Source of the DNA: Mustelus asterias
Lineage: Eukaryota
NCBI RefSeq assembly: GCF_964213995.1
Contig: NC_135806.1
Span: 93,124,001-93,188,000 of the forward strand
DNA length: 64,000 nt
Direction of reading: 5' to 3'
Shown here: positions 1 through 64,000 of the stretch, piece after piece
Position numbering within the stretch: the stretch's first letter is position 1
How the letters are laid out: each line of letters starts with the position of its first letter
The notes under the pieces: generated by a model
Seen by the model: the letters and a program-made list of their open reading frames with translations, nothing else
What the model was told of the DNA's origin: nothing
Database searches by the model: none
Made by a program: the position numbers and the translations under genes

Positions 1-254
1 GTGAGTACCTAGGAGACACCATTCCAGTAGTGGTAAATGATATTGACCCCATCCTATCCAGAACCTCCAAGCACGATAGTTTAGCTTGGTTGAGGACACG
101 CTGAAGACAAATTCACAGATCTGCCATTTATCTTCACAACTCTGCTGATGCTAATTCCTCACCTCAATGCAGTAAGCTCTGAGCTTCCATTGTGATACTG
201 CTAAAGATTAGAATCACCTGACATGCTTCTGCACCTAATTTTTATGTTTGTATG

Positions 255-466
255 GGGAAATCCTGGTCGGTTCAGTCCTTATGTATGTCAAATATCTATC
301 CACTTCAGATCAGTCAACCAGTGATCTGCCGCAATGGCTGCTTTTGGGAAATTCAGCAAATTGCGGAAGATGTCAGGGAATTTGTCTGAATGGGCCCACA
401 CTATTTTACAGTCCCCATCATTAGGCCATCATTCCTGCCTCCATGGGATCAGTAAAATTCTGGCCA
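255..466. mobile_element. Degenerate non-autonomous DNA element (Harbinger-like MITE)
   Basis: Ends in gtaaaattctggcc, resembling the termini of other TIR elements in the window (33258, 49509, 40914). The left end is uncertain. Confidence 0.3.
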
Positions 467-1699
467 AAGAGAGGACAGCAACATAGGATTAAGAGAAAGG
501 CTCAGAAAGAAAACATTTTTTAAAATTTAAAATCTCAAATGATAATTAAAATGAGACTCCATACTTGTGAAAGTTAATTTTCAATGCAGAAGTGATCATT
601 TGATAGTATTTAAGATGTATCAATCATTCTGTTAAAACTTTACTTATACTAGAATGGACAAATGTTAATGATTTGTGTCCAGATAAGCAGGTATCTATCA
701 TGCAAATATAGCAACTTCATGCCATGGATTTTAAATGAGTCTCTAGTCAAAATACCATTCTCACGTAGATACTGAAACAGTAGGACAAATGAGACAGCAA
801 TTTCCCAACTTCATTACATAAGTGCAGTCACCTAAAGTTGCTGTCCGACTTATACTTCAATAACAGTGATGATGCTAGCCTCAGCATTATTCTGTAACAA
901 AAAAGGGCCCTATTTGTTTTTCCAAATAAAGACCATTTCCTCACACGCAACCCCATCCAAAGATACCTCTTCGATCTCAACTTATGGAATTATCTTGGGT
1001 TGGATCGTCAAACTGATTTGCTTGAAACTATTATTATTTTTACTATTGACCAGAACATAGATGGTACCATACCATAACCGCTAGAGTTTTCCCTGGACTT
1101 CTTCTCTTCCTCTTGTATTCCAGGCCTTGACTTTCTGGAACAGTGGTAGTAATGCCTGGTGTCTTAGACAAATCTGAGACCCAACAAACGAGCTCTTCTG
1201 TCACATTCTCTTGCAACAGCTAGTGCTGATTTGCTTGCCTTCCCCCACCCATTCATGCTCCAGAAAAGGGATGGCTCCTAACATATCAATAACCAATTAC
1301 TCCCTTTCTCCTGGTGACTCATGTAAGGCCTCTAATAAGTTTGAATAGCAGAGTGCTCACGTTCTTTAGGCAAAGTCTTCAGACAATTTGTGGGAAATAC
1401 TTCGATGGAATGTTGGTGAAGTCTTGATAAAGTACCCCAAAAAGTCTCCCAAACTGTCACAAAAGTCCTCTTCAAACACAGTCTAGTCAGAAGATCTCCA
1501 GCAGCAAGTGAACAGTAAAAGCTGTGCTCAGCACTGACTTCTTTACTCCTGTTCAACTGGTCACAATTAGGAGAAATTATTAATTGCATCACTAAACAGC
1601 AAAGTAACGTGCAGGTTCTCTAGTGAGCATTTTCAGCCAAGTTAATTGTCAATCAGAGCCAGTCTTTTTGGCAAAACAATTAAACTAAATCACGTTAAC

Positions 1700-2005
1700 T
1701 GAGGAATAAATCAAAAAGGGCGGTCCCCAAAAAAGGAGAGGAGCACCCGAAACAAAAGGCAAAGTAGAAAGGAAACTTAAAATATCAAACTAAAATATGA
1801 TTAAAGAGGTTGATAATGCACTCCAGCCCCTGCGGTGCTCACGGGTACGGAAGGCATCAACAGTGCCCTCAGACACCGCATGCTCCCTCTCCAAGGATAC
1901 CCAGCCATGAACGTAGGCGCGGTAGAGGGGCAGACAGTCAAGTCGGACGATCCCCTCGGTCACCCGCTGCCTGGACCTGTTGATAGCAAGTTTTGCCAGG
2001 CCCAG
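1700..2005 (-). mobile_element. 3' fragment of a Tx1-type (L1 clade) non-LTR retrotransposon
   Basis: Minus-strand translation LGLAKLAINRSRQR...DCLPLYRAYVHGWVSLEREHAVSEGTVDAFR resembles the Tx1 ORF2 C-terminus, followed by a T-rich 3' UTR. Confidence 0.65.
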
Positions 2006-2199
2006 GTCTTGGTCTTGGTCACTGAACTGGATCAAGTGTTAGATCAAGTCCAAGATCAGGTGCAGTGCCTTTTCTTGTATGTCTCTCTTGTGGGTCCATT
2101 AATTGGATTCAATTTGAATCTGAATTGATTTTTGGAGTAAGCAAGGAGATGGATTAAGGGCTTGCCCTGTCCACTGTGAATTAGCATTGTAACTACGAA

Positions 2200-2420
2200 A
2201 GGTAAGCCACAAACCTAGAGCAATGCTCTGGAGTGCCTGGCTTGAATCCCACCACAGTAGATGGTAAATCGTCCTGTGGCAGGCATAGATGACCTGAAAA
2301 AGTTTGGGTTCATCTTGTGGCCTAGTGATATAGGTCACTGAAGTAGTAAACCACAAACCTGGAACAATGCTCTGGTTTCCAGGTTTGAATATTACCACTG
2401 TCAACAGTTAAATTTGAATC
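2200..2420 (+). mobile_element. Two degenerate tRNA-derived SINE head fragments
   Basis: ccacaaacct..gcaatgctctgg..ttgaatcccacca occurs twice and is similar to the head of the SINE at 42286. Confidence 0.45.
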
Positions 2421-4099
2421 CTAAACTAAATCTTATCGAGCCTCGGCCAGTTATTCCTAGTTTGCGCTTCAAAACCTTGGCTCAGGTGACATCTTGTGCA
2501 AAAGACAGGATAAACTAACATTGCAATTCAAGACCTGATCATGGCCACTTGGAGGCCTTTTAATGCCTAATGTCTCCAGGGAAAATCAGACAGTCTTGTG
2601 TTTTAAACAGATTTGTAATTAGTCCCATTGTGATAATACAAATCACATTCTTAACAATGATCTAGATGTTATGCTGAAAGATTGAATTTGTGTGGCAAGC
2701 ACCACTCACGTATACTAATAATCTGCATCTTTCCCCATCAACACTTGGGCTTTGCATCCACTCGATTAGGTTGCACTCTTAAGTCACTTTATGAATTTTC
2801 GTAGTTCTGTTTTTAACGGGCCCTTACAATTTTTCATTCTTAGTGATGCAGAGATGTCATAACTCACTGTGCAGAGCAGTATGTGTTGACTGAGCTCTTT
2901 GATCAAGCATTTGGTCATGTGTCCCTTATATCCCTTTACGTGACTGTGTCAATGTTTTGTTTGATAACACTCCTGAAGTGCCTTCCAGATTTTACTATAT
3001 TAAATGAATTATATAAGTACAAATTATTGTTTTTGAGAGATAGTACAATTTTATGGTCCAAATGTTGCTGTTATAATGATGTAAAACTCAGTGTTCACCA
3101 TTTTTATTCTGCGAAGCGGAGAGCACTTTCTGACATCCACACATGCGCAGTAAAATGCAGAAATTCAAAACCTGTTGTCAGTAATTCTATGTTCCTCACA
3201 GAAGGAAATCACTTAGAAATCTGATTTGAAATAAATTTCAACTGTCTCTGCAAATAGTCTTAAGCCCTGTTGAATGAGGTATAACTAGGCTTTTAACAGT
3301 GCACTAAGCCATAACTACTGTTGAACAACCACTCTGATTTTGTATTTGTGAATTTATGTTGCTGAATTTCTCTACTCCATGCAAAAATTCCAGAGATTTG
3401 GATTTTTTTAAGTTTGTTTATTTATTTCAGCTTCTACCTTAAACCCATGTGTATATCACAAACTTTCTTTTGGTTTATACAAAAAAACAAGTGAAGGGCA
3501 AAACCAGTTCGTTACTTCCTGGTTTGCTGTCCGTGAGAATTCTTTAAGGTGATTGGCTGGTTAGCCTTTTTGATGACTTCAGTGATACTGAACACCAGAA
3601 ATTCCCTATAGCTAGGACCAAATTGAAATGAACACTAGAAAAGGTGAAAGTAACACACTGAGTGAACTGTAACATGCTACGCTCCAACCTGTGTATCCTT
3701 GGATTATTTTTTTTTAATGAGTCAACCCACCATAAAAGGTTAAGCTAGAGTTGATTTACTACGGCAACACAGTCTGTACATATCACAAAACAGTAGATAT
3801 TGGACATACCGAGCAAGTCAGGCAGCATCTGTGGAGGCGACACGAGTGGCTGTATCATTAAATTTGATATGTTTTGTGATAATTTTCTATGAGTTATATT
3901 TCACTAAGAAAGAGTGGGGGGGCTGTTGTTTACTGTTGTGGACTAACACCTGGGCAACCAGTGAAAGTGATGTTTGATGTCCAAGTGGATGTTTCTTTCT
4001 GGGTTCTGGAGCTGACCTGCTGCTACCCTCTCTCCATAGAGGCTGCCTGACCCGTTGAATATTTCACTTTTAAATATAAAACAGTAATAATAGAGACTA

Positions 4100-4700
4100 G
4101 CAAATACACAACGCACCTTCAGTGGCAGGTCTTGCCTCCGATTGCTGAAGGAGAGAGAACCAGCAAACCGTCCCCCCGCGAGCCGGTTCCAACCGTCCGG
4201 CAGGTCCTGGCAGCACACAACACACACAACTATCCACAGCACCCGCACCCAAACCTAATTATTTTTTAAAAATTAAATACAATTAAAGTAATTCTCTACT
4301 GATGTCCGTTTAAAATGAAACGGCGCCTATTATTTGCGACTCAATTATTAAATTTTATTTAATGTTCGAGGACCCAAGGGAGGGGGTTAGTTGGTGCGCG
4401 TGCGCGGTCGGCGGGTCAGGGCCGCTCGGGCTTCTCTTTACCTGTTTACCCGGGGTGTTACAGCTCGAGCCGCAGTCTCCTCCCTGCAGCCAGATCACAG
4501 TCATGGGGAAACTGAACGTGGTGCTGCTGAGGTACCTGGAGAGAGATGATTTCAGAGTGCTGGTTGGGGTAAGTTGGCGCTCCGGGCCTGTCTCATTCTC
4601 GGAGTGCGGTGTTAAAGTTGTACATGTGCTTATACTGACGGGACTGAGTGCTTTGCTCTGACGGGGTATCCCCGCGACAAATTCTCCTGGTTTGTAAACT
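4100..4700 (+). promoter_or_regulatory. RIOK2: CpG-rich promoter and first exon region of RIOK2
   Basis: Local CpG enrichment in a CpG-depleted background, an NRF1-like tgcgcgtgcgcg at 4395..4406, a pyrimidine tract cttctcttt at 4431..4439, and the ATG at 4503. Confidence 0.75.
4503..4568 (+). CDS. RIOK2: RIO kinase 2, coding exon 1 (MGKLNVVLLRYLERDDFRVLVG)
   Basis: Matches the RIO2 N-terminal winged-helix start. Donor GGG|gtaagt, phase 0. Confidence 0.95.
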
Positions 4701-5229
4701 TGCACCGATTGATAAACTCCCTGATCAGCACAATTTCGTATTTAAATATTGGAGTTAATAAAATTATTAAATGATGAACAACTCGCCCTATTTGTAAACT
4801 GCACATTTGCTAGCGTTACGGGGTTCTGGTGGGGTGGGGTGGGTGGTGAACATAAGTTTTGATACTTCTTATGTTGTATACAAGTCATTAAAGTATAACA
4901 CAACTCTTATCTGGCAAAACAGAATCTCCCATGATGTTTATTATTTTGCCCAAGATGTCCTATCTAGTCAATATCCAACCCTGCTGATTTTTTTAATAAA
5001 CAGGAAACAGCAGAAATACACAGATGAAGGAATATCTATGCAGAGCAAATTAAAAGTTAATGTTACTAACTTTTTGCGAGAACTGGATATGAATGGTTTT
5101 AATCAAGCTTGGATGTAAGGGAAGGAAAGAATACAAGGGAAGAGCAACAGGTTAAATGCCAAATGGGATGAATCAATGTCAACAGATCAGTTAGGATCTG
5201 AAATTGCACAACTCGGTGCAAGTCTGAAA

Positions 5230-7260
5230 GGCAGTGAAGTGCCTTACCTAAAGATGAGGTGCTATTCCACTAGCTTATGTTGTGCTTTATTGGAGCAGTA
5301 AAGAAGATTGGGGACAGAGAGGTTAGAATAGGAGTGTGTGGAGAATTAAAATGATAGCTAACTGGAAGTTCAAGGTCACAGTTGTCATCTGAACCGAGGT
5401 GTTCCACAAAGTAGTTACCCAATCTGTGTTTGGTCTCCCCAATGTAGAGAAGATTGCATCATGACCTGCAAATACTATACTACATTGAAAGAAGTACCAG
5501 TAAATTGTTGTTTCACCCAGGTATATTTGAGTTCCTGGACAGTGGGAAGATAAAGAGTATTTGTTGCATCATGTGGTTGCATGGGAAGGCATGATGAGAT
5601 GGAGAGGAGATGCTCTGAGGAATGGAGCAGCGCACCAAGGTGCTGCAGGGGAGACGGTCCCTGCAAAATGTAAGGGGAAGGGAAGATGTTTGGTGGTATC
5701 ATCCTGAAGATGGTCAGAATGGTGGAGGATGATCCATTGGAATGGTGGAGACTGATTGGGTGGAAGATGAGAACAAGAGAAACATTATCCCAGATCTGGG
5801 CGAGTGCAGAGCAGGAATGTAGGAAACAGTATGAACATGGTCAAGGACCCAGTCAACCACATCAAAGAGGAATCTTTGGTTGTAAAAGGAAGATGTAATG
5901 GAAGCACTGGTGTGTAAGGTGGCATTATCAGTACAAATGTCAAGAAGAAATGGAGGATGGAATAGAATCCTTAAATGAAGCAGATGGGAGACTGTATTGT
6001 CAAGGTAGCTGTCAGTGGGTATATAGTGGATATTGATCAGTAGCCTATTCTCACAAATGGAGAAAGTCCAAGTCTTCCCTTGCACTACGTGGTGAGGGAA
6101 GGTGGAATAGTCAGGATGAGAGTAGAAAATGGCACAGATCCAATCCATTTTTTCCATTACTTTGATGATTGTCGGGTCATACGGTTGGAGGCCTTGGCCA
6201 GCAGATCTCCAGGGGGCCACAATGGTTTAGCATTGCTGCCTCAGCTCCATGGATTCTGGTTCGATTCCAGCCTTGGGTGACTGTTCTCCTTGCATCCTCA
6301 TGGGTTTCCTCTGGGTGCCCCTGTTTCCTTCCACAGTACAAAGATGTGCAGGTTAGGTGGATTGGCCCTGCTAAATTGATCCTTAGTGTCCCAAGGTGTG
6401 TAGGTTAGATCGATCAGCCATGAGAAATCTGTGAGGTTATGGGGATAAGGCGGAGGAGAGAACCTGAGTAAGATACTCTGTCAGAGATTCAGTGCAGACT
6501 CGATGGGCTGAATGTTCCCTTCTGCATGTAGTGCTTCTGAGATCCATGGCGGTCAGAGAAACAAAGGTTTGGTGGTGTGTTCGTGGGAAAGGCTTGATGG
6601 TGGCGTCATGGTTTGGGAGAGTTAGGAGAAGATATTAGAGAGTTGGCATTTAGCCTCCACAATGTGGAAGTTGGTTCGCCAAAGAAAAGCAGCTGCATGC
6701 TATAACAATATTACCTTTGGGATTGAGAAACAGAGTGCTGCAAATTCAGAAGGAGGTAGGTTAAAGTGACTGGAGTGGCGGAACTGAGACAGCCAATGTC
6801 AGGCTGACAGTTCTCAATGAAACAACCTAAAGACGGTAGGAGACCAGAGGGAGGGGTCTAGGTGGAATGAGAATTTTGAAGATGGAAGAAGGGTGCACTC
6901 TGGGAAAACTGCTGGCAAAAAATATAAGCACGGATGTAAAGGCATTGAAAACAGCTCAGCATCATGCCATATTCCAAAATTAATTGAGATGGAGCGGAAA
7001 GGAGATGAAGCTGACATCTATGCTGCGGACTGATCATATGAAATCAAAAAGGGCAAGGTGAGAGATGGTAGTGAAAGCATGACAAAGGGTGAGATGTAAG
7101 GGCTCAGAGGCAAGTGAAGGGGAAGCTAGGCCTGGAGGGACATTGGTATCCAAGACTTGTTGAAGGTTGCGATCCTTAACTTGAAAGGAAAAGAAGTTTT
7201 CTTTGTTAAAAGTGCTGGATGGTATGAAGGATGAAGTGAAATTGGAGCAGGACAGCTTTA
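5230..7260 (-). mobile_element. Decayed Penelope-like element (GIY-YIG and upstream ORF remnants), interrupted by a SINE
   Basis: 5250..5900 is homologous to the GIY-YIG region at 52840..53400 (gatgaggtgct.ttcc...ggtctccccaatgtag). Confidence 0.65.
6213..6545 (+). mobile_element. HE1-like V-SINE
   Basis: tRNA-like head (ggttcgattcc B box), V-domain tgggtttcctctgggtg..ccacagt.caaagatgtgcaggttagg, and a CR1-like tail. Confidence 0.8.
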
Positions 7261-7261
7261 A

Positions 7262-7545
7262 GAACATAAGAACGAGGAGCAGGAGTAGGCAATTCAGCCC
7301 CTTGAGTCTACTTTGCCATTCAGCACAATCATGGCTGATCTTGTCTCAACCTCAACTCCACTCTCCTGCCCATTTTCCATAACCCTTCAACCCATTACCA
7401 ATTAATAATCTGTCCATTTCCTCAAAATTACTCAATGTCCTAGCATCCACTGCTCTCTGGGGCACTTTTTGAGAGAAATAGTTTCTTCTTATCTCCATTT
7501 TAAATCTGCTACCACTGATCCTAAAACAATGATCTCTTTTCTAGT
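7262..7545 (-). mobile_element. CR1 LINE 3' end fragment
   Basis: agaacataagaac..ggagcaggagtaggc..ttcagcccctt is the reverse complement of a CR1 3' tail (compare 60540..60596). Confidence 0.7.
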
Positions 7546-7939
7546 ATGATTCCAATGAAGTAAAATGGTGCATGAGAACTTTCATGCTATATCCACTTAA
7601 ACGGGAAAAAAATATCATGGCAGTATTTGAAATAGAATTTATCCTTTCAAATCTGCATTGGGTGGCAGATGGTATTCCTTGTATAGCACGTTCCTGATCT
7701 CAGGAACAGATTAGCAAAGAACATGATGATTGGATTCTCTTAAGTAGGGAGCAGGTTAACATTTCTAAAAGTAGGTTGTGTGTTCCTGTCAATAGTAATA
7801 ATTGTGGGTCACAGCAATCTCTAGCAACTCGCTTGATTGTCACCAGGGACAGAGGGGGGGTTTCTAAGTTTTTCCGATACTTACTTTTTTCCCTCTTCCA
7901 TGGGATTGGAGGTGGTAGGTTGGTCACATAATTAGCTTG

Positions 7940-10200
<2,261 letters not shown>

Positions 10201-12394
10201 TAATAAAAAATATCAGATTAAATCATTTTGTTTGCATTATTTTAACTGTAGCAACTGCCATGAAAATACCATATTTATATTCTCCATGTAAACCCTGACC
10301 TTGGCCATTCAGCTATTTTGTATTTTTCAGCAACAGTACTTTTATATTTGTTCATCTTGTTTATTTTGTTTTTCTGAGTTAGTTTATGCATTATTGTATT
10401 TGATTACCCTTTAAAAAGAAAAGACAATACTGAAAAAGAAGAAATATACAGTGCTACAGGAAAACAAAGTGAGGTAGTGGGATTTCTGAAAGCCAACATG
10501 CCACAAAAATAATAGCCCACATGACCACCTCTTGTGCAGTAAATTTCCATGATTCTGTTACTGAAGCAATGGAGAAACACAAAATTGAGAAAAGATGGTG
10601 CATTGTAAAAAGATATTGTGGAAGACCACAAATATAGCTGAGAAAAATAGTTCCAAATGCAATGTGTCTGAAATTATAAATGAAAACACTGACAATGACA
10701 GGAAAAAAATATATCTCTTTATGCAAAAACAAACAGCGTTGTGTACCTACACCATATGGATTGCTGCAGTTTAAGGCCATTTACCACCACCTTCTCGAGG
10801 GCAATAAATATTGGCTGCGCCAGCGATACCCATATCCTGTGAAAGAATGTTTAAAAGTACCAGTTTTACTGAAATGCGCACAAACTAAATATTTTTCCAT
10901 AATTTGTTGTGTATGGAAGGAAAAATATTAGACTACCTCTTAACCTTTAGGGTACTGAGATGAATGTCTCTTCCATCATTGCAAAGTCTTGTTTTAATAG
11001 CTTGTGTTTGTGCAGTAAAGCACATAAAGGACCTGAATATGCAAGTCTAGCATATTTGTCTTCAAATGAATGATTTCTACCAGTATAATTGAACTTTATG
11101 TTTTTATGACTTTAGAATTTGATTGTTAGGCTGTCTGCACAATTCATAATTTTGACTGAGTTCAACAAGCATCAGGGCTGAGGATTTTTTTTCACCTCGG
11201 GGGGTTGGGGGGGGAACCTTTTTAGATATCCAAATCAGATCAAAAGTGGCAGAGATTGATACTGGATTTAGACCCCATTTATGTTGCCCTGAAATTCCCA
11301 AGCTCTCCTTGAATGGCAGAAGTCGAATCAGTAAAGGCCCTATTGTGGTGAGACGTGTAAGGGGATTTTCTCGGGACTGCCTCTGGTGCCATGTATTGAT
11401 CTGAACTCGGCTAATACAAAGACTCACCAAAGACAGTATGCAGTTAAAGATGTTCTTTATTGACCAATACGCATTGGGAGAGAGACAGCCAGAAGATTCC
11501 AACTTTGTCGTTACAGTATATGTGTAACCCTATTGCCTAGCAGCCTTACCTACACAAATCCAGTAGGTTCAAGGATCGCCCTCCACCTGCAAACCATGGG
11601 AACGGAGAAGGAGTCATTTCCCTCTGTCTGCTAGCTACCACTTATCAGTAGAAGTTGAATACTTCTATTCACAACAAACAGAAGCTAAGTGCCTCCATTA
11701 ATTTTAAAATCTTGGTAGCTTGCAGCTGCAGGGTCTCCTACTGATAACAGAGAATATATTCTGTACCTTGTTTCCAAAGAATGTGGCCTCTCTAGTTCTG
11801 CTTGTTTCCCATTATGCTTTGGGACAGGCTGCATCTTGGCCAAAGCTTACAAGACACTTAAGAATACAATACTTGTTCAAAATTCTCTACCAATGATTAT
11901 ATATGTGTCTATGCAGACAATATCTTCACATGAGATATGGCACACTGTGATCCCTATTCTAAACTACTTTGTTTTGATAGTCTTCAAAATCCCAGGGGTT
12001 TCTGTACCCCCTTCTACAAGATGGCTGGGGCATTCCCGGCCTCCCATCTATTTCTTGCAGTTGTGCCTATGTGTCTGAAGACACTATAATGGAATGTCTA
12101 AGGACATGTCTAATGAATGACCTTTGGGACCTTGCATTTTGCTGCAAATTCAATATAGGCCCAAAATTTGTGGCATTTTTAGATTTTGAGAAATTGTATG
12201 CCAGTTTTTTGACATCCAATGCCTTGAGCTTCTTCTTCCCCAACAGTCAAACATGAAGCCAAGAGCAAACCTGCTCCTCCTCCTGCCCCCAATTCTTGGA
12301 GCAACACAAGGCCTACATCAATGATGAGATCAGATCATGTTAATAACTGACCCTTGCCTACCAATGTGGGATTTTGGGCAGAAGAACTGTTTCT

Positions 12395-12770
12395 AGGAAA
12401 AAATCAGAGGCTGGGAATTCTGCAACAAGTAACTCGCCTCGCATCTCCCCAAAGCCTGTCCACCGTTTACAAGGCACAAGTCAAAAGGTGTGATGGGATA
12501 CTTTCCACATGCCTGTATGAGAGCTGCTTCAACAATCATTGAAGCTAAATATCCTACAGAACAAAGCAGTCCACTTGTTTGGTACCCTTTTCAGCACTTT
12601 ATAAATATTTACTCCCCTCCACTGCAGTAACCCACCATGGTTTCTTTGACAACAACTCCCAAACCCACAGCACCTACTGCATTGAAAGATGAGGGTAGCA
12701 AGTGCATTGCAGCAACACCACCATCTCCCGAGTTACAGATCATCCTGACTATAGAAATAAGAACATTCTG
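12395..12770 (+). mobile_element. Decayed non-LTR retrotransposon ORF2 fragment
   Basis: Translation QRLGILQQVTRLASPQSLSTVYKAQVK. A related minus-strand piece lies at 59280..59830. Confidence 0.55.
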
Positions 12771-13371
12771 GTGAGGAATGTTATTTAAGTACAGTAAGAC
12801 TGGCAACTTTTACATTGTGCTTTGATCTCCTTAGAGACCATTAACTTTTAAAAATAAATTTGAAGGTACAGGTTGATTGCTGAAGGGATGACAACTAGAT
12901 TTCACAATTGAGACTTTTTACTTTAGTGAACAAGACTAAACGCATATTACCAAACATTCTTTTGTAGGCAACATGTTCTTTAAACTACAGAACAGAACTT
13001 TCGCCTTTTACTTTCTATGTAACCAATAAACCCACTTCACAAGTGTACTTTCAAATCACTACAAGCTCAAAGGTTTTCTCAAACCAAAGTCTTCTTAGTT
13101 CCTGAGGATTTATTTTTCTTTTCTTAACCGAGTAATTTTAACCCAGAACTGTCTTTTACAGTGAGGGTTTTTCATGGTGCTTCTCCCTCTAGTGCATGCT
13201 AGGCAAATCTTCCTGCATCGTTTCAAATCCTAACGAATTTGGTCTTTTCAATCCAAGCGTAAGCTTCCACTCTCATTCCTGCAGGGTGAACTACAGTGAC
13301 TTTTGGCCTCTAACTGCGCTCTCTCCCAGATCCTAACAGACTGCCTATGTCTGAGAGTTTCAAGGATAAGT

Positions 13372-13712
13372 GGGCGGCACGGTAGCACAATTGTTAGCAC
13401 TGCTGCCTCACAGCTCCAGGGACCTGGGTTCGATTCCCGGCTTGGGTCACTGTCTGTGTGCAGTTTGCACATTCTCCTCGTGTCTGCGTGGGCTTCCTCT
13501 GGGTGCTCCGGTTTCCTCCCACAGTCCAAAGATGTGCGGGTTAGGTTCATTGGCCATGCTAAAATTGCCCCTTAGTGTCATGGGATGCGTCGATTAGCAG
13601 GTAAAATATGTAGGGATATGGGGGTAGGGCCTGGGTGGGATTGTGGTCGGTGCAGACTCGATGGGCCGAATGGCCTCTTTCTGTACTGTAGGGTTTCTAT
13701 GATTGCTATGAT
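13372..13712 (+). mobile_element. HE1-like V-SINE, young and near full length
   Basis: gggcggcacggtagcaca A box, ggttcgattcc B box, V-domain, and a ttctatgat tail. Confidence 0.92.
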
Positions 13713-14751
13713 ATTTTATAACTCCTTCCCCTCTCAAAGCCTACCTCCATGGCAACATGAATCACATGGCCTTTGTATCCCAGTATAAATGCTGATTTGC
13801 TATCCTTGAGACCCCAAATCTCTTTATCTTGGAACAAAATAGCAAGTTTTAAAGCATAACTGACCTTCCTGGGACTTTGGATGCAAGCAATCTATCCACT
13901 GTAAGCACAGTCATTATCAGTGAATACCTTACGCCTTCTCTCAAAAATATCTGTGCCTTTCTTTAATCTATAACAGCCCCCTCACCTAAGTCCTTTGTCA
14001 GACAGACTCCAAAATGTGTCACATGACACACCCTTCATTCCCTTATAAATTAGCATAAAGTTCCAAAACATTGTGCAAAAAAAATGTTTGACATATTACA
14101 ACTACAGAAACTGCTTAAATTAGTTTCACATCACAAAATCTGAAAAGCTGTACTTATTGTTCACTGTATAATAGAATTGAAATAACTGCTGGAAACCTTC
14201 GACCGATCAGGCAGTATTTTTGGAAAAAATGAATTAGAGTTAACATTCAACATGTGGAAGGTGTTGGACATTAACACCTTTTTTGAGTAGGTATAATCAT
14301 GCAGGGGTGAGGGTGAAACGGTCAAAAGGTTGTGGTGTCTTGAGTAGAAGATTGGAGTAATTAATTGACTTTTATGTGATCGTGCAAAGCAAAATGAGAA
14401 AATGAGGCAGGTATACAAACAAAAAAAGCTTACCCATGTCTACAACAATATGACAAAGAACGAAGATTACAGGGAAAATCTGGCAAAGATAGGAAGGCTC
14501 CAATGACTTAGAATGTGATGGCAGAAAAGTAGATTAAACCCAGACAGGAACAGGCCAATCAATGACTGCTTACCAAGGTGCCCTCTACCTCAAGCACCAG
14601 CCCACAATTCATCCATTCCCAGTAGCACCTGTGCAAACATCCTCCATTCCAAGCATCCGTTGTTGAAGAGAAATTGAGAATGATGTATAAAGTGTTGTAC
14701 TTGGCTTTAAAACCCAAGCACTATAAAATGCCTCGTAGAAAGATGAGGTAG

Positions 14752-15063
<312 letters not shown>

Positions 15064-15559
15064 TAGGGAATAACTTTTGACTTGTAAATTGGAAGACTGA
15101 AATCTACATGATTTGAAGAAAAGGCTGACCAACATCATCTCAGGGCAACGATATGAAGGGAATGGGGGGTCAATAAAAAAAGTGCATAGGCGATCTGTTG
15201 CATGTACTAAGCACATTGCAAAATGAAGCAGCTGTATATTAAAATATTGAGTGTGGCTGTATTTATAAAGTCATAGGGCTGGGAGATGTAATCCAGTTCT
15301 GCCTGCTCTGGACATCTCTGAACCCCTCAGGTTTTGTGAATAGTACAGCGGGAAAGTTACTTATGGACCTATTATAAAAGGTCACTGGGAATGTGTCCTT
15401 GAGGTATAATTACCTTGCAAAGTTCAGATGGCATTTGTAGTCGTTCGTCATGCAAATGCTTCAGTGCATTGCACTCTTTGTTTTTAATATTCTGATTATG
15501 TTCTTAAACTAGAACAATTTGGGACAAATAAGTTTAAAGTCATCAAATTGAGGAATAGT

Positions 15560-16853
15560 CATCATTTGAGGAATAGTATGATCAGAAATAGCCAGCACGG
15601 CTTTGTCCAAGGCAGATCGTGCCTTACGAGCCTAATTGAATTTTTTGAAGATGTAACTATACACATAGACGAGGGAAGAGCGGTAGATGTAGTTTATATG
15701 GATTTCAGCAAGGTGTTTGATAAGGTGCCCCATGCAAGGCATATTGAGAAAGTGAAGGGGCATGGGATACAAGGGGACATTGCCTTGTGGATTCAGAACT
15801 GGCTTGTCCACAGAAGACAGAGTGGTTGTAGATGGGTCTCTTTCAGCATGGAGGTCGGTCACCAGTGGAGTGCCCCAAGGATCTGTTCTGGGACCCTTGC
15901 TCTTTGTGCTTTTTATAAATGACCTGGATGAGGAAGTGGAAAGATGGGTTCGCAAGTTTGCTGATGACACAAAGGTTGGTGGTGTTGTGGATAGTGTAGA
16001 GGGATGTCAGCAGTTGCAACGAGACATAGATAAGATGCAAGACTGGGCGGAGAAGTGGCAGATGGACTTCAACCCAGATAAGTGTGTGGTGGTTCATTTT
16101 GGCAGGTCGAATAGGATGAAAGAATATCATATTACGGGTAAGACGCTTGGCAGTGTGGAAGATCAGAAGGATCTTAGGGTCCGGGTTCATAGGACGCTCA
16201 AAGCAGCGTCACAGGTAGAGGTTGTGGTTAAGAAGGCGTATGGAATACTGGCCTTCATCAATAGAGGAATTGAGTTTAGAAATCGGGAGATAATGCTGCA
16301 GCTGTATAGGACCCTGGTCAGACCCCACCTGGAGTACTGTGCCCAGTTCTGGTCGCCTCATTACAGAAAGGATGTGGAAGTCACAGAAAGGGTGCAGAGG
16401 AGATTTACAAGAATGTTGCCTGGATTAGGTGGCATGCCTTATGAGGATAGGTTGAGAGAGCTAGGTCTTTTCTCCTTGGAGAAGCGAAGGATGAGAGGTG
16501 ACCTGATAGAGGTGTATAAGATGTTGAGAGGTATTGATAGAGTGGATTCTCAGAGGCTTTTACCCAGGGCTGTAATGGTTGCCACAAGAGATCACAGGTT
16601 TAGGGTGCTGGGGAGTAGGTACAGAGGAGATGTTAGGGGTAGGTTTTTCACTCAGAGGGTGGTGGGCGCATGGAATCGGCTGCCGGTAGTGGTGGTGGAG
16701 GCGGATTCGATAGGGTCTTTTAAGAGACTTTTGGATAAGTTCATGGAAGTTAGTAAGATAGAGGGGTATAGGTAAGCCTAGTAGGTAGGGACATGTTCGG
16801 CACAACTTGTGGGCCGAAGGGCCTTTTGTGCTGTAGCTTTTCTATGTTCTAAA
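15560..16853 (+). mobile_element. 5'-truncated CR1/HER1 LINE (RT domain and 3' UTR)
   Basis: ORFs 15548..15922 and 15762..16775 (one frameshift) encode SQHGF, DFSKVFDKVPH, GVPQGSVLGP, KFADDTK and RPHLEYC, ending in a ttctatgttcta tail. Confidence 0.95.
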
Positions 16854-17136
16854 TATTACATAACATTTTGGTTTATACTCGTTAATGTATACCATAGTTG
16901 GATTTTTTTTAATGCATTCTTAGCTTTTATAATTTTTGTGGTCAGAGAGAAAACAAAAGGATACAATGGTACTTTTCTAGACTACTTGTGTTTTCTAGTA
17001 CTGTTTCCAGCTTAAGAGTTTTTAATTCAGAATGGAGGGCAACTGGTCCATTTGTGGTCCAGCCACTGTACACTTACTGTTGCAGTTCTAGAAATTGTTA
17101 TCTCATCAGATATCCCAATAATTTAATTTGCATTGA

Positions 17137-17382
<246 letters not shown>

Positions 17383-18357
17383 TAGGAATTTTTAATGTGC
17401 TCTGTAACTACAAAAAGGAAGTGAATTGCTGTTCACCTGACGAAGTAGTAAGATGGTGTAATTCTTTGGGCCCATTGCTTCCATTATATGTCAAACATAA
17501 TGACACTATTAATCTAGACTATTGCCAGTAATTTTGGCAAATGTTCTCTCCCTGCCACATAATCAGCCATCTCAAAGGAATGCATTAAGAGGAGAGAAAA
17601 GAAAGTGAGCGTGAAATGAAGGGAAGAGGAAAAACAAAGGTAGCTAAAGTAAGTAAGAGAGAGTCTATTCTTCATTTCATGGTCTGCCTTGGGCCTTATT
17701 TGTATTATAAATTCTTTAGTCCACATTGACAATGGAAACTATAATCTTACTGCATAACTACTTCCTTCCCCAGCGTCAATGCTGACAAAAGGATATTGTT
17801 ACAATGTGACCAGTTGTAAAGGCAGGTACCATTATAAATTTGGACATAGGAATTTATCATGGGAGTATATGAAGGACAGGATATACAGCTTTAAAGTTGG
17901 ATTATGTGCCTTGTTCCAATTATTCCTCATTAGCTAAGATCACCCCTTATTAAAGACAACACTTGGTCTAAGTTCTCCTTGTGCATGATCCAATAGTCCA
18001 ATCACTATATGTGAAGTTCTGCTGCAATATTTCACCTAACTACTTGTGCTGGAGCTTTTGACATTGTAAAGGCCTACCACTTAACCAGCAGTATTAGTAA
18101 ATGATATTGTATTGAGAATCAGCATGCAGTTCCATTGCAAAACCACTGGATGTCGGCACAAAAATTTTTAAACCTTTATCATGGATTATTGATTTGAAGA
18201 CCAAAAGTCGTAGTGTTGTGCAAATAAACAAAATGTATAATTTAAATGTCTTACTGATAAGTCCTCATACTTCTGTTTAATAGTGTATAACTGTTATTGA
18301 GCAGATTGAATATCCTGACATGACAATCTTGATTAAATTGCATATGTTCAGTTATAA

Positions 18358-18465
<108 letters not shown>

Positions 18466-20093
18466 TAAGTTTCAGCATTCTTTCAGAACAAGGTCAATAT
18501 TTGTAAAATTTCTTCAAGCTATTTTAGGTGCTAGATAAAGGACACTTGAAGCAGAACTCTCTCTGTTAGTAAATGAGATAAATTCAGCACAGATCTAGCA
18601 GCTCAACTGGGCATCCATGCAGTATTATGGGCCATTAGCAGCAGCAGAATTGTATTCAACCACAATCTGTAAACCCCTTGCCAGGCATATCCCTCACTCT
18701 ACCAACAACCCTGGTTCAACGAGGAGTGCAGGAGAACATACCATAAGGAGCACCAGGCATCCCTAAAAATAAAGTGCCAACATGGTGAAGCTCCAGCACA
18801 AGACTATGTACATGTTAATGTGCACAGAGCTAATTGATTCCACAAGCTCTGCACACAATCGGTTGTGAATAGTGGTAGATAATTAAACAATTGAGCAGAG
18901 GAAGAGACTTCACAAACATCCCCATCCTCTATGACGGGGAGCCCAGCATCAATGTTCTCTCATTTTTCCCGTCTATATGCAGATTGAATTTTATTATGTG
19001 CAACAATATCATGGTGATGTGTGCCACCAGTAGAAATAAAAAAAACCTATATATAATGTTCAAAAGTTGCCCTAGGTATAGAAGAATAAAGTATACTACC
19101 CTTAGCCATTGACATGATAACATTCTAGTCCACAAGTGACCAGATTCACTGAATTCAACTTTAGATTTACGGTGGTGGTATTTGAATATACAATGTCCAG
19201 TTGTTTGTCCTATTATTATCAGACTATGTTATATCAATGTTAAAATTTCATTGAGATCCTTGAGTGAAATAGCTAATCTGTTTATGTAGCTGTAATCATG
19301 AGGTCAGACTGATTTTTTTTTTTGAGGGGTGGAAGAAAATCAAAGCCATGGGCATATTTCACACCAACTCCTCTGAAATTCACTTGTACAATGCAAAATA
19401 GCACTTTATTGATTGGATGATGTAGCTAATGAATCTGAAGACTTTTCCATTTCCCAATACTGTTCAGTCCCATGAGCGTGCCAGACGTAACAACCTGGCA
19501 GCCAAATTATTTCATTGTCACTATCTTTTCAAAAAAGTCCTATCATCACTCACTATTAAAAAATATATATAACAATTGTATTGAAAACATATATAACGCA
19601 TGCTATACCATTTCATTATGAATTGTGAAACTGGCAACACCTTTTGAACTTTCATACAGTCCCCAACTTCAAACCATGGTTCCCCCCGCTAGTTCATTAC
19701 ACCTCTTTGTTGGTATGAATCATGTCACCTTCCAAAACCAGCCAGTGCTAAAAATCGCACAAGTTCTGAAATACCCACTTTGCAATGACACTGGCAACAT
19801 AGGGCATCAAGATGTGGGATTCTATCACTCCACCTTATCCCTGGCTGCTGAAAATTGCTGGGAATGGGGACACAAATCCTAGATTTAACCTTCCCAACTA
19901 CTTTTGCGCACGGCAGAACTGGAAAAGTAAGCCCAATGTGTGCAGATATATAGAGTTTTTCAGTAAACTCTCCAGAAAGTTGCTATTAAATTGTTGAGTG
20001 TGTTATCAAAGCCTTGGGCAATGTATATTTACGGATTTGGAATGCTTTCACCATTTATATTTTTCAGCCGTCATACTGGAGTCTTTTAAATAT

Positions 20094-20640
20094 GATGTGG
20101 AGATGCCGGCGTTGGACTGGGGTAAACACAGTAAGAAGTTTAACAACACCAGGTTAAAGTCCAACAGGTTTATTTGGTAGCAAAAGCCACACAAGCTTTC
20201 GAAGCTCTAAGCCCCTTCTTCAGGTGAGTGGGAATTCTGTTCACAAACAGAGCTTATAAAGACACAGACTCAATTTACATGAATAATGGTTGGAATGCGA
20301 ATACTTACAACTAATCAAGTCTTTAAGAAACAAAACAATGGGAGTGGAGAGAGCATCAAGACAGGCTAAAAAGATGTGTATTGTGACAATACACATCTTT
20401 TTAGCCTGTCTTGATGCTCTCTCCACTCCCATTGTTTTGTTTCTTAAAGACTTGATTAGTTGTAAGTATTCGCATTCCAACCATTATTCATGTAAATTGA
20501 GTCTGTGTCTTTATAAGCTCTGTTTGTGAACAGAATTCCCACTCACCTGAAGAAGGGGCTTAGAGCTTCGAAAGCTTGTGTGGCTTTTGCTACCAAATAA
20601 ACCTGTTGGACTTTAACCTGGTGTTGTTAAACTTCTTACT
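20094..20640 (-). mobile_element. Fold-back Penelope-like terminal-repeat insertion (perfect palindrome 20128..20642, 13-bp TSD)
   Basis: 257-bp perfect inverted arms centred on G20385, flanked by GTCTTTTAAATAT at 20081..20093 and 20641..20653. The tail is shared with elements ending at 24528 and 46248. Confidence 0.85.
20541..20580 (+). ncRNA. Minimal hammerhead ribozyme motif (mirror copy on minus at 20190..20229)
   Basis: cac CTGAAGA a GGGGC ttaga GCTTC GAAA gc TT gtg: core boxes, 5-bp stem II, palindromic AAGCTT in the stem III position, cac/gtg stem I. Confidence 0.7.
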
Positions 20641-20820
20641 GTCTTTTAAATATCCAGAGAACATGCAAGAATTTCACTTAAATCAGGGTGCTTGCTAGTT
20701 TATAACTTAAAAACATTTTTCATCGAAACTAAAAGTTCCAATTTGTAAGGAAAATCAGACTAAGTAGAATGCATACTTCTGTATTGAAAAAGTTAATTGA
20801 ACATCCAAGATGTTGAATAG

Positions 20821-21030
<210 letters not shown>

Positions 21031-22065
21031 TAAATAGAAAACCAAAAATTAGATTTTTTTTTATTGCTTTCTATTTTGGTGAAGTAACTGCAGGTTTGGA
21101 ATTTATGTTTTTCTGTTTCTCACATATAATTCAACATTGGTGTTCTGTCTCTTGTTGCAATTATTTCTGCACTCCTGTAAAGGCACGTTATCGAAGTAAC
21201 TTTGCATAAAGATACATTATCGAAGTTTGCATTTTGCGTGCAATTCTTTGATTCATATAAAGTTCATGGTATTTGTGCACAGTGATTATGATCCAGTGGA
21301 AAAGCACAAACATAACAAAACTGGAAAATGTAAGAAATATATACACAACGTAGAAGCTCCTGACAAATGTTTTGGGTCGACATCCTTTTTTTATCAGGAG
21401 TTCTGATGAAGGGTTTCCATGCAAACATTAAGTTTTTTTCTCAAGTAGCTGTGGATTCATTCCATGCTTTCTGCTCTTATATTGAACTTTCAGAATCCTT
21501 AGGTTTCTTTCCTTTAATTTTATTCTGTTGAGACAAAGTTTCTAGTATTTAGTTTTCAGTGACTGGAGCAAATAATGTTAGTGTGGTAGATGTGCTCTCA
21601 ATTTCCTGTATGATGAATTCTTAATGCCACCTTACATAGAAGGCATGAAGCAAGATACGTTTCAAGAGAAAGAGAAATTAGATTGAAAGAGAGGGAGAAA
21701 GAATCCCTCAACTAATTTTCCTTACAATTCAAATGGCATTCCTATTTTTGCATGTGAAACTGCATTTGGGAATGGGGTTTAATAAGAGGGACATTGGTAA
21801 TTAAAATATAAAGCCAAAAGTTAATCATGATTGGGAAATAACATCTTCAGTATACTCTCCAGAAATTTAGTTTGCAGAAACATGAGCAATTTCATTTTTC
21901 TAAGGTATTGGCACCCAAAAGAATAAATCATGAGCTTTTATTGGATGTTGTATTGCGTTTCTGCAAACGAAAAAGCAGAATGTTAATGGAATTTTTGTGA
22001 AAAATGAAAATCTGCAGGGAGATTTTAAGAAATGGTTTTAATGGCAGCTTTGTCCAACTCTGTAA

Positions 22066-22206
<141 letters not shown>

Positions 22207-22846
22207 TAAATTTATTTTATCATCTTGTGGAATTTAATATTGTAGATTTATGTTGACCTTTTTGGATGTAAATAAGCAACTCTCTCCATACTTTAATCTT
22301 AAGAAGATGTTGAAAAATTGTGATTTTTCTGTCCATCCAATAATACATTTCTAACAACCATTTAGCAGTATAGAATTTGAATATTGCTAAAAAAGTGAGA
22401 CATGTTGCTGAAAGCTTTAGTCTTGCATTCAAATACAAGGATGCAAAATTTAAAATAATCGCATGTTTGTACCACAAGTTAGTTGGCAGGCCAATCTGAT
22501 TCAAATTATCCAAGAAAAACAAAATATCTAAAATTTGAACAACAGGTTAAGCTGCTACTATGCAGTAGTGATGCAAAGGTATTTCCCATTAATTGGATGC
22601 TGCCAGTCCAAAAATACGTTATGCCTATCACACAACTGAGCACGGTTGCATATAAATTTCAGTGCTGATGTGATTCCAGGTACGTAGGTTGTGCATCCCA
22701 TTGACTGGCTGATCAAATCAAACAGCATGTTCTCCAGTTGTTCATAATAAGCAGAGTACAGAATGTACTCAACAGCCCGAGGTTGCAAAACCCAAACCAA
22801 AACATCTACTGTTAGATGTGATTCCAGAGCCATAAAGGGTGTAGAA

Positions 22847-23572
22847 CCATAAAGGGTGTAGATATGCAGAGGGACCTGGGTGTGCAAGTCCACAGATCCT
22901 TGAAGGTGACGTCACAGGTGGAGAAGGTGGTGAAGAAGGCATATGGCATGCTTGCCTTTATAGGACGGGGCATAGAGTATAAAAGTTGGGGTCTGATGTT
23001 GCAGATGTATCGAACGTTGGTTCGGCCGCATTTGGAATACTGCGTCCAGTTCTGGTCGCCACACTACCAGAAGGACGTGGAGGCTTTGGAGAGAGTACAG
23101 AGGAGGTTTACCAGGATGTTGTCTGGTATGGAGGGGCTTAGTTATGAGGAGAGATTGGGTAAACTGGGGTTGTTCTCCCCGGAAAGATGGAGGATGAGGG
23201 AAGACTTAATAGAGGTGTATAAAATTATGAAAGGCATAGATAGGGTGAACGGTGGGAAGCTTTTCCCCAGGTCGGTGGTGACGTTCACGAGGGGTCATAG
23301 GTTCAAGGTGAAGGGGGGGGGGGGGAGGTTTAACACATATCAGAAGGACATATTTTACACAGAGGGTGGTGGGGGCCTGGAATGCGCTGCCAGGCAAGGT
23401 GGTGGAGGCGGACACACTGGGAACGTTTAAGACTTATCTAGATAGCCATATGAACGGAGTGGGAATGGAGGGATACAAAAGAATGGTCTAGTTGGACTAG
23501 GGAGCGGCACGGGCTTGGAGGGCCGAAGGGCCTGTTCCTGTGTTGTATTGTTCTTTGTTCTTTGTTTTCTTT
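22847..23572 (+). mobile_element. 5'-truncated CR1/HER1 LINE
   Basis: ORF 22864..23430 encodes QRDLGVQVH..RPHLEYCVQFWSP..LERVQRRFTRM and ends in a (ttctttg)n tail. Confidence 0.93.
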
Positions 23573-23739
23573 GTTCACCCTTGAGCAGCAGTTGCTCAAC
23601 AATCCTGAGTGTTAATAGCTACACAAACAACCAGTTTAACATAATCAGTCAAGCTTGTTATGTGGCTTATTTACATTTTATTGCAAAGAAATATACTCAA
23701 GGTTCTTTGAATTACCCTGAAGCCTATATTTCCCTATTG

Positions 23740-24528
23740 CTTTCTCCATGGTAACACCGTGGCCAATCAGAGTTGAATTGCCCACCAACCCACATCCTTT
23801 CCTCCTGTCGTATAAATTGTTATAATCATTTGAATTTGGCATGTTTTTGTCCTGATGCCTGCAAGATGAGAAGCTTTGGCAACATGTCTCTCTTTTCAGC
23901 AGTATATAGCTTTGCTGTATGCAATCCATTTCTTGAGTATTACTTGCATCTTGGCACTCATCAGGACAGTTCGCAAGAATACCATTAGAAAAGCGAATAA
24001 CAATTCATACTGTATGAGAAGAGAGTGCGCAGGCATAGTATAGGCGGATTGACGATAGCCTGACACCCAACGGTAATCAAGAGTGTGATCAAGAGTTTGT
24101 TTTGGATGAGGTGGGAGACAGCTACTCCCTGGTTTAGCAAGTGGACTCTGGTAGAGGCGTTGCCATGGAGAATGCACCAGAGTACGGTTAACTTCCAAGC
24201 TTTAGTTAAAATTCAAACCAGGCAGGTCGACTTAATTGGTCAAGACGTTGCCACGGAGCATGAACCAGGGAGTAGCTGTCTCCCACCTCATCCAAAACAA
24301 ACTCTTGATCACACTCTTGATTACCATTGGGTGTCAGGCTATCGTCAATCTGCCTATACTGTGCCTGTGTATCTCTCTCCAATTCATTTGACGAAGGAGA
24401 AGCACTCTGAAAGCTTGTGATTTTAAATGAACATGTTGGACTATAATCTGCTATCTGTTGGACTATAACCTGCTGTTGTGTGACCTCTCATCCTGTCCAC
24501 CCCAGTCCAACACCGGCATCTCCACATC
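23740..24528. mobile_element. Composite of Penelope-like terminal repeats with 107-bp inverted repeats
   Basis: Inverted arms at 24028..24134 and 24263..24369, a hammerhead-like motif at 24384..24420, and the tail ccagtccaacaccggcatctccacatc. Confidence 0.6.
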
Positions 24529-24539
24529 ACTAATGAACT

Positions 24540-25530
24540 AATCGCGTACCACTTATATGCTGATAACATCCAGCTCTTCCTCATTGCCACATCTCTGATT
24601 TGTAACAGCGTCCAGTATTGGATTAGCAGAAATTCCCTCCAAATAATTATTGGAAAGGCTGAAGCCACTGTCTTTAGTTCCCACCACAAGCTCTGTTGCT
24701 TAACAAGCAACTCCATGCTGCTTTCTGGCAACTGAGGCTGTACCGGACTGTTTGCAATCTTGATATCATATTTGACCCTCAGATGAGTCTCCAACCAAAT
24801 ATCCACTCCATCACCAAAACCACCTACATAGCGCCACCCAGCTTCTCCCCCTCCCATCCCCTTGCCTTGAATTATCTGCGTTGAAACCATCATCCATGCC
24901 TTTCTTACCCCCAAGCTTCACTATTCCATTGCTCTCTTGGCCATGACCCATCTCCAACTCTTCAGAGACTCATCCAAAATTCTACTGTCGTGCTAATTGG
25001 GTCAAGCCCTGCTCTCTATCCTCATTGACTCGCAGTTCTGCAACACCTTTAAAATTCTCATCCTTGCTTTTAGATCCCTCCATTGCCTTGCTCCTTGCCT
25101 ATCTATGTAACTTCCTCCAGCCTTTACCAATGATCACTCTAAATTTTCTTCATTGTACACAACATAATTATTTCGGTGGACAGTATCTTTACGTTTATTT
25201 GCATTGTATCTTAGAGGGACAGCTTACGAGCAGTGTGCAATTTTACTGGCAACTGTACATGTGTGCAGCTTAGAGCGATCATTATAACAATTCGAAATCT
25301 CTGCAGTCCTCCAGTTGTGGGTTTTTGCATATTCCTGATTTTAAACGCTCCAACATTGTGGCCATGCCTTCAGCTGTCTAGGCCCTTAGCTGTGCATTTT
25401 GCTTCGTAAGCTTCTCTGCTTCTCTACCTCATTCTTGCCCCAGCATCTTTGTGTGGCTTGGTGTCAAACTTTGTTTACTAACCCCCTGAAAAACCTTGGG
25501 ATGCTTACAATGTTAAAGATGCATTATGAA
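24540..25530 (+). mobile_element. Old L2-like LINE fragment
   Basis: HLYADNIQL (decayed YADD), LRLYRTVCNLDIIFDPQMS, and an L2-like 3' end. Confidence 0.7.
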
Positions 25531-26015
25531 AGCAAATTAACATCACGTTGCATCATCTGCGTCTGAAGGACATGATTCAATTTTTCACTCCTATTTTGAG
25601 TATTATAACTCTGAGTTTGTCAATGAATTAAAGCAGGAAAGAAATTAGACTAAAACAATAATGCATTCTTGGACCATAAATTTGGTTAAATATTATTGAC
25701 AAAAAATGACTGGCTAAAAAATTATACATTAATGGAATTGTTCCTCTTGGTGTCACCAATTCATTTTTGAAAACCGCTTAATGCATTTGTTGGGAGCTGG
25801 TGGATATCCCTCTATAGTCTTGTGTGAAGTTATGATGCATACAGGAATGTTTAAGCTTTGAGTACATTAGTTCTTATCTCATTCCTCAACTGTAATGCTT
25901 ATTTCACTTTCCCGCTCACTCCATTCTTGCTTTGCAACAGGAAACAAATTTAGTATTGCGACATGTATTCCTCTTTGTATTAACAGTATCTGGATTCTGT
26001 CTCCATTTTCTTTAG

Positions 26016-26522
26016 GAAGGAGACTTCACTGGATGTGGAGATTGCAGTTAGTGGTTACACTAAAGAGCTCCAAGAAGATGCTGAGCTGCTGCATGCTTCA
26101 GGCCCTGAACAGGAAGGCATTGAAACTGAATTTTCAGATGATTTGGATGATGGTGAAAGTCATTTTTCAAATAAAACATCTGAAAACAAGGATTTCTTTT
26201 CTGAAACAAAAACAGATCCTGAAGGATTTCCTAGTTCTGATTGGAACATTGCTGAAAAAATACATGAGGAAGATGCAGAGAAGAATGAAATTGAAAATAT
26301 TGATCTGGGGAATCTGAAAATAAATGTAGACGATGTTGAAAGACAGTGTACTGAATCATTTTGTGCTGTTGAACTCCCTGGAATTGTTGCAGAACATAAT
26401 CCTGAACATGCCACTGAAACAGCACATCATATAGGTGGGAGTGATGAAGGTACAAGAGATGAAGATGAATGCCCAGAGTTAGTTGATCTGTCAACCCAAA
26501 ACAAGGAGTTTAGACCTTTCAG
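26016..26522 (+). CDS. RIOK2: RIO kinase 2, exon 8 (LDVEIAVSGYTKEL, acidic linker, DECPELVDLSTQNKEFRPF)
   Basis: tttag acceptor, AG|gtact donor, 507 nt open in phase. Conserved ends flank a low-complexity acidic region. Confidence 0.93.
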
Positions 26523-26679
26523 GTACTAATTCAGCAGAGTGTAACCTGCCCTGTGTAGTGTTTTGTATTTTCTTGTCGGTTTTCCTTTGTTATAGTGTAT
26601 TATTTAGATTTAAAATATTTTATATATTACACGTGTGTGTTATAGATATACATTGTATGCGAACATACATGTATATGAA

Positions 26680-26860
26680 TTAGGAGGAGGCCACTTGATC
26701 CCTCAAGCCTGCAGCGCCACTTAGGTAAGTTCATGGCAGATGTGATTGTAACCTCAGCTTCTCATTCCCGTCTATCCCCCAAAAACATTTTGTGCCCCCT
26801 TATCAAGAAAGTAGCTCTGCCTTAAAAATATTCAAAGACTCTGCTTCCACTACCTTTTTT
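26680..26860 (-). mobile_element. CR1 3' end fragment
   Basis: aattaggaggaggccac..ccctcaagcctg..tctgccttaaaaatattcaaaga is the reverse complement of a CR1 3' region. Confidence 0.6.
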
Positions 26861-27552
26861 GAGAAAAGGAGTTCCTTGCGAGGTGTATATTTTATATATG
26901 ATAGAAATAGATCTATATATAACACTGTTATTTTGTACATAACTTCTTGGTTTGCAGGTTTGGGAGCAGTTGATGCACCAAACCCAGAATTTTTTTCTTT
27001 CATCTCTGACATCCAAAGTGATCTGCAGACCAATTTTCTGATCAGTATTTTGAGTAGTTGTGCAAGGCATTAATAAACTGCACCATTGAAGTGACTCCGT
27101 GGTTCGAGTAGTCTCTTGCATAATGGAGACTGGAATTTACATGATTTTTGGGGGGCAGTTATTATCATCAATTTATTTTCCAGGAAAATTTTGAAACTGT
27201 GTAGTTTTCAGTTTGAGGAAGAAAGTGATACTTTTATTCCCACCAACTCATTTTTAATGTAGAATTTGTCGTCTCCTGGAGCTCAATTCTGTTCTTGGTG
27301 ATATCCATGTGCAGGAGTCATCGGATAGTGATGACAACTAGGGACTTCTATTTCTTGGACACTTCCATCATGCCTAGTAAAATAAATGACCTATGGCGAT
27401 AGATCGTTCAATTTGGAATCTTGTCATTATGGATAGTGAGTGTCAGCACAAAGTCAGCATTTGGGCAGTTCTCTCTTTTGGATTTGTAAGATGATGGATA
27501 ATGGCTTGTGCTGGTTACATACATTAATATTAATACTGGTCTGACGAAGGAT

Positions 27553-27860
27553 CATAGAATCCTACAGTGCAGAAAGAGGCCATTCGGCCCATCGAGTCTG
27601 CACCAACCACAATCCCACCCAGGCCCTATCCCCATATCCCTACATATTTACCCACTGATCCTTCTAACCTATGCATCCAGGGACACTAAGGGGCAATTTA
27701 GAATGGCCAATCAACCTAGCCCTCACATCTTTGGACTGTGGGAGGAAACCGGAGCACCCGGAGGAAACTCATGCAGACCCAGGGAGAATGTGTAAACTCC
27801 ACACAGACAGTGACCCGAGCCGGGATTCGAACCCAGGTCCCTGGAGCTGTGAAGCAGCAG
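27553..27860 (-). mobile_element. HE1-like V-SINE inserted into a PLE terminal repeat
   Basis: Reverse complement of the V-domain and tRNA head. The flanks join into ctgacgaagg.tcatcctgactccgaaacgttgg. Confidence 0.88.
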
Positions 27861-28044
27861 TCATCCTGACTCCGAAACGTTGGCTCTATTCTCTCTCCAC
27901 AGATGCTGTCACACCTGCTGAGATTTTCCAGCATTTTCAGCTTTTGTTTTAGATTTCAGCATCCACAGTATTTTGCTTTTAGATTAATATTGCTGTTTTC
28001 ACATCCGAGCAGTAGACATTCAGATTTTTTTGTGTGAGGAATAT

Positions 28045-28365
28045 AGTGCCTCACAGCACTAGGGACCTGGGTTTGATTTCAGCCTTGGGTGACTGTGGGG
28101 AATTTGCACATCCTCCCTATGTCTGCATGGGTTTCCTCCCACAGTCCAAAGATGTGCAGGCTAGGTGGATTGGCCATGCTAAATTGCCCTTAGTGTCCAA
28201 AGATATGTTGGTTAGATGGATTAGCCATGATAAATGTGCCGGGTTACAGGGATAGGACGGAGGGGAAGACTTGGGTGGGATGCCCTTTCAAAGTGTCAGT
28301 GCAAACTTGATGGGCCAGATGGCCTCTTCCTGCACTGTAGGGATTCTATGATTCTGTCATTCTAT
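28045..28365 (+). mobile_element. HE1-like V-SINE
   Basis: gcctcacagcactagggacctgggtttgatt, V-domain, and a ttctatgattc tail. Confidence 0.85.
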
Positions 28366-28533
28366 GGAACACTGAATATGTAAGCCAAATGGAGCATATT
28401 GATTTGTGTTTTAGTACACTGTTTCTCAGATTCATCTACAGTAGATCCCATAATATATTTTTATGGTTTATTAATGTGTCATAGTTAGTGTTGCCAAATT
28501 CAGTGACTTGTGAATACTTTTTCCATTCTGTAG

Positions 28534-28630
28534 AAATGAACTAAGCGTGATGCACACAAATGAGCACAGACAGAGGACCACCAGTACAAGTTCAGTAGGC
28601 AGCTTTCTGAGTACTTCAACTATTCCTCCA
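28534..28630 (+). CDS. RIOK2: RIO kinase 2, exon 9 (NELSVMHTNEHRQRTTSTSSVGSFLSTSTIPP)
   Basis: ctgtag acceptor, CCA|gtaagt donor, 97 nt, STIPP motif. Phase fits exons 8 and 10. Confidence 0.92.
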
Positions 28631-30080
28631 GTAAGTTTTGTATTCAAAGATTCTCCTAATTGTTATTTTGCTTTTGTGGTAATTAGTGGTACTGCCCTTT
28701 AGGCTTCACAGCACAACTATTTCCAGCTTGATTGGAAGATTAGCAGGTGGCTTGCTGACAGTGCCACTCTGTATTCACCACTTTGGAAAGGAACATGAGT
28801 GACTTCGATACTACAAACTGCTTGGATACTTAACCACCTGAAATTGGTAACTCACTATGAAAGGAACTCCATAACTTAATATGAAAGGAGTTTCGTACAT
28901 TAACTCCATCATTGTGTTGGCACACCATCTCTGAATTCTTATAAACTATATTTAGAAATTACTTATTGAATGTATCCAACTGAACAAAAATTCACATTTG
29001 CTGTAAGTATTCAAGAATTTAAATCCCACCAACTGCCATGGTGTTTAACCTATTTTTAAAATCTAATGTTTATGTTTCATTTTCCATTCTAACTTACTAA
29101 ATCAATATTTTTCATTGAAACCTTATAGATTTATCATGCTATGAATTACTATGCTAGCTGTACAACACCATTGGCAGGAACGTGTATTACAGCGTGAAAA
29201 CCTTATGTGGGTAGATTTAATTATCAAATATAGGCATACAAAATTATAGCAGAAACATATAAATTGAGAACTGAACATTACTTTAAAGTAGGGGGTGAAT
29301 AACATATGTTTCCTGGTCCACTTGCTTCTGCCTGCTCACTTCATTGCAGTTAAAGACCACATCCCATCCTGTCTCTACAAGGTCACAAGAAATTGACTAG
29401 TTAGATAAATCTAGAGGTGATATTGTCAGCTGAAGTATTTTTCCTTGACTTTTTTAAGAAATTAGTAAAATGAATGTGATTTGAATGATGTCTGGTTGGT
29501 ATGGTAAACTTGATCTATATATGAGGATGAGAATTGTAACTGTTGTGTTAATCTAATTAATGATACCAGTATTGGTTTGAATGTTTTATTGAAATATAAC
29601 ATTTCTGTCAACCATCCACAAACTGCATTTCATATTTTTAACTTGAAGATTGGAAATTGTAGTTGATGCTTATTAGATTCATTTTCTCTTTAAGGAAATG
29701 GCCACTTAATGTTGTGTTTAATGTCTACCCCGTTTCACAAGACCTGCATATCATCATCTTATACCTCTTAAAAATATGGAAAAATAATTTATACAGGTTA
29801 AGTTATGGTCTGTTTTGAAGCAAAATGTATTTAATGAGCTCAAAGAACTCTTAGAATTCAAATTCTCTCTCCATTGTAGTGAAGACACAACTGATCTCTG
29901 AAATGGCCTAGCAAGCCACTCGGTTCAAGGGCAACTAGGGATGGGCAATAAATGCTGGCCAACGAGCCCTGCCCAAATCCCATGAATGAATAAGACATTG
30001 ATTTCTGATTTCAAAACAATCAAATAATGTTGCTCAATGCTTTTGTTTTCAATTTAATTTGTGATTGTTTGCTATTTTAG

Positions 30081-30242
30081 GATGTCATCAAACAGAAAGT
30101 TAAACAACAACTGACCAAACAGCAGAAGGCAGCAACCAGAAGACGTTTACAAAAGGGAGAGGCCAACGTCTACACCAAACAGCGACGAGAAAACATGCAG
30201 AATATTAAATGGAGTGTTGAAGCAGAAAGCTTTTGGGGTTAG
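30081..30242 (+). CDS. RIOK2: RIO kinase 2, exon 10 (DVIKQKVKQQLTKQQKAATRRRLQKGEANVYTKQRRENMQNIKWSVEAESFWG*)
   Basis: ttttag acceptor, conserved basic C-terminus, TAG at 30240..30242. The summed CDS is 1638 nt (545 aa). Confidence 0.96.
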   Translation, partial: DVIKQKVKQQLTKQQKAATRRRLQKGEANVYTKQRRENMQNIKWSVEAESFWG

Positions 30243-30280
30243 AAGGGACCTGTTGTTGTTTCTTGGGATTCTAAAACTTC

Positions 30281-30286
30281 ATTAAA
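30281..30286 (+). terminator. Candidate RIOK2 poly(A) signal ATTAAA
   Basis: First canonical-type hexamer after the stop codon, with T-rich sequence downstream. Confidence 0.35.
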
Positions 30287-30367
30287 ATGAATACAATGTA
30301 AAATGAATCTGTGAAAATTATTTATTGGGATTTCTATGTATTTGAATTGATAAAATTTCCTGGCTAT

Positions 30368-31260
30368 TGTTGGGGACCAGACCAGAAACTCCAAGGTTTA
30401 TTATGAAGTTAGCCTAGATATTAACTTTTTCATTTGATTTTGGCATTAGGGTAACATAAGGTGTTTCACTCCAAGTATGATTCAAGTGACCCACTAGGAA
30501 GCTTTTATCAAAACAAGGTTTTTTAAGAACATAATTACAATGTAACAAAAATAATTGGTGTAATTGTTACCAATTAAAAGACTTAAACATGACAAAATAT
30601 AATTCTTAACAGCTAGCTATTTCTCTTGTTCCAATTTAGCAGTTTCCCATTAGACATAAATCTCTTCTTTAGAACTAGTTAGCACAGAAAACAAAATATG
30701 CTGATGTGGCTACTCGGTTTCTGGCCTTTTTAACACCTCTGGAGAGTTATCCATTCAGATGCTTGTCGTCTTATTCTCATGCAGCAACCTCCAGAGAGAG
30801 CGCCATCCCCAAACATCAAGAAACATGACTAAAAGACACTTCTTAAAGGCACAGTATTGTCATACTATATAAAAACAAATTATGCAATACAATGGAAGTT
30901 CATATCTTGTTTTTTAAGCTGATAAAGATAATATATAGACTTAATAGAGGATTTAAGACCGATTTTAAAGGTTTGCATTCCTATCCATGTACATAACCTC
31001 AAAACTTTTCCTTGGAAACGTCAAACTGGTAAATCGTAGAGAGATATTTTGCAGGATATTTAACGCATATTTAACTGCTGAACGAATGTTCTGTTCTGCC
31101 CCAGCTAAACGTTTTGAATTGAAAACTCTTTGCTGCCATCCACAACTGCCCAAGTTCTTTTCTTGTGTTTTAGCTGCTAAGCTTTGATTAAGCAGAAAAG
31201 TAGCAGGTATCTCTTTCTCTTTAATAGGCATAAATGGTATGTTACAATATTTTGTAACAA
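30368..31260. mobile_element. Possible solo LTR-like repeat immediately after the RIOK2 3' end
   Basis: Begins tgttgggg and ends ...gtaaca (TG..CA termini), with no ORF. Boundaries are uncertain. Confidence 0.3.
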
Positions 31261-31771
31261 GTTTATGCCCATATAAATGCAGTGTGTTCAGTCAAATAAT
31301 TTGTCACATATTTCACAATTCAAACAAAAGATCAGTAACTAATTCCTTGTTGCACTCGAGGGTTTTTCCCCATCCTTTTTCTTATTGAAGTGGTTTCTGA
31401 CTTTTTTTGCAGGTGATATAGCCAGGTGTACACCATTACCAAAGTCGCACATCATCCTGACTTGGAAGATATTGACATTCCTTCCTTGTCACTGGGTTAA
31501 AATCCTGGAACTCCCTCCTAACAGCACTGAGTCATATCCCCACACCGACTACACTGATTTAAGAAGGAAGTTAATGACCATCTTCACAACAGTGTTTAGG
31601 GGTGGGAAATAAACGCTGGCTTTGCCAGCGATATTCACAACACATGAATAAATTGTTTTAAGTGTAAGCAACTAATTTTAGTTTAAGTAAATTGTTTACT
31701 GGAGATTGCATTGAGAATGGCCACAGATTCCTGTTAGTTTGAAAGGCAAAATTATTCATCGAATCATTTTG

Positions 31772-31900
31772 TCAGTTATGGCTCAGTTGTTAATACTCTT
31801 GCATCTTAGTCACCAGATTACGGATTCAAGTCCCACTACAGGACTGGGTACAGTTTAGTACTGAAGGTGTGATACTCTGTCAGAGGTGCTGTCTTTTGGC
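31772..31900 (+). mobile_element. tRNA-derived SINE fragment with Deu-like domain
   Basis: tggctcagttg..ggattcaagtcccact head followed by agtactgaagg..tgtcagaggtgctgtcttt. Confidence 0.5.
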
Positions 31901-31924
31901 CATGTGCCTGCTTTGGTGGATTTT

Positions 31925-32200
31925 GTTCTTTATTCTTTCGTGAGATGCAGACGTTGTTGGCAAGGTCAGCATTTGTTGCCCATTCCTAATTGCCCTTGAA
32001 ATAACTGGTTTGTTAGGCTATTTCAAAGGAGAGTTAAGAGTCATAAATACATTGTTCTGGGTCTGAAACACATAGGCCAGACCAGGTAATGATGGCAGAT
32101 TTTCTTCCCCAAAGAACATTAGTGGGTTTTTACAACAATTTATGGTTTCATGATTGCCTGTGTCTCTGGATTGTTAGTCCAGTGACATTACCGCTATGCC
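31925..32200 (-). mobile_element. Degenerate antisense copy of the SINE family at 42286
   Basis: gcatttgttgcccattcctaattgcccttgaa..ggccagaccaggtaa..ggcagattt is the reverse complement of 42490..42640. Confidence 0.65.
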
Positions 32201-33257
32201 ACCATCACCTCACAATGATCCCATGGCTCTATTGCTGGCATCATGCATGGGGTGCTTGGGTACTGGAGGGGAGAGTAATTGGAGTTTTTTTTTAAAAAAG
32301 ACACTTCCATTATGTGAACTTGTAGTTCACTGATGGGTAACGCAGTGTGCAGCCAAATAAGAAAGACCAGCAATCTTCTCTTGAGCAAGAATTACCCCAT
32401 CCTACTTGTGTATCTCTGACACTCTATGTGGGCCCCTTTCAGGTTTAAAGAACCTGTTTTATAGTGTGAATAAAAGAGGAAGATTTTGAGGTTTGCTGCC
32501 TCATATTGTGCACTTTTGACCATGACCCACACTGAAATTCAAGCATAAACTTAATGTGTATTATTTACCAATCACTTTTTTTGAGTTCACGTGGACCAGT
32601 GGGAAGCCTTGGCTCCTAGCAATACAAATTGGAAATGTTGGTGTATACTATACTGCCTTTCTGTTGGAAAACAATTAGCTTGCACATGCACAAAGTTCTA
32701 AGTTGCAGTGCTGGCAGAGTAATGCCTGATTGTAGCACAGACTCTCACAATTATTGATTATGTTCTATGTGAGGTCATTGGTGTTAATCTATACAAGATT
32801 ATTAAAGAAAGAGCACATGAACCTCTGGGGATCTAAAAACATTTCTCCGCATACTAGACATTTTCACAAAAGCAAATTAAGTACTTCAATTTCTCCTCTC
32901 ACTGTTAAACAGGACATGGATCTAGCCTGTCTATGCCAGTGTTCATCTTTTCTCATCTAATTCTACTACTATAACCATCTATTCCCTTCTGAATGTGCTT
33001 GTCTAGTTTTCCCTTAAGTTCATCCTATTAATCAGTTCACTGTTTCTTGCCACTTTTTGGGTAAAGATGTTTCTTCTGACTTCCTGTTATGACTTTGTGA
33101 TAATATTCCCTTATTCCCCCACTCCAGATTTGACTAATGTTATTTTTGTGAATTTAAAGCGGATGGGTTTTGCCAATTGTGTTAAGAGCCCCATTATTTT
33201 CACATCTAGGTTGTAAAGAATTAGACAGGTCTTTATAGAAGATACGTTTATTGAAAC

Positions 33258-33300
33258 TGGCCAGAATTTTTCCGACCATTTTAATGGAAAGATCCTGCCA
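33258..33300. repeat. TIR-only mini element
   Basis: tggccagaatttttcc...ggaaagatcctgcca: two inverted termini separated by about 12 bp. Confidence 0.45.
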
Positions 33301-33539
33301 TTAGCCAATGACAGACTGCCTCTGCTGCTGCAAACACACTGCAGGGAGCATGGGATGTCCTACCCAATTTCCTAACAAAGAAAACTAGGTAAATTGCAAC
33401 CCACATTCATAGGCTGCACACATCTATCTGGGCTCACACTTGCATACATATCCACAGTGCAGGTGACAGAATAAGAGTAGGAGGCTTGTAGGATTTTTTT
33501 TACAGTTCATGAAAAATGAAACCGAGGATTTCCTTGCTG

Positions 33540-33860
33540 ATCTTAATGCTGTGGTTCCACATTGCCCCCTAGTCCTTGATCCCTGTGTCTATCAAAAAAT
33601 AACTCTGCCTTGAATAAATTCAATAACCCAACATCCACTGTTTTCTGGCGAAGAGAATGATACAGACTTGATCACCTGAAAGGAAACAAATTCTCCTTGT
33701 GTCCATCCTAAATGGGTAATCTTTTATTTTTAAACTGAACTTCTTGGTTCGAGTCACTCCCAAAAGAGGAAACATCCACCCGGTATCCACAACAATCACA
33801 TCCCCGCAGGAGCTTATATGTTTCAATAAGATCACCTCTCAGTTTTCCAAATTCCAATAT
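33540..33860 (-). mobile_element. Old CR1 3' fragment
   Basis: The minus strand reads (L)RGDLIETYK..MFPLLGVTRT..SLKIK, decayed. Confidence 0.7.
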
Positions 33861-35713
33861 CATCCATATGTTTATCCAATAACCATTTGAATGCTCTTAA
33901 TGTTGACGAGTCCACTACTGCTGCAGGCAGGGCATTCCACGCCCTTACTACTCTGAGTAAAGAACCTACCTCTAGCATCTGTCCTATATCTATCACCCCT
34001 CAATTTAAAGCTATGTCCCCTCGTGCTAGCCAACACCATCCGAGGAAAAAGGCTCTCACTATCCACCCTATCTAATCCTCTGATCATCTTGTATGCCTCT
34101 ATTAAGTCACCTCTTAACCTTCTCTCTAACGAAAACAACCTCAAGCTCCTCAGCCTTTCCTCATACGATTTTCCCACCATACCAGGCAACATCCTGGGAA
34201 ATCTCCTCTGCACCCTTTCCAACACTTTCACATCTTTCCTATAATATGGCGTCCAGAACTGTACGCAATACTCCAAATGCGACTGCACCAGAGTTTTGTA
34301 CAGTTGCAGCATGACCTCCTGGCTCCAAAACTCAATCCCTCTACCAATAAAAGCTAACACACCGTACACCTTCTTAACAACCCTATCAACCTGGGTGCCA
34401 ACTTTCAGGGATCTATGCACATGGACACCCAGATCCCTCTGTTCATCCACACTACCAAGTATCTTACCATTAGCCCAGTACTCTGTATTCCTGTTACTCC
34501 TTCCAAAGTGAATCACCTCACACTTTTCCACATTAAACTCCATTTGCCACCTCTCAGCCCAGCTCTGCAGCCTATCTATGTCCCTCTGTAACCTGCCACT
34601 TCCCTCCGCACTGTCTACAACTCCACCGACTTTAGTGTCATCTGCAAATTTACTAATCCATCCTTCCACGCCCTCATCCAGGTCATTAATAAAAATGACA
34701 AACAGCAGTGGCCCCAAAACAGATCCCTGCAGCACACCACTAGTAACTGAACTCCAGGATGAATATTTCCCATCAACCACCACCCTTTGTTTTCTTACAG
34801 CTAGCCAATTCTTGATCCAAACCACTAAATCACCCTCAATCCCATGTGTCCATATTTTCTGCAAAAGCTTACCATGGGGAACCTTATCAAACGCTTTGCT
34901 GAAATCCATATACACCACATCAACCGCTTTACCCTCATCCACCTCTTTGGTCACCTTCTCAAAGAACTCAATAAGGTGTGTGAGGCACGACCTACCCTTC
35001 ACAAAACCGTGCTGACTATCCCTAATCAAATTATTCCTTTCTAGGTGATTATAAATCCTATCTCTTATAATCCTTTCCAATACTTTGCCCACAACAGAAG
35101 TAAGGCTCACTGGTCTATAATTACCAGGGTTGTCCCTACTCCCCTTCTTGAACAAGGGGACAACATTTGCTATCCTCCAGTCATCTGGCACTGTTCCTGT
35201 AGACAATGACGACACAAAGATCAAAGCCAAAGGCTCTGCAATCTCCTCCCTAGCCTCCCAGAGAATCCTAGGATAAAACCCATCCGGCCCAGGGGACTTA
35301 GCAATTCTGGAAAAGGTAAAAATAGATAACATCTCCTCCTTATGAACATCAATCCCATCCAGTCCAACAGCCTGCATCTCAGTACTCCCCGCGACAACAC
35401 TGTCCCTCTCCAGTGTGAATACTGACAAAAAATATTCATTTAGTGCCTCTCCTGTCTCTACAGACTCCACGCACAACTTCCCACTACTGTCCTTGACTGG
35501 CCCTAATCTTACCCTAGTCATTCTTTTACTCCTGACATACCTATAGAAAGCTTTAGGGTTTTCCTTGATCCTACCTGCCAAAGACTTCTCATGTCCCCTC
35601 CTGGCTCTTCTTAACTCTCTCTTTGGGTCCTTCCTGGCTAACTTGTAACTCTCAAGCGCCCTAACTGAGCCTTCACGTCTCATCTTAACATAAGTCTCCT
35701 TCTTCCTCTTCAC
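33861..35713 (-). mobile_element. Young CR1/HER1 LINE ORF2 segment (613-aa open RT)
   Basis: KSPGPDG, NYRPVSLTS, SQHGF, DFSKAFDKVPH, QGSVLGP and KFADDTK. 5'-truncated and lacking a 3' tail. Confidence 0.95.
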
Positions 35714-35719
35714 AGGAAG

Positions 35720-36730
35720 TCATTGAAGTCATCCAAGTCATTGATGTAGATTGTAAATAGCTAATATACCAGTACTGATCCCTGTGGCAATCCACTAGAG
35801 TCATAGAAGTTTACAGCATGGAAACAGGCCCTTCGGCCCAACTTGTCCATGCCGCCTTTTTATTTAAACCCCTAAGCAAATCCCAATTGCCTGTATTTGG
35901 CCCATATCCCTCTATACTCATCGTACCCATGTAACTATCTAAATGCTTCTTAAAAGACAAAATTATATCTGCCTCTACCACTACCTCTGGCAGCTTGTTC
36001 CAGACACTAATTATAGTTTACCAACCTGAAAAGACTCATTTATCCCTACTCTCTGCTTTCTGCTAGCCAACCCATCCTTTATCTATGGTAATATATTATC
36101 CCTGCATCATGTGTTCTTATCCTGTGTGGCACCTTATCAAATGCCTTTTGGAAATCCAAGTCTACCACATCTACAGATTACCCTTTGTCCACCATGCTTG
36201 TTACTCCTTCAAATAATTCTAATAAATTACTTAAACACAATTTCCTTTTCACAAAACTATGTTGACTCTGCCAGATGCTCTGCTTTTCTAAATACCCTGC
36301 TATAATCTCCTTAATAATGGATTCTAGCAATTTCCAGATGATAGATGTTCAGCTATAGTTTGCTGCTTCCTGTCTCCTTGCTTGAATAATGGTGTAATAT
36401 TTTGGAATCTGCTGTGACTCTTCCAGAAACTGAACAAGTTTGGAAGATTGTAACCAATGTCTCTACTATCTCTGAAACCAATTATTTTAAGATCCGGTGA
36501 TGCAGACCATCTGATCCTGGGGGATTGTCAGTGTTTAGGTTCAATTGTTTTCTCAGCACCTTTTCTTTGGTGGTGATTGTTTTAAGTTTCTCCCTTTTAA
36601 TTCTTGATTTTCAAGTATTTTTGGAAAATTTTCTAAGTCTTCCACAGTGAAGAAAGACACAAAATGCTTATTCAATGCTTCTGTCATTGCTTTGTTTTCC
36701 GTTATCAATTCCCCAGACTGACTCTCTCAA
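35720..36730 (-). mobile_element. Old CR1 ORF2 fragment with a nested CR1 3' end (about 35798..36008)
   Basis: Decayed INDLD, QGSVL, DFQKAFDKVPH and SPGSDGLH motifs on minus. The insert starts with the agtcatagaagtttacagcatggaaacaggcc tail. Confidence 0.7.
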
Positions 36731-37130
36731 GAAATACAGAAAATAGAAGCAGGAGTAGGCTATTCAACCCTTCAAGTCTGCTGCGCCATCCATTTTGAAC
36801 ATGGCTGATCATCAAATTGTTGTTTATAGTATATATAAATGATCTGGAAGAAAATGTGGGTGGCCTGATTAGTAAGTTTGTGGATGGCACAAAGATTGGT
36901 GGAGTTGCTGATAGTGGCAGGGGTTGTCAAGAGGATACAACGAGATATAGATAGATTGGAGACTTGGAGATGGAGTTTAATTTGGACAAATGTGAGGTGA
37001 TGCATTTTGGAGGATCAAATTTAGGTGTGAATTATACTGTAAATGGCAGAACCCTTAGGAACATTAACGTACAGAGGGATCTGGGCATTCAGGTCCAAAT
37101 TCCCTAAAAATGGCAACACAGGTGGCCAAT
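36730..37130. mobile_element. CR1 fragments in opposite orientations
   Basis: A minus-strand tail at 36730..36815, then plus-strand YINDLE..KFVDGTKIGG..QRDLG. Confidence 0.7.
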
Positions 37131-38117
37131 TCCTGCAGAAAGAGGATGGACCTCTTAAAAAAAGAAAATGCATCTCCAGGAACACTCTGAAGCTGGAAGA
37201 TGGACTTCCTTGATGACACTGAAACTGGAAGATCCACCTGATAGATGGTCTCCCACCCACTACTGTGGTGTTCCAAGGTCACTGGTGACTTCCATCCTGA
37301 GCTTTGGAGCCAGCCCCTGGCATCCTTCAGGTAAGTCCTGACTTCTGCATGCCACGTTTTTCTGGACTTGTTCTGAACCAGTGTGTATTCCCGCTGGCAT
37401 TGCAGAGAATCGAGCGTGGAGAAAATTCCAATTGGTCCCTATCTACATCCCATTAGTTGGATGCAAATCAGATTCACGCTGGCCACCAGCGGGATTCCAA
37501 ATCCACCATGGTAGGTACCAGCGGAAGATCCCCTGGGGAATTCATAATGGCCTCCTATTAAATTACCCTCCCCCGCCATTGAGCCCACCAGTGGATGGAT
37601 GGGGCATGGGAGAATTCCATCCAAAGTGTCCAGGTAACTTTCCCCCTCCTGATAAAGCACAGTGGCTGAAACTGAGCTTCCAATTCAATGTCTCTGAGTC
37701 AAAGCTCTTTGAGCTGCAGACACTTGCTGCAAATGTGGTTGCCTTGGATCACATTGGTGTCCATTAGAACTTACATACTCCAGCTGCAACACATCACCTG
37801 CTCTGCCATCTTTATTATGTGCTGGTTTATTTATTTTTCTTAATTTACTTTAATTAATAACCCCTACTGCCACAATTAGATTTCCTACTGCAAGTAAAAC
37901 TTACTACTTCTCATGAAAACTTTACAATTACTAATAAATCATCTGAATTTTGAAAGATAAGCAAGAAAAATACTCACCAGCCAATCACTTACCTGTTTCC
38001 CTGTGGAATGACACTTTGAATACTGGGCTGACATGGGCAAAAATTAAAGTTTTATATCCTCACTGAGGTGACAATGGTAGGAACATTCTCATCAGAATGC
38101 TAATGACTGTCAAATAT

Positions 38118-38330
38118 AAATAAAAATGCTGGAAATAATCTGCAAATCAGGCAGCATCTATGGAGAGAAACAGAGGTAAGGTTTCAGGTTAGTGACCTTT
38201 CATCAGAGCTGTTGTGATGTAAGATCATGGCCTGAAATGTTAGCCCTCAATAGATGTTCCCTGATCTGCTGAGTACTTCCAGAATATTTTGCTTCAGACT
38301 TCAAGCATCCGCAGTGTTTTGCTTCTGTAT
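38118..38330. mobile_element. Degenerate fold-back PLE terminal repeat with an intact hammerhead core on minus
   Basis: Arms aaaatgctggaaat..caggcagcatct and agatgttccctga..ttccagaatatttt. Minus 38181..38206 reads CTGATGA a AGGT cacta ACCT GAAAC. Confidence 0.65.
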
Positions 38331-39379
38331 TACTGCCACAACTTAGTTTTGCACACTGTAAATTGTCACCTCTCACCAGGATTGTCTAAAATAGGACTCG
38401 AACATAAAACGTTGTAAATCAGGTGGAAATGCTACCTTAGGAAATAGGTGGGATGTATTTTAGTGGGTCTCCAATGGGAAGCAAAGTGGTAGGCACCAGG
38501 GGCACTTCAAATAGTATTTAATACATTTTTCAGCATTTTATTCCTCTTTAGTGTTGACAATTGAAAAGGGCCAAATTAAGTGAACAATTTGTGATGAGAT
38601 TGTAATGAAATGTACAGCATGTTGCTTTGGGGTATGCTGAGGTTTCATTTATCTGCTTGTGCTGGGGCCAGATCTGGGAATTACTGAAAGCAGTTTGTGA
38701 CTGTTACATTAATCTTCCAGGGTATACATCTGCTTTTTCCATTTCCTCCTTTTCCTCATCTTCCTTGCTATCACAGCATCTGGGCCTCTTTCTTCTGCTG
38801 TATATTTATTGCACTCTGTACATATTGAAACATGAAGCAGTCTGTAACTATTTTGGACACTTTGGCTGGGCAGCAGACTTCTTGCTTTAATATTTGTTTG
38901 TATGCTCCATGGTAATTCTGATTAAACTACAGACTTTATTGTTTCGCCATGCCTTGCTATGCAAGGATTTCTCAGTGGAATTAGCAGCAACGTGGTAAAA
39001 GTTAGTCCAGGTTTTCTAATAACCATCTGTCCAATCTATATAAGCGTTCAAATAATCGGTGTACCAATTGGGGCTACCTGTCCAACTGCCATGACCGAGA
39101 CCCGAGGTAGTGTCTAACAATTTGCATGAAGGCATCAAGTGTGCAAAACCACAGTGATTTCCATGTTCATCTGCTGTAGCTTTGATGGTTGATCCACAGA
39201 AACCTAAAGAAATGGCACAAGTAATTGTTCCAAAAACTAAAACCCCCTCAGTTATTTACTCACTCAAATACCTGTCCAAGTCTTCCTTCTTTTCTTTTAC
39301 TGTTGTTGGGTCCATATGACATGGAAAGAAATCCAAAATGTTATTCTTTTTTGTAATGTTGATAGTGTAAGATTCATTG

Positions 39380-39722
39380 ACTACAGTCAATGGATAGTCA
39401 GAAGCTTTTTCCCAGGGTGGAAGAGTCAATTACTAGGGGGTACAAGTTTAAGGTGCGAGGGGCAAGGTTTAAAGGAGATGTACGAGGCAGATTTTTTACA
39501 CAGAGGGTGGTGGGTGCCTGGAACTTGTTGTCGGGAGAGGTAATGGAAGCGGATACGTAGTGACTTTTAAGGGGCATCTTGACAAATATATGAATAGGAT
39601 AGGAATAGAGGGATATGGTCACCGGAAGGGTAGGGGGTTTTAATTCAGTCGGGCAGCATGGTCAGTGCAGGCTTGGAGGGCTGAAGGGCCTGTTCCTGTG
39701 CTGTAATTTTCTTTGTTCTTTG
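39380..39722 (+). mobile_element. CR1 3' fragment
   Basis: VDSQKLFPRVEESITRGYKFKVRG..FFTQRVV, ending in a ttctttgttctttg tail. Confidence 0.88.
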
Positions 39723-39980
39723 TAATGCCAATGAAAATCAATGGGAGATGGCTGGATTCTCTTTTGTTATAGGCGGTCATTGCCTGGCACTTATGTGATG
39801 TGAATGTTACTTGCCACTGTTGCTGCTAAAGAACATTCTCTTCGAATAGCCCAGGCAAGAAATGATGAATCTTACACTTCAGGTAGTCAAGCAAACAAGT
39901 CGTAAGTTTCTAGCTGGTGGTTGAGCACACTCCATTGCATCAATTCCTGTCTATCCAAATATCATACAGTTATATTTGTT

Positions 39981-40914
39981 GGGAGTGATTTTTTCAGCCC
40001 ATGGTCGCCATCAGAGAGAATGGCCACTGGTTTGAAAATCTGGAATCAGGAAATGCGATTCACTCCAGAGAGATCACGTTTTGCAATTTTCCCCATCCCT
40101 CACAGGGAACGTAGTGAGGTTCACACCCTCAAAGGGTGAGAACCTAATTTAAATGTATTTTAATATAATTAACAGCACCCCATCCACCACCCCCCGCCAT
40201 ATATTCCCCTCAGCCATATTTTCAAACCTCGCTGACATGATGTGATATATTTATTCAGACATGAACCTGTCGTGGGGATCCTTCCTGGGGTGCAAAGTAA
40301 GCATAGCCCCCGGAGGAGAGTGAGTACTGCCCTGGCACAGGATTGCACTGTCAGGTTGGCATGGTGCCAACCTTGCAATGCAACCTATGCCGGGATCAGT
40401 GCCAGGGGCGGATCCTAGTGGGAGCTTCATGGGCAGGGTCCTGTGTGTAGTCTGGGGTTGGGTAGGTGGGGTGGTGGGAAGGGAAAGAGAGAGCGGGAGA
40501 GGGTGATGTTGGCAATGACCATTGGTGATGGGGAGAAGAGAGCACCGGTGACAACTGTTGGTCGGGGGAAAGAGAGGGTGATGCCAGTTATGACTATTGG
40601 GAGGAGGAGAGAGAAGGTGATATTAGCGATGACGGTTTTGTGTGGGGAATGGGGGAGAGAGGGCGTGATGCTGGCTTTTGGTCTGAATCGGGGCACCCTT
40701 TCTAATGGGCTACCCGATACCTGTGGAGCCAGGCTTTACCAGTGTGTTTAGACCCTGCCCTTCAAAATGACAGCGTGAAAAATAACTCCTTGCATTATTT
40801 TTGATAGAGTGCCATGAGATCTGGAGCAAAAATCTACCTATTTCTCTGGAGAGAAACACTCTGATTTTCAGTCAGATTCTGACACTTTGCCATTTTTTTG
40901 TTAAGATTCTGCCC
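39981..40914. mobile_element. Non-autonomous Harbinger-like element with an internal purine-rich minisatellite
   Basis: Termini gggagtgatttt and aagattctgccc. It shares gccaggct..accagtgtgtttag with 57841..58804. Confidence 0.5.
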
Positions 40915-41748
40915 ATTAAGTCTGTACATAAAATTGTTTTCCACCTCTAAAATGCAATTTCTTAAAAACCCTTCTGACTGGTTTTCCAATCCCCACAGAT
41001 TCATCTAAAGTGCAGCTACCCGTATTCTATTTTGCACAATGCTCTGCAACATGTCCTCTTCAACTATAAAGACCATTTCCATTAATCTATATTTAAAATC
41101 CTCATCCTTATCTCAAATCATTCAATGGCTTTGACCCCTCCTATTTCTGCAAGTTTATCCATCCATATGTCCTTCATTTCAATCTAGTCTCCTCCACTTT
41201 TGGATTTTTCTTACTTGCTCTTCCTTCATGCCACTACTAATGACAGACCCTGATGTCACCTCAACCTTCTGAAAGTTTCTGCTTGTTGCTCTACCTTAAA
41301 AAATCTTCTCAAAACCAAAACTGTTTCTTAACTGTCCCACTGGTTCAGCAACTGTTATGTTTTTTTATTTATTTTAACTTCAGCCTCCCCCCTCCACCCC
41401 CCTCCATTGCACCCCTTCCCCAGAACCTTTGAATGTTTCCTACCTTGAAGTAATTCTATAAATGCAAATTGTTGTTGTATTAGCAGAAGACCAGCAAAAG
41501 CAGGAGAAGTGAACCCACAAAAAAAGGTGCATGAATATCACAACATCAAGTCCTACTCCGCTGCAACACAGTGAGTCTCTCATATCAGACATGGTTATCT
41601 GTGAATGAAACAAGAGAAGCACCTCCAGAGGCTGAAGTTTATGCTCATGATGTTTAATCTTTTTCAGGAAGATATCTGGACAACATGGAACATTTATACA
41701 ATCGGTCTGGCTTTTAATTGTTATGTATTTACACTAACCCCCTGAACA

Positions 41749-42030
41749 GGGTGGCATGGTGGCACAGTGGTTAGCATGCTGCCTCATAATACCAGGGACC
41801 TGAGATCAATTCTGGATTCAGGTAACTGTCTGTGTGGAGTTTGCACATTCTTCCTGTGTCTGCGTGGGTTTCCTCTGGGTGCTCCGGTTTCCTCCCACAG
41901 TCCAAAGATGTGCAGGTTAGGTGGGTTATGGGGTAAATATGTGGAGTTATGGGGATTGGGTCTGGATAAGATGTTCTTTCAGTGCAGACCTGATGGGCTG
42001 AATGGCCTGCTTTTACTGTAGGGACTCTAT
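41749..42030 (+). mobile_element. HE1-like V-SINE
   Basis: gggtggcatggtggcacagtggttagc head, V-domain and CR1 tail. Confidence 0.88.
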
Positions 42031-42285
42031 AAACAGTACACAAACTGCACTTTCTGGGCAGTTACTCTGACTTAAGAAATCTCACAACTACCTGTTCATT
42101 GTGTAAACATTCTAGCAGCAAATTCTTTTTTCAAAGACCTTAGCTATTGATTGCAGGTAATTTAAAATAATCAAGCCTTGAATCACCACCTAACTTATTC
42201 GACAAACATATTCTATCTCATTCACAAAACCATTTAGACCCAGGTTGTATCTGTGAGATATTTTCATGCAAATATGGTGCAGTGA

Positions 42286-42675
42286 GGGGTGGCAGTAACG
42301 TAGTAGTATTGTCACTGGACTAGTAATTCAGAGACCCAGGGCAATGCTCTGGGGACCTGGGTTTGAATCCCACCCCAGCAGATGGTGAAATTTGAATTCA
42401 ATAAAATTCTGGAATTAAAATTCTAATGATGACCATGAAACAGTTGCCGATTGTCATAAAAACCCATCTGGTTAACTAATGTTCTTCAGGGAAGGAAATC
42501 TGCCGTCCTTACCCGGTCTGGCTTACATGTGACTTCAGACCCACAGCAATGTGGTTGACTCTTATCTGCCCTCTGAAAGTGGTCTAGCAAGTCATTCAGT
42601 TAAAGGGCAATTAGGAATGGGCAACAAATACTGGCCTAGCCAACAACATCCACGTCCCATGAACGAATAAAAAAA
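42286..42675 (+). mobile_element. Full-length tRNA-derived SINE of a second family
   Basis: A and B boxes (tggcagtaacgtagt, gggtttgaatccc), central agggaaggaaatctgccgtccttacc..cagacccacagcaatgtggttgactctt, tail cccatgaacgaataaaaaaa. Confidence 0.85.
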
Positions 42676-45600
42676 TGTAATTGTTTCAGATAAAGCAACA
42701 TAATAGTAGAATTGCTTGTAATAACGCATCACTTTTTAAAACTTCTACTATGTATTATTGTAAAAAAAAAATTATAAAAGGCATAAGGCAACAGAAAAAT
42801 AATGAGGAAAACAGAAACATAGATTATCGCTGTGGGTCTCCTTACCATCTAAAAGACAATGATGGATTAGAAATCTTTTACTTATATATATGAAGTAGAT
42901 AGGCCAAAAACAGATAGGTCATTCAAGGGATAGATTTGTAGAAACATGATAGGGAATTAGGAAATAACAGATGTGCTAAATTAATTCTTCACATTAATCT
43001 GTAGGAATGAAGACTGGAAAATTCCAAACCCAGTCAAAATGGCTTGGGAATCTACAACAAATGCAGAATTCAATAAAGCATATGTTACGACGAAGTTCAA
43101 AGCATCAAAGGTTGATAGGGCAACTGAATTTCAGAAGCCTCAAGGAAAAGAGAGAGGAAATAAGCTCGATTCTGCAGCTAATATTTTCAGGAGCTCTAGA
43201 AATATTGTGAACCCTCCTAACTCTGAAACATGTTTACACAATCCAGATTTTAAAGTAAAGGATAGGACAGGAACCAGGGGATTACCATAGCTAGCTTTAA
43301 CATGGTCAGAAGATTAAATTGTGCCATTCTACATTACAGGGTGAAATTAATGTTTGTCTACACAGGATTGTGTATTAAGTTTGGCAAACATCAAAAACAA
43401 AGCACACTGGCAACATGTTGCTGCTTGTTCAAAAAACCAAAGTTTCCTATTCCCTGCTTCAACCTTGTGTTTCCACTTTCAGCAGCAGCAGGCATATAAC
43501 AGGCAGCAAGCAGCACATGCAGACTGAGGGAGTTTCACTTCAACAAAGATCAATGACTCTATGGAAAGAAAGCACTGGAGAATCTGGACATGATGGAAAT
43601 AAAGGGTGTTCAGGCTCAGAAAGTTAGGGGGCTCCCTGAAGGTCATGGGTAATACCATTCTTTGTTTTTAATGCTTTCTCTCTGTACTCAGTGTCTTGCA
43701 CATAGACCTTCACCTCGGTACTCCAGCAGAATAGAACAAAATACCTTACCTCATAAGCTCTGTTTCAAGGCCTGACTTACTGCCAACATCGAAACATATC
43801 TTCTTCTTGTGTGCTTTTTGAAGTGGGCAAGAGTCAGATGGAGCAGAGTTTAATATCTCACTTGATCTCAATCCCACAGCTCCCTAATTCATCAACTCCT
43901 ACAGAAACTTCAGCAGTCAGTTAATTGAGTGGCAGCAGAGAGAATCTCGTGAATCACTGAACTTTATTAAGGTGAAGCAAGGGTAAGTGGTTGTGGAGGA
44001 AGTGCAACCTGCTGTCTGGAAGATCACCTTCAACTATTGAGCCAATCCTTCAACTATTGAGCCAATGTATTGAGACATCACCCAGTCTGCCGACAAATAC
44101 TGTTTCAGATTTCATCACTAGGAAACATTTGGTGTGAGAGGTAGACTGCAAAGTTTTGAGCCCCTTTGGAGTGAAGGGATAGAGGGGCACAGATTTAAAG
44201 GTGAAGCACAATTCCTGAAATCACAAATCTTAGAGGGAGAAGTTCATAGACTTGAGAAAAAAATGCTTGTTGGGTTCTTTTTTTATTCATTCATGGGATG
44301 TGGGAGTTGCTGGCATTTATTGCCCATCCCTAATTACTTTTGAGAAGGTGGTGATGAGCATAGGTACACCCATAGCAATGCTGAGGAATGGCGATATATT
44401 TCGAGGTCAGGATGGTGGGTGGCTTGGTGGGGAACTTTCTGGTGGTGATATTCCCATGTGTCTGCTACCCTTATCCTATTAGATGGTAGTGATTGCATTT
44501 GGAAGGTGCTGTCTAACGAACCTTGGTGAGTTCCTGCAGTGCATTTTGTGGATTGTACACATTGCTATTACTGTGCTTTGATGGTAGAAGGATTAAAAGT
44601 TTGTGGATGCGATGACAAATAGACTGCTTTATCCTGGATGATGTCAAGCTTCCTGAGTGTTGTAGAAGTTGCACCTATCCAAGTATCTTGAGGAGTTTTA
44701 GGACATTAAAGCAAACAGGCAATGGTAAATCTATGCAAATCATTAGTTAGGTAGAAGTTATGAGATGGTTTTAATGACCTGATATTAGGATAGGATGACA
44801 GGTTTTAGTTATAAGGACAGACAGGAGAAACTGACGTTGATTTCATTAAGGTTGAGAGACAATCTGATAACAGTTTAAAATTATGAGGCGGTTTTAGAAA
44901 AATAAATCAGCAAGATCTGTTTCCACTGGTTGGTGAGTCAGAAACAAGATGCCATAAATTTCAGATCATGGCCAAAAGAATGGAGGACGGGCTAGGAGAA
45001 TCTCATTGAAATGAACTTTACTGAAATTCTTTAACTCGGTCATGCCATTCACATTCCACTGCTGGGATATTCAACCAGTGACACAGGGCAGGCATGATGA
45101 TGTGTCAAATCGGTCAAAAGAAGGATTTCTAGTTCAGGATCAGAATGGTTGAACTCCACATTGATTTCTGAGGAAGAAACAGGAAGTGCTATAAATATAT
45201 AAATGGGTAGAAAGCTGTGCCCTCCCTCCTCTGCAGTGATTTTGGTAACAGGGGCTTATAATCGGGCAGGAGGGTGATGGATGGAAGCACTGCCACCTTC
45301 CTGCCTACACCCCAGTTAAGTCAGTGGCCAGAAGGCCCTTGGACAGTCTTCCGCTGCCACTCAAAATCTTTAAATTCCACTTAGGAGCCTCATCCTGATC
45401 CAAGGCCTTGGGGATGTCATACTGGCAGCAGCCACTTCCTCCCTGATGGCATAGCTAACTACTGAAGAACTGCCAATCTCTGATTGGCTGGCAGCATTCA
45501 GCAGGCAGGACTTTTGCCCATGAGATCCTTGATCCCGTTGGTTTGCTAAGTGCCTGAATGGTACAAGATGCAGTGGGGATCTTTCAGGCTCGCCATAGCC

Positions 45601-46070
45601 AGTCCTTGAGACCTCCCCGATTGCCACCACAAGATTCTGCTCAATGTTTCAGTTTGATGACCTTTCATCAGAACCCATTTCTGATGAGGCATCATTGATC
45701 TGAAATCGCAAATCTAAAGGAGACCTGGGATGAAAGATTAGATCTCAAACATTAAACTGCAAAAGAGATCTTCCCACTCCTTGCCTAACATCAGCCTACA
45801 CAACTAAAGTTACTTTGAACGTGGTGTGGGCCTCGCCACACTGTGGTAAATTATCAACTGGTGGGATGAGACCTTCAAGTGGACATTAATTGGCCACTGA
45901 AGTGTCTCAATAGTTCCAAGGATCGGCAGCTTACCCTCGCCTCCCACATAAAATTTCAGATAAGTCGGGGTAGGTGGGGAGAGGCTCACCCGTTAGGTTT
46001 TACTTTCCCCCTCACCTTGACACCCACCAGTGGGAGAGCATAAAACCCAGCCCTACCAAAAGTGTTTCCA

Positions 46071-46249
46071 GTCTTACAACACCAGGTTAAAGTCCAACAG
46101 GTTTATTTGGAATCATGAGCTTTCGGAGCACTGCTCCTTCATCACTCCAAAAGCTCATGATTCCAAATAAATAAATGTTGGATTTTAACCTGGTGTTGTG
46201 AGACTTCTTACTGTGCACAACCCAGACCAACACCAGCATCTCCACATTA
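46071..46249 (+). mobile_element. Short fold-back PLE terminal-repeat insertion, same family as 20094..20640
   Basis: ~55-bp inverted arms, tail ccagaccaacaccagcatctccacat, and tgtttcca direct repeats at 46063..46070 and 46253..46260. Confidence 0.75.
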
Positions 46250-47947
46250 TAATGTTTCCATCAGATGATGCAGGCTGGGAATCAAGAGCTAGGACAATGG
46301 TCAACCTTCCCCTCAGTAACTCAGAATAATGAGGCCAAATTAGATCAGCTATCTCAGCAGAGACCAGGGATTGAACTTTCCTTTGCTTGTGTAGTTCAAA
46401 TACTAAAGAAACTCACTAAGCTGTCAAAAAACCCTCCAGAATATCCATTCCTGCATTCTTAAAATGTTAGTGTTGTTTTGAAAGCAGTGATGTATAGAGT
46501 GTAAGCTGTTCTCCATCATTGATGCCTCAATGGGATAAATTTCTCCTTTCAAAGCAGAGATGTTAGAAAGAAATCCAATTGTTCAGTTCTTCTCTGCATG
46601 GATAATTTTAAACCAAGAACTCACTCAGCACTTGAGTGCAAAGTTCTAACTGGCTTGTTGAGCTTTGGGCTTGTGATCGCTTGCTGGTGGAAAAGTGTAC
46701 AATGCTAGTGAGCTAAATTGGTTAAAAATAATACCATTCCATTACCTTTGTGTCACTACCAGTTGACTTAATGAAATAGCAGATGGTACTAAGAAAATAC
46801 AATGACAGCAGCAAAAACTGTGGGCTCTGGGCTCCTGCTGACACCCCACTTTTCTGTTGATATAAACAGTGCATTGCTGGTGATGTAGGCTTTGGGACAA
46901 GAAAATCCACATAATAAAGCATGTTGAACTTTCAGATTCAATGCTGGCAACCCCAGCATTTTCATGTGAAGCACAGCTCCCTATTGGCTGTTAAAGATCA
47001 CAATCATGTCATAGGTTCACACCCAACATCAGCTAACATGGACAAAATACTATAAAAATTTAATAAAAAAATATAAAATAAACCTTTGCACTCCCCCATC
47101 TCCACATACACACACTTTGTTTTTGAAGAAAATCCAGTTTTTGGGACAGGTTGAAATTAAGGTCAGGCACATTTTTGATGTAAGGCATAAGCCTTCAGAA
47201 ATGTCTATAAAATTTCATATTAAACAAGTTTTGTGCTTGGGAGCAAAAGTGTGTATTCTGGTTATAGGTATGCTTTATCCCTCAGTCTTGTCTATACAGT
47301 AATGTTTATGTCATGTTTGTATGCAATGCAGGGTAATCACCTTCAGTAGCTACAAATTTAAAAATTACTTCTTTAATACTAAGTTTATATTTGTCTTCCT
47401 TTCTTACATAATCAGATAGTGTGTAACACTTTCCACATAACCAAAACAATTGTAAAATAAATACAGCTGATTGAAGAAGCCTGTCTAAATAAGAAAGCTT
47501 CTCACATAGAAGTTTTAAGGTGAATCTTTGCTCATTTTTTGTCTCCATATTTCAGCACAGAGAGACATGAATGTTCAAGAAGGTATGTTTGTTTTAACTT
47601 TTGCATTATTGGCAATGTCAATGGACAATTTATCCCCAAAATACAACATTGACAGGATTCCAACCATATCTTGTGTCACCAGAGGTCATGAATAGGTTTA
47701 TGTAGCAACTGCATTCACAGTTCCAAATTTACATTCCAAGTGCAATCGTTTAAACATTGTCCACTTTAACAGAATGTATCCTTCAGGTGTTTGAAAGTTT
47801 ATGTCAAGAAGGCTCTCGACATCCTAAAGCAAGTGACTTACTGGTATTAAGTCTTATTAATTTATTTGTCAAATTGCACTTTAAAATATTTTGCCAAAAT
47901 TTTATGCTAATTTGTATTTAAGAATTTATTGTCTTAAAATTAAGTCA

Positions 47948-49052
47948 GTGGGATTAAAGTCTCAAAATTCTGATTCCTAACCAAAATCTGCCGCCAACCT
48001 ATCAATTTCCAGCTTTAAGTGAGCTGTCGGCCGGGTTTCCAGAGTGCTCGGTAACGTGGCAGCTTCCTCGATGAATCCTTTTACATTTGCCTCCTGCGTC
48101 CATGTACCTGCCTGTGAAATTTCCATGACCAGGCTGCGGCACCCCATTCCCAAACCCACAGGGACTTTCCAATTCCACCTCGGTCCTATTCATACTTTTC
48201 ATTCCCTCCCAATCCTCAGAAACCAATCTAACCGCCCCCCACTTCCCCCCCCCCCCAGCCCCATCACTGGACCTCTGGATCCCAGCCTGAAGCCTCCAGT
48301 ATCCCCATCACCACAAAGCCTCAACCCACTTCCACCTTCAGATCCCAATTGTTCCCCATCAGCAGGCCTTCAAACCTACCCCTACCCCTCAAAACCTTCT
48401 AATCCACTTCCTGTCCTCCAATTTCCAACTGCAAGCCTTTGATTTCCCCCACCCCCCCTCCCCCCCGTCCAATACCTGGGGCAAACTGACCTCCATCTAC
48501 AGACCCCATTCACCCCAACTCCCCACCCCAAAAGATCTCCAAAATTCCCCTAGGGCTCTGATTATCCCCAAATCTCCACCCTAGGTCTCCAGTCCTCCAA
48601 CATGGGATTTCCAAATGTGATCAGCATCCCACCCAATTGAGTCCCCCTCATCCTCCCCTGATCAACTCCTCCATGCCCCCAAATGAACCCAGCCCTTCTC
48701 CTCTTTCAATTGACATCCCCTTCCACACATTCACCTTTCCAATCAATCTCCTAGTTTGAATACACCCAGCCATTTCACCCTGCTGATCAACCAACCTTCC
48801 CACTCTGGTCAGATCATCCCTTTGACCTCTTGTCCTCAGTGCAGACTGAACAGCTGCTGCAGCCATCAATGTCAGGCTCCCCAACCGACTGAAGGCCCAA
48901 CTGTCAATCAAGCTGCTCTCTGACTGTGGAACCGATCCGTGATGTCAGTGACATTCTTTGGGGTTAGAACCCCACAGTGTATGGTGAATTCAGAGGGTTC
49001 CCCACAAACTTTGGTCGCTGTGGTTCCGGTCAGTTCAGTAAAATGTCCACCC
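47948..49052. mobile_element. Probable non-autonomous DNA element with a C-rich interior
   Basis: The compositional block is bounded by gtgggattaaa and gtaaaatgtccaccc. There is no credible ORF. Confidence 0.35.
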
Positions 49053-49508
49053 TCAACCTTGAAAGAGCCCAGAATTCCATTTACTTCATTAACATCTTTG
49101 TGCTAACCTGTCATGCCACCTTCAAAGATTTGTGACTCGCTGTTCTTGCATCTCTTTAAATTTGACAGACATCTTGTTTGTTGCTGAGTTTCAAATCATC
49201 TGCACTTTCCTCCAGTTAAATACTTGGAGGACTGAAGGTTTCGTGCTTGGTCCTCGCTGCATTGTACCCTTGTTATTTGATTGCATCCCTCACCCCACCC
49301 ATTGTCTTAGGCTGAACCAGACTGCAATCTCATTCAGCCCAGATACTCTCCATCTCAAAAACTACAGACTTTACCAAGGTGCTGGAGGATTAGAGGGCTG
49401 CTAATATTGTATCATTGCAGGCCAGTCAGCCTAGACTTGGTGGGTAAAACATTCTGAGGCACAAATTAATCAAGGACAGTCAGCGTGATTTTTTAAAGAA
49501 ATGATCAT

Positions 49509-49644
49509 AGTCAAGATTCTCCAACCTCGTCCGCAGCTGGGATTTTCCAGTCCTGCTGCTGTGAACAGGTTTTTAGCTGAGGACTAAATTCTCTGTTCTT
49601 GCTGGCAGTGGTAGTGGGTCATATGACATTGGAGAATTCTGACC
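49509..49644. mobile_element. Harbinger-like MITE (136 bp, 3-bp TSD CAT)
   Basis: TIRs agtcaagattctccaa and ttggagaattctgacc, with cat at 49506..49508 and 49645..49647. It interrupts CR1 sequence. Confidence 0.7.
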
Positions 49645-49974
49645 CATGTCTGATTAATTTGATTGAAATTTGTGAGGAGGTAACCAGAAGGGTCAATGGT
49701 TTGTGTAGTCTACAGGGATTTTAACAAGGTTTTTGACCTATGTAGCAGGGTGGCCAGCAGAGTACAACCAGTCTGGGTTTTAAAGGAAAATAGAAGTTGA
49801 ATCCAAAATTAGCTGAGTGACAGGAAGCAAAGGATAATAGTTGATGGATATGTTTTTGTGACTGGAATGATCAGATGTTTTCAATGGAGTTCTGCAGGCT
49901 ACTAGGTCTCTTGATTTTCTTGGTACTTAAAAGTATGTGGAATGACTAAGAAATTTGCAAATGATTTAATTGGC

Positions 49975-50291
49975 CATGTGGCATGGTGGCACAGTGGTTA
50001 GCACTGCTGCCTCACAGAGCCAGGGACCTAGGTTCAATTCTGACCTTGGGTCACTGTCTGTGTGGAGTTTACACATTCTCCCCGTGTCTGCGTGAGTTTC
50101 CTCCAGGTGCTCCGGTTTCCTCCTGCTCTCATAGATGTGCAGGTTACGTTAAATTGCCCGTTAGTGTTAGGGGGATTAGCAGGGAAAATATGTGGGGTTA
50201 AGGGGATAAGGCCTGGGTGGGATTGTTGTCGGTGCAGGCTCGAGGGGCCAAATGGCCTCCTTCAGCACTGAAAGGATTTTATGAATCTATG
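49975..50291 (+). mobile_element. HE1-like V-SINE
   Basis: ggcatggtggcacagtggttagcactgctgcctcacag head, V-domain and tail. Confidence 0.88.
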
Positions 50292-52329
50292 GTTGGTAAG
50301 GAGGAACAAAGCTATAGACTGCAGTAAGATATCAATGGGTTTGTCAGGTGGGCAGAAACGTTACAAATGGAATGTAATGTGGTGAAGTGTGTGGTAATGT
50401 GTGAGGGTAAGCAAGGCTAGGGAATACACAATAAATGGGAGAATACTGAAAAATATAGAAAAATAGAAGGATCTTGGAATGCATGTCCACAAATCCCAGA
50501 AGGTAGCAGCCAGGGCAGATAGATAGCTGCTTCAGAAAGTGTACCCTTCCTGCATTAGCAGAAGCACAGAATATAGCAGCAAGGAGGTTATGCTGTTAAC
50601 CAAAGACTAGTTAGACCACAGCCAGAGTACTCTGTACAATTCTGCTCATCCCATTATAGAAAGGATATGAGCACACCAGAGAGGGTACAGAGAAGGTTTC
50701 TAAGGATGTTGCCAGGACTGTAATATTTTGGCAATGAGAAAAGGCTGTGGCTGTTTGCTTTGAAACAGGGAAAGCTGAGGGAAAATTTAATGGAATTGTG
50801 TAATATTATGAGGAACTGCAGTTGGAGTGAATAATAGGATCTATTTCCCTCAACATGGTGGTCAGTATCTGGTGCATGGTATAAAGTAATTGGTTGAAGG
50901 ATTAGAAGAGACTTAAAGATAAATTATTCACTTGGAGTGTAATGGGGTATGGATCACATTGCCTGAAAATATGATGGAAGCAAGAACCCTTATTGCATTT
51001 TTAAAAACACCTGTGGATGCACTTGAAGATCAACAGGGCTAAGACTAAGAGCTAGGAAATTATATTAGGCTGGATATATATTTTGCAACTAGTAGTGGGC
51101 CAAATGACTTCCTCCAAATGGCCTTTTTCTGTGTTGTTGCCATTCTATGATTCTATGCAGTAACTTTCCAGGTGGAATTTAATGTGGGACAGAGGTGATA
51201 ATTTCACCGCTGCCATTCTGAAGTCCCCGTCTCCTCAACCTGATTTGATGGCAATCAATCACTTAACGGATTGGTAAGTCTGCATTGGGGTGTGCATCGT
51301 GATCAGATAAGTTTGCCACTTCCACGACATGCCAGCCAGGGACCAGTGCTTCTCCAGTACCAACAGTGCCATAGGGAGCATTGGTCAATGTCAGTACTGC
51401 AGGAGACCCAGAATGCAGATCATTGTTGGAGCCTGGAGTGTAGGTAGATGAAGTGGGATGCTGGGCTACTCAGGAAAGTTTAGTTTACTGGTGTGTCATT
51501 GCCAATCTCATTTAAATTAGATACTCTCTCACTGACTCCAAGATCCCCAATGAACATGATTTTGGTATAACCATCAGGGCTGTGCTCTGCTGGTTTTGGG
51601 GGATATTGTTTTAATAGGAAATAAGTTGTTCTAATATCCTGTGTCAGCATTGATGCAATATTTGACTTCATAGGTACCTAAAGTTTAGGTTCCTGAAAGT
51701 AAAAGCTAAGGTTAAATCAAGTTAATAAATTGTCTTTAGGCAAGTATGGGCAATGGATCACGATCTTTGGCCTAGCTTCAAAATTTAACTCATTGTTTGC
51801 AACTTTCACCAGTACAGCCTCAGAGATTCAAGTTAAGTTGGCTTTTCTCTAACATCGAGTAGCAAGAATGTGAGAGGAAAATAAACATGGTTCAGGATTT
51901 TGGAAAGCAAAGTTGAAGATAGTGGTCGAGAAACTGAATTTGGGTGTTTTGTTAAGGGGGGGGTGGATTGGAGTCCTAAAGAAGGTAGGAGTGGTGCAAA
52001 AACTGGAGACAAAATTAATATTGTCAATATGAATGGAGATAAAAATTGGAATTTCTATGATCAGGAGTTGGAACAGGAGAGCCTCAAAGGTGTAAGTGGC
52101 AGGTTTCAATAATGAGATAATTGTAATAGGCACTGAAAAGGAAACAGGAAAGAAACTATAGAGAATGAGATTGGTCAAGAAGAGGGTTGGAAGTATTACA
52201 GACCAATAGTAATAATGGAAATCGTGGCAACAACAGAGGTTGAGAACCAGAGTATGCTCCAATGCAATTACATTTTCAATTCTGTTCATTCTAAATACTT
52301 CAGGATAATTATGGATAGTTTTATTTCAC

Positions 52330-53527
52330 TCAGACACAAAAACAGAAAATGCTGAAAAATCTCAGCAGGTCTGACAGCATCTGTGGAGAGAGAATAGAGC
52401 CATCATGACGAGTCTGGGTGACCCTTTGTTAGAGATAAGAGCAAAAAAAAATGAAAAGATATGAGGGTGGGGGTGCGGGGGGGTGGTGGGCTGTAATAGG
52501 ACAATGGGAATGTAAATGAGGATAAAGTAGGCTGAGAGGTGCGAAAGTGTCCATTAAGCGATCAGAATGTGTGAATGGCAGAACAGAGGTATAGATGGTT
52601 AAGGAAGTTGGTCTGAGGGTGGAGGAGGGAGGTTACAAGGGTGGGGGGGGGGGGGGGGTGAAGAGAGCAGGAATGGAGAAGTGGAAAATGGAAGTGAGAA
52701 AGAAGATAAAAATGGATGAATGAGATGAAAAGAAGAAACAAAATGAAATAAAATAAATGGAAATGGGTGAATGTGGAGGGGGAATTCAAGCTCTGAAGTT
52801 GTTGAACTCAATGTTCAGTCTGGAAAGTTGTAACGTGCCCAATCAGAAGATGAGGTGCTGTTCCTCCAGTTTGCATTCGATTTCACTAAAACATTGCAAA
52901 AAGCCAAGGACAGATATGTGGACAGGAGAGCAAGGTGGTGTGTTGAAGTGGCAAGTGACAAGAAGGTCTGGGTCTTGCTTGTGGATGGACCAAAGGTGTT
53001 CAGCAAAGTGGTCACCTAGTCTATGTTTGGCCTCTCTGATGGGGAGTAGACAGCATTGGGAGCAGTGAATGCAATAGACCAGGTTGAAGGAGGTGCACGT
53101 GAAAAGGGGTGTTTTGAACCTGGGATGGTGAGCAGAGAGGAGGTAAAGGGGCAGGTGTTGCACCTTCTACAATTGCATGGGAAGGTGCTGTGGGCAGGGG
53201 GTGAGGTGTGGTGTGTGATGGAGGAGTGGACCAGGGTGTCTCGGAGAGAACGGTCCCTGCAGAATGCTGACAGGGGAAGTGAGGGGAAGATGTGTTGAGT
53301 GCTGGCATCATGCTGGAGTTGATGGAAATGGCGGAGGATGATCCTTTGAATGCGGAGGCTGGTGTGGTGAAAAATGAGGACAAGGGGGACCCTATGCTGG
53401 TTCTGGGAGGGAGGAGAAAAGGTGAGAGCACTGACCCGGGGGATAGCATGGATGCGGTTGAGAGCCCTGTCAACCACAGTGGGTGGAAAACCATGATTGA
53501 GGAAGAAGGAAGACATATCGGCAGCAC
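52330..53527 (-). mobile_element. Penelope-like element 3' part (GIY-YIG endonuclease remnant and terminal repeat)
   Basis: MSSFFLNHGFPPTVVDRAL..RVPLVLIFH, CNCRRCNTCP and FTCTSFNLVYCIHCSQCCLLPIREAKHRLGDHFAEHL. The terminal repeat at 52330..52432 matches 27861..27950. Confidence 0.9.
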
Positions 53528-54289
53528 TATTTTGGATCGGAAATGTACTATGAATAAATATTACGCTTTATTTCTATTTCTCTGAACTTGTTTCAAAATA
53601 CTCAATTTCAAAAACAATGTAGCGGTTCTATGATTGAAAGAAAAATCCAACTACCTATTCAAAAAATACATGGAACACATTTACTAATGTCAAGGTTTGA
53701 TTCTGGACAATAATTGTGAAAATTCGAACCCCTCAGTCAGGATGTGAATTTTCTAGGTTGGTGTCCTGATGTACTTTTGAGACGTGGGTGGAAAGGCTTT
53801 AAAAACACTATTCATTCCGGACCAAGTGTAGGAGGTCTGAACCGCAGAATGAAATGGAGGTGATCCATGCTGTCTATGCTTTCATCCAGATCAGCAACAG
53901 CTTTATCAAAAATAAGACAGCTATTGAAACAGAAGTCTTTTATTATGGTGAAAGCAAAGGATTCAATGCTGGATTTAATCTTACTGGTAAATGAAAATTC
54001 ACTGCACATTTTTTGACTTAAAGTAACAGATCAGATCCAGTTATACTTCATATTTCTAGTAAACTCACCTCATTTCTTTCCTGCAGGCACAGAGGTTTAA
54101 TGTTGACTTTCATGATAATTATAATTAGGCAGTTTGAGATGTTCAACTCCCACTAAGCAGACACATACCTGTGCTTCAAAACACCGAAACAACTAAAGTA
54201 TTTGACTGCTGGGTCTGGCAAGGAATTTCTTTCACATGATTAAGTGGTTGTCAGTGAGTGTATATATCAAGTTGAAATGACGCTTGTCA

Positions 54290-54520
54290 GATAGCCTTAC
54301 AGCTAATTAACTCACCATATTACAAAGGTGAGCAAGCCAGGGGTAAGGACCCCTAGTGGGCTTTTTAGACTACTCGATGCCTGATTGGCAGATGTGTGCA
54401 AGAAGTCTTACTCGTCCACACTGCATCATTAGACTTCCACAGCACCTCAGTGCAAAAGCTAAAGTAATTCAGGCATGAGGGAACTGTGTGTGTCTGTAAT
54501 CTGGAGAAGACCGACACAAG
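54290..54520 (+). promoter_or_regulatory. LIX1: Probable LIX1 promoter and 5' UTR
   Basis: Unique sequence directly upstream of the ATG at 54521, with an inverted CCAAT box (ctgattggc, 54381..54389). Confidence 0.45.
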
Positions 54521-54602
54521 ATGGATAATGGAATGAAATCCCTGCAAGATATAGTCTGCTCACTGCTGCCTGACAAAAATCCAGCATTTGTCTTTAAAGA
54601 CT
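54521..54602 (+). CDS. LIX1: Limb expression 1 protein, coding exon 1 (MDNGMKSLQDIVCSLLPDKNPAFVFKD)
   Basis: Aligns by recall to the vertebrate LIX1 N-terminus ([27 protein letters not shown]). Kozak aagATGG, donor T|gtgagt, phase 1. Confidence 0.9.
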
Positions 54603-57574
54603 GTGAGTGAACTTTATATAGAATTTGAAAATTAGTTCTATAAATCTATTCATCTGCCAATAAGAAAAACCTAAATTACTTTAGTAAGTCTACATGCTCA
54701 TGGTATGCTTTATTTTGTCTGCTTGAAAAATTTATACATATCTACCATAGTATTAAATATTTAACAGAACTAGTAAATCAAAATAGATATGATTTTGAGC
54801 TAGCTCATAGAAAGATGTGACTATTGTATATTTTTTTCATCATATTCCTTTTGCTATTTTGTAAACAAACTGATTCTTGTGAAATGGGGCTGTATGTATA
54901 TCAGCAACATTTCGTAGTGATTTGCTTTACCACCAAGATCTCATCAAAAATATTATGTCAATGGCTGATGCGGTGCGAGCAAGAAATAGCCTTTTTTGAA
55001 CAGAATGTGCTCAGTTTCAAACAGAACTGAATACTATTGTGTTGTATAAAGGTAGTTGGTTCTGCTGTGTGGTCTGAAGTGAATGTGTTCAATCAACCGA
55101 GGTGGAGTTTCAAGCAATTTCTCATTTGAAATATAAAACATACAACTGCCAGAGGCAAACAAAGGAAAGTTATACTAATTCATTAGTTTTATAATGACAG
55201 TTTCTGCCTCCGTGGAATGTCATAGCTCTCTAGAATTTACAGAAGTAACTGTTATATAATTATATGAGCTATACTTTAGCTAGCACCAAGGGGTACTCCA
55301 TAAATTAAGTTAGTGGTATTTGACCGTGACTAGTCCATATAGTGCGCACAATGAACTTCAAAGTATGGCAGCTACAATTTACTGAGTGCTGACAAAACTT
55401 TCCTAACTGTGTTTTCATTGTAAGTGGCAGCATGACTTGCAAATAATGCGTGCCTATTTAATAGGCAAAATTAATTGAGCATTTCAAAATAAGATTTTTG
55501 TGTTAAACTGTGCAGCTACCATTAATGTCACACAGATATTAGTTTGTGAATGATTTCAGGATATAAAACACAATTCGCCATTCTCCCCTTATCTTTAATA
55601 AATAAGTCAATGACGTTAAAGAAAAACAACAGAATGCAAGCAAATTCAGTCACAGAGAATGATAGAAAACAGGATGAAAGAGGTAAATAAGGATCATGAA
55701 GACTAGAACTTCTTCAAGGTTGACAGACCTGGACGAAAAGTGTCAGGAAATCAAACAGGACAAAAAATGAAATAAAATTGCAAACTCAAGATCCGATTAA
55801 AAACAAAGAATGTTAGAAGTACACAGTAGGTCAGTCAGTAATTATAAAGGGAAAGGGTAGGTTAGCAATTCAGGTATAAAACTCCTCAGAATTGAGTTTA
55901 TTTTTATACCTGCACTGTATTTCCAGCTTTTTGTTTTTGTGTCTCAAGTTGCAATATTTGCATTTCTTCAGATTAAAAATGTTTATGCCTCATTTAGCTT
56001 TTACTGTCATATTTAATATCTGATGGAAATATTTCTTAACAACTTGCAGTAGAAAAAGGCTCAACCTTGAGCCTGTTGCATAGATTGTGATAATATTGTT
56101 TGGGTGGTACTTGATAAGATAAAAGATGACTGATTTCTGGTGTTGAAAATCCTGTCATGTTGATGCAATCCATTCCCAAGATGTATAAAGTTGTTTTGTA
56201 ATCTCCAAGCATCTGTTCCAAAACAGCACAGAAGTTAAACACTGCAGCTGACTGCAGAGGGCTTTAACAGGATTTAATCAAAGACGTGATTTGTTTTTCG
56301 ATTCTTCATTTTCCGCTCAGTCTCAATGTTATCTGCATAGAGTTACTGCCATCAGGAAAAGTAGCCTGAGCAATGGCCATTCTATTTGCTTTTCTAAATA
56401 CCAAGAACCAATTTTCCTTTGTAATTAGTTTCACATGGTTATCTCAAAAGACAGAATTCATTGCAGTTATAACTTGGATTCCTTTTAAAACTTCCTATGA
56501 TTAACCTCAGATTCTAAACTGAAATGAAAGTTATAAGCCTGGCCCATAGACTAAGATGTTGTTAGATTTTCATTTTGTATTTAACTTTGCTCATTATGTT
56601 GATATCCAGTAATGCTATCCTTCAAGACTGAAGTTTCCATTTTCAAATAAAATTATTAATTGAATATCTGGCATTGATATTGTAAAGACATTTCTATGAA
56701 GACAAGCATGGTGTTAGTTGAGATTTACAATCCTACTGTCATCCATAATACTTGGTCACTGATTGAATGGCAAGATAAGTAATGCAGGATGTTATTTAGA
56801 TTGGATCTCCCAAAAGCTCTAAACCTAGCACATAGAGATTAACAAAGGGGTCTGTATGAGTGAATCCCATATTTTTGAAACACAAGCTAACTGTATTTTT
56901 AAAAATGACTACCATCCTTTTTTAACTATGTAACTAATATTCAATAATGATGAAGTCCATAGACTACCGGGGCACCAATTTTAACAATCACAGCACACTT
57001 AAGATTTAAAATACAGAGCCAGCAATGGGAAACATATGCTGTGTATGTATTTATGACTTTCCATTTATCAAGCTTAGAGCCTGATATATATAAATACTGC
57101 TTTCTCAGCTGCCAGTGTCCTGTCTTAGATCTGACTTCTGCATGTTCATTGATGTGGACTATGAGGCATTGTTTTGAATATTTGAACACCTTTTTTTCTC
57201 AGAAAATTTGAAACTGAATACAAGGGAGGCAGATTCTGAAGAAAACCATTGAAAATCAACTTACTAATTTCCTTTGAGGCAAGGCTTTGGAGATATTCTG
57301 TATATAAAAATCAAGTTATTTGCAAATGGCCAGCGAATAAATGGAAAGGCTTTAAAAAGGCTGCACAAATGTAGCAAACTAATTAATTTCTTTCCTATTC
57401 TTTTGGACATTTTGTACAGATTAATGAAAGGTATTCTTGTAATATTTGTCCTTTTTATTCTATCCTTTACTTTAATTCTTTTTTATTACTCTTGTCATTC
57501 TTCGTTTATTTTACCCAGAGATAGTGATTGAATTACCTGATTACAGGCCTGGAGATCAGGCCATAAGTCTTTAA

Positions 57575-59070
57575 GTTATAGGATACACAGTACAGAAACA
57601 GGCCATTCAGCCCGAACCATCTATGCTGCTATTAATGCTTCTCTTGAGCCTTCTCACATCTTTCCTCATTAAAATTCACCATTATAACCCACTATTCCCT
57701 TTTCCCTCATATATTTATCTAGTTTTCCCTTTACCTACTATTCAGTTCAGCCATTCCCTGTTGCAGCAAATTCCTCATTCTCGGGTTTCTTGGTAATCAT
57801 TTTAAATTGATTGCCTCTAGTTGTGTTCTTCCCCACAGGAGAGGGTCATTTTCCAGCCTCGCCATGCCTGACACAGATCGATCCTGGAAAATAGCGTGCA
57901 GGCCTGAAAGCGGGTTTCGCCCCTGGCACCAAATAGTTTGCATTTATCCCAATTCCTTTCTACAGGTGCACACTAGATCATGCCCAGAAAGGGTGCGAGG
58001 CTGATTAGCATATTTAAAGTAGCATTTAAATATGCTTAGCCCGTTCAACGCCAGTTTCTACCAGCTCCGGGATCTTGTGAGCTTCTGGTGCGGCGCGATC
58101 CCAGCCAGAATCACTACTGGTCTCTACTAGCGGAGACTAGGTGTGATGGCCACACCTGGGGGGCTCAGAAGCCACTGAAGCCCCCAGGTGGTTGGAGACA
58201 TGGCTGCCCATCTTGCAGTGCCCACCTTGCACTGTGGCAGTGCCCACCTGGCATCCTGGCAGTGTCAGTTTAGGCACTGGGTGCCAGGGGAAGTGCCAAG
58301 GGGGTGAGGCCTGCGTGGGGCCTGGGTGGGGCTGGGGCCTGAGCAGAGGATGTGACAGGGGGGCTATGATTGCGGGGGGGGGGGGGACCATGCGGAGTGG
58401 GGCTATGAAGGAGGGCTATGATGGGGGGGAGTCATAAGGGGTGGGGCATGAAAGTGGGGCATGAGAGGGGGGCATGTCAGAGGTCATGAAGGGAGACCCA
58501 TTAGGAGAGCCTGAAGCCCCCAGGCCAGCAATCTGTGTTAGGAAGAGGATGGGCAAACATGCTGTGCCAATGAGGGCATGGAGGAGGGAGGGGGTCTCCC
58601 AGTGCACTGTGAGATTGGGGTGCCCGCCCATTGAACACAAGCCCAATTGCTTTGCAGCCAGGCTCACCAGTGTGTTTAGGCTCTGCTCCTCCCAGAATCG
58701 GTGCACAATTCACCAATCTTCCAAAAAGCTGAACAGACCAGCACAGATCGCTCCGGTTTTCTAATCATTATAACACTTAGTCATTTTTTTGGACAATCAC
58801 GGCCATCCACGTGTATCCACGCTATCAAAATCTTTCATAATTTTCAATACCTGTCAACCCTCAGCCTTTTTTCAAGAGAAAACAGACCACATCCTTCCCT
58901 GTTATCTGTACCCACACATCTCTGGTACCATCCTTGCAAATCTTCTCTGCACTCTCCAGTGTCTGGTATAATATGGTGACCAGAACTGCACACACTGCTC
59001 CAAATATGGTCCAACCTAAGATTGATACATAAAGTCTCTACTTTCCAATTATGTGCCTCTAGAAATGAAA
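57575..59070 (-). mobile_element. Old CR1 3' fragment split by a DNA element
   Basis: Tail cacagtacagaaacaggccattcagccc at 57586. It resumes at 58805 with ..gaccagaactgcacacactgctccaaatatggt (minus PYLEQCVQFW). Confidence 0.7.
57841..58804. mobile_element. Non-autonomous Harbinger-like element with a G-rich interior
   Basis: Inserted within CR1, with termini gagggtcattttcc and ggacaatcacggcc. Homologous to 39981..40914. Confidence 0.55.
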
Positions 59071-59279
59071 CTTAGCTGCAAATTTCACTGGTGACATGGG
59101 AAATGAGTATGTTACAAACAGACAGGGAGGTTTCCTCACTTTCAATTGTAAAGAAAATGAGATAAGACTTGTCATGAATGTTGAAAATGTTTCTTGCCAG
59201 GGTGTTCTTAAGCCTAGGGAAACAATAAACAGTTTTTGGAGATCTTCCTTTGTTCCCGAAGCATACCAGCATTATTTTT

Positions 59280-59830
59280 AATTCATTCATGGAATATGAA
59301 AATCACAATAAGGTGATTTGTTGAATTTGTTGCCCAATCCCTAATTGTCCTTGATAAAGTGGTGATAAATCTTGAACCACTGCAGTCCATGTGGTGAAGG
59401 TACACCCTCCGTGCTGCTAAGGAAGGAATTCCAGGATTTTGATCCACTGACCATAACTAAATATAGTTCCAAATCAGGATGGTGTGTGATTCTGAGGGAA
59501 ATTACAGGTGGAGGTGTTTTCATGCAGCTGCTGCCCTTATCATTCTAGGTGACCAAGGATGTGGATGTGGAAAGTGTTTTGAATGAGCCTTAGTGAGTAT
59601 GCTGTAGTATATCTTGTAGATGGTACATGGGCTGCCAATGTGCGCTAGTGGTGGGGGAGTGAAGATGTAGGATGTAGGATGGGTGTTGACCAAGCAGTCT
59701 GTTTTGTTCTGACTAGTTTCTTGAGTGTTTTTGGAACTGTACTCATCTAGGTATTCCTGAATTGTAGATGGTGGACAGGCTTTGAGGAGTCAGGAGGTAA
59801 GTTACTCACTGCAAAATTCCCAGCCTCTTG
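59280..59830 (-). mobile_element. Decayed non-LTR element 3' region
   Basis: ttgcccaatccctaattgtccttga tail and ttgtagatggtggacaggcttt (reverse complement of 12450..12480). A similar piece lies at 44280..44680. Confidence 0.6.
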
Positions 59831-60224
59831 AAGGCGCAGTATTTAGTTCACCAGTCCAGTTCAGTTTTTGAGCAAAAATGTTGATGGGGAAGATTCCACA
59901 GTAATAATGCCATTGAATGCCACTGGAGAGACATCCCAGGGTTGTAACAGGCACTAGATACATGCAAATCTTTCTATTTTTGAGATACTTTTCTCCCAAT
60001 TAATTTTGTTTAATAAATGTCACATTTTATCCACATCTGAGACAGTGACCAGATGAACTGTTCAAAAGCCAATACCTTCCAGACTAGCAATGGGGAACAC
60101 ACCATAGAACTGCCTCTGACTCCAAATTACCTTCTCTCTGAGCACAAGAAAGCCTAACCTTTGCTGTAATGACTACGTTTGGTAACTCAGTGATGTAGAA
60201 ATTGGACTCCATTGTATCTACATT

Positions 60225-60596
60225 ATCTTACAGAAACACATAAGATTATGAAGAAAATAGATAAGATAGAAGCAGGGAAGTTGTTTTCACTGGCGGCTGA
60301 AACTAGAACTAGGGGGCATAGCCTCAAAATAAGGGGAAGCAGATTTAGGGCTGAGTTGAGGAGGAACTTCTTCACACCAAGGGTTGTGAATCTGTGGATT
60401 TCCCTGCCCAGTGAAGCAGTTGGGGCTACCTCATTGAATGTTTTTAAGGCAAGGATAGATAAATTTTTGAACAGTAAAGGAATTAAGGGTTATGGTGAGC
60501 GGGTGGGTAAGAGGAGCTGAGTCCACGAAAAGATCAGCCATGATCTTATTGAATGGCGGAGCAGGCCTACTCCTGCTCCTAGTTCTTATGTTCTTA
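60225..60596 (+). mobile_element. CR1 3' fragment
   Basis: LTETHKIMK..TRGHSLKIRGSRFRAELRRNFFTPRVVNLW, ending in a gttcttatgttctt tail. Confidence 0.9.
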
Positions 60597-61356
60597 AGTG
60601 TAAAATGAGCACAATGAAGGTCAATTTTGGGAGCCAATGTCCTGCAATTCAGTATCACCTGAAAGACATTTGAGCAAACATGTGAATGAGTGACCTATTT
60701 AGGTGTGCTTGTAGAATTTGGATTGGGTTGTGAGCCAGGTTGGCATTGCTCCGGTTTCTTCAATAGCAGATATATCCTATGTAGCCAATGCTGACAAGGA
60801 ATCATTAAAAAAAAATCTAAAGCATTGCTTTAGAACCGAGAAGAGCTTATTTGTCTATTTAAAACTGTTGAGTTGCCTGTGGAGGTGGGACTGACCTGAG
60901 CGATAAATCCAGATAACATGATTGATATCAAAAGATGATGCTGGGTTGGCCTCAAGCCTCCTGGTTCAGTGTGTGCTGATCTTGTGCCACTGGTTATGTG
61001 CCCAAAATTGAGCCCAACCAATTTATACCTGACAATGTGGAGGAATCACAGGAATGAACCTTTATCCCCCAATCTCTGAAGAGCCAGCACATGAATTAAT
61101 GGGTCATGTTCAAGTACCACTATGGTCATTATTTAAAAATGACTCTGGACCAGAGAGTGTAAATATTTTTCACTATATCCACCAGTCATATTAAGCAGTT
61201 TTTCAGGTTTGGAAAGCATGCGTAACACAAACCTCATTTTGCATTTCTCAGTCTTAAGATGTTACAGTCTAAATGATTCATATTCAATGTTGAAGAATAA
61301 ATTTGTTCCTATTTAACTGGTCAACCAAGAAAAAAAAAGTCATTGAAAGGCAATAA

Positions 61357-64000
<2,644 letters not shown>

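What the first reader, a model, noticed from the sequence alone, without database searches (positions are those of the whole stretch)
20081..20653. Perfect 515-bp palindrome in RIOK2 intron 5: a young, ORF-less, hammerhead-bearing Penelope fold-back insertion
Seen: 20128..20384 is the exact reverse complement of 20386..20642 around a single G (20385), which explains the two identical mirror ORFs. A 34-nt unpaired extension lies on one side (20094..20127), and a 13-bp direct repeat GTCTTTTAAATAT flanks the unit. Established: Penelope-like elements often have inverted terminal repeats with a short (~35 bp) extra 3' tail and carry minimal hammerheads. Inference: this is a very recent insertion made only of PLE terminal sequence, either a fold-back product of PLE reverse transcription or a self-propagating non-autonomous palindromic retroelement. 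It would put a 257-bp perfect dsRNA hairpin ~195 nt upstream of the acceptor for the catalytic-loop exon of an essential ribosome-biogenesis kinase.
Basis: partly seen in the sequence, partly recalled or inferred. Interest (0 to 1): 0.85.

Follow-up and report, generated by a model that had tools for sequence, protein, structure and literature searches.

The report
Inverted Penelope retroelement end in shark
A real, perfect 515-base DNA palindrome in an intron of a shark's RIOK2 gene is two back-to-back copies of the end of a Penelope-type jumping gene, a known and apparently common by-product of how these elements insert, notable mainly for being unusually clean.

Summary
Observation confirmed: 257-bp arms (20128-20384, 20386-20642) around one G, a 34-nt one-sided extension and a 13-bp flanking repeat, 195-197 nt upstream of exon 6 of an intact RIOK2 gene. 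The spliced product is identical to the protein NCBI names for Mustelus asterias. Each arm carries a motif fitting the published minimal PLE hammerhead (0 of 300 shuffles). Head-to-head inverted pLTR plus a 30-40-nt tail, a TSD and a palindromic junction is a published Penelope-like (PLE) insertion structure. Most likely this is a one-off, heavily 5'-truncated PLE insertion, made by priming from both nicked strands or by cDNA fold-back. A self-propagating palindrome is unlikely: a sister copy at 46070-46247 and two database translations share the 3' end but invert at other points. 'Very recent' is unproven: zero mismatches allows up to about 8 million generations at a measured shark rate. The hammerhead is predicted to be trapped in dsRNA in either direction. 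The parent RT/endonuclease ORF was not retrieved. Extra: the antisense arm adds a consensus splice donor that could define a stop-containing exon, masked once the hairpin forms. New member of a known kind; modest interest.

The parts
20081..20093 (+). Left copy of the 13-bp AT-rich target-site duplication
   Evidence: the 13-mer occurs only here and at 20641; chance about 8e-8 per site
20094..20127 (-). PLE 3' 'tail' (34 nt; 36 nt if the 2-nt junction microhomology is counted), present on one arm only
   Evidence: the same terminus ends the copies at 24528 and 46247 and four database translations
20128..20384 (-). Tail-bearing arm (PLE terminal repeat; element sense on the minus strand, antisense in RIOK2 pre-mRNA)
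20385..20385 (.). Single-base centre (G) of the head-to-head junction
20386..20642 (+). Tail-less arm (same sequence, element sense on the plus strand); its last 2 nt overlap the right TSD
20641..20653 (+). Right copy of the target-site duplication
20544..20580 (+). Minimal type-I hammerhead motif: 3-bp helix I, core with extra base, 5-6-bp helix II, GAAA, 2-nt palindromic helix III, predicted cut after 20577
   Evidence: (2 hits in the window, 0 of 300 shuffles); consensus in PMC4209133 supplement
20190..20226 (-). Mirror copy of the minimal hammerhead
20221..20229 (+). Consensus 5' splice-donor 9-mer created in RIOK2 sense by the antisense hammerhead core; one of only two such 9-mers on the plus strand of the window
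   Evidence: predicted pairing 0.36-0.78 before and 0.99-1.0 after its complement is transcribed
20068..20223 (+). Hypothetical 156-nt cryptic exon (candidate acceptor AG at 20066-20067) with an in-frame stop after 7 codons; inference only
20596..20601 (+). AATAAA hexamer in the sense arm, predicted paired in the hairpin
18465..20837 (+). Host RIOK2 intron 5 (2373 nt, GT-AG)
20838..21029 (+). RIOK2 coding exon 6 (catalytic loop HGDFNEFN, and DFPQ)
46070..46247 (+). Older sister insertion: head-to-head inverted ends joined asymmetrically inside the hammerhead, 42-nt one-sided tail, probable decayed 13-bp TSD (10 of 13)
24380..24528 (+). Degenerate sister 3' end (mutated hammerhead plus tail) with a different upstream sequence

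Best explanation
A single, dead-on-arrival insertion of an endonuclease-type Penelope-like retroelement (PLE), reduced to two head-to-head copies of its 3' terminal ~255-290 nt. SHOWN: the anatomy (TSD, tail, inverted terminal repeat, minimal hammerhead, AT-rich target, shared 3' end and variable inversion point among relatives). INFERRED: the PLE protein, supplied by an autonomous copy elsewhere, nicked both strands 11-13 nt apart. The top-strand end primed reverse transcription at the distal start (tail end). The second arm arose most likely (about 55%) by the bottom-strand end priming a second cDNA at the proximal start 34-36 nt further in, the two cDNAs then annealing at a short native inverted repeat. 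Otherwise (about 40%) the first cDNA snapped back on such a repeat and copied itself. Repair left a perfect palindrome with a tail on one arm. The template was uncleaved RNA, since the arms run about 190 nt past the predicted hammerhead cut. In place it is inert: in either direction the hammerhead is transcribed after its complement and is predicted fully paired. In RIOK2 pre-mRNA it should form a 257-bp hairpin that is a likely ADAR substrate and that hides the new donor and the AATAAA, so exon 5-6 splicing is probably little affected.
For: Exact anatomy. Hammerhead fits the published PLE consensus feature by feature, 0 of 300 shuffles. Published PLE structure: adjacent inverted pLTR, optional 31-bp tail, 8-10-bp TSD, palindromes at head-to-head junctions (PMC3846280); 30-40-bp tail often at one end only (PMC8557442). 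In vitro, an anole PLE cuts and extends both strands at AT-rich sites, is predicted to be a dimer, has two RT starts that bracket the tail, and uses unprocessed RNA (PMC11167929). Here helix II to arm end is 86 nt and to tail end 122 nt. Relatives end at the same base and run into unrelated flanks: 2 copies in the window and 4 of 4 database hits. Inversion points differ: inside the hammerhead in the 46070 copy and in P0123, and at a native 5-bp inverted repeat (20571-20587 equivalent) in P0124 (tentative). No coding potential: no Pfam match, 0 hits in 1.84 billion representatives. Hammerhead core, donor and AATAAA paired at 0.998-1.0.
Against: No RT or GIY-YIG ORF could be linked to this terminus, so PLE membership rests on non-coding hallmarks. 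The parent's sequence upstream of the centre was not obtained, so the native inverted repeat that both mechanisms need at 20385 is unverified. Only one other inverted copy is seen at DNA level, and it is a different subfamily. P0123 and P0124 are protein translations of short unnamed contigs, could be library chimeras, and are of unknown organism. The tail stem-loop of this copy is not significant on its own (z -0.94; the 46174-46250 copy z -2.82). Rfam finds no hammerhead. The anole work is on a Poseidon element and the clade here is unknown.
Confidence: 0.85

Rival explanations
1. A self-propagating non-autonomous palindromic retroelement: the whole 547-nt hairpin is transcribed (minus strand, free 3' tail) and copied in trans by PLE protein, so many copies share this centre.
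For: A minus-strand transcript would end in a complete, unpaired tail. pLTR sequence alone suffices for trans-mobilisation in rotifers. Non-autonomous hammerhead-bearing PLE derivatives (retrozymes) are reported, including in one chondrichthyan. The genome itself could not be searched.
Against: Three relatives invert elsewhere. The centre-spanning frame has 0 hits in 1.84 billion representatives, although the 3'-end frame finds 4 relatives in the 5.8-billion set; the libraries differ and sample sharks thinly, so this is weak. The template would be a 257-bp duplex with the proximal RT start and hammerhead buried.
Confidence: 0.08
2. An older or longer insertion that became a perfect palindrome later: internal deletion between inverted pLTRs, or arm-to-arm conversion erasing mismatches.
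For: Longer PLE copies flanked by inverted pLTRs with internal deletions are described. A templated inverted duplication of about 116 nt sits 4 kb away (24020-24134 against 24263-24378, 95%), so local inversions occur. Correction of quasi-palindromes by template switching is recalled knowledge.
Against: The TSD copies are identical at 13 of 13 against 10 of 13 in the older sister. Deletions in palindromes usually leave central asymmetry (recalled), not a 1-nt spacer. The sister's arms have kept 5 mismatches and a 2-nt indel in about 58 nt, so homogenisation is not general.
Confidence: 0.05
3. Sequencing or assembly artefact (fold-back read, or polishing that equalised the arms).
For: Perfect palindromes are a known long-read artefact (recalled). 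Tandem/inverted PLE structures trouble short-read assemblies. Reads were not available.
Against: A fold-back read would mirror upstream host sequence. Here the symmetry stops at the element boundary, is framed by a TSD and a canonical tail, and unique sequence continues through exons 6-10 in order with an intact reading frame. A diverged copy of the same design lies in the same window.
Confidence: 0.02

Closest known systems
EN+ Penelope-like element insertions with inverted pLTR and tail (Adineta vaga Pen2a/Pen2/Pen3a; Drosophila virilis Penelope; Naiad)
   Same: Head-to-head inverted terminal repeat, 30-40-nt tail on one end, short TSD, palindromic junction (PMC3846280, passages and Discussion; PMC8557442, passages).
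   Different: No ORF and no direct pLTR remain, so the whole insert is the inverted junction. The TSD is 13 bp against 8-10 bp in the rotifer examples. The centre is exact with a 1-nt spacer.
Minimal type-I hammerheads of metazoan PLEs (Cervera and de la Pena 2014)
   Same: Fits the consensus in the supplement; the painted-turtle row has the same GCUU core followed by CCAAAUAAA. Pairs of motifs 100-700 bp apart on opposite strands are reported in Schistosoma; here the two are about 355 bp apart.
   Different: No shark motif is listed in the supplementary file searched (one file not held). Activity was not tested; such motifs need dimers or protein help.
Poseidon element of Anolis carolinensis (PAc), reconstituted in vitro
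   Same: AT-rich target, tail bounded by two ends, hammerhead about 85-120 nt upstream of the 3' ends, uncleaved template.
   Different: In PAc the ORF starts inside the hammerhead. Here no conserved frame runs from the hammerhead through the tail. That paper does not discuss inverted insertions ('inverted' occurs once, about an oligo).
Non-LTR retrozymes (non-autonomous PLE derivatives)
   Same: ORF-less, hammerhead-bearing, pLTR-related, about 300 nt per unit (bioRxiv 10.64898/2026.07.22.740005, first part and passages).
   Different: Retrozymes are head-to-tail tandems with at least two hammerheads on one strand. This is head-to-head, with one hammerhead per strand and no tandem repeat.
Palindromic MITEs such as Xenopus Harbinger repeats
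   Same: Self-folding repeat expected to be hyper-edited by ADAR (PMC5625713, passages).
   Different: DNA-transposon MITEs have a fixed symmetric consensus. Here the ends are asymmetric (tail), the centres vary and a retroelement hammerhead is present.

Membership tests
EN+ Penelope-like element | Autonomous parent with telomerase-like RT and GIY-YIG endonuclease ORF between pLTRs of this sequence | not testable with these tools
   No shark genome is searchable. No GIY-YIG match among 150 window frames scanned (149 of the 274 frames of at least 62 aa plus one of 60 aa). The four relatives found carry no Pfam domain.
EN+ Penelope-like element | Minimal type-I hammerhead in the terminal repeat | tested here: met
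   2 hits (both arms), 0 of 300 shuffles; no Rfam match
EN+ Penelope-like element | Inverted 5'-truncated copy joined head-to-head | tested here: met
   orientation fixed by hammerhead and tail
EN+ Penelope-like element | 30-40-nt tail on one end | tested here: met
   34-36 nt here, 42 nt in the sister copy
EN+ Penelope-like element | Short TSD at an AT-rich target | tested here: met
   13 bp, 11 of 13 A/T; empty allele not seen
EN+ Penelope-like element | Fixed 3' end with variable 5' truncation among copies | tested here: met
   3 window copies and 4 of 4 database translations end at the tail
PLE clade (Neptune, Poseidon, other) | RT phylogeny | not testable with these tools
   No RT is linked to this terminus
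Non-LTR retrozyme | Head-to-tail tandem units with at least two same-strand hammerheads | tested here: not met
   definition
Palindromic MITE / self-replicating palindrome | Copies share both ends and the same centre | tested here: inconclusive
   Three relatives have other centres but belong to sister subfamilies or unknown organisms; the genome was not searchable
Palindromic MITE / self-replicating palindrome | Symmetric terminal inverted repeats reaching both TSD copies | tested here: not met
   34-nt one-sided extension
microRNA precursor | Rfam family score at or above the gathering threshold | tested here: not met
   0 at gathering; all 36 weaker matches are below threshold and the best reflect generic hairpin pairing
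LINE-1 twin-priming 5' inversion | Poly(A) 3' end, and an inverted piece that does not duplicate the direct piece (recalled definition) | tested here: not met
   No poly(A); the two arms are the same sequence

The most novel reading that the evidence does not exclude
The unit is a member of an undescribed class of ORF-less, fully palindromic PLE derivatives that spread as hairpins. A transcript ending in the free 34-nt tail recruits PLE protein, and the hairpin is copied whole with a fixed centre, while silencing its own ribozyme, splice donor and polyadenylation signal so that it is tolerated in introns of essential genes. A lesser but likelier novelty (about 45% overall): the insertion is a clean natural footprint of a two-nick, two-cDNA mechanism linking the two in vitro RT starts to the one-sided tail. 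My paper search for 'Penelope' with 'twin priming' listed 2 papers, neither about PLE mechanism by title or abstract.
Probability: 0.08. Interest if true: 0.7.

Novelty: new member of a known kind. Interest (0 to 1): 0.27.

Why it matters
As a locus it is one of probably very many PLE end fragments in a shark genome: three relatives lie in this 64-kb window. Its value is as an unmutated specimen. How PLEs make inverted repeats and the one-sided tail is called unresolved in PMC8557442. A copy with base-exact junctions, intact TSD and 2-nt microhomology gives precise predictions (nick stagger 11-13 nt, RT starts 34-36 nt apart, native hairpin at the centre) that a genome-wide survey or the existing in vitro system can test. 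It is also a natural test of whether a long perfect intronic hairpin near an acceptor is harmless, edited, or protective against a cryptic donor it brings with it.

Tried and rejected
Rfam: no family at gathering score in the window; sub-threshold miRNA-precursor matches are generic hairpin pairing and were rejected. Mirror ORF as a real protein: no Pfam match, 0 hits in 1.84 billion representatives; its symmetry follows from the palindrome (GTG/GTC at the centre). A 31-nt terminal pattern in bacterial and archaeal genomes, hoping for host contamination: 0 matches. Linking the terminus to an RT protein: the frame that would precede a start codon after the tail is only 20 residues, below the search minimum, so it stayed unsearched; the 52-residue frame gave 3 + 1 domain-less translations. 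Isolated hammerhead folding: the active fold is not the minimum-energy structure (z 0.36), as expected for minimal motifs, so this says nothing on activity. Bacterial promoter scan: at chance level and not relevant to a shark. Tandem-repeat (retrozyme) structure: none over the element. A first exon join with wrong boundaries was corrected. Paper searches listed no paper on ORF-less PLE palindromes in sharks. The library lacks most subscription papers, Repbase/Dfam were not available, figures were not visible, one supplement file of PMC4209133 was not held, and bioRxiv supplements were closed, so this is not evidence of absence. Shark genomes, reads, RNA-seq, and viral and metagenome contig collections stayed unchecked.

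Full report
Observation. The palindrome is exactly as reported: 20128-20384 is the reverse complement of 20386-20642 (257 bp) around G20385, and no other exact palindrome in the window exceeds 12-bp arms. The 34-nt extension is 20094-20127. The 13-mer repeat occurs only at 20081-20093 and 20641-20653, with a chance of about 8e-8 per site. The right repeat overlaps the arm by 2 nt, a microhomology with the element's own continuation, so the insert is 547 bp with a 13-bp duplication or 549 bp with an 11-bp one. The two identical 80-residue frames are a consequence of the symmetry and have no Pfam match and no relative among 1.84 billion representatives.

Host context. The exon at 20838-21029 is the RIO2 catalytic-loop exon. 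Its best hits are shark RIOK2 proteins. Ten coding exons with AG/GT boundaries join to a protein identical at 545 of 545 residues to P0001, named Mustelus asterias RIO2 by NCBI. Intron 5 spans 18465-20837, so the element ends 195-197 nt before the acceptor and the gene is intact.

What it is. Each arm holds a motif with a 3-bp helix I, the CUGANGA core plus one extra base, a 5-6-bp helix II, GAAA, a two-base palindromic helix III and a UH site (20544-20580 and its mirror). A strict descriptor gives these 2 hits in the window and none in 300 dinucleotide shuffles. It agrees with the minimal-hammerhead consensus of metazoan PLEs, and the painted-turtle row has the same core and downstream CCAAAUAAA (PMC4209133; I read parts 1-2 of 4 of the main text and parts 1-2 of 3 of supplement file 2). 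Rfam does not detect it. The overall plan is published. An inverted pLTR adjoining head-to-head, an optional 31-bp tail, an 8-10-bp TSD and palindromes at the junction, read as self-priming, are in PMC3846280 (passages and Discussion). The 30-40-bp one-sided tail is in PMC8557442 (passages) and in a curation guide (PMC8969392, passages). What is missing is the defining RT-endonuclease ORF of the parent, which I could not retrieve, so membership rests on non-coding hallmarks and the clade is unassigned.

Relatives. The last 74-81 nt recur at 24455-24528 and 46169-46247 (82-85% identity). The 46070-46247 copy is itself a head-to-head inversion with an asymmetric junction inside the hammerhead. 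It has a 42-nt one-sided tail, arms differing by 5 substitutions and a 2-nt indel in about 58 nt, and a probable decayed duplication (10 of 13, the best of the offsets tried, tentative). Searching with the 52-residue frame over the tail found 3 longer and 1 similar-length unnamed predicted proteins, without Pfam domains. All 4 stop matching at the tail end. P0123 reads antisense tail and arm, then sense arm and tail, joined at the hammerhead. P0124 begins with 7 residues matching the antisense frame at 6 positions, a match found only at the two arms among 127,954 window 7-mers. It switches to sense where the arm has a native 5-bp inverted repeat. These two are inferences from translations of short contigs of unknown origin. 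Taken together the 3' end is fixed and the inversion point varies in 4 of 4 inverted copies seen, which is the pattern of independent insertion events. The caveat is that they are not all the same subfamily.

Mechanism. An anole PLE protein cuts and extends both strands at AT-rich sites, is predicted to dimerise, starts RT at two sites that bracket the tail, and uses uncleaved RNA (PMC11167929; parts 1-2 of 4 and passages; its text supplements held none of my four terms). Mapped here, the top-strand end of the left duplication is followed directly by cDNA of the tail end. The bottom-strand end of the right duplication is followed by cDNA starting 34-36 nt further in, with 2 nt of pairing. I therefore favour two cDNAs primed from staggered nicks and joined at a native short inverted repeat (about 55%) over one cDNA snapping back (about 40%), mainly because snap-back gives no reason to stop at the tail boundary. 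Both need a small native hairpin at the centre, which I could not check. The tail can pair with upstream arm sequence in all three window copies, significantly only in one. The arms extend about 190 nt beyond the predicted cut (after 20577), so the template was uncleaved.

Age. No mismatch in 257 bp bounds pairwise divergence at 1.2% (95%), about 8 million generations at the epaulette-shark rate of 7e-10 per generation (PMC10587355, passages; computation). That rate is from another species and has a tenfold-wide interval. The copy is clearly younger than its sister, and long perfect palindromes are unstable (recalled), but 'very recent' needs an empty allele.

Consequences. In either direction the hammerhead follows its complement and is predicted fully paired, and the two motifs are never on the same RNA, so the dimer these motifs need cannot form in cis. 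In RIOK2 pre-mRNA the antisense arm supplies a consensus donor at 20221-20229, one of two such 9-mers on the plus strand. With a candidate acceptor at 20066-20067 it would define a 156-nt exon with a stop after 7 codons. The donor is predicted partly free until its complement is made and fully paired afterwards. This is inference without RNA data. Editing is likely and unremarkable: Penelope is heavily hyper-edited in lizard and palindromic repeats in frog (PMC5625713, passages).

Rivals and verdict. A replicating palindromic family is not excluded because the genome could not be searched, but the evidence in hand points away from it (0.08). It also fails the retrozyme definition (bioRxiv 10.64898/2026.07.22.740005, part 1 of 5 and passages). 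Later perfection of an older insert (0.05) and artefact (0.02) are unlikely for the reasons listed. My paper searches (listings only unless stated above) showed no report of this shark family or of ORF-less PLE palindromes as a class, but Repbase/Dfam, figures and many journals were out of reach. Verdict: real, correctly recognised as PLE-derived, a new member of a known kind, useful as a clean mechanistic specimen; interest 0.27.

Noticed in passing
window 46058-46260: Older sister PLE end inversion with an asymmetric junction in the hammerhead, 42-nt tail and probable decayed 13-bp TSD.
   Followed up: yes
window 23840-24528: Cluster of repeat fragments: a 116-nt inverted duplication (24020-24134 against 24263-24378, 95%) 128 nt apart, whose right copy runs into a degenerate PLE end. 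The left copy looks like a templated inverted insertion into another repeat. Hammerhead-like remnants near 23850 (+) and 23950 (-) were seen by eye.
   Followed up: partly
window 20076-20658: The reconstructed empty site has a 5-bp inverted repeat (CTGGA/TCCAG) bracketing the duplicated 13-mer; may be chance.
   Followed up: no
window 20094-20140 (minus strand), 24490-24528, 46205-46247: The arm end and tail resemble an intron 3' end (branch-like CTTAC, pyrimidine run, conserved CAG in all three copies), possibly the acceptor of the parent's own intron; by eye only.
   Followed up: no
P0123, P0124 and window 46070-46247: Three of four inverted copies seen have their junction in or next to the hammerhead, P0124 within a few bases of the predicted cut. 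RT may often stall or run off there. Rests partly on protein translations.
   Followed up: partly
window 27540-27910; also 38178-38206 (-) and 45643-45671 (-): A second repeat family with a hammerhead-like CTGANGA...GAAA end; the copy at 27540 appears split inside the motif by a SINE-like insertion.
   Followed up: no
window 33875-35719 (-), 15488-16772 (+), 8267-8515 (+): Reverse-transcriptase (RVT_1) frames, one of 615 aa, probably LINE remnants; not classified. The first two are related in inverted orientation.
   Followed up: no
window 61357-61953 (+): Frame matching LIX1 (PF14954), the neighbouring gene; a Myb/SANT-like frame at 62153-62407 suggests a Harbinger-type transposon remnant.
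   Followed up: no
window 6235-13703, 27548-28355, 41751-42011, 49978-50288: Multi-copy SINE-like family in both orientations, including an inverted pair 27548-27856 / 28047-28355 (71%) inside RIOK2 intron 8, another potential dsRNA.
   Followed up: no
window 58007-58036 and 40331-40394: Short inverted repeats (12-bp exact arms with a 6-nt spacer; a 65-nt 77% self-complementary stretch).
   Followed up: no
window 22381-22427 (-): 47-nt fragment 81% similar to 23860-23905, likely another repeat end in RIOK2 intron 7.
   Followed up: no
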